Part shown: piece after piece, positions 1 through 14,066 of the stretch
How the letters are laid out: each line of letters starts with the position of its first letter
How positions within the stretch are numbered: position 1 is the stretch's first letter
UHGV virus genome: UHGV-0237147
DNA length: 14,066 nt
Direction: 5' to 3' (one strand)
Source of the DNA: a virus
Program-made: the position numbers and the translations under genes
Notes under the pieces: model-generated
The model's database searches: none
What the model was told of the DNA's origin: nothing
The model's input: only the letters and a program-made list of their open reading frames with translations

Positions 1-40
1 CCTGAATGTTGTGCGTACTGACTCTGGTTCATCGTGGTCA

Positions 41-189
41 TGGGACATCACCTGGGACATTTTCTGGGGTGGGACATTCGCCTGGGACATTTTTGCCATG
101 TCCCACCAGAATGTCCCACTGGAATAAACTGGAATAGCCAGAGCTGGCGAGGTGTCCGTAATGATCGCCAGAGGTGGGACATGGGACAC
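41..189. repeat. Array of 8-bp TGGGACAT repeats: direct copies at 41-48, 53-60, 70-77, 83-90, 175-182, a variant TGGGACAC at 182-189, and inverted copies (ATGTCCCA) at 98-105 and 111-118; a longer 13-mer CCTGGGACATTTT occurs twice (51-63, 81-93)
   Basis: Read directly from the sequence; spacing of 12-17 bp between copies; far denser than chance for an 8-mer. Function unknown (candidate protein-binding array). Confidence 0.8.
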
Positions 190-331
190 AAATCTGAAAG
201 TTGTAGCTAGGAAAACACCGCGGCGCGCAATGCCCGTGCCTTACAAAAGTCGCAGGAAGGACCCATTTTTTTAATGGCTTCCGTCATGTGCTACGACTAT
301 GATTACTCCGATTCAATACAAGGAGAATGTA

Positions 332-835
332 ATGGGTAACAATATAATCAAAATGACTCTCGTTGCGGCGGCACTGGTATCACCAATTGCGCATGCTCAG
401 TGGGTCACCAATACTGAAGATGATCTCTTCTCTGGCGGTAAAAAAGCGATGATGCTTGGCGAAGTCTCATCAGCTAATGGCGCTATTGTTTTTGACTGCA
501 CGAAAGATAAACTCAAAGCTGCATACGTTGAGATGGATAAGACGACGGAATTAACCTCAGAACTCCCAATGGACCTTGTAATGAAGGTTGATGGAAATAA
601 CGCGGTTAAACTCGACGCAAATCTTTCAAGAAGAAATGTGCAAAGTATTCAAATTGAGTCTAATGATTCTGACGCACTCAAAACCCTGCTTAAGCAACTG
701 AAAGAAGCAAAATCCAAAGTCTTGGTTGGTGCTCAAACTAAAGATGGTGGGAATCAGCACTCATTTACAGCCAACGTTTCCGGTTCAACCACCGCTGTAA
801 ACAGCTTTGTTAAAGCCTGTGAAATAACTCTGTAA
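332..835 (+). CDS. Secreted (periplasmic/exported) protein of unknown function, 167 aa from ATG 332; moron-like accessory gene
   Basis: Strong RBS AGGAGA at 322-327 about 5 nt before ATG 332 (the upstream in-frame ATG at 299 has no RBS). N-terminus MGNNIIKMTLVAAALVSPIAHA-QW is a classical Sec signal peptide with an AxA cleavage motif; two Cys in the mature part. Opposite strand to neighbours, appears AT-rich, followed by a hairpin terminator. No family recognised. Confidence 0.7.
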   Translation: MGNNIIKMTLVAAALVSPIAHAQWVTNTEDDLFSGGKKAMMLGEVSSANGAIVFDCTKDKLKAAYVEMDKTTELTSELPMDLVMKVDGNNAVKLDANLSRRNVQSIQIESNDSDALKTLLKQLKEAKSKVLVGAQTKDGGNQHSFTANVSGSTTAVNSFVKACEITL

Positions 836-851
836 TTTTGTCTAATCAGTC

Positions 852-880
852 GGGGAAGAGATTCCCCCTTTCATTTTGCT
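852..880 (+). terminator. Rho-independent terminator candidate for the secreted-protein gene
   Basis: Stem GGGGAA (852-857) / TTCCCC (862-867) with loop GAGA, followed by the T-rich tract CTTTCATTTTGCT. Confidence 0.5.
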
Positions 881-1512
881 GTTCTGAGTGCCTCGGATAT
901 CGCCTGATTTAGCGCAGAGGGTAATAATGCGTTTGCCATCGCGTTAGCTCGATCCACATAACCTAGCGTGGGTTGAACCGGAAGCGCATCACCAAACCGA
1001 ATGAGAAGCTTTGGTGCACGCTGTTTTACTCTATCCCTACGCGTGCCATTCGGAGAACGTTTTGCCCTCTTCTTCCCTTTTTTTGTTTTTGCTTTTCTCC
1101 GCTGCCAGACAGCATTAACGCCACCGACATCACCAATAAAGGTATTTGGCTTTGCTTTGAGTTGTGAGAGCTTGTTACGTGGCAGATTGCCGTATTTATT
1201 CAACTTGATATTTTTCGGGTTGAGCAACGCGCTACCACTGAGTTTATGTTCACCACCTGATTCAAAAGGTTCTAAGTACCCGGCGGCGGTATCACGGACA
1301 AAAACCTTTGCGGTTAGGTTGTTCTTTCTTGCCGCCACCGAACCAACTGATTTAACGGTAAACGGCGTGGGGCTCTCCAGGTGTCGTTCGAATGCCGTCT
1401 TCTGAGCCAACTCAATCTGGCGTACAACTTTTGTCATCGCCTGAGCTGTGGCAAACGGGATTTGCTTTTGCAGTTGCTTTAACTGGTTTGATAAATCCTT
1501 CAGTGTTGCCAT
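871..1512 (-). CDS. Hypothetical phage protein with a strongly basic Lys/Arg-rich internal segment (213 aa from ATG 1512; ORF opens with GTG at 1521)
   Basis: Long minus-strand ORF; RBS-like AGGTGA about 5 nt upstream of ATG 1512; segment QRRKAKTKKGKKRAKRSPNGTRRDRVKQRAPK suggests nucleic-acid binding. No family confidently recognised. Confidence 0.6.
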   Translation of the reverse strand: MATLKDLSNQLKQLQKQIPFATAQAMTKVVRQIELAQKTAFERHLESPTPFTVKSVGSVAARKNNLTAKVFVRDTAAGYLEPFESGGEHKLSGSALLNPKNIKLNKYGNLPRNKLSQLKAKPNTFIGDVGGVNAVWQRRKAKTKKGKKRAKRSPNGTRRDRVKQRAPKLLIRFGDALPVQPTLGYVDRANAMANALLPSALNQAISEALRTAK

Positions 1513-1690
1513 ATCAGTCACCTGTATTTACTGCCTATTCTTCAGCATTATCGGTTACAGTTACTGTCTGAATATCAGGATGTTACTTATCGTTGAGTCT
1601 GGGTAAGGTAATGGCTCAGCCCGTCAGCGGTGGGACGTTGGCGTACCAGCCTTGAGAGGAGTGGCTGATTGCCTCTTAATAAGGAGACTT

Positions 1691-1960
1691 ATGCAATTTC
1701 TTCACAAACGAATGCACCTGAATGCAGGTGATGTCGTTGTTGTTGACTGCTCGCACCAGTGCAACATTCTTCTCACTACCGACAGTAATTTCAATAGCTA
1801 TAAAAATAACCGGGGTTTTCATCATCATGGTGGTGGTGGTTTTTTCGAGAGACTTCCGGCCCGGCTGGTTGCGCCTCATGTGGGATACTGGAACGTTACG
1901 ATTGATTTAGGTGGTGGCTCAGGAAATGTCACTCACAGCATCAGAGTCATTCCAGCATAA
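1691..1960 (+). CDS. Small hypothetical protein (89 aa), probably a beta-rich prophage protein; resembles from memory the DUF1883-type small proteins (unverified)
   Basis: Very strong RBS AAGGAGA at 1681-1687 just upstream of ATG 1691; protein has non-random motifs (GDVVVVDCSHQCN, GYWNVTIDLGGGSGNV). 3' end overlaps the convergent minus ORF 1919-2116 by 42 nt. Confidence 0.5.
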   Translation: MQFLHKRMHLNAGDVVVVDCSHQCNILLTTDSNFNSYKNNRGFHHHGGGGFFERLPARLVAPHVGYWNVTIDLGGGSGNVTHSIRVIPA

Positions 1961-2116
1961 TAACTCACCCTTTGCCTGAGCTAAGGCATCCTCAAGGGCG
2001 GCAATAATCTTTTGCTGTACGCCGTCCTTAATATAACTCCTGCAGGCCACACCTTCAGATGTTTCATTATCACGCATCCAGATAACTTTGGAGTTGTGTT
2101 CAACTAAAATTTTCAT
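1919..2116 (-). CDS. Small hypothetical protein (65 aa)
   Basis: ATG at 2116; hydrophilic sequence with an amphipathic stretch KIIAALEDALAQAKGE; weak RBS; overlaps the 3' end of the plus-strand gene 1691-1960, so only one of the two C-termini may be real. Confidence 0.35.
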   Translation of the reverse strand: MKILVEHNSKVIWMRDNETSEGVACRSYIKDGVQQKIIAALEDALAQAKGELLCWNDSDAVSDIS

Positions 2117-2196
2117 GATTTTTACCCCGTCGTTAACAATGATAATAAAGCATTATCGCAGACACTCAGGGAATGCCTGCTGTAATGCCTAATACC

Positions 2197-2427
2197 TTAA
2201 GGGAAGGAGAGGCCCAAGTTGACCAACACGGCTTTCCTTTCCTCAATACGGCGGTCAAGTTCAGCCACTGCATGTGGTCGTATTGCATCTACAAAAGCGC
2301 TATCCTGATAGGTAGACTGGATTGTCACCCCAAGCCCGGCACCGCTTTCCAGTATGCCTTTCTGTCGCTGTAGCTCTTTCATCTCGTTATAGATGTAATG
2401 CGCGTTACTTAGGTTCTCTACGTTCAC
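2197..2427 (-). CDS. Small hypothetical protein (76 aa, GTG start)
   Basis: GTG start at 2427 preceded by AAGGAG at 7 nt spacing; follows the spanin-like lipoprotein gene with a 23-nt overlap; charged, likely helical. No family recognised. Confidence 0.45.
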   Translation of the reverse strand: MNVENLSNAHYIYNEMKELQRQKGILESGAGLGVTIQSTYQDSAFVDAIRPHAVAELDRRIEERKAVLVNLGLSFP

Positions 2428-2647
2428 GACCTGGCTCCTTCATGCAGTTCGCCTGCCACGCTCTGTTGTGAGCCAATATGTCCCGTTTCGTCTGTTTATC
2501 CAGCACGGCAATATCGTGCTCAGTGAGGTAGATGATACTTACCCAGTCACATGCCGTGTCCGTTACTTCAGGTTTTGCGGGTAAATTTTTCGCGCAACTC
2601 GCGGTCAACATCGTCATCAGGAAGATGATTAACAGTCTGCTGTACAT
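2405..2647 (-). CDS. Outer-membrane lipoprotein, candidate o-spanin (Rz1-like) encoded in an alternative frame overlapping the 3' part of the upstream TM-protein gene
   Basis: ATG at 2647 with RBS AAGGAG at 6 nt spacing; N-terminus MYSRLLIIFLMTMLTAS-C has a signal peptide plus lipobox-like LTASC; nested/overlapped arrangement typical of Rz/Rz1 pairs. Mature part is not proline-rich, so the o-spanin identity is uncertain. Confidence 0.5.
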   Translation of the reverse strand: MYSRLLIIFLMTMLTASCAKNLPAKPEVTDTACDWVSIIYLTEHDIAVLDKQTKRDILAHNRAWQANCMKEPGRERREPK

Positions 2648-2837
2648 CCCTGGCTCCTTTTGTTGTTTCAACCCGGCGTTCTGCAACGGCTTCAGTAGCC
2701 GCTGCACGTTCTTCAGTGCGCTGCTGATCTGCTTTGGCTTCCGCGATACTGGTACCGCGTGATTTACCCAGACCAAAAGCACCGGCAATTGCTGCCAGCA
2801 CGGCAACAACCAGGCCGATAATCATTTCAAGTCCCAT
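2568..2837 (-). CDS. Small type-II membrane protein (90 aa), candidate i-spanin (Rz-like) or LysA-like lysis accessory protein
   Basis: ATG at 2837 with RBS GAGGT about 5 nt upstream, immediately after the endolysin stop; N-terminal TM segment IIGLVVAVLAAIAGAFGLG followed by a highly charged region; overlapped out of frame by the lipoprotein gene. Confidence 0.5.
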   Translation of the reverse strand: MGLEMIIGLVVAVLAAIAGAFGLGKSRGTSIAEAKADQQRTEERAAATEAVAERRVETTKGARDVQQTVNHLPDDDVDRELREKFTRKT

Positions 2838-2844
2838 AGTGACC

Positions 2845-3459
2845 TCATACCAGTGCGGCCTTTGCTTTGGCGTAACGTTCACGGCGGTCTTTAATGCCGT
2901 TCTGCCCGCCGTTAATAATCTGCGTGACGCGTTCCACATCCCCCGAATAGAGGAGACAACCACGTAACGTGAAGTACCATGCCGCCGAACGGGCCGCGTG
3001 TCGCTCTTGCGTCAATAGTTCCGGAGTGCTCACAAGGTCAAGCTTCAGCGCTGTACCGCATTTGGTGTAGTTCTCACGACCAGTGATTTGCAGCAGGCCA
3101 CGACCGCGATATTTCCAGCCATCCCCCTGACTGTTATTCCCCATGCGGTCACCATAAACCAGATTGGCTATTTGTGGCTGGTGAGCGACCTGTTTACCAT
3201 CGACACGCCCCAGCATTTCGCACTGATACGGCGTCAGGCGCTTACCAAAGGTTTTCTTCAGCCCTTCAACCGAGTAGTTAAAATTCTCTACCAGCGAGGT
3301 AAAGCCATTGGATTCATGCCCAACTTGTGCAATGAACATGGCCTGATCATTAATCGCTGTAATTCCAAATTCTTTCATTGCCGCATCAATGTGCGGAAAC
3401 CAGCGCGCAGCTAACCCAGCGCTTACACCAGCCGCCTGTTGAAATTGTGATTGGTTCAT
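2845..3459 (-). CDS. Endolysin, glycoside hydrolase family 19 (chitinase-like lysozyme), 204 aa
   Basis: Translation contains the pattern FIAQVGHESNGF ... NLVYGDRMGNNSQGDGWKYRGRGLLQITGRENY ... AARSAAWYF ... VTQIINGGQNG typical of phage GH19 endolysins (recalled from Salmonella phage endolysins); ATG 3459 overlaps the upstream stop (TAATG) with RBS GAGG. Confidence 0.88.
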   Translation of the reverse strand: MNQSQFQQAAGVSAGLAARWFPHIDAAMKEFGITAINDQAMFIAQVGHESNGFTSLVENFNYSVEGLKKTFGKRLTPYQCEMLGRVDGKQVAHQPQIANLVYGDRMGNNSQGDGWKYRGRGLLQITGRENYTKCGTALKLDLVSTPELLTQERHAARSAAWYFTLRGCLLYSGDVERVTQIINGGQNGIKDRRERYAKAKAALV

Positions 3460-3740
3460 TAATGCCTCAGCGTATCAACGAGACGCGCCACGTTCCCACG
3501 AGCCCATAAGACGGCAGCGCAAATAAGAAGGTTTACGATGACCACCATCCAGTGTGACTCCTGGTAGAGGCCGAACAGGTAACGGAAAGGGACGCTGGCA
3601 TAAACCAGCACAAAGAAGTAAGCCAGCAATGATATAGCGGGGCGATGCCTTGCCCCTTCACGCTGGTAGAACATCAGGACAAGGACGATGACTGCACAAA
3701 TACCTGCATTCACCATCGCTGACGGATCACTTGTTACCAT
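3459..3740 (-). CDS. Holin-like / antiholin-like small membrane protein (93 aa from ATG 3740; ORF opens with GTG at 3758)
   Basis: Strong RBS GGAGGAGGGG upstream of ATG 3740; two to three predicted TM segments (AGICAVIVLVLMF, LLAYFFVLVYASV, MVVIVNLLICAAVLW); sits between the holin and the endolysin. Confidence 0.6.
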   Translation of the reverse strand: MVTSDPSAMVNAGICAVIVLVLMFYQREGARHRPAISLLAYFFVLVYASVPFRYLFGLYQESHWMVVIVNLLICAAVLWARGNVARLVDTLRH

Positions 3741-4122
3741 TGCTGGCCCCTCCTCCACGGAATCGCGAAAGAATACTGAACAGGCTTCCCAAATCCTGAC
3801 TGTTGAAAAATGTGAGCACTTTGATTGTCATCGCAGCCACTACAACAGCACCAAGTGCGTCTAATGGTCTATCACTGTACCCGGTAGCTTGTGACAGCTT
3901 TGAACCAACCAGGCCAGCAGCAAGAACGCCAACAATGAATGACGTCATGAAGTAAGCAATCAATCGTACTCGTGTGATATTTGCCGCTGTCGCTACATAA
4001 AATACTGCACCAGCGAATGCGCCAAATACCACGCCATAATCAATACCGGTTGCAAGACCAAATACGCTGGCTCCCATCAGGCCACCAGCCGCGACCGTAG
4101 TGCCAGAAACAGGATCGGACAT
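3727..4122 (-). CDS. Holin (multi-TM small membrane protein, 131 aa)
   Basis: ATG 4122 with RBS AGAGGGGG; Gly/Ala-rich TM helices throughout; first gene of the lysis cassette immediately upstream of the endolysin. Confidence 0.7.
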   Translation of the reverse strand: MSDPVSGTTVAAGGLMGASVFGLATGIDYGVVFGAFAGAVFYVATAANITRVRLIAYFMTSFIVGVLAAGLVGSKLSQATGYSDRPLDALGAVVVAAMTIKVLTFFNSQDLGSLFSILSRFRGGGASNGNK

Positions 4123-4165
4123 TAAGCCCCCTCTTATTGCTGTGAGTCCTCTCAGAAGCGAGGGG

Positions 4166-4192
4166 AATAAAAAAGGCCACCCGAAGGTGGCC
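4166..4192 (-). terminator. Rho-independent terminator between the AT-rich accessory module and the holin
   Basis: Perfect stem GGCCACC (4175-4181) / GGTGGCC (4186-4192) with loop CGAA; on the minus-strand RNA it is followed by a U-run (plus-strand AATAAAAAA 4166-4174). Confidence 0.7.
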
Positions 4193-4221
4193 TTTAATGT
4201 GATTCTTTTGCTGAATTATTT

Positions 4222-4800
4222 CTAAGCGGTAGCGACTACAACCTTACTCAGGAAACCATCATTACTAAGAAGAATGGCTTTCTCGAACTGTTTTGCTTTA
4301 AACCACTGCAAATATTTTGTTGCCGTTGAGTTGGCAACACTAAACACTTTTCCGATGAGCATAAAGCTCAACACAACAGGTGCAATGTAAAGCAGGAATG
4401 GTAGATTGTTTGCCACCAGAGCCTTATCCATTACTTTTACTGACTCAGACACAGCCTGAAGCAATTCTTCATTTTCACATGCAAACAGCACCTTGGCATG
4501 TTTGTTAACTCTTTCTTTGATTTCAGGGTTTCGAGCAAAGTTGATTTCCGCTCTGATCTTGTTACCAATTGTTAACAGGTGAAGTCTGTTGATCGTGTTG
4601 TTTAAGCCGTCGTGGATAAGAACAGCTGCTTTCATGTCCTTAGGGCTAAGATTGCCTGAAATAATTTCATTTCGAACTTTATCACGAATTTCGAAGAGCT
4701 CATTCCTAAAAGAAAGCCTCAATGATGGCTGCAAAATCCTTTCGTAAATGAAATGAAATGCAGCAAAAGCACATAGCGTGAAAAACAACGCAGTGATCAT
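4222..4800 (-). CDS. Membrane-anchored protein of unknown function (192 aa), second gene of the accessory (moron) module between Q and the lysis genes
   Basis: ATG 4800 with strong RBS GGAGGA at 6 nt spacing; N-terminal TM (ITALFFTLCAFAAFHFI), soluble central domain, second hydrophobic segment near the C-terminus (LPFLLYIAPVVLSFMLIGKVF); region appears AT-rich relative to flanking genes. Confidence 0.7.
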   Translation of the reverse strand: MITALFFTLCAFAAFHFIYERILQPSLRLSFRNELFEIRDKVRNEIISGNLSPKDMKAAVLIHDGLNNTINRLHLLTIGNKIRAEINFARNPEIKERVNKHAKVLFACENEELLQAVSESVKVMDKALVANNLPFLLYIAPVVLSFMLIGKVFSVANSTATKYLQWFKAKQFEKAILLSNDGFLSKVVVATA

Positions 4801-4825
4801 GGTGCATCCTCCAATTTAATTGTTG

Positions 4826-5206
4826 TTACTGGTCACTCGTCCCGAGTGGCTGTGACGTTTTTTGTTGCTGCAGAGTTGTCTTCTCTTTTCCTATGCGTTC
4901 AGCCTCGCTGCTGAAATCCTTACGCATAATCCTAGCATGACCTGCCCATGCGATAAGTGCAAGTACAAAGAATATCCAACCAAGCATGTTCCAGTTTAGA
5001 AGAGATACCAGGATATCGTGAATAACGTCTGGAATTTTCTCATTTGGTACACGAGTAAGCAAGATAACGAGCACTACAAAGACACATAAAGGCAACATCT
5101 GCCCTGTAGACATAGCTCTGTTGACAATATCCCTGGTTGCATGCGCCCAAGTGATCTTTGTGATACTGCTTGGCTTGCCGCCAGTTCTCTTATGATTGCC
5201 ACTCAT
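4826..5206 (-). CDS. Small two-TM membrane protein of unknown function (127 aa from ATG 5206; ORF could start at TTG 5251), first gene of the accessory module
   Basis: Two hydrophobic segments (MLPLCVFVVLVILL, MLGWIFFVLALIAWAG); no clear SD upstream of either start, so the start is uncertain; AT-rich context. Confidence 0.55.
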   Translation of the reverse strand: MSGNHKRTGGKPSSITKITWAHATRDIVNRAMSTGQMLPLCVFVVLVILLTRVPNEKIPDVIHDILVSLLNWNMLGWIFFVLALIAWAGHARIMRKDFSSEAERIGKEKTTLQQQKTSQPLGTSDQ

Positions 5207-5324
5207 ATTGTTAGTTATAGTCACGTTTTGAAGGGTAATTAATCTTATCAAAATGTGATGATTAAATTCAAAGATTTACATCAATAAAATCTAGTTGCGG
5301 CAATAGGTTATAATTTAAAAGGAA

Positions 5325-5346
5325 AAACCCGCACGATGGCGGGTTT
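5325..5346 (-). terminator. Hairpin terminator about 50 nt downstream of the Q-like gene (bidirectional; candidate tR-prime-like terminator)
   Basis: Stem AAACCCGC (5325-5332) / GCGGGTTT (5339-5346), loop ACGATG; T-run follows on the plus strand (CTTTTTGTT) and a U-rich tract follows on the minus-strand RNA as well. Confidence 0.6.
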
Positions 5347-5396
5347 CTTTTTGTTCTGTTGCTCAGTTCGCTTTAACGTCCCGAGCTTAACACAAT
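5347..5396 (-). promoter_or_regulatory. Candidate late-promoter / antiterminator-loading region between the Q-like gene and the hairpin terminator
   Basis: Positional inference only (in lambdoid phages the late promoter and qut site lie just downstream of Q, before tR-prime); no convincing -35/-10 hexamers identified by eye. Confidence 0.25.
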
Positions 5397-5975
5397 TTAA
5401 GCACTTCCCGCGCAACTATTCAAGTAGAATCTGTCGCTATTTGTGCCGAATGCGTCACACATTGGCTTGTATAGCATCGATTCTGCTACATTTAGCCAAA
5501 CATCAATTCGACTTTCACAGGTTCGCAAACACCATTCAGGATGTTTTGCATTTAAGTCTCTGGCCATCGCCTTTTTGCTCAGGCGCTTGATATATCGATC
5601 TTCAATAAGAGCGTATAACTTCTTATGCCCTGACTGCACAAGGATACCGCTGAGTACAGCGTTGATGGCCAGCGCTTCTTCATCGGTACAGAACGCCAGA
5701 CCGCTTTTATTCTTCCCTTCCAGAATCTCTTTGAGGAACGCTTCCAGTTCGGGTTTGCTGATACCCGCTTTCTTCATCCGGCGTAGCGCTTCGTTGATTG
5801 CCGTTTTGGTGATTTTTCCGGATGTCAGTAGCTGGTTAAACATGTTCCCACCACTACCGCCGCCGATATAAGACCAGCGGCCCCACATGCGCAACTTACC
5901 CTGTATCCAGATGCTTTCCAGAGTACGAAGACGAACCATTTCACCAGCCTTGCCAACTTCAGAAGGATTAATCAT
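5397..5975 (-). CDS. Putative late-gene antitermination protein (Q-like), 192 aa
   Basis: Sits directly upstream of the terminator and lysis region; RBS GGAGAAAG; N-terminal motif LRMWGRWS resembles the conserved RWGxW motif I recall in phage-82/DLP12-type Q proteins; the rest of the protein is not confidently matched. Confidence 0.5.
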   Translation of the reverse strand: MINPSEVGKAGEMVRLRTLESIWIQGKLRMWGRWSYIGGGSGGNMFNQLLTSGKITKTAINEALRRMKKAGISKPELEAFLKEILEGKNKSGLAFCTDEEALAINAVLSGILVQSGHKKLYALIEDRYIKRLSKKAMARDLNAKHPEWCLRTCESRIDVWLNVAESMLYKPMCDAFGTNSDRFYLNSCAGSA

Positions 5976-5989
5976 TAAACTTTCTCCAT

Positions 5990-7039
5990 TTATGCCAGCA
6001 CGCCAATTGCCAGCGCTCGATCTATAACCCGAAAAACTAGGACCAGTTGGTCATCGTATTTCGCTTCAAATGCCACGGGATCAGCATGCAACTCGTTGTG
6101 ATGTGCTCTGCACAGCGGTATCACAAACAGGTCGTGTGCTTTTGTACCCATTCCACCCTGCCCGTGGCCAATCAGGTGGTGGGGGTCGTCTGCGGGTTTA
6201 TTGCAACAAACACAGGGTTGTGTTTTAACCCAGCGGGTGTACGTCTCATTTATCCAGCGGCGACGTTTTGGCCTGAGCATGAAAGACTCCGGAGACTCCG
6301 GATCGACGGTTAACGTCAGTATTGGCTTTTGGGTTTCCACATCCAGGCTGTCTGACCGCCGAGCTGGTAACGTTTCAATCGGCCTGACTTTTTCCTGCAT
6401 AATGCTGGTGGCCGGCGGCATAGGTACGATGTCACTTTCCCGGTAAACAGATAATAATGGTTCGTCTGGCAGCCGTAGTGCCCGCTGCGCCATTCCTTCG
6501 GTGACAGCATCAGCGACACCAGATTGAACCGCCCACCAGCAAAGTTCGGCTAAAGAGAGGGAGCGCTCTTTGTTGTAGCCAAGCCCAGCCAGTACGGTAT
6601 CAATAATCCATTCGGCAACATTGTTCAGCGCAAGCGCCTGCAATCTTTCCGTTGTCTGCCCGCGCAATTTGTTATCGCAGTGCCAGCACACCACCAACGC
6701 GCCAGGCGGATGCCATAGTGTCGTTAGCTCGGCATGATGGTAATCAGAAAAAGGGTACTGACACTTTTTAATGCGCTGACGAAGCCAGAACTCAAGCCCG
6801 GACATACCACCAGCAGCAGTAATGACCCGTTCATCGGTAAAGAAAGTGTGAAGGCTGGGATCCTCCAGTAGCGGTTGCTGTGCATCGGGGATCCGACCAG
6901 ACGGAAGCCGGGCCATGTTTTCTGGCTCCCGTTCAACCAGCACGCGACCTGATGCAAACAGGGGCATTAACTCCCGTCCTGGCTTGAACAGCACCACGCC
7001 AAGGCGTGGCACCATTTCAGGGGTAAGTAAGGCTCTCAA
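5990..7039 (-). CDS. DUF968-like prophage protein with a C-terminal HNH-type Cys/His motif (349 aa, TTG start; alternative ATG at 7015); resembles E. coli Qin prophage YdfU
   Basis: C-terminal CVCCNKPADDPHHLIGHGQGGMGTKAHDLFVIPLCRAHHNELH is an HNH-like metal-binding motif; size and position next to the Q-like gene match the YdfU family as I recall it; RBS AAGGGG upstream of TTG 7039. Confidence 0.6.
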   Translation of the reverse strand: MRALLTPEMVPRLGVVLFKPGRELMPLFASGRVLVEREPENMARLPSGRIPDAQQPLLEDPSLHTFFTDERVITAAGGMSGLEFWLRQRIKKCQYPFSDYHHAELTTLWHPPGALVVCWHCDNKLRGQTTERLQALALNNVAEWIIDTVLAGLGYNKERSLSLAELCWWAVQSGVADAVTEGMAQRALRLPDEPLLSVYRESDIVPMPPATSIMQEKVRPIETLPARRSDSLDVETQKPILTLTVDPESPESFMLRPKRRRWINETYTRWVKTQPCVCCNKPADDPHHLIGHGQGGMGTKAHDLFVIPLCRAHHNELHADPVAFEAKYDDQLVLVFRVIDRALAIGVLA

Positions 7040-7049
7040 TGCCCACCCC

Positions 7050-7571
7050 TTATACCGTCAGATCTTTAAATTTCTGTACGGCCTTCCCCATGTCCGCCAT
7101 AGCATCCACAAACTCATCAAACTTACGGCTTGCCATTCCATAAGCCTGGAGGATTTCAAGCTTCAGAGGATCGAGTTGCTTTTTTATTTCAGCGCGGTCA
7201 CCTGCCTTTTTTTCAGCTTCTTCAGCGGCACGAATGAGGGCTTCAGCCTGCTTGCGTAATTCTTCAGGGGTCACGGTTGGCTTATTCAAAGTGGCTTCCT
7301 TCAATGTCTTCGACGACGCAATAACCGGCGCCACGGATTTATGACCAAACTTAGGGTGATGCAGGGTTGTTGTCCTGCCGTCATCAGTAATGCAGAGCAG
7401 GCTGTTTTCGCGGATGATATCGATCAGGTTTTCTTTATCCTTCCGGCTCAACGAGCTATATGCTGATACTTTGTGCGTCAGATGGGTGAGCGTTGCCCCA
7501 TCAGGTTGTTTTTCAACAAACCGTTTAACCCTGGACAATACAGGCTGAAGGTGCGGAGGGGTCACTCTCAC
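7050..7571 (-). CDS. Hypothetical phage protein (173 aa, GTG start overlapping the upstream stop)
   Basis: Long ORF translationally coupled to the Ant gene (GTGA overlap); C-terminal half Lys/Glu/Ala-rich and predicted helical. No family recognised. Confidence 0.5.
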   Translation of the reverse strand: MRVTPPHLQPVLSRVKRFVEKQPDGATLTHLTHKVSAYSSLSRKDKENLIDIIRENSLLCITDDGRTTTLHHPKFGHKSVAPVIASSKTLKEATLNKPTVTPEELRKQAEALIRAAEEAEKKAGDRAEIKKQLDPLKLEILQAYGMASRKFDEFVDAMADMGKAVQKFKDLTV

Positions 7572-8389
7572 TGGAGACCCCCTGCTAAATCTTTATCGTG
7601 GGTAAAACTACCGTTCCAGGTGACCTTCATCGGAAGCTTCCCCTTCAGGTAGTTTTTGTACAGCCAGACAGCGCCTTCACGTAGCAGGACGGGCTGGTAG
7701 GTAGTAAAGCTCACCGCAGAGTTTGGCGATACTTTACTGCTTTTCTCGGTGAGGTATTTGTCGCGGGCATACGAACGAACACGCCACTGTGCACTGCGGC
7801 CTTCGGGATTGTCGTCGTACAGCCAGTTAGCAGAGACAAGCCAGGCACTGATCTTGGAGGTATTCACACCATTCAAACGCTTACAGAACTGTACAGGGGA
7901 AAGCCCGTCAGTGAAGAGACTCTCGAGATGCTCGATATATTCGGCCTGCTGGTGGGTAACTGTTTCCGCGCGCTGCCTGGCTTCAAATTCATCAGCCCAT
8001 GCTCTCGCAGCCTGTGCCGGATCAGAGAAATTTGGTAATGATGGTGTACCAACTCGCATTTTCGCTTGTTGTTCGCATGTGATGAAATAACGGCGAACCT
8101 GACGACCCTTCTCGTTTCTCTCCACCATCGCCAGTTCTTTACCCATATCAATGGTGATCAGGTAATCAACGGTTGGGCGTCCACCGAGGGGGTTCTCGCC
8201 AGAATTGGCGTAAACCACATAATCAGTATTTTCAGCAAAACCATACTGACTGATACGCCCTTTAATCCAGTTGGTGAAATCACGCCCAACGCCGAGAAAG
8301 GCATGTAACCTTTTAGCGCTGACCATCGGGGTTATGTGGTTGCCAATATTGCCCTGAGTGATCGGGATGATCTGATGTAGCTGACTCAT
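7568..8389 (-). CDS. Phage antirepressor (AntA/AntB N-terminal domain family), 273 aa
   Basis: N-terminal region SAKRLHAFLGVGRDFTNWIKGRISQYGFAENTDYVV ... DYLITIDMGKELAMVERNEKGRQVRRYFITCE matches the conserved antirepressor N-domain pattern; RBS GGGGAGG; ATGA overlap with the upstream gene. Confidence 0.75.
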   Translation of the reverse strand: MSQLHQIIPITQGNIGNHITPMVSAKRLHAFLGVGRDFTNWIKGRISQYGFAENTDYVVYANSGENPLGGRPTVDYLITIDMGKELAMVERNEKGRQVRRYFITCEQQAKMRVGTPSLPNFSDPAQAARAWADEFEARQRAETVTHQQAEYIEHLESLFTDGLSPVQFCKRLNGVNTSKISAWLVSANWLYDDNPEGRSAQWRVRSYARDKYLTEKSSKVSPNSAVSFTTYQPVLLREGAVWLYKNYLKGKLPMKVTWNGSFTHDKDLAGGLQ

Positions 8390-8757
8390 CTTGCCTCCCC
8401 GTTGCGCAGATCGCTGATAAAAGGGAGATTGCTCAGAACGCGAACATAAAAGTCAGGGCTCAACCAGAGGGCATAGGCAAAAACCAACTCCTGAGAGGCG
8501 AAAGTACCCTGTAAGACTCCACCGCGAATAACATGCAACTTTTCCCAACGTTCACCAGGGAGAGCATTTAGAATTCTTTTTGCAGTTAGCGTCCTGAGAT
8601 AAAACGCAGGTTTTTTGGACGCAGACCCACCTGAAGCCTTATGAATATCATTGAGACTATAAAGATTTGGTTCGAATGAGTTGATTAAACATCCATCAAC
8701 AACAAGATAAGAGTCTTTTTTGGGCGTAGCAGTGCCCATAACATGATGATTGCTCAT
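8386..8757 (-). CDS. KilA-N domain protein (123 aa from ATG 8757; the ORF extends upstream to 8862 but that part overlaps rusA and looks non-coding)
   Basis: Motifs YSLNDIHKASGG, PAFYLRT and GTFASQELVFAYALWLSPDFYVRV are characteristic of the KilA-N DNA-binding domain; RBS GGAGAG upstream of ATG 8757. Confidence 0.7.
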   Translation of the reverse strand: MSNHHVMGTATPKKDSYLVVDGCLINSFEPNLYSLNDIHKASGGSASKKPAFYLRTLTAKRILNALPGERWEKLHVIRGGVLQGTFASQELVFAYALWLSPDFYVRVLSNLPFISDLRNGEAR

Positions 8758-8843
8758 ATTCTCTCCATACTCTGATTGTTGCGAAGGGCCTGCACGCCCT
8801 TTTCGCTTGCACTTTCCGACATTACTGCCATAACGACCAATAT

Positions 8844-9242
8844 TCAACCCACAGCTGGACATATAACCACCTCTTTTTTATATGCCGTTATGGTTATCTC
8901 AACTTTTCCCTTCGGTACTATCGGTCCCCATTCCACCAGCATGCGCTTAATCTGGCTGTCGTCTTCCCAGACACCCGCATGCGTCAGCGCGTCAAACAGG
9001 GCTTTGTTGTAATTATCGATATCCCGGCGGCGCGCATCCGGCGGGTACAGAGTGATTTCTACCGCTGCCAGTTCAGTCGATGGCTTCGGGAGACGTCGTA
9101 ATTGCTCAATGATCGCCACGCAGGCAGCGCTCTGGTATTTACGGCCATCAGCGCTAATGAGGTGACGACCGGCCAGCGGCCCCTTGTTAGGGGAGCGCCA
9201 GTAAGTGTTCACGCTCGGAGGAAAAGGCAGGATCAATTTCAC
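8844..9242 (-). CDS. rusA: Holliday-junction resolvase RusA (crossover junction endodeoxyribonuclease), 132 aa, GTG start
   Basis: N-terminus MKLILPFPPSVNTYW and the acidic motif RRRDIDNYNKALFDALTHAGVWEDDSQI match the RusA family; GTGA overlap with the methyltransferase stop; RBS GGGGAGAGG. Confidence 0.85.
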   Translation of the reverse strand: MKLILPFPPSVNTYWRSPNKGPLAGRHLISADGRKYQSAACVAIIEQLRRLPKPSTELAAVEITLYPPDARRRDIDNYNKALFDALTHAGVWEDDSQIKRMLVEWGPIVPKGKVEITITAYKKEVVICPAVG

Positions 9243-10558
9243 GCGGCCTCTCCCCGCATATTGCGAACAAGTTCAGAAGCGGCAGTAATGATTTCGCTGG
9301 TGGCCGTTCGTTCCAGCCAGAGTTGATTGATGTTGGCTTTCAGCTTGTTCTGCTGTGAATCATCCAGCATGTCAGCGCCATCCACCTGATCGAATACAAT
9401 TCCAACCTCCAGCGGCCAGATACGGGACTCGGGAAGCGGATCCGCTACTGGTTTAGCTTTCTCACGGATGTGCATGCGGATCTGGCGAATATTGGACCAA
9501 CTGGAAACATCCAGGCTTCCCATAGCTGCAATGAAATCAGTACTGTTCATGCCATATTCACCAGATGCTTCAAGGGCAACAGTCCGAATACGTTCCGACA
9601 TATCCAGGTGCGCAGCAGCGTCATCGAATTCAATCGACAACAGCCACTCATCCACACCGAACAAAATACTCTCACGAATAAGCAGCTTCGCTTTGTCGAT
9701 CGTTAATGGTGATACCTGAGTGAATTCCGGTGCTTCGACAGAATCCGCCGCCCAGGTATGCCCAAACTTCGATTCACTGAATGTGTATTCTTCTTTATCG
9801 CCGAACGCAGCTCTAACGCATGCCCACGCCTCTACACCGCTGACATCAAAAATATCTTTCTGGGTGAGTGGCAACTCTACTTCTGGCTTGTCAGCTACAG
9901 ATGGTGTGGCAGTTGCAGGTTGAGACTTGCTGACAGCAAATTGCGCCAAAGTCATAAACGCCTGCCCTTTTGCCTCCAGTTCTGTACGGTTGATATAGCT
10001 GAACCGCTCACCACGCCATGACTTATCGAATACAGCTATGGCACCGGCAAAAAACGCGCTGGTGGGCTTCTGTTTTTCGTCAGCAGGTACAAACCACACA
10101 GGCAGATCGAACCCAATGCGCCCGCGAATGAATACAATGTGATCGGCATCTTCCGGCCACCACGTTTCACTCGGCGCGGCTTTTATCAGGAATACATAGC
10201 GACCGCCCTTTTCGCGCTGGGCTGCTGCGTACTTCATGATGTGCGTCATACCAGTGATCGCCTGATTCTCGTGGTACTGCGAACGGCTATACGGTGGGTT
10301 GCCATAACCTGCACCACCTAGTTCTGCCAGACGTTCAGACCAATCCTGGGTCAGCGCGTTATCTTCGGCGGTGTACCATGCCGGGCATTTCGCGTTGTCG
10401 TCGTCAGCAAACAAGTCCAGAACTAATGGGCCAAATAACGCGTTGATCCCCCAGAAAAGCAGATCAGGTGTCCTCCACTGATCTCCAACTTCTTTCAATT
10501 CGTGAGCTGGTTTACTGCGCAGTTCAGCCAGCGCCTGGCAATACTTATTTGGCATCAT
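9239..10558 (-). CDS. Phage Dam-family DNA N6-adenine methyltransferase fused to an acidic C-terminal domain of about 240 aa of unknown function (439 aa total)
   Basis: N-terminal roughly 190 aa carry WRTPDLLFWGINALFGPLVLDLFADDDN and the NPPY catalytic motif (GNPPYSRS) typical of phage Dam methyltransferases; the remainder (after a Pro/Ala/Thr linker QPATATPSVADKPEVELPL) is acidic and unrecognised. ATGA overlap with the upstream replication-gene stop. Confidence 0.75.
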   Translation of the reverse strand: MMPNKYCQALAELRSKPAHELKEVGDQWRTPDLLFWGINALFGPLVLDLFADDDNAKCPAWYTAEDNALTQDWSERLAELGGAGYGNPPYSRSQYHENQAITGMTHIMKYAAAQREKGGRYVFLIKAAPSETWWPEDADHIVFIRGRIGFDLPVWFVPADEKQKPTSAFFAGAIAVFDKSWRGERFSYINRTELEAKGQAFMTLAQFAVSKSQPATATPSVADKPEVELPLTQKDIFDVSGVEAWACVRAAFGDKEEYTFSESKFGHTWAADSVEAPEFTQVSPLTIDKAKLLIRESILFGVDEWLLSIEFDDAAAHLDMSERIRTVALEASGEYGMNSTDFIAAMGSLDVSSWSNIRQIRMHIREKAKPVADPLPESRIWPLEVGIVFDQVDGADMLDDSQQNKLKANINQLWLERTATSEIITAASELVRNMRGEAA

Positions 10559-11421
10559 GAGCGGAACCCCGAATTTTCTGGCAGTGAATAGTCAACATTT
10601 TGGAAGTTTGCGCGGCTGGCTGAGTTAGTCGCCCATTTACCGTTAACGCGTTCAGGTCGCCCAGCGGCAGACCATTTGGTCGCGCTTTGCAGGTAACCGG
10701 GGAAGTTTTTTGGAATAAACAGAGTTGCCGGGCGGAGGTATTGAGCCTGCTCGCTATCACGCCAATCAGCGTTTTTGTAATCCACCACAAGGCACAGATC
10801 ATCAACAGTGAACTGTTCCCGCAGACGGGCGCGAATGTTCTCCAGCGACGTGCTGCATACCTGGTAGCGTGAACCAGTTGTCTGGTTCAGGTAAGACAAA
10901 ACCTGTCTGGCCTGATCAGTAATCACAACCTCAGGGTCGGGTTGCGCCGCAACCGGACAAGAGGGTTTTGAAGTTACTTGTGGATCTTGTTTTGATTTTA
11001 CTGACGGATCCCCGCCAGATTCTGACGGGTCAAAACCTCCGTTTTTGCCAGATTTCGACGGGTCAGTTTTTGAGGCGTCAAATTTTGATGCGTCAGATTT
11101 TGACGTGTCAGAATCTGACAGTTGAGAAAATGCGGCAGCCTGAAGTTTCGCCACATTCAGTCGGTACACGTTCGACGCATTACGGTTACCATTACGGCGC
11201 TGTGTACGCGTGAGCCAGCCATCTTTTTCAAGCTTTGCGATTGCCGTTCTGATAGTGCTCGGCCCAGCGCCAAGCTGGCGAGCAATAGTTTCAATAGACG
11301 GCCAGCACACGCCCTCATCGCTGCTGAAATCAGCAAGGCGAGCCATGATCGCGACACTAGACAACTTCATGCCCGACGCCGCGCAACCATCCCATACGTA
11401 GCCGGTTAATTTAGTGCTCAT
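10555..11421 (-). CDS. Replication initiation protein (lambda O-like: N-terminal HTH DNA-binding domain, low-complexity Ser/Lys/Asp linker, conserved phage C-terminal replication domain), 288 aa
   Basis: N-terminal winged-helix-like region (ETIARQLGAGPSTIRTAIAKLEKDGWL); C-terminal region (QARQVLSYLNQTTGSRYQ ... DYKNADWRDSEQAQYLRPATLF) resembles the conserved phage replication C-terminal domain (TIGR02220-like, from memory); iterons lie inside the gene as for lambda ori. Confidence 0.7.
   Translation of the reverse strand: MSTKLTGYVWDGCAASGMKLSSVAIMARLADFSSDEGVCWPSIETIARQLGAGPSTIRTAIAKLEKDGWLTRTQRRNGNRNASNVYRLNVAKLQAAAFSQLSDSDTSKSDASKFDASKTDPSKSGKNGGFDPSESGGDPSVKSKQDPQVTSKPSCPVAAQPDPEVVITDQARQVLSYLNQTTGSRYQVCSTSLENIRARLREQFTVDDLCLVVDYKNADWRDSEQAQYLRPATLFIPKNFPGYLQSATKWSAAGRPERVNGKWATNSASRANFQNVDYSLPENSGFRS
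11002..11111. repeat. Iteron array (candidate origin of replication): imperfect repeats with palindromic cores TGAyGnGTCA at 11023-11032, 11056-11065, 11071-11080, 11087-11096, 11101-11110, and a partial copy at 11002-11011
   Basis: Read directly from the sequence: tgacgggtca, cgacgggtca, tgaggcgtca, tgatgcgtca, tgacgtgtca, each flanked by a short T/A run; located inside the replication gene where they encode the SK[ST]D low-complexity linker. Confidence 0.7.
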
Positions 11422-11677
11422 GATCGTCCGTTATCTCCCTGAACTTTTGCCTGAATTGCTCAAGTGGGCTGAAGCATTCGTGCAGGTAGCCATCACGCAG
11501 ATAGATAACGCGCTGTGTTTCTGGCTCCCAGCGGATAACACGGACTGGCACTCCACGGTGGTCTTTGAACCTTCGGTTAAGTTCGCGCACAGGCGTTTTG
11601 CCCTCCGGTTGTAGACCCCCACAATTGAAACCGCCCTACTGTGGTTACACGGAACCCAGCGGTTTGATAATCTGCGT

Positions 11678-11836
11678 TCATACCGAAACAACGGAGTACC
11701 CGAAACCGGGATCATCCTGAGTTGCGGTAGACGGTTAAAAGCCGTTAAACTGCTCATGCGGATTATTTCTCCATACTCGAAGAGTTGTTCGCCAAGTCGC
11801 CCGGAGCTGCACACTCGCGGGCGTCACTCTTTTCTG
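11678..11836 (+). ncRNA. Candidate OOP-like antisense RNA (plus-strand transcript antisense to the 3' end of the CII-like gene)
   Basis: Sigma-70-like promoter GTTACA (11644-11649) - 16 bp - GATAAT (11666-11671) on the plus strand; intrinsic terminator at 11797-11836 inside the 3' end of the minus-strand CII-like gene; no convincing plus-strand ORF with an RBS in between. Inference by analogy to lambda OOP. Confidence 0.3.
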
Positions 11837-12314
11837 CGACACAAAAAACTCGATAAAGAAGCGCTACGTGCTCCTGGAACTTCGCGATAACCTGATAGCT
11901 GTTTTCCTCAATCTGAGCGCGCTCATCTGCGTCAATTACCCCATCAGCCGTGGCTTTACGTACAAAATTAGAATGACGGCCTATCCATTCGATGGACTCC
12001 ATCAGGCGCTGGTTGATATCGGCGTTATCCAGATCATCAACATCTGCCAGCGGTACAAATACGCCCTGAGAATGGCGCGCAACGGCATCAGCTATATGAG
12101 TTGAACCACCAGCACGTTGTAAAACCATTGCCCAGCCCAGTGGGAAGATCTGGTCGCCGTCAACACGAAGGCGGTTAAACAATGCGTTCTCTGTCACACC
12201 CAACCATTCCGCCGCCTCAGCATATCCACCAGGCAGATCGGTAATCGTTTTTTTAATCGCTACCACCAGCCAGGAAGGCTGACGCTCGACTTTCCAAATA
12301 GGTTCGTTACCCAC
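11763..12314 (-). CDS. CII-like early regulator (YdaT-family HTH protein), 183 aa, GTG start
   Basis: Occupies the cII position directly downstream of the Cro-like gene (8-nt overlap); HTH-like segment GGYAEAAEWLGVTENALFNRL; RBS GGGAGGAG upstream of GTG 12314; family assignment from memory of YdaS/YdaT pairs. Confidence 0.5.
   Translation of the reverse strand: MGNEPIWKVERQPSWLVVAIKKTITDLPGGYAEAAEWLGVTENALFNRLRVDGDQIFPLGWAMVLQRAGGSTHIADAVARHSQGVFVPLADVDDLDNADINQRLMESIEWIGRHSNFVRKATADGVIDADERAQIEENSYQVIAKFQEHVALLYRVFCVAEKSDARECAAPGDLANNSSSMEK
11797..11836 (+). terminator. Plus-strand rho-independent terminator embedded in the 3' end of the minus-strand CII-like gene
   Basis: GC-rich stem CGCCCG (11798-11803) / CGGGCG (11818-11823), extendable with one bulge, followed by TCACTCTTTTCTG; no T-run on the opposite strand. 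Confidence 0.45.
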
Positions 12315-12552
12315 GGCTCCTCCCTTCTTCCTGTGGTTTGAGTTTTACTGAAGCTTCGCTACGCTTTTCGTAAAGGTCGGGATGGAAAACCAATTTCCCC
12401 CCAGTCCGATAGGCTGCTTCTGCTGCACGTCCTTTCGGGATTAGGCGACCAGTTCTATTACGCCACTGGTAAACGGCCTCGCTTGTGATTCCAAAAAATT
12501 CGGCAACTTTCTCAGTACTGCCGAAGTAGTTTTCAATATCATCGGTTGTCAT
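12307..12552 (-). CDS. Cro-like repressor (YdaS family HTH protein), 81 aa
   Basis: Divergent from the CI-like gene; RBS AGGAGG 4-5 nt upstream of ATG 12552; motif VAEFFGITSEAVYQWRNR ... FHPDLY matches the YdaS-type Cro-like family as I recall it. Confidence 0.7.
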   Translation of the reverse strand: MTTDDIENYFGSTEKVAEFFGITSEAVYQWRNRTGRLIPKGRAAEAAYRTGGKLVFHPDLYEKRSEASVKLKPQEEGRSRG

Positions 12553-12653
12553 AACGCCTCCTTAGCTAAGTTTGATTAGATATTAATAACCAATCTAACT
12601 TTGGTCAATAAAAACTAAGATTGCTTAGCCTTTTAATTTTTTATGGTGTTCAA
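12553..12653. promoter_or_regulatory. Divergent promoter/operator region between the Cro-like and CI-like genes
   Basis: Perfect palindrome CTTAGCTAAG (12561-12570); inverted repeat CTAAG-attg-CTTAG (12615-12628); inverted repeat TTAGAT (12575-12580) ... ATCTAA (12593-12598); AT-rich 101-bp spacer between divergent start codons. Confidence 0.6.

Positions 12654-14066: not shown

Follow-up and report, generated by a model that had tools for sequence, protein, structure and literature searches.

The repeat array at positions 41-189 of the UHGV virus genome UHGV-0237147 is very probably the cosB of a lambda-type cos site, on which the small terminase (TerS) of the prophage would dock. The assignment is based on the position, layout and conservation of the array, and on a motif that changes together with the DNA-binding domain of TerS. 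The window, meaning the whole stretch of DNA that was analysed, is 14,066 bp long.

A string search of the window located seven exact copies of the octamer TGGGACAT, five on the plus strand and two on the minus strand, together with one variant copy, TGGGACAC; all of them fall within 41-189, and there are none elsewhere in the window. The initial annotation, which had listed at least five direct, two inverted and one variant octamers within about 150 bp, was thus accurate, as was its report of a 13-mer occurring twice (CCTGGGACATTTT, at 51-63 and 81-93). Successive copies start 12, 17, 13, 15 and 13 bp apart, followed by a 56-bp gap and then a step of 7 bp. The density is far above chance, as had been claimed: in 100 first-order Markov versions of the window, where any 8-mer in any 150-bp stretch was considered, the maximum was usually 2-3 and never exceeded 5, compared with seven observed. 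The related copy TGGGACG proposed at 1631-1637 did not hold up and is regarded as noise, since the octamer at 1631-1638 (TGGGACGT) is one of 8 one-mismatch matches outside the array, while about 10.7 would be expected by chance in the whole window. An Rfam scan yielded a single sub-threshold match to mir-4864 (window 61-127, E 0.26, far under the gathering score), a chance hit to which the inverted octamers give rise.

The minus strand is the direction of late transcription and packaging, and along it the elements listed in Table 1 follow the order cosQ, cosN, IHF-like site, R3-like pair, 56-bp gap, R2-like pair, four R1-like copies and terS ATG; counted from cosN, the orientations of the copies are ++ / -- / ++++. 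Base pairs of the array are counted along the terS-sense strand from a nick of the type mapped in Serratia phage vB_SspM_BZS1 (hereafter BZS1), taken as bp 1. The R3-like pair reads TGTCCCATGTCCCA on this strand and occupies bp 46-59 from the predicted nick (window 188->175); a tandem heptamer pair is found at a fixed distance from cosN in every relative, whichever motif it carries. The R2-like copies are 13 bp apart (window 118->99, terS-sense coordinates), and an inverted pair is present at the same place in relatives with the GGTAACA motif. The R1-like block, reading TGGGACAT on the plus strand and ATGTCCCA on the terS-sense strand, has its direct copies spaced 13, 17 and 12 bp (window 89->41), the last of them overlapping the terS ATG. 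No match to WATCAANNNNTTR with two or fewer mismatches, as would mark an IHF I1 site, was found in 119-174 by a scan that recovers the I1 of lambda. An IHF-like site with 1-2 mismatches at the offset of 191-203 recurs in nearly all subgroups scanned. The repeat, palindrome, degenerate motif copy and GATC of the gap are kept only among close relatives.

Table 1. Features of the cos region and landmark genes of the prophage (window coordinates)
Feature	Sequence	Position	Strand	Remarks
terS 5' end, 13 codons	MTTMNQSQYAQHS	1-41	-	ATG 41-39, preceded by Shine-Dalgarno AGGTGA; ORF runs off the window
R1-like proximal block, four direct copies	TGGGACAT	41-48, 53-60, 70-77, 83-90	+	Exact copies (string search); heptamers invariant, spacers variable
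R2-like block, two inverted copies	TGGGACAT	98-105, 111-118	-	Exact copies (string search); orientation opposite to the other six copies
Gap between R2-like and R3-like blocks		119-174		56 bp
Direct repeat in gap	CTGGAATAA/CTGGAATAG	119-137		
Palindrome in gap	GCCAGAGCTGGC	137-148		
Degenerate motif copy in gap	GGTGTCCG	151-158		
GATC in gap	GATC	163-166		
R3-like tandem abutting pair	TGGGACAT + TGGGACAC	175-189 (175-182 + 182-189)	+	Exact copy (string search) and variant copy
Weak IHF-like site	AATCTGAAAGTTG	191-203	+	Differs from WATCAANNNNTTR at 2 positions; lies between cosN and the distal pair
cosN core	CACGGGCATTGCGCGCCGCG	219-238	-	Identical to BZS1 cos
Predicted 12-nt 5' cohesive end	GCATTGCGCGCC	233->222	-	From BZS1 alignment
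cosQ-like element	GGGTCCTTCC	255-264	-	30-31 nt upstream of predicted nick
O-like replication initiator		10555-11421		PHROG
CI-like repressor		12621-13280	+	PHROG; CII-like activator comes next in order

The window shows a lambdoid prophage in reverse, its genes running from right to left, with gene identities taken from PHROG searches. After the regulators and replication initiator of Table 1, the genes encode, in right-to-left order, a DNA methyltransferase, RusA, Ant, an HNH-like protein and a Q-like antiterminator; next are two holins, an endolysin, an Rz-like spanin and a few small ORFs, after which comes the array. ORF 871-1521 (minus strand) resembles phrog_1924, 'minor tail protein', and is situated outside the structural module, just upstream of cos and terS; p72 of BZS1 lies in the same position, which the BZS1 authors noted as conserved.

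The peptide MTTMNQSQYAQHS is identical to the N-terminus of a 189-aa ORF in E. coli, Kluyvera and Citrobacter relatives. Since this ORF matches phrog_57, terminase small subunit (E 3e-35), the array is directly upstream of terS, where lambda has cosB. The initial annotation had pointed to the place immediately left of the array for a small-terminase gene, and terS was indeed found there. The E. coli prophages match the window either over 1-829 at 85% identity or over 1-265 at 99%. In a 99%-identical E. coli relative the TerS ORF overlaps a 707-aa gene for TerL, outside the window, whose product belongs to the lambda gpA type (Pfam GpA_ATPase, E 3e-64; GpA_nuclease, E 2e-78), and downstream of TerL the relatives encode gpW, portal, S49 protease, decoration protein, major capsid protein and a contractile tail. 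The TerS family is labelled 'hypothetical' in databases.

A search for relatives of TerS, taking one genome per species, provided 42 loci from Enterobacterales, Burkholderiales and other orders, and a pattern scan of viral contigs added 28 further loci with the full signature. A megablast of window 1-900 against the phage collection gave no match; BZS1 and Citrobacter phage phiNP were recovered only by short-word blastn and tblastn. Nearly all terS-aligned loci share a block upstream of the repeats, consisting of GGGTCCTTCC, about 20 variable bases and CACGGGCATTGCGCGCCGCG, followed by a semi-conserved CCAGCTA..AA.TTT..A.TTTG. The cosN core is invariant in the close relatives of the window and nearly invariant in the wider family, and the heptamer GGGTCCT (window 264->258) is nearly invariant in more than 40 relatives; the same heptamer stands at -30 from the nick in the cos of lambda.

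Alignment to the lambda cos gave gapped and ungapped scores no better than shuffled controls, and the cosN call was therefore anchored on BZS1 rather than lambda. The GenBank record of BZS1 opens with an annotated 12-nt cosL equal to GCATTGCGCGCC, and these 5' cohesive ends were obtained by PhageTerm on virion reads, with confirmation from sequenced PCR products that span cos in the prophage (PMC7556043). The last 31 nt and first 60 nt of BZS1 align without gaps to window 264->175, a stretch that covers cosQ, the 12-mer (233->222) and the first repeat pair. The TerL proteins of BZS1 and the E. coli relative are 49% identical overall, with the nuclease half far more alike. As cosQ and cosN are identical to those of BZS1, whose ends were mapped, the cohesive end of the UHGV-0237147 prophage can be predicted from the sequence, with good confidence, to be GCATTGCGCGCC; lambda-type spacing from cosQ would place it one base off, at 234->223. 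Viral contig L055 was considered as a candidate end at the nick and rejected, being merely the end of a stored segment and not a contig end.

Within the array it is the heptamers that are conserved. Among 12 distinct close relatives in the subgroup of the window, 3/56 columns vary in the heptamers versus 42/92 in the spacers (Fisher p = 5e-8). Across relatives the layout is kept while the motif swaps, and each motif is paired with a different TerS recognition helix. The TGTCCCA motif of the window, with helix V[D/N]RKTI.RW.K.G, is shared by loci of E. coli, Kluyvera, Citrobacter, Raoultella, Salmonella, Ewingella, Rahnella and Hafnia; GGTAACA, with helix VSRKT[V/I]T.WK.RG, is found in Edwardsiella, Providencia, Xenorhabdus, Paraburkholderia, Pandoraea and the phages BZS1 and phiNP; GTTCGCA accompanies CSDTLVRRA..QG in Achromobacter and Cupriavidus; GGTTTCA accompanies VSHTAVAKWNKSG at one locus (L029); and CTTGACA accompanies VSRQAVLNWKREG at two Burkholderia loci (L026, L027). 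The sole difference between the first two motifs is in the two central bases, GT-CC-CA versus GT-AA-CA. The prophage group is spread over Enterobacterales and Burkholderiales and occurs in 57 of 5,426 complete E. coli genomes. One locus (L008, NZ_JBQPOM010000071.1), labelled as the Gram-positive Vagococcus sp., has a cos/terS region of enterobacterial type with TerS at 89% identity, and this assembly is probably mislabelled or contaminated.

Spacing between copies ranges from 7 to 17 bp across relatives, and no single rigid geometry fits all of them. In two viral contigs, L153 and L092, the TGTCCCA copies are packed at 7-12-bp spacing at +124 to +200 from the nick, with a perfect palindrome, TGGGACATGTCCCA, within the L153 array and a slightly different TerS recognition helix, VNRKTI[T/S]RW, in both. 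A single specificity class can therefore vary both in its number of copies and in their spacing. An origin of L092 and L153 as R3xR1 deletion derivatives was rejected, because the full array and full terS follow in both.

In the short-leader relatives, of the BZS1 type, terS begins at +75 from the nick, and the ORF itself contains GGTAACA copies at +218 to +310, of which one is inverted and four or five are direct; their translation gives the G-N-K repeats in the linker of TerS. Such in-gene copies are present in BZS1 itself (L167, nt 218-303) and at loci L169, L056, L057, L060, L093, L099 and L158; the predicted TerS sites thus overlap the coding sequence of TerS itself.

Pfam searches with TerS reached no family, Nu1 included, giving at best sub-threshold helix-turn-helix matches, and a place for TerS in the Nu1 family is tentative. 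A 17-member TerS profile, compared with gpNu1 of lambda, aligned residues 4-49 with gpNu1 residues 3-51, which form its DNA-binding domain (hhalign probability 82%, E 1e-5), and the weak sequence matches of TerS in the PDB (E 0.1-0.6) have RppC and lambda-type TerS DNA-binding domains on top. In an AlphaFold2 model (mean pLDDT 71.5, with 74-79 for the N-terminal 40 residues) TerS begins with a strand, helices at 6-13 and 17-25, a beta wing at 32-38 and a helix at 39-51, making up a winged helix-turn-helix, beyond which lie a disordered linker (57-74) and long helices. The best Foldseek matches of this domain in the PDB are Pukovnik Xis, BldC, the gpNu1 DNA-binding domain (1j9i), RacA and the TerS domain 6hn7_B, at probabilities of 0.84-0.99 and E-values of only 0.16-1.1 owing to the small size of the domain. 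As modelled, the N-terminal domain is of the MerR/excisionase type of winged helix. Xis and BldC, its best structural matches, bind successive direct repeats in a cooperative, head-to-tail manner, and by analogy a similar mode would be plausible for reading the four direct copies. These two proteins are regulators or recombination directionality factors and not terminases, so the likeness is one of fold and binding mode rather than of family membership.

In mosaic loci, DNA and protein of the TGTCCCA type of the window (A) are combined with those of the GGTAACA type (B). Edwardsiella locus L016 has A-like DNA next to cosN (76% versus 65%) and an A-like TerS C-terminus (82% versus 76%), while its TerS N-terminus is of the B type (82% versus 51%) and it carries the B motif. 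Loci L011, L013 and L014 are the reverse, with B-like flanks and C-terminus, an A-type N-terminus and the A motif. The motif thus follows the DNA-binding domain of TerS only, and not the flanks or the C-terminus, although the array and the DNA coding for the helix-turn-helix are adjacent, and part of this joint change could reflect linkage rather than selection.

The same mosaics bear on the possibility that a protein other than TerS binds the repeats and aids the terminase indirectly, candidates being a nucleoid protein of the host, another phage factor accessory to packaging, or a redirecting protein encoded by a satellite. The occurrence of the phrog_1924-like ORF just upstream of cos in many phages would fit such a role. 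Against this, the class of motif goes with the N-terminal domain of TerS even where the flanks of a mosaic belong to the opposite type; hosts within a single family have different motif classes, which speaks against a host factor; and the layout parallels the R sites of lambda, which are bound by gpNu1. Such an indirect binder is considered improbable.

An operator cluster for a transcription factor, controlling either the adjacent secreted-protein gene or late read-through into terS, is rated as very unlikely. The secreted-protein gene (332-835, plus strand) has a signal peptide, matches phrog_19473 and is a moron-like insert just outside cosQ. Dense short-repeat arrays are typical of operators, the array is about 140 bp upstream of this divergent gene, and its last copy overlaps the Shine-Dalgarno sequence and ATG of terS. 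However, E. coli prophages without the secreted-protein gene carry the array at 99% identity; their homology ends at window 265, one base outside cosQ, other genes being found there, and the sequence beyond cosQ is unrelated in other relatives too. It follows that the array travels with cos and terS, which are exchanged as a unit without the 332-835 gene, and the regulation of that gene considered in the initial annotation is not upheld. Moreover, a promoter scan of 1-900 found no sigma-70-like promoter, the motif tracks the TerS N-terminal domain, and the equivalent copies inside the terS ORF of BZS1-type relatives would be hard to explain if the array were an operator.

A pac site for headful packaging, for which the multi-box pacL/pacR of SPP1, with several TerS boxes flanking the cut site, would be a precedent, is hardly credible given a TerL of the lambda gpA type instead of the headful type, conserved cosQ and cosN alongside the array, and the fixed 12-nt cohesive ends of BZS1 at an identical sequence. 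The suggestion of the initial annotation that the array past the lysis genes comprises cosB/pac-type small-terminase sites is therefore sustained by the adjoining terS and neighbouring cosQ and cosN, and narrowed to cos. Replication-origin iterons were rejected, as the O-like initiator gene is 10 kb away and the array abuts terS.

Taking the array as cosB, its architecture and the comparative signals allow a working model of TerS binding, stoichiometry, DNA bending and complex geometry to be inferred. Each heptamer (core GTCCCA) would be read by one N-terminal winged-helix domain of an oligomeric TerS. The R3-like pair at bp 46-59 would set the register, placing the gpA-type TerL to nick cosN accurately, and the inverted and direct copies may lend stability to a folded or wrapped complex, which would remain at the left end of the chromosome. 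Packaging would then proceed towards the left of the window by way of terS and terL, with cosQ acting at termination. A more specific and tentative version, which is rather less likely to be correct than not, holds that the eight heptamers form a registry for an oligomeric TerS ring, one domain per subunit at 12-13-bp spacing with the DNA wrapped outside, that GT-CC-CA versus GT-AA-CA is a two-base code read by a few recognition-helix residues, and that in short-leader relatives the array moved into the terS ORF, the sites of TerS encoding its own linker. The ring-wrapping geometry is given only modest weight because of the 7 to 17 bp spacing in relatives and the perfect palindrome in L153.

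By architecture this is a lambda-type cos, and it is neither a new kind of system nor a surprise to specialists. What is most likely new is a cosB built from many heptamer copies, which occurs in several natural specificity classes and has a recognition sequence that had not been described before. The BZS1 paper gives the cohesive end and not the repeats, and the phiNP paper gives neither; when the motif and cohesive-end strings were looked up in the searched library of papers, GGGCATTGCGCGC occurred in none, and the matches to the octamer were unrelated primers. On these grounds, and because the TerS family is 'hypothetical' in databases, the array is rated as a new form of lambda-type cos.

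Recognition of DNA by small terminases is debated, the alternatives being wrapping of DNA round the ring and threading through its central channel (PMC11331095). The present prophage family suits this question, offering a legible site with many short exact copies in a layout like that of lambda cosB. At least five naturally swapped specificities with swapped helices, together with mosaics that isolate the DNA-binding domain, make specificity-swap and structural work straightforward; if the registry reading is true, the family would provide a modular system, made by nature, in which small-terminase recognition of DNA could be settled. The results also annotate cos and the 'hypothetical' terS for a prophage group of Enterobacterales and Burkholderiales, and predict which prophages can or cannot package each other's DNA or that of satellites.

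Compared with known systems, the closest parallel in organisation is the cos of lambda. In complex lambda-type cosB, R2 is opposite in orientation to R3 and R1, and R3 is at about bp 48-60 (PMC4669245); of the cos subsites, cosQ is the one best conserved in lambda-like phages (PMC4669245). At the sequence level the prophage has in common with lambda a cosN with, by BZS1 homology, a 12-nt 5' overhang, the GGGTCCT cosQ about 30 nt from the nick, a cosB layout with the first predicted TerS site at about bp 47-60 and the middle block inverted relative to the outer two, the order of subsites, the place just upstream of terS, and the gpA-family TerL. The modelled N-terminal winged helix-turn-helix of TerS aligns with gpNu1 in the profile comparison described above, and the weak IHF-like site occupies the place of lambda I2. 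The differences concern the R sites and the protein that reads them. Lambda has three R sites of 16 bp, whereas here clusters of 2, 2 and 4 short copies (eight) of an unrelated GTCCCA heptamer are found; TGTCCCA proved unrelated to the R sites of lambda, 21 or N15, in line with the mismatch to lambda already noted in the initial annotation. The R3-R2 gap is longer and lacks a recognisable IHF I1, TerS is too diverged for Pfam Nu1, and the cohesive-end sequence differs. An I1 is not universal in cosB, since the N15-type cosB is also without it.

In phages 21, N15 and Monarch, lambda-like phages that vary in packaging specificity (Feiss et al. 2015, PMC4669245), as in the present family, the R-site sequence changes in step with the recognition helix of TerS against a conserved cosQ and cosN, and long (complex) and short (simple) cosB coexist in one family. 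The R3 of N15, at bp 48-59, matches the R3-like pair at bp 46-59, and its accessory site rR2 is inside terS, like the copies within terS of BZS1-type relatives. The lineage described here differs in having a myovirus tail, another cohesive end, at least five motif classes, and in-gene sites that are arrays of five or six copies also encoding the TerS linker. The nearest phages, BZS1 and phiNP, carry GGTAACA instead of TGTCCCA and have most copies inside terS, which starts from +75, and yet they share with the prophage an identical cosQ and cosN core, a related TerS N-terminus, a tandem heptamer pair at equal distance from the nick, and a TerL whose nuclease half is nearly identical (49% for the whole protein).

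Follow-up and report, generated by a model that had tools for sequence, protein, structure and literature searches.

A TIR-less 2TM-1TM gene pair in the Q-to-holin slot of a lambdoid prophage: a candidate self-contained membrane defense cassette

Results

An exchangeable cargo segment between the Q-like gene and the holin

The window analyzed here, the whole 14,066-nt stretch of virus genome UHGV-0237147, carries two small genes, termed 2TM and 1TM after the protein families described below, between a Q-like late antiterminator gene and a holin gene (Table 1). The product of the Q-like gene matches Pfam DUF1133 (2.6e-91) and Phage_antitermQ (2.7e-08) and falls in PHROG 753 ("anti-termination protein Q-like"), and the holin matches Pfam Phage_holin_8 (2.2e-39) and PHROG 198 (holin). 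Genes further downstream match Phage_holin_3_7 and a GH19 endolysin, and the lysis genes of the window comprise two holins, an endolysin, and a spanin-like ORF. An earlier sequence-only reading of this DNA had described two ORFs in the slot, one with two TM segments and one of 192 aa that is hydrophobic near both ends, and the ORFs and their hydropathy agree with that description.

Table 1. Features of the Q-to-holin slot and its borders
Feature	Position	Strand	Remarks
Q-like late antiterminator gene, 192 aa	5397-5975	-	phage backbone; upstream slot border
Upstream intrinsic terminator	5323-5348	-	about 50 nt past Q stop codon; backbone element
Candidate sigma-70 promoter of the cassette	5242-5271	-	read from sequence; ends 35 nt before 2TM start codon
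2TM gene, 126 aa, predicted inner-membrane protein	4826-5206	-	PADLOC, homology, hydropathy
1TM gene, 192 aa, predicted membrane protein	4222-4800	-	starts 25 nt past 2TM stop
Exchanged cargo segment (moron), 1127 bp	~4196-5322		borders from L017/L018 alignments
Downstream intrinsic terminator	4172-4195	-	27 nt past 1TM stop; about 50 nt ahead of holin start codon
Holin, 131 aa	3727-4122	-	first lysis-cassette gene; downstream slot border

Hairpin terminators had been suggested to bracket the two genes at 5325-5346 and 4175-4192, and a terminator scan of the coding minus strand recovered both as strong folds, the upstream one at 5348-5323 (10 stem pairs, a T-run, -13.9 kcal/mol, z -3.7) and the downstream one at 4195-4172 (10 stem pairs, six of them G-C, a T-run, -18.0 kcal/mol, z -4.7); for each, 0 of 200 shuffles were as stable. 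The borders of the slot were drawn by alignment with E. coli prophages that have the Q gene and the holin in common with the window and carry different cargo (L017 and L018). The segment from Q through the upstream hairpin is conserved in these prophages, and homology stops directly past the hairpin; at the other end, backbone homology reaches into the T-run and the first stem bases of the downstream hairpin, and a similar hairpin is found at this position in E. coli relatives whose cargo differs. Because backbone homology extends through or into both hairpins, they appear to be features of the slot and not clearly parts of this cargo. The upstream one is probably the Q-overridden (tR'-like) terminator of the late operon; the late promoter pR' itself was looked for and not located, and the conserved 50-nt stretch from the Q stop codon to this terminator is a candidate pR' region only.

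The exchanged segment has a GC content of 39.8%, compared with 51.5 and 51.1% in the flanks, in line with the suggestion that the insert is AT-richer than its surroundings, and the spacer upstream of the 2TM gene (5207-5322) drops to 25.9%. The flanks are matched in 56 E. coli genomes and 13 Klebsiella phages, in which the insert is unmatched, and the Q-holin slot holds alternative cargo in relatives. Absence from homologous phages, sharp breakpoints at ~4196 and ~5322, and deviant base composition identify the segment as a moron. The proposal of an insulated accessory insert in the Q-to-lysis slot is upheld.

A candidate sigma-70 promoter for the cassette consists of a -35 element TTGAAT (5271-5266), an 18-nt spacer, a TG (5250-5249), and a -10 element TAAGAT (5247-5242). 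This site is weak, with 8 of 12 hexamer matches plus the TG, and is not called by a standard scan. A motif of the form TTGAC(T/G) or TTGAAT, 17-18 nt, and TAnnnT, ending 28-46 nt before the 2TM start, is present in 15 of 20 diverse loci, and the standard scan calls a cassette promoter in L007, L011, L053, and L029. Taken singly the sites are weak (shuffle fractions of 0.01-0.3), and the layout of terminator, promoter, two genes, and terminator occurs in four lineages. The pair has an apparent, predicted cassette promoter of the lysogen type.

Features of the 2TM and 1TM proteins

The 2TM ORF as listed runs longer, up to a TTG at 5251; its homologs, at 122-126 aa, favor a start at the ATG at 5206. 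No clear Shine-Dalgarno sequence could be read for this gene in the window, and the 1TM gene has a GGAGG Shine-Dalgarno sequence 7 nt ahead of its ATG. The 2TM protein combines a basic N terminus bearing the motif VTWAxAxRD...STGQ, two TM helices (hydrophobic segments at ~37-53 and ~74-90 in Kyte-Doolittle windows), and a conserved C-terminal helix ending in LGTSD; from hydropathy and charge, both termini are predicted to lie inside, the C terminus being charged. At a pLDDT of 69, its AF2 model did not warrant a fold search. In the 1TM protein, a TM helix at the N terminus leads into a helical bundle of ~110 aa, which is followed by a second TM helix and a variable tail; hydrophobic segments lie at 1-20 and 127-157 (Kyte-Doolittle windows), and the AF2 model of this protein (pLDDT 87.5) is all helical. 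An identical 1TM protein is found on 494 contigs labeled Citrobacter by their source, and the family extends to 917 related clusters at 50% identity.

The sequence-only reading had recognized neither protein and had taken the system to be undescribed, and here it has to be revised. The 2TM protein matches the PADLOC model PDLC02978 ("2TM-TIR") at 1.8e-50, with residues 7-126 on profile positions 5-124 of 124, and the 1TM protein matches PDLC02977 ("1TM-TIR") at 2.4e-63 over its full length; they also match phrog_33772 and phrog_24550, respectively. By these profile matches, both are full-length members of families already present in PADLOC. They are 45% (E 2e-36) and 42% (E 1e-48) identical to the 2TM and 1TM proteins of the validated locus of the P2-like phage AC1 (P2_AC1). 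Outside these collections the 1TM family has no Pfam model, and 20 diverse 1TM relatives have no Pfam hit in common; matches of both proteins to DUF6331, BPD_transp_1, and adenylate kinase in Pfam/NCBIfam were sub-threshold noise, and profile searches against PDB sequences gave no match below E 0.09.

The dN/dS of the 2TM gene against L140 is 0.02, which by codon comparison shows strong purifying selection on the cassette. Of the 33 residues of 2TM that are invariant in the enterobacterial subfamily, 31 map to segments predicted to be cytoplasmic or to the cytoplasm-facing ends of the TM helices; no residue of the periplasmic tail of the 1TM protein is invariant in this subfamily. The idea that periplasmic parts of 2TM are much less conserved than cytoplasmic ones holds in this subfamily; across the superfamily conservation is even, and we give the idea little weight.

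A position immediately upstream of the holin, where the pair is necessarily co-transcribed by Q-modified RNA polymerase, together with a 2TM topology resembling class II holins (both termini inside, charged C terminus), could suggest a modulator of lysis timing, that is, a second holin/antiholin-like pair of the late operon. Such a role is nevertheless very improbable, given that neither protein matches a holin or lysis family in Pfam or PHROGs, that the window already has its complement of lysis genes, that the same lysis cassette occurs in E. coli prophages without the pair, and that the pair has its own candidate promoter and lies far from lysis genes in P2-like phages and at chromosomal loci. 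That the two genes stand outside the lysis machinery is borne out by the missing family matches and by the pair-free lysis cassettes of the E. coli relatives.

A TIR-less form of the AC1 locus

The 2TM+1TM+TIR locus of AC1 protects against phages lambda, LF82_P8, and P2, an activity established with a three-gene clone (pFD240) in which the genes were tested only together, and Rousset et al. (2022) proposed TIR as a possible activator of the TM proteins (PMC9122126). PADLOC represents this type of system by the models 2TM-TIR, 1TM-TIR, and TIR-TM (PDLC03016). DefenseFinder, in which the system is named Rst_2TM_1TM_TIR, requires all three genes for a call. In literature searches, we came across no later study of the AC1 mechanism. 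The window has 2TM followed by 1TM in the same order and orientation as AC1, and the 1TM gene is followed by the terminator and then the holin. The AC1 TIR protein gave no tblastn match in the 14-kb window, nor in the 6-8 kb that flank the pair on each side in sister loci.

In our comparison set of about 100 related loci, the trio of pair and TIR occurs only in copies 98-100% identical to AC1 and, judged by this identity, is one recent and nearly clonal lineage whose members are at least 99.8% identical. P2-like relatives whose proteins are 85-87% identical carry only the pair, and no TIR remnants were found after the pair in them, the module boundaries being clean. Conversely, an AC1-type TIR gene stands alone in the P2 hotspot of L056, and a related lone TIR gene (mEp390_047) occupies the Q-holin slot of phage mEp390. 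By DNA homology the AC1 locus (L001) splits into a pair module (3346-4601) and a TIR module (from 4730), and a terminator of -17.8 kcal/mol lies directly past the AC1 1TM stop codon, between pair and TIR, and is kept in TIR-less relatives; the standard scan missed it, and it came to light as a palindromic self-match that folding then confirmed.

These data bear on the question of whether the window holds an incomplete system, in which the pair would be an effector arm that depends on a nucleotide signal made by a TIR protein and that, without TIR, would be inert or a decaying remnant. The proposal of Rousset et al. leads naturally to this reading (PMC9122126). A TIR gene could also be located elsewhere in the host genome, the search having covered the window and the sister-locus flanks. 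The three-gene rule of DefenseFinder agrees with it as well. On the other hand, pair-only loci are the overwhelming majority and under strong purifying selection, the trio is one recent lineage, a terminator parts the pair from the TIR gene in AC1, profile searches detected no SLOG, Macro, SAVED, or CARF nucleotide-binding domain, and TIR genes are not enriched among the 129 ORFs neighboring the pair. We therefore consider an incomplete system quite improbable, and the comparative data argue that the pair is independent of TIR.

Pairing and distribution of the cassette

In every phage locus, and in 62 of the 68 metagenomic loci that could be evaluated, the 1TM gene is immediately preceded by the 2TM gene; 26 of those 62 have a 4-nt ATGA overlap. 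By gene neighborhood, the pairing is shown to be obligate in the set compared. The pair is not confined to the Q-to-lysis slot, being found also in the P2 hotspot and in chromosomes. In P2-like phages the pair occupies the gpA-gpQ anti-phage hotspot, in an Endozoicomonas integrative element it adjoins AbiJ-like and RelB/ParE genes, and other copies are scattered among unrelated chromosomal contexts and IS elements, the loci of the family spanning 29-67% GC. A scan of genome contigs yielded one locus only, on an AC1-type P2 contig that had been binned as "Collinsella." There is no recurrent third gene, the 129 neighboring ORFs representing 119 Pfam families with none in more than three loci. 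Only about 6-8 of these 129 metagenomic neighbors match defense models and many are housekeeping genes; guilt by association is therefore weak outside phages. Taken as a whole, the distribution shows the cassette to be autonomous and mobile, with the TIR-less pair as the rule among its relatives.

A selfish membrane toxin-immunity cassette, maintained by post-segregational killing with defense as an incidental effect, might have a similar distribution. Two small genes, often translationally coupled through the 4-nt overlap, scattered through unrelated chromosomal contexts and IS elements without a conserved partner and leaving natural decay products such as the 2TM pseudogene of L064, would suit addiction. 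However, the cassette sits repeatedly in phage defense and moron hotspots, both proteins have extensive conserved polar motifs unlike the typical minimal hydrophobic peptide of a membrane toxin, and neither matches a toxin-antitoxin family in Pfam, PADLOC, or NCBIfam, making addiction distinctly unlikely.

Discussion

Among the roles suggested by the sequence-only reading, defense is the best-supported one. Our analyses suggest that the window carries a self-contained Q-to-holin moron that, on balance, probably encodes an inner-membrane complex defending the lysogen. The 2TM and 1TM proteins would join in one inner-membrane complex with their conserved surfaces facing the cytoplasm, expressed in the lysogen by the cassette promoter and a second time late through Q-dependent read-through, and this complex would shield the lysogen from other phages without TIR. 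The most likely route, by analogy with the logic of RexAB, would be an infection-triggered loss of membrane integrity, i.e. abortive infection; a block of phage entry would be the less likely route.

Such an entry block would make the pair a superinfection exclusion system, in which the inner-membrane complex stops incoming genomes and the host survives, as with P22 SieA, T4 Imm, and HK97 gp15. This would suit two small inner-membrane proteins that a prophage encodes behind an apparent promoter of the lysogen type and whose AC1 counterparts guard against outside phages including P2 relatives. It would be harder to reconcile with invariant residues on the cytoplasmic side of 2TM and none in the periplasmic tail of 1TM in the enterobacterial subfamily, or with very diverse hosts and non-phage contexts, which fit receptor- or channel-specific entry blockers poorly. 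Phages lambda, LF82_P8, and P2 use different entry routes. All three of these different phages are targets of AC1 (PMC9122126), and we regard exclusion as unlikely.

The defense complex proposed here resembles the 2TM+1TM+TIR locus of AC1 in its two homologous membrane proteins, gene order, strand, and short intergenic gap, in a candidate promoter equally far upstream, and in being carried by a temperate phage as cargo of a variable hotspot; it differs in having no TIR gene, in its lambdoid Q-holin rather than P2-like gpA-gpQ slot, and in the genus, here Citrobacter. Lambda RexA/RexB, our working analogy, is likewise a prophage two-gene inner-membrane system against other phages that is expressed in the lysogen, as we propose for the pair, whereas no sequence or fold similarity was found between the two, both proteins here are membrane-anchored where the Rex pair consists of cytoplasmic RexA and a RexB with four TM helices, and rex belongs to the immunity region rather than the late region. 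The likeness to type II Thoeris and other TIR or cyclic-nucleotide systems with TM effectors is that of the original AC1 hypothesis of TIR-activated membrane effectors; unlike Thoeris II, CBASS, or Pycsar systems, the pair has no Macro/SLOG/SAVED-type ligand domain and no linked TIR or signal synthase. With other lambdoid Q-to-S morons, such as stx of Stx phages and the lone TIR mEp390_047, it shares the slot, the lower GC content, the bracketing terminators, and replaceability, but unlike them it comprises two membrane-protein genes and circulates in bacterial chromosomes and P2-like hotspots as well.

What is new here is the TIR-less two-gene form, together with comparative evidence that this is the common and autonomous state. 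From an evolutionary point of view, we put forward tentatively, as plausible though short of probable, that the 2TM-1TM pair alone is a complete, ancient, and widespread two-protein membrane immunity, and that the three-gene system arose when, recently and in one P2 lineage, the pair came to lie next to an independent single-gene TIR system. By our comparison, a detection rule that demands all three genes describes a single, nearly clonal lineage; if pair-alone immunity is true, current detection rules would miss nearly all real instances of the pair. If active alone, the pair would be a new two-protein membrane defense, the AC1 result would reflect two systems side by side, not one, and the lambdoid Q-to-holin slot, which in mEp390 also holds a lone TIR, would join the known hotspots of defense cargo. 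Together, the comparisons depict the membrane pair as a large family without a Pfam model that moves by itself between phage hotspots and chromosomes.

Results

The window is taken from a lambdoid prophage, of which it covers the early-right and late-left part; the majority of its genes are on the minus strand (see the table). Its gene order is repeated in one Citrobacter locus (L003), and a protein with 100% identity to its 1TM protein occurs on 494 contigs under the source name "MULTISPECIES [Citrobacter]". Between the Q-like gene and the holin, the sequence-only reading had described an AT-rich insert with two membrane-protein genes bracketed by hairpin terminators, and this description holds: both ORFs are present, the small protein (2TM) has two hydrophobic segments and the larger one (1TM) has them at residues 1-20 and 127-157, both terminators lie on the coding strand and fold at -13.9 kcal/mol (z -3.7) and -18 kcal/mol (z -4.7), and the insert has 39.8% GC versus 51% on either side. 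For the small gene, homologues of 122-126 aa and the promoter position favor a start at ATG 5206 over one at TTG 5251.

Megablast matches in 56 E. coli genomes and 13 Klebsiella phages cover the flanks and leave out the insert, and two E. coli prophages combine the Q gene and lysis cassette of the window with a different single small gene, for neither of which PADLOC gave a match; the Q-to-holin interval is therefore a cargo-exchange site. The alignments break directly inside both hairpins, which marks the hairpins as features of the slot. The upstream hairpin, before which these prophages share a conserved 50-nt post-Q stretch, is the best candidate for a terminator overridden by Q. The downstream hairpin lies only ~50 nt ahead of the holin start codon, leaving no space for a promoter, so that by this geometry late transcription of the lysis genes would have to pass through the cargo. 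In a Yersinia prophage (L007), the slot holds a second cargo gene between the pair and the holin, a reverse-strand gene for 171 aa that has terminators of its own and no assigned function.

A motif consisting of TTGAC(T/G) or TTGAAT, a spacer of 17-18 nt, and TAnnnT ends 28-46 nt before the 2TM start in 15 of 20 diverse loci, in several cases with TG directly preceding the -10 element, and a standard promoter scan calls it in Yersinia, Serratia, L053, and L029. Each candidate is weak alone, and the case rests on the conserved position. The arrangement of terminator, promoter, two genes, and terminator is seen in four lambdoid lineages, and we infer that the pair would be expressed constitutively in the lysogen, with late read-through in addition.

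Features of the window and of compared loci (positions are those of the window unless a locus or accession is given)
Feature	Location	Strand	Details
cI-like repressor	12621-13280	+	
cro-like and cII-like genes	after cI-like repressor in gene order
O-like replication gene	10555-11421	-
15-bp repeat	11049-11112		within O-like gene
Dam-like methylase, RusA, KilA-N, AntA genes	between O-like and DUF968/HNH genes
DUF968/HNH gene	5990-7039
Q-like gene	5397-5975		DUF1133 2.6e-91, Phage_antitermQ 2.7e-08
Hairpins	5323-5348; 4172-4195
Insert	4196-5322
Candidate promoter	TTGAAT 5271-5266; TAAGAT 5247-5242	-	18-nt spacer, TG; motif read from sequence
2TM gene	4826-5206	-	126 aa
1TM gene	4222-4800	-	192 aa
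Holin	3727-4122		Phage_holin_8
Second holin	3459-3758
GH19 endolysin	2845-3459
178-aa ORF	299-835	+
GGGACAT/ATGTCCC cluster	36-188		22-nt inverted repeat 69-90 and 98-119
Slot genes, E. coli prophages	L017 1612-1947; L018 1613-1996		phrog_13663 (110 aa), phrog_18859 (126 aa); no assigned function
Second cargo gene, Yersinia	L007 6860-7375	-
Strong post-1TM intrinsic terminator	L001 4512-4545; L026 ~8237-8270; L029 ~7879-7912		in AC1, between pair and TIR gene
Lone TIR-domain gene, mEp390	L059 3501-4319; JQ182729.1 33400-34218	opposite	PADLOC TIR-TM 1.6e-57
2TM-1TM fusion ORF	L091 417-1208
2TM pseudogene	L064 4674-4880
Pair between Q and holin	Citrobacter, Yersinia, Serratia, L052, L053		lambdoid prophages, varied Q/lysis types
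Pair between lysis genes and terminase	Brenneria L012, L025, L033
Pair in P2 gpA-gpQ anti-phage hotspot	several P2-like loci
Pair in integrative element	Endozoicomonas L037		adjoins AbiJ-like and RelB/ParE genes
Pair in varied chromosomal contexts	many metagenomic loci

Elsewhere in the window, about eight direct and inverted GGGACAT/ATGTCCC copies look like clustered protein-binding sites and may be of cosB type, given that in sister loci Nu1, the gene for the small terminase, lies a few hundred bases beyond. The unit CAGATTTTGACGCGT is repeated 4.3 times within the O-like gene, the usual seat of lambdoid origin iterons. An ORF on the strand opposite to its neighbors, in a stretch of 41-43% GC, has a signal-peptide-like N-terminus and no Pfam match and is possibly a second cargo gene of moron type.

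Pfam and NCBIfam yielded nothing significant for either membrane protein, and in PHROGs the pair matched two function-unknown families. A modulator of lysis is one rival reading of the pair; neither protein proved homologous to ordinary lysis proteins. PADLOC gave full-length matches to 2TM-TIR (PDLC02978, 1.8e-50) and 1TM-TIR (PDLC02977, 2.4e-63), and the sole homologue in the phage database was Escherichia phage P2_AC1 (AC1), whose locus (L001) runs 2TM (126 aa), 1TM (185 aa), and TIR (315 aa); its membrane proteins share 45 and 42% identity with those of the window. Rousset et al. (PMC9122126) describe resistance of AC1 lysogens, and of cells with a three-gene plasmid, to lambda, LF82_P8, and P2 and propose that a messenger from the TIR protein may activate the TM proteins; in that paper we found no single-gene dissection, and in the literature no later mechanistic work on the AC1 system. 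Because both proteins fall into PADLOC families of a validated anti-phage locus, the system is not undescribed at the protein-family level, contrary to the earlier proposal. As a TIR-less variant it departs from the catalogued system in one defining feature; with the AC1 TIR protein as query, tblastn found no match in the window, nor in the 6-8 kb flanking the pair on each side in sister loci.

Only copies that share 98-100% identity with AC1 have an AC1-type TIR adjoining the pair, and the 14 occurrences of the trio in 5,426 complete E. coli genomes all show at least 99.8% identity. One contig under a Collinsella MAG label (L016, JAIJJM010000013.1) also contains a P2-like phage whose copy of the AC1 trio is 98-100% identical, probably through a binning error. 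In P2-like phages with TM proteins at 52-87% identity to the AC1 ones, the pair stands alone, and the portal gene comes directly after it. No third gene recurs, the 129 neighboring ORFs falling into 119 Pfam families, each in at most three loci, and the one TIR among these ORFs is an AC1 copy; linkage to TIR is exceptional. Autonomy extends to the TIR gene as well, with lone TIRs in the P2 hotspot (L056, 74% identical), elsewhere (L057, 60% identical), and in lambdoid mEp390, where the TIR protein is 41% identical to that of AC1 and its gene occupies the Q-holin slot, with annotated terminators on either flank and holin and endolysin types as in the window.

Pair-only relatives match AC1 DNA from the promoter to 88 nt beyond the 1TM stop (L001 3346-4601) and then jump to backbone, and a TIR-only relative matches starting at L001 4730; judged by these alignments, the AC1 locus is a mosaic. 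Directly 3' of its 1TM stop is a canonical terminator (AAAAAUCACCCC-UUAG-GGGGUGAUUUUUUU; -17.8 kcal/mol, z -4.7), overlooked by a standard consensus terminator scan and kept in TIR-less L026 (-21.2 kcal/mol) and L029 (-20.6 kcal/mol), and a TTGACG, 17 nt, TTTAAT motif can be read immediately upstream of the TIR gene. With separate DNA modules, a terminator after 1TM, and this motif before TIR, the "three-gene system" looks like two adjacent transcription units.

Loci were gathered by exact-protein look-ups, by scanning viral, genome, and metagenome collections with patterns, and from annotated records. By profile searches, 2TM lies directly upstream of 1TM in every phage locus, ~30%-identity relatives included, and likewise in 62 of 74 metagenomic loci, most commonly with a 4-nt overlap (26 of the 62). 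Six of the other 12 have no upstream sequence, and six are exceptions, among them the 2TM pseudogene of L064, a fusion of the two genes in frame (L091), two fragments, and two genes that appear to be solo. The pairing is obligate, so that of two earlier questions, whether the genes are always together is answered by the survey in the affirmative, and whether they are always in the Q-to-lysis slot in the negative, several other contexts being found. The L064 pseudogene is truncated, with an intact 1TM gene downstream. Besides the L091 ORF, there is a 202-aa protein (P0083) in which the N-terminal motif of 2TM is attached to the body of 1TM, and these fusions could reflect physical interaction or else assembly errors. 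An exhaustive profile search gave 917 1TM-family clusters at 50% identity (E ≤1e-3; 692 at E ≤1e-10), covered by no Pfam model, and the loci carrying the family range from 29 to 67% GC.

The 2TM protein has a strongly basic N-terminus (6 K/R versus 1 D/E) and a charged C-terminus, both predicted to be cytoplasmic by the positive-inside rule; a VTWAxAxRD...STGQxxPL motif is conserved ahead of TM1, and a long conserved helix past TM2 ends in an invariant LGTSD. The 1TM protein is predicted to be all helical (helix 2-47 with TM1, three short helices, helix 110-177 with TM2), and the residues conserved in its superfamily (H15, Y18, P24, R27, R31, F35, R38, D39, R42, N130, and P140) map to the cytoplasmic end of TM1, to one face of the helix after it, and to the cytoplasmic half of TM2. 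Neither protein has a recognizable enzymatic or ligand-binding domain. The 2TM gene has a dN/dS of 0.02 against a 93%-identical relative, and the 1TM gene has dN 0.107 with dS saturated.

Discussion

As a two-gene unit the pair is real, under selection, and mobile, and it belongs to protein families linked to a validated anti-phage locus. The interpretation offered by the sequence-only reading is partly supported: an accessory insert, with defense as its best-supported role, is borne out, and a system undescribed at the protein-family level is not. An effector arm dependent on TIR is a rival in line with the messenger proposal for AC1; the data favor a pair that functions without TIR. Another rival is an addiction module. 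Most likely, an inner-membrane complex of the two proteins would protect the lysogen, and we favor membrane failure triggered by infection over a block to phage entry, since the conserved surfaces of the pair face the cytoplasm, the family is found across very different hosts, and the AC1 targets are three different phages. Together, the comparison suggests that the catalogue definition of the system is too narrow.

Follow-up and report, generated by a model that had tools for sequence, protein, structure and literature searches.

Non-ATG starts and stop/start overlaps in the probable early-right operon of a lambda-like prophage

Results

Layout of the span

The window, by which we mean the whole stretch of DNA analyzed, comprises 14,066 nucleotides of the virus genome UHGV-0237147, and the prophage that carries the span described here is of the Citrobacter freundii type. 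On the minus strand the genes run in the order cro, YmfL/CII-like regulator, DUF4222, O-like replication initiator, Dam, RusA, KilA-N, AntA, a gene of 173 amino acids (the 173-aa gene), DUF968/YdfU and Q (Table 1). A cI-like repressor gene on the plus strand, with Peptidase_S24 and HTH domains, diverges from the PR-like promoter, and a terminator-like hairpin is present at 5323-5348, downstream of the Q-type gene. The O-like gene contains iteron-like 15-nt repeats at 11016-11119. The span thus shows the arrangement of a lambdoid early-right operon: a PR-type promoter is followed by genes that all point the same way, and these fill the interval from the replication genes to Q. A consensus scan for promoters and terminators returned counts no higher than in shuffled sequence, and an Rfam search of the entire window at E ≤ 1 gave nothing within the span and only two sub-threshold matches, at an ordinary terminator (~4169-4224).

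Table 1. Genes, gaps and overlaps of the span, from the promoter-proximal to the distal end.
Feature	Position	Strand	Basis or remark
PR-like sigma-70 promoter, TTGACC-17-TAATAT	12580..12608	-	upstream of cro; located with reference to the cI-like repressor gene that diverges from it
cro-like gene, ATG start, 81 aa	12307..12552	-	Pfam P22_Cro; stop lies 8 nt within ymfL
-8 overlap GTGGGTAA, ymfL start/cro stop	12307..12314	-	overlooked in the first-pass annotation
YmfL/CII-like (CP76) regulator, GTG start, 183 aa	11763..12314	-	strong Shine-Dalgarno GGAGG 4 nt upstream
conserved non-coding gap, 172 nt	11591..11762	-	interrupts the run of linked genes; contains invariant blocks as well as small hairpins
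DUF4222 gene, GTG start, 59 aa	11411..11590	-	Pfam; identical PGAP start; exact protein public
-11 overlap, O-like ATG/DUF4222 stop	11411..11421	-	overlooked in the first-pass annotation; two related loci annotated alike
O-like replication initiator (HTH_36 + Phg_2220_C), ATG start	10555..11421	-	domain matches, related loci
-4 overlap ATGA, Dam start/O-like stop	10555..10558	-	sequence check
Dam-type N6-adenine methyltransferase fusion, ATG start, 439 aa	9239..10558	-	domain matches, related loci
-4 overlap GTGA, RusA start/Dam stop	9239..9242	-	sequence check
RusA Holliday-junction resolvase, GTG start, 132 aa	8844..9242	-	Pfam; identical PGAP start; exact protein public
conserved non-coding gap, 86 nt	8758..8843	-	hairpin 8781-8806
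KilA-N domain gene, probable start ATG 8757 (123 aa), alternative ATG 8862 (158 aa)	8386..8757	-	PGAP start in a related locus maps to 8757
-4 overlap ATGA, AntA start/KilA-N stop	8386..8389	-	sequence check
AntA/AntB antirepressor-family gene, ATG start	7568..8389	-	strong Shine-Dalgarno GGGGAGG
-4 overlap GTGA, 173-aa gene start/AntA stop	7568..7571	-	sequence check
173-aa gene (phrog_2539), GTG start	7050..7571	-	exact protein public
DUF968/YdfU-like HNH-type protein, TTG start, 349 aa	5990..7039	-	start 10 nt past the preceding stop; exact protein public
Q-type antiterminator (DUF1133/Phage_antitermQ), ATG start	5397..5975	-	last gene of the early operon

The first-pass annotation had called this region a nin-like operon. 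The span is not a single nin-like block: it also holds the regulatory genes adjacent to cro and the replication genes, and Pfam and PHROG gave no match within it to the lambda Nin families (ninB, C, D, E, F, G, H, I). Its only nin-related function is RusA, a functional analogue of NinG/Rap. The span is nin-like in position and packing, without the gene content of nin.

Non-ATG start codons

Non-ATG starts had initially been proposed for four genes, DUF968 (TTG 7039), the 173-aa gene (GTG 7571), rusA (GTG 9242) and ymfL (GTG 12314), and all four hold when examined in the minus-strand open reading frames and in related loci. The names proposed for these genes are likewise supported by Pfam, with every score above its cut-off: 253.6 bits against 27.8 for DUF968/YdfU (PF06147), which also matches phrog_96 end to end (residues 1-349); 58.9 against 22.8 for RusA (PF05866), residues 6-118 of which correspond to profile positions 1-123; and 38.1 against 26 for Phage_CP76 (CII) in YmfL. 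The last assignment agrees with a phrog_101 match at 1e-57, with a location directly after cro and with the PGAP name, "YmfL family putative regulatory protein". A fifth non-ATG start, that of DUF4222 (GTG 11590), had been missed, so that five of the 11 genes from cro to Q lack an ATG start, compared with about 17-18% in bacterial annotation. For this difference the nominal binomial P is ~0.03, a post hoc figure, since its non-ATG starts were the reason for choosing the region. Start codons come along with their gene modules by inheritance, and there is no excess of non-ATG starts, or of the -4 junctions described below, beyond known behavior.

The starts were compared across 92 related loci, with tallies made per distinct sequence. 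The homologous first codon is solely ATG, GTG or TTG for DUF968, DUF4222, YmfL and the 173-aa gene, and is one of these three in 46 of 50 distinct RusA sequences (ATG in 38, GTG in 8); the four RusA exceptions (CTG/TTA) come from distant relatives, in which an ATG lies just upstream. For DUF968 the codon is GTG in 27, ATG in 15 and TTG in 6 of 48 distinct sequences, and for DUF4222 the counts are 21 ATG and 6 GTG. Both RusA and DUF4222 switch between ATG and GTG where the context is otherwise identical, as in one related locus that has ATG at the DUF4222 start. Codons 2-10 of the non-ATG-start genes vary synonymously among relatives. Codon 3 of RusA is TTG in the window and CTG, TTA or CTT in relatives, six to eight codon types are found at Leu codons 4-5 of DUF968, and codon 3 of the 173-aa gene, GTG in the window, is ATT, TTA or ATG elsewhere. 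On the 5' side of the starts, the sequence diverges between contexts up to the ribosome-binding site, and many relatives have in-frame stops 1-8 codons away. The Shine-Dalgarno sequences of the five non-ATG starts are predicted at -8 to -11 kcal/mol, with a spacing of 4-7 nt in four of them and 11 nt in DUF4222.

Public annotation mostly matches the starts assigned in the span. PGAP places the same starts, with the same codons, in E. coli relatives, and for the DUF968 TTG it agrees with phage annotation. Exact proteins with these N-termini are listed in NCBI as Citrobacter freundii proteins, YmfL differing by one residue. Complete E. coli genomes and deposited phages contain essentially no near-identical DNA for the KilA-N/AntA/173-aa module (6900-8900), and the start of the 173-aa gene was for this reason judged from protein-level matches in three phages instead of directly from PGAP. 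In its orthologues, from phage Lys8385Vzw and from Klebsiella phage Kp4866-6, the corresponding codon is ATG, and stops precede it by 5 and 3 codons.

These comparisons bear on whether the GTG and TTG codons might be false starts, with translation beginning at downstream ATGs and the N-terminal extensions left untranslated. Longest-ORF calls can indeed over-extend, and in this window the cI-like repressor is such a case (TTG 12621 versus ATG 12654), as KilA-N probably is too (8862 versus 8757). However, the downstream-ATG reading is already strongly disfavored and we consider it extremely improbable. DUF4222 contains no internal ATG whatever, and RusA, the 173-aa gene and YmfL would each lose the greater part of the conserved domain if translated from their first ATG. 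In DUF968 the first ATG is codon 9, where relatives mostly have a non-start codon, with ATG in just 3 of 48 distinct sequences. The synonymous variation in codons 2-10 implies that these codons are translated, and orthologues have ATG precisely at the proposed start codon.

With the non-ATG starts accepted, the earlier warning that ATG-only gene callers would fail here is justified: such a caller would remove 8 codons from DUF968, about 145 of 173 from the 173-aa gene, about 100 of 132 from RusA and 62 of 183 from YmfL, and would miss DUF4222 completely. One public assembly has a truncated YmfL of 121 aa, as ATG-only calling would give. In practice the warning is largely moot, since present-day callers accept GTG and TTG as starts.

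The real start ambiguity within the span is between two ATGs, those of the KilA-N gene at 8757 and 8862, and both the 123-aa and the 158-aa versions have been deposited publicly. The start is probably ATG 8757. The 35 extra codons that ATG 8862 would add vary non-conservatively, which argues against it, and the conservation of this ATG follows from its location within the C-terminal codons of RusA. The 86-nt gap upstream of KilA-N may carry its own promoter, since promoter-like hexamers are found there, TTGAAT at 8847-8842 and TAATGT at 8824-8819; they are conserved, their 17-nt spacer varies, and they match the consensus weakly (~7/12, below the promoter-scan threshold). A small ORF in the 172-nt gap (ATG ~11742, in a 127-aa ORF at 11431-11814) was rejected: it has a 1-nt indel in one related locus, varies non-conservatively and overlaps DUF4222 in another frame.

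Stop/start overlaps and translational coupling

Read as reverse complements, the four -4 overlaps quoted in the first-pass annotation (7568-7571 GTGA, 8386-8389 ATGA, 9239-9242 GTGA and 10555-10558 ATGA) are exact, and in each the stop of the upstream minus-strand gene shares 4 nt with the start of the next. With the two that had been overlooked, overlaps occur at six of the ten junctions from cro to Q, four of 4 nt, one of 8 and one of 11. The Dam junction, ATGATG, holds both a -4 (ATGA) and a -1 (TGATG) motif, and the 9239-9242 junction is ATGA in two relatives with the same upstream context. Finding four of ten junctions at -4 agrees with published accounts of prokaryotic operons, and of lambdoid nin regions in particular. 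No other spacing motif comes near NTGA in frequency, although -1 and -8 are enriched too (PMC12548453), and ATGA-linked nin genes are reported for all lambdoid phages, a statement credited to Kroger and Hobom (1982).

Based on precedent from other gene pairs, translational coupling at the -4 overlaps is plausible. Among native E. coli -4 pairs, four of five are translationally coupled despite the presence of Shine-Dalgarno motifs (Huber et al. 2019, PMC6728339). In the span, each start would be served by its own Shine-Dalgarno sequence within the upstream gene, and at the overlaps a terminating ribosome would most likely re-initiate or hold the site unfolded, so that neighboring genes would be expressed together. 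A Shine-Dalgarno sequence precedes every start (-5.7 to -11.3 kcal/mol), and those of the -4 starts, located inside the upstream gene, have values of -5.7 (Dam), -8.1 (RusA), -11.0 (AntA) and -10.1 kcal/mol (173-aa gene). Partition-function folding gave start-site accessibilities of 0.30-0.61 (0.30-0.55 for overlapped starts), inside the operon background of 0.46 ± 0.12, and no sequestering RNA structure was evident at the overlapped starts. Non-ATG starts are not enriched at overlaps, three of five being overlapped compared with three of six ATG starts.

Some of these data would equally be expected if the overlaps were a passive product of compaction, with initiation driven independently by each Shine-Dalgarno sequence and no functionally important coupling. 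All of the overlapped starts have good Shine-Dalgarno sequences (-5.7 to -11 kcal/mol) and could therefore initiate independently, and their accessibility is no lower than background. NTGA arises easily because a start codon already contains three of the four bases needed, and a review (PMC12548453) attributes the abundance of -4 overlaps to this ease of evolution. Further, bioBF, one of the five E. coli pairs, uses de novo initiation (Huber et al. 2019, PMC6728339), and the -8 overlap of cro and ymfL is the product of a single TAA to GAA change that is not found in relatives. On the other hand, the other four E. coli pairs are coupled even though they too possess Shine-Dalgarno motifs, and relatives keep the overlaps wherever the same gene pair adjoins. 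We therefore regard passive compaction as a possible but less favored explanation and coupling at the overlaps as probable. Two conserved non-coding gaps, of 172 and 86 nt, cut the operon into three blocks, and since one gap possibly has its own promoter, describing the span as one coupled chain would be too strong.

The ymfL start and its leader

The cro ATG is kept in 27 of 27 loci with a match, in 17 distinct upstream contexts, and the exact Cro protein is public. In relatives Cro is a 75-aa form, with a TAA stop where the window reads GAA. All 27 distinct ymfL sequences start with GTG, and several of them have in-frame stops 2 codons upstream. An exact public look-up of the YmfL of the window gave no match, because of a private Asp-for-Ala change; the Ala form, with the same 183-aa length and GTG start, is present on at least 1000 public contigs. 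The ymfL leader is also conserved, reading AACCACAG, ~6 nt, AAGGRG, ~5 nt and GTG behind at least ten unrelated cro genes. As a repeated site, AACCACAG occurs twice in the window where 0.49 copies are expected; 15 of 200 shuffles reach two, which is not significant alone.

Could the non-ATG codons be selected as weak starts that set expression, for instance to hold the CII-like regulator, the RusA nuclease or DUF968 at a low dose? The invariance of the ymfL GTG, with a conserved leader kept whichever type of cro lies upstream, would fit such selection, as would the non-ATG codon of DUF968 in 33 of 48 distinct sequences. However, RusA, DUF4222, DUF968 and the 173-aa gene toggle freely among ATG, GTG and TTG, sometimes in identical contexts, which gives the choice a near-neutral look. 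In addition, the ymfL sequences share descent and the adjacent bases are highly conserved, so that invariance at one base is weak evidence. Selection for weak starts thus seems unlikely. A narrower proposal, to which we assign a rather low probability, is that the ymfL GTG and leader, unlike the freely exchanged start codons of the other genes, form a selected translational set-point of a lysis-lysogeny regulator. The conserved, structured 172-nt element that follows directly might take part as well, as a candidate OOP-like antisense RNA, terminator or antitermination site. If this were true, the GTG and leader would be a small regulatory module instead of a neutral codon choice.

Discussion

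As a whole, these results make it highly probable that the span is the early-right (PR) operon of a lambda-like prophage, with true non-ATG starts, normal compact packing and probable coupling at the overlaps. The finding is an ordinary one. Both the stop/start-linked genes of lambdoid early operons and coupling at NTGA are already textbook, and ATGA-linked genes of the nin region have been described since 1982, so that the overlaps offer nothing new. The main value lies in annotation, where five non-ATG starts are confirmed, one of them overlooked at first reading, and the single truly ambiguous start of the span, that of KilA-N, is flagged; leads for research come only from the leader of ymfL, which is invariant, and from the conserved non-coding elements.

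Comparison with known systems places the span as follows. The ninR region of lambda- and P22-like phages, a "chain of interlinked genes" (Kroger and Hobom 1982, as cited in later work), occupies the same place on the PR transcript, after the replication genes and before Q, and is likewise tightly packed with ATGA-type overlaps. Both regions encode a Holliday-junction resolvase, RusA in the span and Rap/NinG in lambda. The span differs in carrying Dam, RusA, a KilA-N/AntA antirepressor-like pair, the 173-aa gene and DUF968, with no ninB-ninI homologue detected; in having GTGA at two of its overlaps; and in its 86-nt conserved non-coding insert. With the coupled -4 pairs (PMC6728339; PMC12548453) it shares the NTGA motif and a Shine-Dalgarno sequence inside the upstream gene, and it has -8 and -1 arrangements besides, but the coupling in PMC6728339 was measured on cellular E. 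coli and Haloferax pairs, whereas these are phage genes. E. coli relatives have ORF6N or Ant genes in place of the module at 7040-8720 (KilA-N, AntA and the 173-aa gene), and their 75-aa Cro does not overlap ymfL. One related locus has a DUF968 gene identical to that of the window. Gene order is as in the span in E. coli 1943 (NZ_CP023359), NZ_LR536430, Citrobacter murliniae CP163158 and IMGVR_UViG_2663762979_000002, and the E. coli, Citrobacter murliniae and IMG/VR relatives share its start codons for DUF968, RusA, DUF4222 and YmfL.

Organization of the operon

All of the genes concerned lie on the minus strand, in the early-right operon of a lambda-like prophage.

Features of the early-right operon and its immediate surroundings
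Feature	Position	Strand	Start or remark
PR-like promoter TTGACC-17-TAATAT	12608-12580	minus	faces away from cI-type repressor
cI-type repressor (S24 peptidase + HTH)	longest ORF 12621-13280	plus	ATG 12654 indicated
cro	12552-12307	minus	ATG
YmfL / CII-like, CP76 type	12314-11763	minus	GTG
DUF4222	11590-11411	minus	GTG
O-like initiator	11421-10555	minus	ATG
Dam-type methyltransferase fusion	10558-9239	minus	ATG
RusA	9242-8844	minus	GTG
KilA-N domain protein	8757 or 8862 to 8386	minus	ATG
AntA-family protein	8389-7568	minus	ATG
173-aa protein, phrog_2539	7571-7050	minus	GTG
DUF968 / YdfU-like HNH-type protein	7039-5990	minus	TTG
Q-type antiterminator	5975-5397	minus	ATG
Terminator-like hairpin after Q	5348-5323	minus	

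Most of the operon proteins have exact copies in public databases, entered under Citrobacter freundii with accession numbers that run consecutively, and an IMG/VR contig (L013, IMGVR_UViG_2663762979_000002) is identical across the length of the DUF968 gene. The host is therefore very probably C. freundii or a close relative. For the cI-like repressor the longest ORF begins at a TTG, and calling by longest ORF over-extends the gene; PGAP annotation in relatives and the position of the HTH domain indicate the start listed in the table, which gives a protein of 208 aa.

Several other features were recorded. The Dam-type methyltransferase has 439 aa, of which the Pfam Dam domain covers residues 19-200 only; its C-terminal ~240 residues have no Pfam match, and the entire protein matches PHROG DNA-methyltransferase families. 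The O-like gene contains, at 11016-11119, an array of five iteron-like repeats with 15-nt spacing, internal inverted symmetry and a consensus of about CAGATTTTGACGNGT, located in the low-complexity linker of the protein. Iteron-like repeats within an O-like gene are expected of a lambdoid origin, and this array is probably the replication origin. Downstream of Q there are two strong intrinsic-terminator hairpins (minus strand). That at 5323-5348 is probably tR'-like, behind a short late leader, and that at 4169-4224 precedes the holin genes, with just sub-threshold sRNA matches (MicX, isrD) in Rfam.

The non-ATG starts

The first-pass annotation had reported four non-ATG starts and four overlapping junctions in this region. 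Its coordinates all proved correct, and the ORFs in question have their first start codons at TTG 7039, GTG 7571, GTG 9242 and GTG 12314. A fifth non-ATG start, GTG 11590 of DUF4222, had been overlooked. In a comparison set of 92 related loci, each proposed start was compared with its homologous codon, with counts referring to distinct sequences.

Codon 1 of DUF968 is always a start codon (48 sequences: GTG in 27, ATG in 15, TTG in 6); Leu codons 4 and 5 appear as six to eight codon types (TTA, CTA, CTG, CTT, ATH and others), and the first ATG of the window's gene, codon 9, is ATG in just 3 of the 48. For RusA, 38 of 50 sequences have ATG and 8 have GTG, the other 4 being distant relatives with an ATG just upstream. 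Relatives with the identical Dam-derived upstream context have ATGA where the window has GTGA, and codon 3, TTG in the window, is CTG, TTA or CTT in relatives. DUF4222 begins with ATG in 21 of 27 sequences and with GTG in 6; in one relative an ATG stands in an otherwise identical context. The 173-aa gene has GTG in seven of nine sequences and ATG in two. Escherichia phage Lys8385Vzw has ATG at the start position and an in-frame stop 5 codons upstream of it; Klebsiella phage Kp4866-6 also has ATG, with an in-frame stop 3 codons upstream. Codon 3, GTG in the window, is ATT, TTA or ATG in relatives. The ymfL start is GTG in all 27 distinct relatives.

Codons 2-10 vary synonymously in all five of these genes and are therefore translated, and the sequence upstream of the starts is unrelated between contexts as far as the ribosome-binding site. 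A Shine-Dalgarno sequence of -8 to -11 kcal/mol precedes each start, at a spacing of 4-7 nt in four genes and of 11 nt in DUF4222. In the two closest E. coli prophages (strain 1943, NZ_CP023359, and NZ_LR536430), PGAP uses the homologous codons for DUF968 (TTG in one, GTG in the other) and for RusA, DUF4222 and YmfL (GTG in both). The five non-ATG starts may thus be regarded as established, within the limits of what sequence analysis can show.

Two related loci, L023 and L025, have an additional TTG ahead of the DUF968 start: a G -> T change produces it two codons upstream, at the equivalent of window 7045. Within the same 90% cluster, many DUF968 entries in public databases are 351 aa long rather than 349, presumably because this TTG was called as the start.

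The expectation that ATG-only gene calling would mis-start genes here is borne out: it would cut 8 codons from DUF968, ~145 of 173 from the 173-aa gene, ~100 of 132 from RusA and 62 of 183 from YmfL, and would overlook DUF4222 completely. One truncated YmfL, of 121 aa, is present in a public assembly.

Bacterial annotations contain ~82-83% ATG, 14% GTG and 3-4% TTG starts. From cro to Q, 5 of 11 genes have non-ATG starts, with a nominal P of ~0.03 in a region that was chosen for this feature. Start codons travel with their gene modules. NTGA, the -4 overlap, is by far the commonest prokaryotic spacing motif, with -1 and -8 also enriched (PMC12548453). Neither the non-ATG starts nor the overlaps are unusual, and the phenomenon has long been known.

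Junctions and proposed translational coupling

The distances at successive junctions, in order from cro to Q, are -8, +172, -11, -4, -4, +86, -4, -4, +10 and +14. The four -4 overlaps read GTGA on the coding strand at 7568-7571 and 9239-9242 and ATGA at 8386-8389 and 10555-10558; the Dam junction, ATGATG, holds both of the commonest overlap motifs. Two overlaps had been overlooked, one of 11 nt at 11411-11421 and one of 8 nt, GTGGGTAA, at 12307-12314. The latter is a recent accident: cro runs 8 nt into ymfL because a TAA -> GAA change (12307-12330, minus) removes its usual stop, so that Cro has 81 aa compared with 75 in most relatives.

The first-pass annotation had taken the overlaps to mean tight coupling. 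The most likely mechanism is that each start is served by its own Shine-Dalgarno sequence inside the preceding gene and that, at the overlaps, terminating ribosomes re-initiate or hold the site open, linking the output of neighbouring genes. Such coupling is plausible by analogy with native E. coli -4 pairs, a good precedent, of which four of five are coupled (Huber et al. 2019, PMC6728339). However, the strength of the Shine-Dalgarno sequences would allow each gene to initiate independently, the starts have a predicted probability of being unpaired from -14 to +5 (0.30-0.61) that lies within background (0.46 +/- 0.12 at random operon positions), a place at an overlap is no more frequent among non-ATG starts (3 of 5) than among ATG starts (3 of 6), and the cro/ymfL overlap is accidental. 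For these reasons coupling is something that we infer. Moreover, the operon is not one unbroken chain but three blocks separated by conserved non-coding gaps, one of 172 nt between ymfL and DUF4222 and one of 86 nt between RusA and KilA-N.

Conserved elements at ymfL and in the two gaps

The ymfL leader (12314-12338, minus) is conserved as AACCACAG, then AAGGRG, then GTG, and begins exactly where homology resumes, at a mosaic boundary behind at least 10 unrelated cro genes. A second copy of AACCACAG lies at 11639-11646, ahead of the DUF4222 GTG by ~50 nt; with 0.49 copies of this 8-mer expected, the two present are not significant alone.

The 172-nt gap (11591-11762, minus sense) is conserved in at least 18 distinct relatives, with invariant blocks ACCGCAACT, TGTTTCGGTATGA, TGTAACCACAG, ATTGTGGGGGT and CGGAGGGC and a small hairpin (11699-11710) that shows a compensatory change. 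Just upstream, within the 3' end of ymfL, is an invariant 10-bp hairpin (11798-11823). Neither gap nor hairpin matched Rfam. On the plus strand, TCACTCTTTTCT follows this hairpin, and ahead of it lies a promoter-like GTTACA-16-GATAAT (11644-11671), whose -10 is not conserved in distant relatives. The arrangement resembles the lambda OOP antisense RNA opposite cII.

Directly adjoining the conserved hairpin, the window's YmfL carries Asp (GAC, 11795-11797, minus) in place of the Ala (GCC) found in L013 and every other relative, and because of this change the exact protein is missing from the public collection.

In the stretch between RusA and KilA-N (8758-8862, minus), a conserved TTGAAT overlapping the RusA stop and a conserved TAATGT flank a variable 17-nt spacer. 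Next come a hairpin, GCGAAAAGGGC-GUGCAG-GCCCUUCGC (8781-8806), in which two compensatory changes and some mismatches occur, then a Shine-Dalgarno sequence and finally ATG 8757. Unrelated downstream proteins share the first 13 codons (MSNHHVMGTATPK): KilA-N here, ORF6N in E. coli 1943 and others elsewhere. The element may serve an antirepressor-type cassette as internal promoter and leader; among complete E. coli genomes and deposited phages, a single genome and a single phage have it. Public databases list two versions of the KilA-N protein, one of 123 aa that starts at 8757 (RefSeq-style) and one of 158 aa that starts at 8862, which would turn the +86 junction into -19. The comparative pattern favours 8757. 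Of the starts in this region, this one, with two ATGs to choose from, is the truly ambiguous one.

Comparison with lambda and E. coli prophages

The description of this operon as nin-like holds for position and packing, the stretch from Dam to DUF968 being the equivalent of lambda ninR, and fails for gene content, because Pfam and PHROG profile searches gave no Nin-family match and a RusA-type resolvase is all that is present. KilA-N, AntA and the 173-aa gene make up a mosaic insert at 7040-8720, essentially missing from complete E. coli genomes, which carry ORF6N or Ant genes in its place.

Follow-up and report, generated by a model that had tools for sequence, protein, structure and literature searches.

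An intact prophage adenine methyltransferase with two mobile helical modules in its tail, one of which is linked to C5-cytosine methyltransferase genes

The stretch of viral DNA analysed here (UHGV virus genome UHGV-0237147, 14,066 nucleotides, hereafter the window) contains an intact prophage gene for an adenine DNA methyltransferase that departs from the PF05869 family in its architecture and not in its catalytic domain: its C-terminal ~230 residues form two separable modules, B and C, on flexible linkers, and not one large domain. The strongest lead as to what these modules do is the link between module C and a downstream gene for a C5-cytosine methyltransferase (C5-MTase), a link that could not be foreseen from the window because the C5-MTase gene is absent there. 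Orphan methyltransferases of phages are commonly regarded as plain anti-restriction enzymes with a single domain. The features to which the text refers are as follows.

10555..11421, minus strand: replication initiator gene (HTH_36 + Phg_2220_C), upstream of Dam, with a stop codon that overlaps the start of Dam (ATGA)
9239..10558, minus strand: complete Dam-linker-B-linker-C reading frame, 439 aa, ATG at 10558, TGA at 9239-9241
9932..10558, minus strand: N6-adenine DNA methyltransferase domain (PF05869/TIGR01712), residues 1-209, from the Pfam and TIGR01712 profiles
10403..10423, minus strand: VLDLFAD, residues 46-52, conserved in alignment A1
10289..10300, minus strand: NPPY, catalytic motif IV, residues 87-90, conserved in alignment A1
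9875..9931, minus strand: linker 1, SKSQPATATPSVADKPEVE, Pro/Ala/Thr, residues 210-228, pLDDT <50 in both AF2 models
9458..9874, minus strand: module B, residues 229-367, helical domain, pLDDT 85-93 (alignment A6)
9431..9457, minus strand: linker 2, AKPVADPLP, residues 368-376, pLDDT <50 at residues 372-378
9242..9430, minus strand: module C, residues 377-439, three-helix unit, pLDDT 87-92
8844..9242, minus strand: RusA resolvase gene, downstream of Dam, with a GTG start codon that overlaps the stop of Dam (GTGA)

When considering a protein of unusual architecture, the integrity of the gene has to be checked. Translation of the minus strand from 9239 to 10558 yields no internal stops; an IMG/VR prophage contig (L151) matches the window, Dam gene included, with 99.99% identity across 9.6 kb; the 439-aa coding sequence WP_001704140.1 of E. 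coli Nissle 1917 shows 95% DNA identity to the window frame, and collinear homologues of 439-448 aa are present in many genomes. Split versions do exist in the databases, but one of them, with frames of 90 and 336 aa (L010), is confined to a single genome, and another (P0015), which resembles a standalone B+C protein, contains a run of N in its scaffold and is a gap artefact. Hence, the chance that two genes were fused by a sequencing error, or that the gene is a pseudogene, is negligible, and the undetected frameshift or stop that the first-pass annotation had named as a way for its own proposal to fail was not found.

The catalytic domain is ordinary. Pfam PF05869 (Dam) matches residues 19-200 with E 8.9e-44 (149.6 bits versus a cutoff of 28.1), and TIGR01712 matches residues 16-197 (206.9 bits versus 97.05), so that the earlier assignment to the Dam family with an NPPY signature is borne out; the VLDLFAD stretch is presumably the AdoMet-binding motif I region. 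The small single-domain architecture of the family (about 170-220 aa) is left behind by the window protein, which has 439 aa and extends 230 residues past the Dam domain. Single-domain Dam genes of 217 aa from Stx2 and other E. coli phages encode proteins 76-77% identical to the window Dam domain. The Stx2-phage Dam with 77% identity was considered as the characterised M.EcoVT2Dam and rejected, the Dam of VT2-Sakai being the product of a different, 175-aa gene. GATC is the reported target of M.EcoVT2Dam (PMC6602927), which is merely 40% identical to the window Dam, and over 77 residues only, so that this specificity is not transferable to the window enzyme. The window itself contains 51 GATC sites as compared to 47±6 expected, as befits chance frequency; GATC or some other specificity may be presumed for the window Dam. 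The non-specific adenine methyltransferases turned out to be uninformative as guides: for M.EcoGII, described as a class beta methyltransferase (PMC7544214), and for Hia5/Hin1523, which the authors who describe them align with M1.DpnII and EcoKDam, no link to the PF05869 enzyme of the window was found.

Beyond the catalytic domain, the Pro/Ala/Thr linker and the acidic character of what follows were correctly read in the first-pass annotation: residues 200-439 have a pI of 4.53 and a net charge of -17 (pI 4.3-5.0 and about -6 for each module), and no Pfam or NCBIfam model matches residues 210-439. Its notion of a large C-terminal domain held insofar as the region is acidic and unannotated and failed insofar as this region consists of two mobile modules. 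The structure prediction that it had called for shows, in AF2 models, modules B and C as confident all-helical units separated by linkers with pLDDT <50, the first of which varies in both length and sequence among homologues (alignment A1). With a pTM of merely 0.35-0.43, no fixed packing of these units is predicted; the Dam domain is poorly modelled in the full-length AF2 model (pLDDT about 45), and therefore contacts between tail and catalytic domain are still conceivable. Among solved and viral structures, neither module has an informative fold match; a PDB search with the full 439-aa protein gave no match, and one with module C alone no meaningful match. Several candidates were discarded. 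The controller (C) proteins of restriction-modification systems and other HTH regulators do not fit, there being no match to HTH families of Pfam/NCBIfam on residues 210-439 and the modules having a pI of 4.3-5.0 instead of being basic; the known anti-restriction DNA mimics (Ocr, ArdA, Arn) share neither the fold nor the very high negative charge density; and no homology was found between the tail and the genes that flank Dam in relatives (LexA-like, 108 aa; YfdN/PerC-like). Owing to the lack of a family or fold match, the acidity throughout, and the existence of 217-aa single-domain homologues, we read B and C as probably non-catalytic and not as target-recognition domains (TRDs).

The separability of the modules is evident from the natural forms of the protein, which in alignment A1 include Dam alone, Dam+C, Dam+B, Dam+B+C, and Dam with a part of B plus C. 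Prophages of Enterobacterales commonly encode the forms Dam+C (about 292 aa) and Dam+B+C (about 440 aa), module B being carried by 416 IMG/VR contigs and module C by 1051 protein clusters; the earlier statement that orphan phage methyltransferases are usually single-domain does not do justice to this family. The recurrent prophage Dam-B-C architecture, for example in Nissle 1917, is annotated merely as "methyltransferase".

Module B, with its conserved motifs WAC and ESKF(G/A)HTWAADS (alignment A6), is an optional cassette. In one locus (L011), window nucleotides 9431-9952 are missing between flanks that are 87-94% identical to the window. ParB-like proteins in the same prophage slot can also end in module B; of the ParB-like members of PHROG 1033 that were sampled, roughly one in four has it at the C-terminus behind a flexible linker, and these copies are 33-40% identical to the window module. 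Its presence in merely 4 of 50,697 GenBank phage records had suggested that B is very rare, an impression dropped in view of the 416 IMG/VR contigs; a word-indexed protein search with module B alone, using a tool of limited sensitivity, returned 9 matches. Two enzymatic assignments of B were rejected, namely, an all-alpha NTP pyrophosphatase of the MazG/HisE type (HisE gives a borderline match, E 0.02), in which the acidic metal-binding motif is not conserved, and a Cys-His-Asp triad (C247/H268/D273), in which the Cys is replaced in one branch (P0147/P0150) and lies mid-helix in the model.

Module C is a fused copy of a small-protein family of ~85 aa. Residues 373-439 match PHROG 16025 (E 6e-13) and PHROG 111 (E 4.5e-22), the conserved pattern of the family, W..E..Q..L..IN..L.E..I..A..L, is present in the window copy (alignment A3), and most of the 1051 clusters with module C are 85-aa standalone "hypothetical proteins". 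Both PADLOC PDLC03332 and PHROG 111 already include module C, so that of the first-pass concern about a known standard extension it is the recurrence that holds, but not a documented function. Among module-bearing proteins in general, annotation can be misleading, as in the case of a "phosphoadenosine phosphosulfate reductase".

The genomic setting of module C is strikingly constant. In 47 of the 55 Enterobacterales species-representative genomes, a C5-MTase gene, encoding 575-763 aa, starts where C ends. The N-terminal partner of C in these 55 loci is Dam, a second Dam type of 31% identity, MT-A70, a Methyltransf_25-like domain, or nothing at all, and a ParB-like+C fusion likewise precedes a C5-MTase gene. 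For close relatives of the C5-MTase, C lies directly upstream in 80 of 80 viral contigs, these loci being closely related and hence not independent. In Eeyore, an isolated phage, Dam-B-C precedes a C5-MTase of 645 aa, and in one deletion fusion (P0012) Dam-B is joined to the C-terminal motifs of a C5-MTase. In the window, no C5-MTase gene is found at the stop codon of module C; RusA comes directly next, in the position that the C5-MTase gene takes in relatives (cf. L008/L009 and L146). Elsewhere, the same prophage slot holds Dam, a C5-MTase, or a ParB-like gene together with a TGT/DpdA-like gene. Intact C without a C5-MTase occurs, among the 55 loci, only where C is fused to Dam; in three loci (L039, L045 and L064) the C5-MTase gene either has decayed or could not be located.

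B and C are under purifying selection whether or not a C5-MTase gene is at hand. Between the window and Nissle, dN/dS is 0.12 for residues 284-372 of B and 0.14 for C; the median pairwise values for B and C are 0.12-0.14 irrespective of whether C5-MTase or RusA comes next, the C5-MTase-less group comprising 23 unique genes and the pairwise values not being independent. At nearly every locus both modules are preserved intact. In the C5-MTase-less genes, the dN/dS signal may be obscured by recombination among prophages.

The following scheme can be envisaged. The enzyme would be an early-expressed orphan N6-adenine methyltransferase of a lambdoid prophage, translated between the initiator and RusA, and the placement in an initiator-Dam-RusA operon would ensure that replicating phage DNA becomes methylated; the translational coupling to the initiator, noted already in the first-pass annotation, is confirmed by the ATGA overlap and extends to RusA through the GTGA overlap. 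The flexible tail of 230 residues would bring two self-folding helical modules that move among the DNA-modification genes of phages. Relatives of module C, which normally lie immediately upstream of a large C5-MTase and are translationally coupled to it, would represent an accessory or docking module that binds the C5-MTase or a partner common to phage methyltransferases; when fused, C would tether the upstream enzyme to the C5-MTase or to this shared partner, and module B may serve in protein-protein interaction or oligomerisation. In the window, C lacks its usual C5-MTase neighbour yet is still conserved. That the tail consists of non-catalytic adaptor modules of phage DNA-modification enzymes is, in our judgement, an evenly balanced proposition. 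The adjacency of C and C5-MTase could also reflect a co-inherited cassette. Equal purifying selection on C in the absence of the C5-MTase suggests that docking to this enzyme is not the sole role of C, and, with intact C lacking a C5-MTase only in Dam fusions, a Dam-related role is possible.

Other readings of the same data deserve consideration. B and/or C could be inhibitors or decoys of host restriction, for instance, of Type IV nucleases attacking m6A/m5C phage DNA. This would account for the way B and C travel with phage methyltransferases, and it accords with the acidic, helical nature of the modules in a slot otherwise made up of DNA-modification genes, with their patchy, cassette-like presence, with C being nearly always fused to or next to a methyltransferase (55 loci), and with C remaining under selection where Dam is kept after loss of the C5-MTase; nevertheless, it appears unlikely, as the modules resemble no solved or viral structure in sequence or fold, the matches single out no known anti-restriction protein, the net charge is modest (-6 per module), and no contextual link to a particular defence system was found. 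A related conjecture is that C and/or B represent an unrecognised class of phage counter-defence domains directed against Type IV restriction or some other system that senses methylated DNA. It would account for their occurrence as small proteins beside, or as fusions to, modification enzymes of at least five unrelated families; we consider it decidedly unlikely. The possibility that C is what remains of a cassette of Dam-C and C5-MTase after deletion of the C5 gene, and B a neutral recombination cassette, neither being functional here, draws on the lack of the C5-MTase gene in the window as compared to close relatives that retain it, and on the dispensability of B between near-identical prophages (L011). 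It is decidedly unlikely as well, given that the 23 unique C5-MTase-less genes have the same dN/dS in B and C as the C5-MTase-linked group and that few loci have lost the integrity of either module.

Two further roles proposed in the first-pass annotation fare no better. Tethering, in which the tail would dock the methyltransferase to the initiator or to replication proteins of the host and thereby direct methylation to nascent DNA, would suit the coupling to the initiator gene but is quite improbable, and an essential role in the replisome is hard to reconcile with the presence or absence of B between otherwise near-identical prophages. Motif I precedes motif IV in this enzyme, an order that makes a C-terminal TRD topologically possible, and the restriction of C5-MTase-less intact C to Dam fusions would be compatible with a TRD or other DNA-binding extension that alters the specificity or processivity of Dam. 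Such an extension is, however, very improbable: the tail is acidic and set apart by disordered linkers, 77%-identical homologues of 217 aa do with a single domain, and the modules also occur without Dam, B on ParB-like proteins and C mostly as a standalone protein.

The broader significance of the adaptor modules favoured above lies in their recurrence. Two structurally orphan modules are found in hundreds of Enterobacterales prophages, including one in the probiotic E. coli Nissle 1917, attached to proteins as unrelated as two Dam types, MT-A70, another methyltransferase-like domain and ParB-like proteins. The almost constant coupling of C with C5-MTase hints at an accessory factor of phage DNA modification that has so far escaped study and that would either bring two modification enzymes together as an adaptor or accompany them with a counter-defence function. 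Both modules merit domain-family definitions, which would correct misannotations.

Comparison with known systems places the window protein as follows. With the phage Dams of the PF05869/TIGR01712 type (VT2-Sakai, HP1, T1) it shares the N-terminal 200 residues, NPPY and the location in the early/nin region of a lambdoid phage, whereas those proteins are single-domain, of 175-217 aa, and lack the additional 230 residues. The ~292-aa Dam+C methyltransferases of Citrobacter, Salmonella and E. coli have the same Dam domain and C module, and two of them (P0021 and P0026) end in ...TATSEIITAASELVRNMRGEAA, identical to the window protein; unlike the latter, they are devoid of module B, and most of them precede a 644-aa C5-MTase that the window does not have. 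The standalone ~85-aa proteins of PHROG 16025 share homology with residues 377-439, the W, Q, IN, I, A and L positions being invariant, and their position relative to the C5-MTase gene equals that of the fused C relatives; they are, however, separate genes with a short N-terminal helix, while the window C is fused to Dam-B and its C5-MTase is missing. The P1 enzyme Dmt is a bifunctional phage protein with adenine and cytosine methyltransferases in one polypeptide. Both P1 Dmt and those Dam-(B)-C relatives that are followed by a C5-MTase, such as Eeyore, pair adenine and C5 enzymes in one expression unit; in Dmt the two catalytic domains form one covalent unit and the Dam part belongs to another family, whereas the relatives have separate genes linked by no more than a putative adaptor, and the window has no C5 gene. 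Finally, some of the ParB-like proteins of PHROG 1033, a family that includes gp48 of Pantoea phage AH07, share module B with the window protein and carry it at the C-terminus, but their N-terminal domain is ParB/HTH_ParB in place of a methyltransferase; in AH07, a TGT/DpdA-like gene lies next to gp48, an arrangement reminiscent of the DpdA-DpdB pair (PMC10164549).

The Dam fusion is encoded on the minus strand, a point left unstated in the first-pass annotation, whose description otherwise holds in content. The window covers the immunity, early-right and lysis region of a lambdoid prophage, with its genes in the following order.

12621-13280, plus strand: cI-like repressor, the only plus-strand gene of the region
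12307-12552, minus strand: Cro, first in minus-strand order
11763-12314, minus strand: CII, after Cro
10555-11421, minus strand: replication initiator (HTH_36 and Phg_2220_C), after CII and before the Dam fusion
9239-10558, minus strand: Dam fusion, ATG at 10558, TGA at 9239-9241; 439 codons, no internal stops
8844-9242, minus strand: RusA, directly after the Dam fusion
minus strand: KilA-N, AntA and DUF968, in that order, after RusA
minus strand: Q-like antiterminator, holins and endolysin, after DUF968, ending the gene order

The Phg_2220_C initiator and Dam have no helicase-loader-like gene between them (window 10555-11421 to 9239). Also missing from the window are a PerC/YfdN-like gene of 143-151 aa, which takes the initiator-Dam position in relatives (compare loci L003, L004 and L147), and a LexA_DNA_bind-like gene of 106-108 aa (PHROG 362) that often separates RusA from the methyltransferase gene(s); the LexA-like gene is seen at L004/L005 6188-6508, at L001 3154-3480, and in L013 and L025, where longest-ORF calls fuse it to RusA.

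The Dam fusion is an intact PF05869 methyltransferase gene within the early operon. The phage Dam signature previously read from the sequence is borne out by the Pfam Dam model (residues 19-200, E 8.9e-44), by the NCBIfam equivalog TIGR01712, 'phage N-6-adenine-methyltransferase' (residues 16-197, 206.9 bits against a cutoff of 97.05), and by the motifs NPPY (residues 87-90) and VLDLFAD (residues 46-52). Equally, there is a Pro/Ala/Thr-rich linker (residues 210-228, SKSQPATATPSVADKPEVE), an acidic region (residues 200-439: net charge -17, pI 4.53) that no Pfam or NCBIfam model matches, and translational coupling to the initiator, whose TGA overlaps the Dam ATG as ATGA; the Dam TGA, in turn, overlaps the GTG start of RusA. 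An IMG/VR contig (UViG_2663762979_000002) is 99.99% identical to window 4449-14066, a prophage of E. coli Nissle 1917 carries a 439-aa CDS, annotated 'phage N-6-adenine-methyltransferase', with 95% DNA identity to the gene, and the gene is present in 25 of 5,426 complete E. coli genomes. These close matches indicate that the unbroken ORF is real and intact, and not two genes joined across a frameshift or stop, as the first-pass annotation had considered.

Domain analysis placed the tail in no Pfam or NCBIfam family; structure prediction and homologues resolved two separable modules, B and C, where a single C-terminal domain had been described. We set the boundaries at Dam 1-209, linker 210-228, B 229-367, linker 368-376 and C 377-439. 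The homologue alignment contains five natural layouts of Dam proteins.

Dam alone: 217 aa; phage PhiR29_2 and Stx2 phages; 76-77% identity over residues 1-202
Dam + C: about 292 aa; Citrobacter, Salmonella and E. coli, where it is very common
Dam + B + C: 399-448 aa
Dam + B: 397 aa; Atlantibacter
Dam + part of B + C: 414 aa

In a relative locus, L011, precisely window nt 9431-9952 are missing, that is, linker 1, B and linker 2, while the flanks are 87-94% identical to the window. The AlphaFold2 models (residues 216-439: pTM 0.43, mean pLDDT 81; full length: pTM 0.35, pLDDT 85-93 in B, 87-92 in C and below 50 in both linkers) support a predicted beads-on-a-string tail, all-helical but for a pair of very short strands in B; the Dam domain is poorly modelled because the alignment is shallow, and hence the full-length model gives no reading on contacts between tail and catalytic domain. 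The tail is made up of two helical modules that are mobile and constrained and do not look enzymatic.

Several disrupted relatives were encountered. P0012 (405 aa) is a natural in-frame deletion fusion of Dam and part of B to the C-terminal motifs IX-X (…GNAVPPP…) of a C5-cytosine methyltransferase (C5-MTase). In Citrobacter murliniae strain 24249, a prophage that shares 95% identity with the window across 6.2 kb has its Dam-B-C gene (L010 4884-6204) broken into ORFs of 90 and 336 aa, likely a frameshift or pseudogene of that genome. P0015 (L147 3135-4501) was rejected as a standalone B+C protein: it comes from an ordinary Dam-B-C gene that is broken up by a stretch of N in its metagenome scaffold.

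Throughout the Enterobacterales, module C and a C5-MTase are genetically coupled. An exhaustive phmmer search of 1.84 billion representatives with residues 225-439 returned just 41 clusters, some of them small C-only proteins, and a C profile found 1,051, headed by 'hypothetical proteins' of 85 aa from Citrobacter, Salmonella, E. coli and their relatives; PHROG 16025, PHROG 111 and PADLOC PDLC03332 already cover C. In 47 of 55 C-carrying species-representative genomes, all Enterobacterales except one MAG labelled Geobacteraceae, the stop of C meets or overlaps the start codon of a PF00145 C5-MTase gene for 575-763 aa. C also lies directly upstream in 80/80 viral contigs with close relatives of that enzyme (the 80 being closely related and not independent), and the isolated coliphage Eeyore has the order initiator, Dam-B-C (444 aa), C5-MTase (645 aa). 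This adjacency identifies C as a conserved companion of the C5-MTase cassette. Its N-terminal partner varies: none or a short peptide, the window-type Dam, a second type of Dam with just 31% identity, MT-A70 (PF05063), a Methyltransf_25-like domain or, in one viral contig, a ParB-like protein, there too with a C5-MTase after C. The window lacks the C5-MTase gene, and RusA adjoins the Dam fusion directly; among the 55 genomes, intact C without a C5-MTase occurs only as a Dam fusion (L010, L011, L018, L019, L025).

The Geobacteraceae-labelled MAG (L020) carries a typical enterobacterial lambdoid Dam-B-C and C5-MTase locus, and its bin is probably contaminated or mis-assigned. The C-coupled C5-MTases (L008 4875-6809, L006 4402-6483, L043 6111-8384 and relatives) are unusually long and vary in length (575-763 aa), with PF00145 motifs at the two ends only and about 450 unassigned residues between, and may be multi-specific or otherwise elaborated enzymes.

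Module B, which has no model in PHROG, Pfam or NCBIfam, is found in only 4 of 50,697 GenBank phage records, yet in 416 IMG/VR contigs, of which the 80 closest are nearly all Dam+B+C. The gene following Dam-B-C in 73 full-length viral ORFs is a C5-MTase (36), RusA (23), LexA-like (1) or other/unclassified (13). B is common to Dam fusions and ParB-like proteins, forming the C-terminus of the latter (ParB N-terminal part and HTH_ParB; PHROG 1033; usually 273-282 aa) in about 20 of 80 sampled members, and those with B sit in the same initiator-RusA slot as the Dam fusion. The Dam, C5-MTase and ParB-like occupants mark this as a variable DNA-modification slot, with B an optional tail domain of its occupants. 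In Pantoea phage AH07 (L145 4125-6199, gp48-gp49), a ParB-B protein precedes a TGT/DpdA-like gene (PHROG 887), recalling DpdA and the ParB-like DpdB, which insert 7-deazaguanine into DNA (PMC10164549); by this analogy, gp48-gp49 could be a phage DpdB/DpdA-type modification pair in Dam's slot. B also occurs on its own (P0128). P0147 (469 aa) and P0150 (333 aa; L150 4001-5002) form a divergent branch with tandem 'SEPxLxx' repeat linkers, in which the N-terminal part of B precedes a helical region that differs and may be duplicated; the gene for P0150 comes immediately after a DUF4406 gene, nucleoside deoxyribosyltransferase-like.

As to function, the Dam domain would methylate replicating phage DNA, C would serve as an accessory or docking module for the C5-MTase or a shared partner, and B as a protein-interaction or oligomerisation domain; taken as a package, this has about an even chance of being right. 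A counter-defence function of the modules is unlikely, if the least so of the alternatives; PDB sequence and profile searches with the tail modules gave a sole, borderline match, of B to HisE (E 0.02), rejected as the HisE acidic motif is not conserved in B. That the modules are evolutionary passengers is less likely than that: B and C are constrained whichever gene adjoins. Between the window and Nissle, both without a C5-MTase, dN/dS is 0.07 for Dam residues 1-215, 0.26 for B residues 231-283 (only four substitutions), 0.12 for B residues 284-372 and 0.14 for C; over 69 unique Dam-B-C genes, median pairwise values are 0.139 (B) and 0.119 (C) with RusA next and 0.127 and 0.137 with a C5-MTase next, the pairs not being independent and prophages recombining.

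Tethering of the replisome by the tail, for which the coupling to the initiator might speak, is less probable again, and a role of the tail as TRD or in DNA binding is slightly less probable still, each module being acidic (pI 4.3-5.0). No HTH match was found in B or C, and the positions that are invariant in the modules mostly hold hydrophobic or structural residues. Given the intact homologues, the chance that the gene is an artefact is negligible. The family precedent for specificity is GATC, as reported for M.EcoVT2Dam (PMC6602927), but the Dam fusion is only 40% identical to it over 77 residues and the specificity is not transferable; GATC occurs in the window as often as expected.

PHROG-based annotation calls Dam-B-C a 'phosphoadenosine phosphosulfate reductase', because positions 284-491 of the 495 in PHROG 33262, which bears that name, match the Dam domain (window 9239-10558; Eeyore, L146 4314-5648); hence the label on Dam-B-C of Eeyore and Flotzy and on several Salmonella and Proteus phage Dam genes, apparently inherited from fusions of PAPS reductase to Dam. 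The full architecture is already in RefSeq, annotated simply as methyltransferase. Literature searches turned up no paper on the two-module tail, on the tight linkage of C to the C5-MTase or on B in ParB-like proteins, and these three features appear undescribed; the catalytic domain to which the tail is attached is an ordinary PF05869/TIGR01712 member.

Follow-up and report, generated by a model that had tools for sequence, protein, structure and literature searches.

An O-only replication locus of a lambdoid prophage, with iterons inside the initiator gene and a C-terminal tail whose type tracks loader presence among relatives

In phage lambda, the textbook case, the phage initiator passes the host helicase on to a loader that the phage itself encodes, and the DnaD-like replisome organisers of Gram-positive phages (e.g., SPP1 G38P) usually have a loader or helicase gene adjacent to them; a DnaD or DnaB(Bsu) pathway is not known from the enterobacterial host. 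'Initiator-solo' modules are said to have been named by Weigel and Seitz in 'Bacteriophage replication modules' in 2006. As far as the accessible portions of the paper by Zheng, Casjens, Davidson, Amundsen, and Smith (2025, Genome Res; PMC12315714) go, an 'O-only' module has already been described for phage LLS, whose replication module contains no helicase or loader; the O-only type was counted in 34 of 314 lambdoid phages, i.e., about a tenth of the sequenced enterobacterial ones; its replication was called 'not yet understood'; and a search of that text for the term DnaT returned no mention.

The window analysed here, namely the whole 14,066-nt stretch labelled UHGV virus genome UHGV-0237147, carries the origin and the initiator of a lambdoid prophage and is an ordinary further example of the described O-only type, with a lambdoid early-right operon, a single initiator gene, and no helicase or loader. 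Its genes run in the order cI, cro, cII-like, small ORF, initiator, methyltransferase, RusA ... Q, holin, and those beyond the methyltransferase are RusA, KilA-N, AntA, DUF968/HNH, and Q. The initiator and its LLS ortholog share (i) the N-domain, (ii) TGACnnGTCA-type sites, and (iii) the Phg_2220_C domain; both genes are flanked by a cII-like gene and a small ORF on one side and by a methyltransferase gene on the other; and both regions are Chi-rich and lack P, a helicase, or any other replication gene. The two proteins differ at their extreme C-termini, where LLS gp44 ends in the canonical ...KIPEGFRG and the window initiator in ...LPENSGFRS. The locus is a typical and very common example, with counterparts among the prophages of Citrobacter, E. 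coli Nissle, and Shigella (SfII/SfIV). Computation established the gene and its domains, the DNA-level constraint on its repeats, how the origin is laid out, that a loader or helicase is missing, and the link of this lack to the tail; the coordinates are collected in Table 1.

Table 1. Coordinates of the initiator gene, the elements of its origin, and the adjoining genes in the window
Feature	Position	Strand	Remark
Replication initiator gene	10555..11421	-	ORF, 288 aa + stop; ortholog of phage LLS gene 44 'O family protein'
Winged-helix N-terminal domain (aa 4-98), presumed iteron binder	11128..11412	-	
Iteron array, seven palindromic TGACnnGTCA-type sites	11002..11125	.	Encodes disordered linker, aa 99-141
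Individual iteron sites	11116-25, 11101-10, 11086-95, 11071-80, 11056-65, 11023-32, 11002-11		
AT-rich stretch adjoining last iteron, candidate DNA-unwinding element	10963..11001	.	
GC-rich inverted repeat, distal to AT-rich stretch	10923..10971	.	Inverted-repeat listing and sequence
Helical C-terminal domain Phg_2220_C / TIGR02220 (aa 174-245)	10687..10902	-	Pfam and NCBIfam matches
Disordered C-terminal tail QNVDYSLPENSGFRS of initiator	10558..10602	-	Tail comparison with orthologs
Dam-family N6-adenine methyltransferase gene	9239..10558	-	PF05869, E = 9e-44; TIGR01712
Small Cys-rich ORF, phrog_1170	11431..11757	-	Directly upstream of initiator; PHROG E = 1e-16

The initial annotation had called the gene O-like, a description that holds for its architecture, its origin layout, and its PHROG assignment (the initiator falls in 'replication initiation' families, with phrog_391 at E = 3e-50) and fails for its protein family. 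As in lambda, (i) the origin lies within the part of the initiator gene that encodes the linker joining a DNA-binding domain (N-terminal) to a recruitment domain (C-terminal); (ii) palindromic iterons are followed by an AT-rich stretch, the four lambda iterons being equivalently placed in O; and (iii) the gene comes after cro and cII in the operon. In contrast to lambda O, which matches PF04492 (Phage_rep_O) at 6e-36, the initiator showed no Pfam match to this family and carries HTH_36 (PF13730; E = 8e-12, 45.2 bits, cut-off 25) as its N-domain, and a BLASTP comparison of the two proteins showed no similarity (best E = 0.94). Further, lambda has four 18-bp iterons at 20-24 bp, whereas the window has seven sites with a 10-bp core and a 15-bp period, and the lambda P partner is missing from the window, where the Dam methyltransferase gene lies downstream instead. 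Remote homology between the lambda O family and the present initiator type has been reported by HHpred (Brezellec et al. 2017, PMC5509034).

Both domains of the initiator, namely HTH_36 and Phg_2220_C (PF09524; E = 1e-25, 89.7 bits, cut-off 27; TIGR02220 in NCBIfam, 74.2 bits, cut-off 66.65), exceed the curated cut-offs. LLS gp44 has the same architecture, and a BFVD search found it to be common among phage proteins named 'replication initiator' or 'replisome organizer'. AlphaFold predicted linker residues 101-154 to be disordered and gave the helices at residues 163-252 a pLDDT of 80-89 (42 when the C-domain was modelled alone). Fold searches with the full-length model returned the N-terminal winged helix alone, while phmmer and a 24-sequence family profile, run against PDB sequences, found no solved-structure relative of the C-domain, and the profile of Phg_2220_C found no DnaD-type structure. 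Pfam likewise gave no match in the initiator to DnaB_2 (DDBH2, the DnaD/DnaB_2 C-terminal domain) or to PF17948 (the DnaT three-helix bundle), and homology of Phg_2220_C to this bundle, at an hhalign probability of 0.4%, is not claimed. Pfam matches to GntR and MarR, which could be read as those of a transcription factor, were attributed to generic winged-helix similarity because of where the gene lies in the operon, the repeat array that it contains, and its C-domain.

We put at roughly 60% the probability that the locus works as an O-only origin, at which the initiator binds the iterons in its own gene, opens AT-rich DNA, and engages host helicase loading through its C-terminal part. Transcription from the Cro-side early promoter would yield the 288-aa initiator, whose winged-helix N-domain, presumably in dimeric form, would bind the seven TGACnnGTCA palindromes within its own linker-coding DNA; by analogy with lambda ori, the resulting nucleoprotein complex would destabilise the neighbouring 38-bp AT-rich stretch. 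Lambda O then hands over to the loader P; here, with no loader or helicase, the Phg_2220_C domain and the short disordered tail, a diverged variant of the DnaT-like one, may link the open origin to host helicase loading, either via the PriA-PriB-DnaT restart primosome or by a direct connection with DnaB-DnaC.

In 72 related prophages, found in a genome-collection scan with an N-domain alignment as the query, the presence of a loader or helicase gene tracks the tail of the initiator, not its C-domain. Initiators with a DnaT-like tail (...IPxGFRG) were solo at 41 of 42 loci, the remaining locus having a weak loader match; those with a 'WxxIW' C-terminal extension occurred at 22 loci without a loader and at none with one; and those with other tails occurred at three loci without a loader and at four with P, DnaC, or DnaB (tail type vs loader presence, Fisher p = 8e-4, with kinship ignored, tail and neighbouring genes physically linked, and a comparison class of seven loci). 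A lambda-O-type C-domain with a lambda-like tail was accompanied by P (L169), whereas the same type of C-domain with a DnaT-like tail was solo (L114, L125, L144, and SfIV), and five annotated phages equipped with P, DnaC, DnaB, or a primase-helicase had no DnaT-like tail. The initial annotation had left a choice between a C-terminal domain that recruits host DnaB/DnaC directly and a loader that lies elsewhere. This choice is now narrowed toward the C-terminus of the initiator, because the phiNP genome and the LLS module have no loader and because loader presence tracks the tail; as far as a correlation among sequences can indicate, it favours engagement of the host machinery by the initiator's own C-terminus over a loader elsewhere, and it may be through the tail that the initiator gains access to helicase loading by the host. 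O-only replication thereby gains a new handle, namely a loader gene that comes and goes with a C-terminal tail of 10-15 residues.

Among solo initiators, the tail seen most often is that of host DnaT. An extreme C-terminal ...D..IPxGFRG tail is present in LLS gp44, SfIV gp41, F1055, P0226, and 41 further prophages, and matches to the final 20-30 residues of DnaT (PDB 2ru8, 6aep, and 9zbt; NCBIfam NF002770) were obtained with relatives. In E. coli DnaT (primosomal protein i), the motif closes the tail (residues ~160-179), and it also ends the orthologs of the window initiator, in which the tail reads ...[DN]xDYSxIPxGFRG. The window's own tail, LPENSGFRS (DYSLPENSGFRS), is a diverged variant that was not detected by a DnaT-tail profile; we tentatively take it as the equivalent of the DnaT-like tail because it sits at the same place, shares the NVDYS context, and retains GFR as its core. 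Across the tails, G-F-R is preserved through all synonymous Gly and Arg codons, and the tail is under protein-level selection in three C-domain contexts. A true DnaT three-helix bundle (PF17948) is present in two relatives of the same initiator family, P0150 and P0209.

Among described proteins, a near counterpart is DopC, an O-derived protein found in Cellvibrionales and Oceanospirillales, in which a DnaT C-terminal motif is joined to an HTH_36 N-domain (Brezellec et al. 2017, PMC5509034). DopC, however, is chromosomal and domesticated, has a P-like partner (DopE), and has no iterons, whereas the window initiator is encoded by a phage, comes with iterons, and lacks P. The C-terminus of lambda O (...NTDWIYGVDL) is not DnaT-like. 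DnaT itself binds ssDNA with less affinity and less cooperativity once residues 154-179 are removed (Liu et al. 2014, PMC4132743), and a 2026 preprimosome paper (PMC13377028), in its accessible portions, describes a hydrophobic DnaT-CTD/PriA interface without naming the residues.

Tentatively, and with odds clearly below even, we raise the possibility that O-only phages need no loader because the initiator tail mimics the C-terminal tail of DnaT. The tail would connect the open origin with the PriA-PriB-DnaT restart primosome, or would co-assemble with host DnaT, and host DnaC would then load DnaB at a sequence-specific phage origin; the proposed action of the initiator would, like that of DnaT, lie upstream of DnaB-DnaC loading. 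The N-domain of DnaT and its PF17948 bundle, in contrast, are absent from the window initiator, and a DnaT-like tail is not the sole route to the solo state, since 22 solo initiators have a different extension. A corollary of DnaT mimicry would be that the C-terminal half of DnaT (bundle and tail) and the C-terminal modules of phage initiators share ancestry; both pieces occur, variously combined, on initiators of one N-domain family. The dnaT-dnaC operon would in that case correspond, on the chromosome, to the initiator-loader pair of a phage. If the lead from the tail is true, it would bear on the role of DnaT's own tail and on the origin of DnaT.

Rather unlikely in our view is that, with the gene and origin unchanged, the folded Phg_2220_C domain recruits DnaB-DnaC directly, the tail having no part in helicase loading and serving, e.g., turnover or oligomerisation. 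Direct contacts of this kind with DnaB are made by DnaA and by some plasmid Rep proteins. The C-terminus of lambda O, which binds P, is Phg_2220_C-like by HHpred (Brezellec et al. 2017, PMC5509034), the initiator weakly matches PHROG families labelled 'DnaD-like helicase loader' (E about 1e-6), and the 22 solo initiators with the 'WxxIW' extension lack the DnaT-like tail. However, Phg_2220_C alone does not predict the solo state, because with a different tail it is accompanied by a P gene at one locus (L127) and by a DnaC gene at another (L152), and the selection on the tail at the protein level, across three C-domain contexts, also speaks against direct recruitment by the folded domain.

A loader of an unrecognised type is improbable. 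The absence of a recognisable loader or helicase, with a methyltransferase as the next gene, had been noted from the outset and was upheld in a six-frame search of the window ORFs, which gave no match to lambda P, a second P-type loader, phage or E. coli DnaC, DnaB-type helicase, or primase-helicases. No loader or helicase was found in two 12.9-kb loci of identical prophages, in the complete 44.9-kb genome of the functional relative phiNP, or downstream of the initiator at 62 of 63 solo loci. Because detection used seven reference proteins and a Walker-A screen, a non-homologous loader would be missed by it, and the candidates for such a loader are (i) the phrog_1170 ORF, which lies upstream of the initiator at 38 of the 42 loci with a DnaT-like tail; (ii) an unexplained insertion of ~170 aa in the methyltransferase, whose gene sits where lambda has P and overlaps the initiator gene by ATGA (translationally coupled); and (iii) an unseen left-arm gene, the window being only 14 kb of the prophage. 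Against these stand phiNP, whose initiator is 72% identical and which has no annotated phrog_1170 ORF, encodes a short methyltransferase, and lacks any loader or helicase throughout its genome, as well as the presence of the phrog_1170 ORF at three of the seven loci with other tails, to which the four loci with a loader belong. The genes downstream of solo loci, moreover, vary from locus to locus (methyltransferases, DUF968/HNH, RusA, Rha/AntA, and Q); methyltransferase genes of several kinds, by BLAST clusters, follow the initiator within 3.5 kb at 39 of 63 solo loci.

We give an equally small chance to mainly recombination-dependent replication, in which RecBCD acting at Chi, RecA D-loops, and PriA restart would do most of the work and the initiator would be minor or regulatory. 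The window has 11 Chi sites (0.6 expected), and RecBCD boosts the growth of LLS, which has no Rec module, according to the accessible portions of Zheng et al. (2025, PMC12315714). The same portions propose, however, that Chi and RecBCD aid recombination toward packaging concatemers, which is compatible with origin-dependent initiation. Further, the system of iterons, AT-rich stretch, and N-domain is conserved and co-varies in many phages, including those that bear P or DnaC, which argues for a working origin.

Turning to the iterons, the array had initially been annotated as five to six sites at 11002-11111 inside the initiator gene and within its linker-coding stretch, and both points were borne out. 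A search for TGAYGNGTCA with at most one mismatch found five sites in the gene (11023-32, 11056-65, 11071-80, 11086-95, and 11101-10) and five further positions in the remaining ~14 kb of the window. Two degenerate iterons, at 11002-11011 (TGACGGATCC) and 11116-11125 (TGACAGTTGA), share the codon register of the array, so that the earlier count was correct and slightly conservative. The centre-to-centre distances are 15, 15, 15, 15, 33, and 21 bp, and Tandem Repeats Finder reported a period of 15 nt with 4.3 copies at 11049-11112. The iteron-coding codons, 99-141, give SD[TAP]SK-type peptide repeats and fall in the stretch predicted to be disordered.

The repeats were confirmed to be constrained as DNA, beyond the peptide that they encode. 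Resampling of synonymous codons for the identical peptide gave a mean of 0.37 sites vs the five observed, and none of 20,000 resamplings reached five. Among 71 homologous genes from species-representative prophages, TGACnnGTCA-type sites averaged 4.2 in the linker vs 0.32 in the rest of the gene; in homologs, the half-site bases, including third codon positions, are fixed, while the encoded residues vary (S/F/T/Y and A/T/P), and the number of tandem units changes by 15-nt steps between three and five. The two distal iterons, which are not tandem copies, keep the motif, and the motif is still present at 50-70% protein identity. A slippage-expanded low-complexity linker without protein-binding sites, with the origin elsewhere, would suit the Ser/Asp/Lys-rich, disordered sequence encoded here and the varying number of units, but is hardly credible in the face of the resampling, the fixed third positions, the distal non-tandem sites, and the survival of the motif in diverged proteins. 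The type of repeat co-varies with the N-domain: phiP27, whose N-domain is 60% identical, has TGAACCTTCA-type sites with the 15/33-nt spacing of the window, whereas RAH1, Xuzhou21, F1055, and mEp390 have other N-domains and unrelated in-gene arrays. The N-domain of the initiator is thus far the presumed binder of the iterons.

The DNA next to the array has the layout of an origin. A dependence on DnaA was considered and dropped, since DnaA boxes are not above chance in the window (10 vs 12.3 expected, with none in 10500-11900). The AT-rich stretch has a GC content of 0.32 over 38 bp, compared with about 0.52 for the whole gene, and a dip to 0.25-0.35 is kept at this position in 66 homologs, in which GC climbs to 0.59-0.65 at the position of the inverted repeat. 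The order of iterons, AT-rich stretch, and GC-rich palindrome is conserved in these 66 homologs and is that of lambda ori. By this analogy, the GC-rich palindrome, whose perfect core is GGTTGCG-C-CGCAACC (10940-10954), may have the function of the palindrome that flanks the AT-rich region of lambda ori.

The initiator gene carries seven sites with a TGACnnGTCA core inside its coding sequence, which confirms the internal iteron array described in the initial annotation as well as its placement within the linker-coding stretch: all seven begin on the third codon position and jointly encode an SD[TAP]SK-type linker. Constraint on the repeat DNA sequence itself is evident from four observations. 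(i) With the peptide fixed and synonymous codons redrawn from the window's own usage, 20,000 draws averaged 0.37 sites and not one attained the observed 5. (ii) Across 59 distinct homologous genes, the repeat residues vary (S/F/T/Y before Asp, A/T/P/S after), and the half-site bases are invariant, among them the T at the third position and the GAC and TCA codons. (iii) In 71 prophages from different species, the 261-nt linker holds a mean of 4.2 sites vs 0.32 in the other ∼600 nt. (iv) The N-domain and the repeat sequence co-vary: phiP27 L17, whose N-domain is 60% identical, has TGAACCTTCA/TGACCCGTCA sites that keep the 15-15-33-32 spacing; RAH1 O has four TGCCATC...GATGGCA repeats 22-24 bp apart, Xuzhou21 O three GGCAGGAGCTGCC repeats, F1055 a 23-bp array, and mEp390 repeats of its own type. 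Tandem units number 3 to 5 among homologs, in 15-nt steps, which accounts for homolog lengths of 283, 288, and 293 aa. Iterons, AT-rich stretch, and palindrome follow one another as in ori-lambda, where the iterons occupy the corresponding place within O, and the GC dip and subsequent rise are likewise present in 66 homologs. DnaA boxes were not above chance.

Coordinates of the replication locus and other features in the window
Feature	Position	Strand	Remarks
cI-type repressor	12621-13280	+	HTH_3, Peptidase_S24
P22-Cro-type gene	12552-12307	-	
cII/CP76-like gene	12314-11763	-	
Small Cys-rich ORF	11431-11757	-	phrog_1170; no Pfam match; directly 5' of initiator
Initiator gene	11421-10555	-	
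TGACnnGTCA-core sites	11116-25, 11101-10, 11086-95, 11071-80, 11056-65, 11023-32, 11002-11		
AT-rich stretch	10963-11000		38 bp, 32% GC; past last site
GC-rich inverted repeat	10940-10954		perfect core GGTTGCG-C-CGCAACC; beyond AT-rich stretch
GATC sites (two)	10983, 11007		within putative origin
Methyltransferase gene	10558-9239	-	Dam family, 439 aa
RusA, KilA-N, AntA, 173-aa ORF, DUF968/HNH, antiterminator Q, holin			past methyltransferase
Chi sites (span 4082-13620)	6404, 7948, 9296, 10058, 13613	+	
Chi sites	4082, 6533, 6807, 8933, 12106, 12263	-	

The initiator matches two Pfam domains, HTH_36 at aa 23-70 (E = 8e-12) and Phg_2220_C at aa 174-245 (E = 1e-25), the latter joined by NCBIfam TIGR02220. 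With 32 homologs as input, AlphaFold models aa 4-98 as a winged helix (pLDDT 65-80) and aa 163-252 as a helical C-domain (pLDDT 80-89); the linker between them (aa 101-154, pLDDT about 30) and the tail (aa 266-288) are predicted to be disordered. The C-domain matched no solved structure by sequence profile, and no similarity was detected between Phg_2220_C and the DnaT bundle. The designation "O-like" holds in part: in PHROGs the N-half carries the labels "replication initiation O-like" or "primosomal protein" (the entire protein, "replication initiation protein"), and the origin layout agrees, but the protein shows neither a Pfam match to PF04492, the lambda O family, nor BLAST similarity to lambda O, and is therefore not a direct member of that family. 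By HHpred, lambda O itself comprises HTH_36 and a Phg_2220_C-like domain (Brezellec et al. 2017, PMC5509034).

Read on its minus strand, the window corresponds to the early-right region of a lambdoid prophage, and the gene after the initiator is, as previously assigned, a methyltransferase. Six-frame ORFs were searched with seven references (lambda P, another P-type loader, the DnaC and helicase of phiP27, E. coli DnaC, and two primase-helicases). No match appeared in those of the window, bearing out the claim that no helicase or loader gene lies downstream, and none in those of two prophage loci whose initiator is identical or of the whole Citrobacter phage phiNP genome. The phiNP initiator is 72% identical, and its annotation lists "replication protein O" as the sole replication gene; SfIV, SfII, mEp390, YeP3, KpF5, and F1055 present the same single-gene picture. 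Among 63 loci from species-representative genomes with neither loader nor helicase ("solo" loci), the downstream clusters are methyltransferase, DUF968/HNH, RusA, Rha/AntA, small winged-helix, and Q genes, and a Walker-A ORF of ≥150 aa lies within 5 kb in only one. The overall interpretation as a single-gene replication module is supported. Methyltransferase genes occur ≤3.5 kb 3' of the initiator in 39 of the 63; at about aa 205-378 the window enzyme contains an insertion of ∼170 aa, which the phiNP enzyme (293 aa) and most of PHROG 111 lack. A homolog of the phrog_1170 ORF, which could be an accessory factor, lies ≤1.5 kb upstream in 38/42 loci with a DnaT-like tail (...IPxGFRG), 13/22 with a WxxIW extension, and 3/7 others; none is annotated in phiNP.

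These tail classes were compared with loader content in 80 fetched loci encoding the initiator N-domain family (one genome per species), 72 of them with intact initiators, by seeking loader or helicase homologs ≤5 kb downstream. Loci with the DnaT-like tail comprised 41 without a loader and one with a single weak, distant match; those with a ∼70-aa C-terminal extension ending W..IW..C.QR... comprised 22 and none; and those with any other tail, three and four (P in L127 and L169, DnaC in L152, DnaC and DnaB in L171). Fisher's exact test gave p = 8e-4, a statistic that ignores phylogeny and draws on a small comparison class; tail and neighbouring genes are, moreover, physically linked. Degenerate GFR motifs end two of the three loader-less loci in the other-tail class. 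Phg_2220_C is joined to the DnaT-like tail in 39 loci (one with the weak, distant match, to lambda P), to the WxxIW extension in 14, every one of them solo, and to other tails in two (with P or DnaC). The lambda-O-type C-domain bears the DnaT-like tail in three loci and WxxIW in seven (all solo), and a lambda-like tail in L169, which has P. In these raw counts, which ignore phylogeny and include a small comparison class, loader presence correlates with the tail and not with the C-domain. The DnaT-like tail is also absent from all five annotated phages bearing P, DnaC/DnaB, or primase-helicase (lambda, RAH1, Xuzhou21-Stx2a, SI5, and phiP27).

The second solo class, in which an extension ending ...W(N)xIW(K)xCxQR..G.KAA replaces the DnaT-like tail on both C-domain types, lacks a loader gene in 22/22 loci, and the extension matched no known domain. 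Its members are L102, L118, L119, L124, L139, L141, L143, L145-L151, L153, L156-L160, L166, L167, YeP3 (L004:3576-4517), and library protein P0122.

The window initiator ends ...FQNVDYSLPENSGFRS, SfIV gp41 ...NVDYSQIPAGFRG, gp44 of phage LLS ...VDTKIPEGFRG, F1055 ...VDTTIPEGFRG, and P0226 ...RDVNQISKPDRVIPPGFRG; the motif family occupies the extreme C-terminus of many relatives irrespective of their C-domain. The same motif forms the C-terminal tail of E. coli DnaT, which relatives match in PDB 2ru8, 6aep, and 9zbt and at NCBIfam NF002770 positions 157-179, also by phmmer. The G-F-R core is kept across all four Gly and all six Arg codons, indicating selection on the peptide. The window variant has one extra residue as well as a final Ser and is not detected by the DnaT-tail profile, though SfIV, mEp390, F1055, and L099 are; from its position, context, and GFR core, we infer that it is equivalent to the DnaT-like tail. 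Two relatives, P0150 and P0209, join the HTH_36 N-domain family to a genuine DnaT three-helix bundle (PF17948, E about 1e-13). They end ...DWEFDQRPDDERL, a tail common to P0142, whose C-domain is lambda-O-type; C-domains and tails appear to have been shuffled independently. The C-domain of SfIV gp41 (L002, 4499-5440) is, by BLASTP (E = 1e-25), a clear homolog of the P-binding C-domain of lambda O (L089, 687-1586). Since SfIV has no P gene and gp41 bears a DnaT-like tail, this domain is not simply "P-binding"; lambda O itself ends ...NTDWIYGVDL. SSB-C-terminus-like tails (...SYDDDTPL, ...AYDDNTVF, ...GGTDDDFI) in P0223, P0225, P0242, P0252, and L152 hint at a further way of contacting the host; in L152, IPEGF precedes ...DDDFI and a DnaC gene lies downstream.

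We propose, as the likeliest mechanism, that N-domain dimers would bind the iterons, that the adjacent AT-rich DNA would open, and that the C-domain and tail may replace lambda P by contacting the helicase-loading system of the host. The contact would be either with the PriA-PriB-DnaT primosome (or host DnaT, through co-assembly) or directly with DnaB-DnaC. Liu et al. 2014 (PMC4132743) found that DnaT lacking residues 154-179 binds ssDNA with lower affinity and cooperativity. In a 2026 cryo-EM preprimosome study (PMC13377028), the DnaT C-terminal domain docks hydrophobically onto PriA and forms a filament on lagging-strand ssDNA, and the subsequent recruitment of DnaB-DnaC is left unexplained.

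LLS is the second-best DNA match to the window, and its gene 44 is orthologous to the window initiator, with the same N-domain, iteron type, Phg_2220_C domain, and flanking genes. As LLS has been described (Zheng, Casjens, Davidson, Amundsen and Smith, Genome Res 2025, PMC12315714), the window module belongs to a known, recently described type; according to that paper, 34 of 314 lambdoid phages likewise have no loader or helicase gene, none of this type has been studied experimentally, and its replication is not yet understood. The O-only module is thus already published, and the C-terminal tail lead is what is new here; the mechanistic question and the tail correlation give the locus moderate interest. 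Chi (GCTGGTGG) occurs 11 times in the window vs 0.61 expected, a count attained in none of 200 shuffles. In this respect the window is like the lambdoid class that is rich in Chi and lacks a Rec module, of which LLS is the type, although its Chi sites split 5/6 between strands and that class is biased to one strand. RecBCD enhances LLS growth (Zheng et al., PMC12315714), which together with the Chi richness of the window would fit a phage leaning on host recombination/restart functions.

The 288-aa product, in identical or near-identical forms, is very common among Citrobacter freundii-complex genomes and is present in Salmonella and E. coli as well; at least 1000 contigs carry a version 89% identical to it that is named in E. 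coli Nissle 1917. Records from Vagococcus sp. (L105), Chryseobacterium sp. (L110), and Martelella alba (L135) carry this enterobacterial prophage initiator (80-91% N-domain identity) and are likeliest contaminating contigs in those assemblies. In E. coli ECDA1023 (L161, from 6001), a 455-aa ORF with the first ∼79 N-domain residues followed by unrelated sequence is probably a rearranged or fused remnant, perhaps comparable to the e14 ymfN pseudogene fusion.

Follow-up and report, generated by a model that had tools for sequence, protein, structure and literature searches.

A predicted ECS003-type antisense RNA opposite the fully coding ymfL-ymfM-DUF4222 region of a lambdoid phage genome

RESULTS

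Gene content between the CII-like and O-like genes

We conclude that a conserved antisense RNA resembling OOP of phage lambda is probably transcribed from the plus strand of UHGV virus genome UHGV-0237147 and ends within the 3′ end of a ymfL-type gene, and that the minus strand opposite is coding throughout; we put the probability of this combined reading at roughly three in four. The whole stretch of DNA analysed, 14,066 nt in length, will be named hereafter the window. According to ORF listing and domain searches it represents a lambdoid immunity and replication region with the early-right operon on the minus strand, and includes a CI/LexA-like repressor gene (12621-13280, plus strand) and cro (12307-12552, minus strand). 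Next comes a gene for a ymfL-type, CII-like regulator of the CP76 type (11763-12314, minus strand; 183 aa), the product of which matches NCBIfam NF041471 (phage_reg_YmfL; E=2e-55), Pfam Phage_CP76 (E=1.8e-9) and PHROG 101 (CII-like activator; E=1e-57). An O-like replication initiator gene (10555-11421, minus strand; 288 aa; Pfam HTH_36 and Phg_2220_C) follows, with iteron-like repeats inside it, that is, five copies of a ~15-bp repeat at 11016-11118. Further downstream, the window encodes a Dam methylase, RusA and a KilA-N protein.

A previous sequence-only reading of this DNA had described about 340 bp between the CII-like stop (11763) and the O-like start (11421), as opposed to lambda, where the two genes almost abut. 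Both statements are correct: the interval measures 341 bp, and in lambda cII ends at 38653 and O starts at 38686, leaving a gap of just 32 bp. The interpretation of the interval as an unusually long spacer, however, was an artefact of missed genes. Positions 11422-11762 are fully coding on the minus strand and contain no spacer; they are occupied by a ymfM-like gene and a DUF4222 gene. Megablast searches against complete E. coli genomes matched the region in ~2000 of 5426 genomes, and 102 phage records match it as well; in the closest E. coli matches PGAP annotates the gene order as "YmfL family | DUF4222 | conserved phage C-terminal domain". The other 172 bp of the interval (11591-11762) are identical in length in those E. 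coli homologues and, when read in the ymfM frame, show synonymous and conservative substitutions among them. The e14 prophage of E. coli K-12 has the identical order of ymfL, ymfM and replication gene, with a DUF4222 ORF nested in ymfM. A scan with a DUF4222 alignment, using one genome per species, yielded 35 loci sharing this layout, from Citrobacter, Enterobacter, Kluyvera, Kosakonia, Pantoea, Mixta, Raoultella, Atlantibacter and others.

The ORF at 11431-11757 (minus strand; 108 aa), which starts with ATG at 11757 and is preceded 9 nt upstream by a GGAG Shine-Dalgarno motif (11769-11772), had been considered the only minus-strand ORF of the interval and probably not coding. It is, by similarity and synteny, a homologue of K-12 e14 ymfM, the SfiC cell-division inhibitor gene. 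BLASTP aligned its product with K-12 YmfM over the full length (38% identity, E=4e-15; 108 versus 112 aa), a match to PHROG 1170 was obtained at E=7e-17, and in both elements the gene lies directly after ymfL and contains a nested DUF4222 ORF. The K-12 gene at the matching position is ymfM (b1148), annotated "cell division inhibitor YmfM", and YmfM has been identified as SfiC, the SOS-inducible cell-division inhibitor of e14 (Ansari et al., bioRxiv 10.1101/2020.11.19.390815). The non-coding view fails on the very ground that the sequence-only reading had named, coding conservation in homologues, as the N-terminal half is conserved as a protein. The first ~55 codons are conserved across Enterobacterales in more than 35 loci (consensus MxSLTAFNRLPQLRMIPVPGxPLFRYERRxSNRWVPCNHSRAxxIVGVYYRRAK), with at least three sequence types in the N-terminal region, the domain encoded in the window belonging to a type divergent from K-12 YmfM. 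Codon-position nucleotide diversity in the non-overlapping part of ymfM is 0.19/0.10/0.25, which is a coding signature in the ymfM frame.

In every homologous locus with enough upstream sequence the ymfM frame is open, starting 149-182 nt upstream of the DUF4222 start at a position that adjoins the ymfL stop and is preceded by a conserved GGAG. The ORF ends 160-169 nt inside DUF4222 in all loci but two (L005 and L040), in which it continues into a downstream Rha-type gene. In ST64B-type phages the ymfM frame runs on into Ash and Rha domains. An AlphaFold2 model based on 34 sequences predicts three strands and a helix for residues 11-60 of YmfM (pLDDT 85-93), and gives pLDDT values below 50 for residues 66-108. 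The model suggests that residues ~1-60 form a folded conserved domain and that residues ~57-108 make up a low-complexity tail, predicted to be disordered. A Foldseek search of the PDB with this model returned nothing with E<1.

A second minus-strand ORF in the interval, at 11411-11590 (59 aa), starts with GTG behind a GGAGGG Shine-Dalgarno motif (11601-11606) and is the DUF4222 gene. Its product matches Pfam PF13973 with E=6.4e-17 (61.3 bits against a cut-off of 27, with 48 of the 53 profile positions covered) and PHROG 1343 with E=6e-33, and PGAP annotates the gene in the homologous E. coli prophages. It lies within the 3′ half of ymfM but in another frame, K-12 ymfM likewise containing an out-of-frame DUF4222 ORF, and at its end the stop codon overlaps with the O-like start codon. 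The DUF4222 gene retains a start codon and Shine-Dalgarno motif of its own across homologues, the start codon being ATG in 29 of 36 distinct sequences.

A conserved, covarying hairpin within the 3′ end of ymfL

The sequence-only reading had also reported, on the plus strand and inside the 3′ end of the CII-like gene, a GC-rich hairpin with a T-tract at 11797-11836, and had taken it as the end of an OOP-like antisense RNA. The hairpin was found again at 11796-11836 (plus strand), where it is followed by TCACTCTTTTCTG. We describe it as a terminator with an 11-pair stem carrying one bulge (11796-11806 paired with 11814-11825), the loop CTGCACA and the tail ACTCTTTTCTG. The analysis of conservation and covariation across relatives, which had been proposed as a check, bears out both the structure and, together with the homology to ECS003 described below, an OOP-like RNA ending there: 99.1% of the alignment cells in the 11 pairs are paired, and 6 of the 11 pairs have changed on both sides in a compensatory manner. 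None of 500 shuffles reached the observed pairing, and controls in which the alignment was slid gave 32-52%. Several of the compensatory changes alter YmfL amino acids while the pairs persist, indicating a constraint on the structure and not on the protein. At least four T residues are present within the 12-nt tail in 26 of 30 sequences, the T-tract being poor in the other 4; that of the window is interrupted. A simple terminator scan found no terminator and left the hairpin unflagged, because it is blind to a bulged stem and to a T-run that begins 4 nt after the stem. It is thus conservation and covariation, and not the scan, that argue for a real hairpin.

A conserved promoter within the ymfM coding sequence

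On the plus strand, a candidate −35 element TTGCGG (11722-11727) lies on ymfM codons 11-12 and a candidate −10 element TAAACT (11746-11751) follows after 18 nt, on codons 3-4. Across 26 distinct homologues, K-12 among them, the −35 hexamer is always TTGCGG, TTGCGA or TTGCTT; the −10 hexamer reads TAAACT in 20, TAAATT in 3 and TACACT in 3 of the same sequences, and the 18-nt spacer is found in 26/26. Among 33 distinct aligned loci, the complement of the ymfM start codon lies 6 nt past the −10 hexamer on the antisense strand. The conservation is reflected in the codons used by ymfM: only AGT and AAT occur at codon 3 and only TTA and GTA at codon 4, and codon 12 is invariably CAA (26/26), whereas codons 5-10, between the hexamers, vary freely. 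We interpret TTGCGG-18-TAAACT (11722-11751) as the putative sigma-70 promoter of the antisense RNA, weak but strictly conserved. It matches just 8 of 12 consensus positions, and the window promoter is without the TG extended −10 motif of the K-12 copy (TGTTAAACT vs CGTTAAACT), so that promoter output could be low in this element. The pattern scan missed both this promoter, with its 8/12 matches, and the hairpin terminator, and is of limited value either way.

The RNA delimited by these elements would start at about G11758, opposite the ymfM start codon, and extend over ~77 nt to 11834 (plus strand), both ends being placed by homology with K-12. It would be complementary to the Shine-Dalgarno region of ymfM (11769-11772) and to the last ~70 nt of ymfL, the latter being the main target and containing the ymfM Shine-Dalgarno motif. 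The predicted fold of the whole RNA consists of a 5′ stem-loop and the terminator (−23.8 kcal/mol), a stability that is not unusual for its composition (z=−1.5).

Homology to ECS003 of E. coli K-12

An RNA has been detected at the equivalent position in K-12. ECS003, a cis-antisense sRNA of the e14 prophage, was the most abundant cis-antisense candidate of K-12 and was detected both in deep-sequencing data and on a Northern blot (Shinhara et al. 2011, BMC Genomics 12:428, PMC3175480). It maps over 116 nt with a highly covered core of 78 nt, and gives a ~70-nt Northern band and a faint ~120-nt band. A sigma-70 promoter is predicted for it, and a start site determined by experiment falls 3 nt inside its mapped 5′ end. 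The level of ECS003 was unchanged under the conditions tested; masking of the ymfM ribosome-binding site is the function that its authors proposed (PMC3175480). We located the ECS003 sequence as an exact match at 1203709-1203824 of MG1655 (minus strand), opposite the end of ymfL and the start of ymfM (1203822). The experimentally mapped K-12 start site lies 7 nt after the −10 hexamer, and ECS003 contains the same hairpin as window positions 11796-11825.

The window RNA and ECS003 are 75% identical (63 of 84 aligned positions), and their global alignment score of 41 was reached by none of 1000 shuffles (−11.8 ± 4.6). A covariance model built from the alignment has a single match in the window, at 11755-11849 (plus strand; 93.6 bits). 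Outside its training set, the same model has matches in ST64B, Yersinia phage YeP1 and Providencia phage PSTCR8lys; in each of these phages the element begins opposite the start codon of the next gene after the CP76-type CII gene. No match was obtained in the lambda locus or in DUF4222 loci without a CP76-type CII gene. On this evidence homology places the window element in the ECS003 family of RNAs, known but uncharacterised. Both copies face the 3′ end of ymfL and the ribosome-binding site of ymfM, and they share the promoter layout and the hairpin terminator; the predicted length of ~77 nt compares with 70-78 nt for the major ECS003 species. The window copy differs in facing another ymfM sequence type, in the absence of the TG motif from its promoter and in its better T-tract. 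Moreover, ECS003 has been seen experimentally in K-12; that an antisense RNA is made in the window is a prediction from its sequence and from the K-12 homologue. Searches of Rfam gave no match at gathering thresholds across the window and none at E<=5 over 11400-11950, and ECS003 itself has no Rfam family. Our literature search found no follow-up or functional study of ECS003, which is the one experimental sighting of this type of RNA.

Alternative explanations for the promoter and the hairpin

According to the sequence-only reading, the region would be a long non-coding spacer in which an antisense RNA of ~165-190 nt runs from a promoter GTTACA-16-GATAAT at 11644-11671 (plus strand) to the hairpin at 11797-11836. 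This motif does exist in the window, with 9 of 12 consensus matches and a good −10 hexamer; its −35 hexamer is invariant in 23 type-A homologues, 16 of which keep A2 and T6 of the −10, and a longer plus-strand transcript from it would cross the downstream promoter and reach the same terminator. Its proposed role as the promoter did not hold up. The invariant GTTACA is accounted for by codons for a conserved Cys-Asn of YmfM. The GATAAT hexamer is intact in only 5 of the 23 homologues and decays in most of them (GATACT, GCTATT or GATACC), A2 or T6 being lost in 7 of 23. Sites of this quality occur at chance frequency (3 in 1.7 kb versus 1.5 ± 1.2 expected), and e14-type ymfM genes have no equivalent sequence. 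Furthermore, the K-12 RNA, with its mapped start site, originates at the ymfM start codon rather than at a position upstream, and the conserved promoter, ~80 bp further right, predicts an RNA of ~77 nt. As the region is coding in two frames, the spacer itself is lost to this explanation, which we hold to be highly improbable as a whole. We regard the 11644-11671 site, which lies outside the conserved unit, as fortuitous; a minor transcript from it is possible in this element.

Another explanation dispenses with a functional antisense RNA altogether. The hairpin would act in the sense mRNA only, for example as an RNase III or other processing site or as a structure tuning the coupling of ymfL and ymfM, or it would simply reflect the YmfL peptide DARECAAPG. 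It is indeed situated inside the ymfL coding sequence; the T-tract that follows it on the plus strand is imperfect, the proposed antisense promoter resembles the consensus only weakly, and the predicted stability is nearly equal on the two strands (−19.4 vs −19.8 kcal/mol). Given this equality, the strand assignment has to rest on the pattern of G.U pairs, the T-tract, the promoter and the K-12 data. The hairpin alignment contains 14 G.U cells, which would be C.A mismatches in the sense RNA, and no A.C cell, the reverse case; this fits an RNA of the plus strand. The peptide, for its part, cannot be the constraint, given the pair-preserving changes that alter YmfL amino acids. It would also have to be explained why the two promoter hexamers are fixed at constant spacing through otherwise rare codons (AGT, TTA and CAA), and why the homologous K-12 RNA is abundant and visible as a Northern band. 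A purely sense-strand or peptide origin of the hairpin consequently appears improbable, although somewhat less so than the upstream promoter and spacer, and a plus-strand RNA of the ECS003 type is the reading that we retain.

Overlap of the ymfM tail with DUF4222

The last ~52 codons of ymfM overlap DUF4222 in the +1 frame, and the two frames are annotated in conflicting ways on the DNA they share: K-12 RefSeq has ymfM only, PGAP in other genomes DUF4222 only. We found no paper that notes the overlap. Codon-position nucleotide diversity in the overlap is 0.085/0.37/0.14, that is, the coding signature moves from the ymfM frame to the DUF4222 frame, which dominates the constraint there. The ymfM frame is nonetheless free of stops over 52 codons in 36/36 distinct DUF4222 sequences, whereas after random synonymous recoding of DUF4222 it stays open with a probability of just 0.03-0.18. 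The bias can be traced to Leu and Val codons that precede an A-initial codon, where an ending in A or G would give TAA or TGA in the ymfM frame. In this stop-creating context none of 112 Leu/Val codons ends in A or G, all being NTC or NTT with free switching between T and C; in contexts where no stop is possible, 53 of 96 do (Fisher p=3e-23, a value that overstates the significance if anything, since the test treats the sequences as independent). Distant DUF4222 genes without a ymfM overlap have stops in the corresponding frame in 4 of 5 cases. This evidence says that, as far as codon choice can reveal it, both the ymfM and the DUF4222 frames are kept by selection, and it is from the stop avoidance that we infer translation of the ymfM tail. 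In Yersinia phage YeP1 and Providencia phage PSTCR8lys, the homologue of the YmfM N-terminal domain is a stand-alone ORF of 53 or 69 aa, which stops 11-16 nt after the DUF4222 start and has no long tail. This suggests that the long tail of ymfM is a lineage-specific extension that has since been kept open.

The stand-alone ORFs just described could also be taken to mean that a single functional protein comes from the two frames. The ymfM tail might be untranslated, leaving a ~55-aa product, or DUF4222 might be the only gene, as in the PGAP annotation; alternatively, a −1 frameshift might fuse the YmfM N-terminal domain to DUF4222. Other points in favour are that the second codon position of the ymfM frame is the most variable in the overlap (0.37), that the tail is predicted to be disordered and, for the fusion, that DUF4222 lies in the −1 frame relative to ymfM. 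The avoidance of stops in 36/36 sequences through biased synonymous choice would be needless, however, if translation ended or shifted early, and the DUF4222 gene keeps a start codon and Shine-Dalgarno motif of its own. For the fusion, no X XXY YYZ slippery site is present at the junction and none of 37 protein clusters contains a clean in-frame fusion; with the conserved DUF4222 start signals, the missing heptamer led us to reject a programmed −1 frameshift. Two singleton chimeras with mid-gene switches of frame are present in the protein database, but they look like errors and lend no support to frameshifting. Overall, we judge a single-protein interpretation unlikely. Our own, tentative interpretation, held at somewhat below even odds, is that ymfM and DUF4222 are a genuine dual-coding pair with a tail of ~50 codons overprinted and kept by selection, and that the ECS003-family RNA may serve as an antitoxin-like brake in lysogens.

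DISCUSSION

In phage lambda, OOP RNA is 77 nt long, is made from the promoter pO, pairs with the 3′ end of cII and promotes cleavage by RNase III. The RNA predicted in the window is similar in several respects. It is short and of similar size, has its own promoter just downstream of a CII-type gene, and runs in the direction of cI to a terminator located in the 3′ end of that CII-type gene. Homology to OOP was rejected, though, on a non-significant alignment (its score was reached by 56 of 1000 shuffles) and on the lack of a covariance-model match in lambda. The target is also different, being a CP76/YmfL-type protein (Phage_CP76 and NF041471 only) and not lambda CII. Furthermore, the promoter of the window RNA is inside a coding sequence and that of OOP in an intergenic gap, and the window RNA additionally covers the ribosome-binding site of the downstream division-inhibitor gene. 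The window RNA is thus analogous, not homologous, to lambda OOP. It shares with type I antitoxins the coverage of a toxic gene's ribosome-binding site. Lambdoid phages of the e14 and SfII/SfIV/ST64B types, and some Stx-converting phages, carry a predicted positional analogue of OOP.

With the gene content, the conserved promoter and terminator unit and the homology to an RNA detected in K-12 established, a scheme that joins the logic of OOP with that of type I antitoxins can be proposed. The antisense RNA would be made constitutively in the lysogen and would pair perfectly with any early-right transcript, across both the ribosome-binding site of ymfM and the 3′ end of ymfL. Such pairing could prevent the toxic division inhibitor from being translated, provide RNase III with a substrate and so lower the level of the CII-like YmfL, or both; repression of ymfM and/or ymfL is the effect that we would expect. 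On induction, strong rightward transcription would out-titrate the antisense RNA. The DUF4222 gene would be initiated independently and coupled to the O-like replication gene.

The toxicity assumed for the window gene is by sequence likeness to K-12, where division inhibition has been shown for YmfM fragments carrying both frames. As the published fragments and deletions all carry both, the K-12 SfiC phenotype is not formally assigned to one frame, and, if ymfM and DUF4222 are indeed a dual-coding pair, the published SfiC/YmfM phenotype has yet to be attributed to one of them. The only characterised DUF4222 protein is RgdR (ECs1581), which regulates the LEE type III secretion genes in EHEC (Flockhart et al. 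2012, PMC3378721). The DUF4222 protein of the window has the same Pfam domain and is likewise small, basic and prophage-encoded. RgdR, however, has 99 aa and is encoded by a P4-like cryptic prophage, whereas the window protein has 59 aa and its gene is nested in ymfM. The setting differs as well, in that the window gene is situated immediately upstream of the replication gene, with stop and start overlapping.

The ymfM reading frame in related phages

In phages of the ST64B, SfV, mEp460 and Stx2c types, the ymfM-frame ORF meets no stop codon inside the DUF4222 gene. In Salmonella phage ST64B the frame runs on past DUF4222 (positions 1058-2215 of that locus, L047), as it also does at the homologous loci L005 and L040, and the extended product is a 385-aa protein (sb41) carrying Ash and Rha domains. 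DUF4222 lies nested, out of frame, close to the 5′ end of the sb41-type ORF, and in the PGAP annotation the Rha protein instead begins at a codon within this long ORF. Short forms were found as well: in Yersinia phage YeP1 (53 aa; L043, 510-671) and Providencia phage PSTCR8lys (69 aa; L042, 481-690), the homologue of the YmfM N-terminal domain has an ORF of its own, and both phages also carry the antisense RNA element. Because both of these ORFs stop just past the DUF4222 start, the sequences suggest that the tail of about 50 codons by which ymfM overlaps DUF4222 is a later gain, arising through loss of a stop codon.

Conflicting annotation of ymfM and DUF4222

The same DNA has received conflicting gene calls in the e14 element of E. 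coli K-12 MG1655 (L004, 4323-4681) and at the homologous loci L001-L003. The K-12 RefSeq annotation lists ymfM only, leaving out the nested DUF4222 ORF (TTG start; L004, 4502-4681), whereas in other E. coli genomes PGAP calls DUF4222 only and the ymfM ORF is uncalled. PHROGs holds separate families for YmfM and DUF4222. In two database proteins, P0023 (114 aa, Enterobacter cloacae) and P0017 (111 aa, JGI), the reading changes partway through the gene from one of the two frames, ymfM or DUF4222, to the other. Each is a frameshift or assembly error confined to a single genome and does not speak for a natural YmfM-DUF4222 fusion.

Inverted repeat in the antisense promoter

Within the promoter spacer, at ymfM codons 5-9 (11731-11745, plus strand), there is a short inverted repeat, ACGG...CCGT, positioned upstream of the antisense RNA start site. 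Its fifth pair varies across type-A homologues (T.G, C-G or T-A; e.g. GCGGCTTTTAGCCGT and ACGGTTATTTACCGT), and in the homologue alignment the repeat is missing from the e14-type and Kosakonia-type sequences.

Neighbouring genes and contigs with unexpected taxon labels

The minus-strand CDS at 9239-10558 encodes a 439-aa protein in which the Dam N6-adenine methyltransferase domain (Pfam) is limited to residues 19-200, the C-terminal stretch of about 240 residues having no Pfam match. The length of this CDS differs among homologues (1320 bp in L001, 894 bp in L002). The enterobacterial prophage module is also present, at 83-86% protein identity, on contigs assigned to taxa outside the enterobacteria, one in a MAG labelled Geobacteraceae (L013) and one in Vagococcus sp. 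WN89Y (L016), where assembly contamination or mis-binning is the likely cause. The O-like gene (10555-11421) contains a repeat of about 15 bp in five copies, at a spacing of 15 bp, which span 11016-11118 and have a consensus of about CAGATTTTGACGxGTCA. Judged by sequence, these look like origin iterons within a replication initiator gene; lambda O likewise carries iterons inside the initiator gene.
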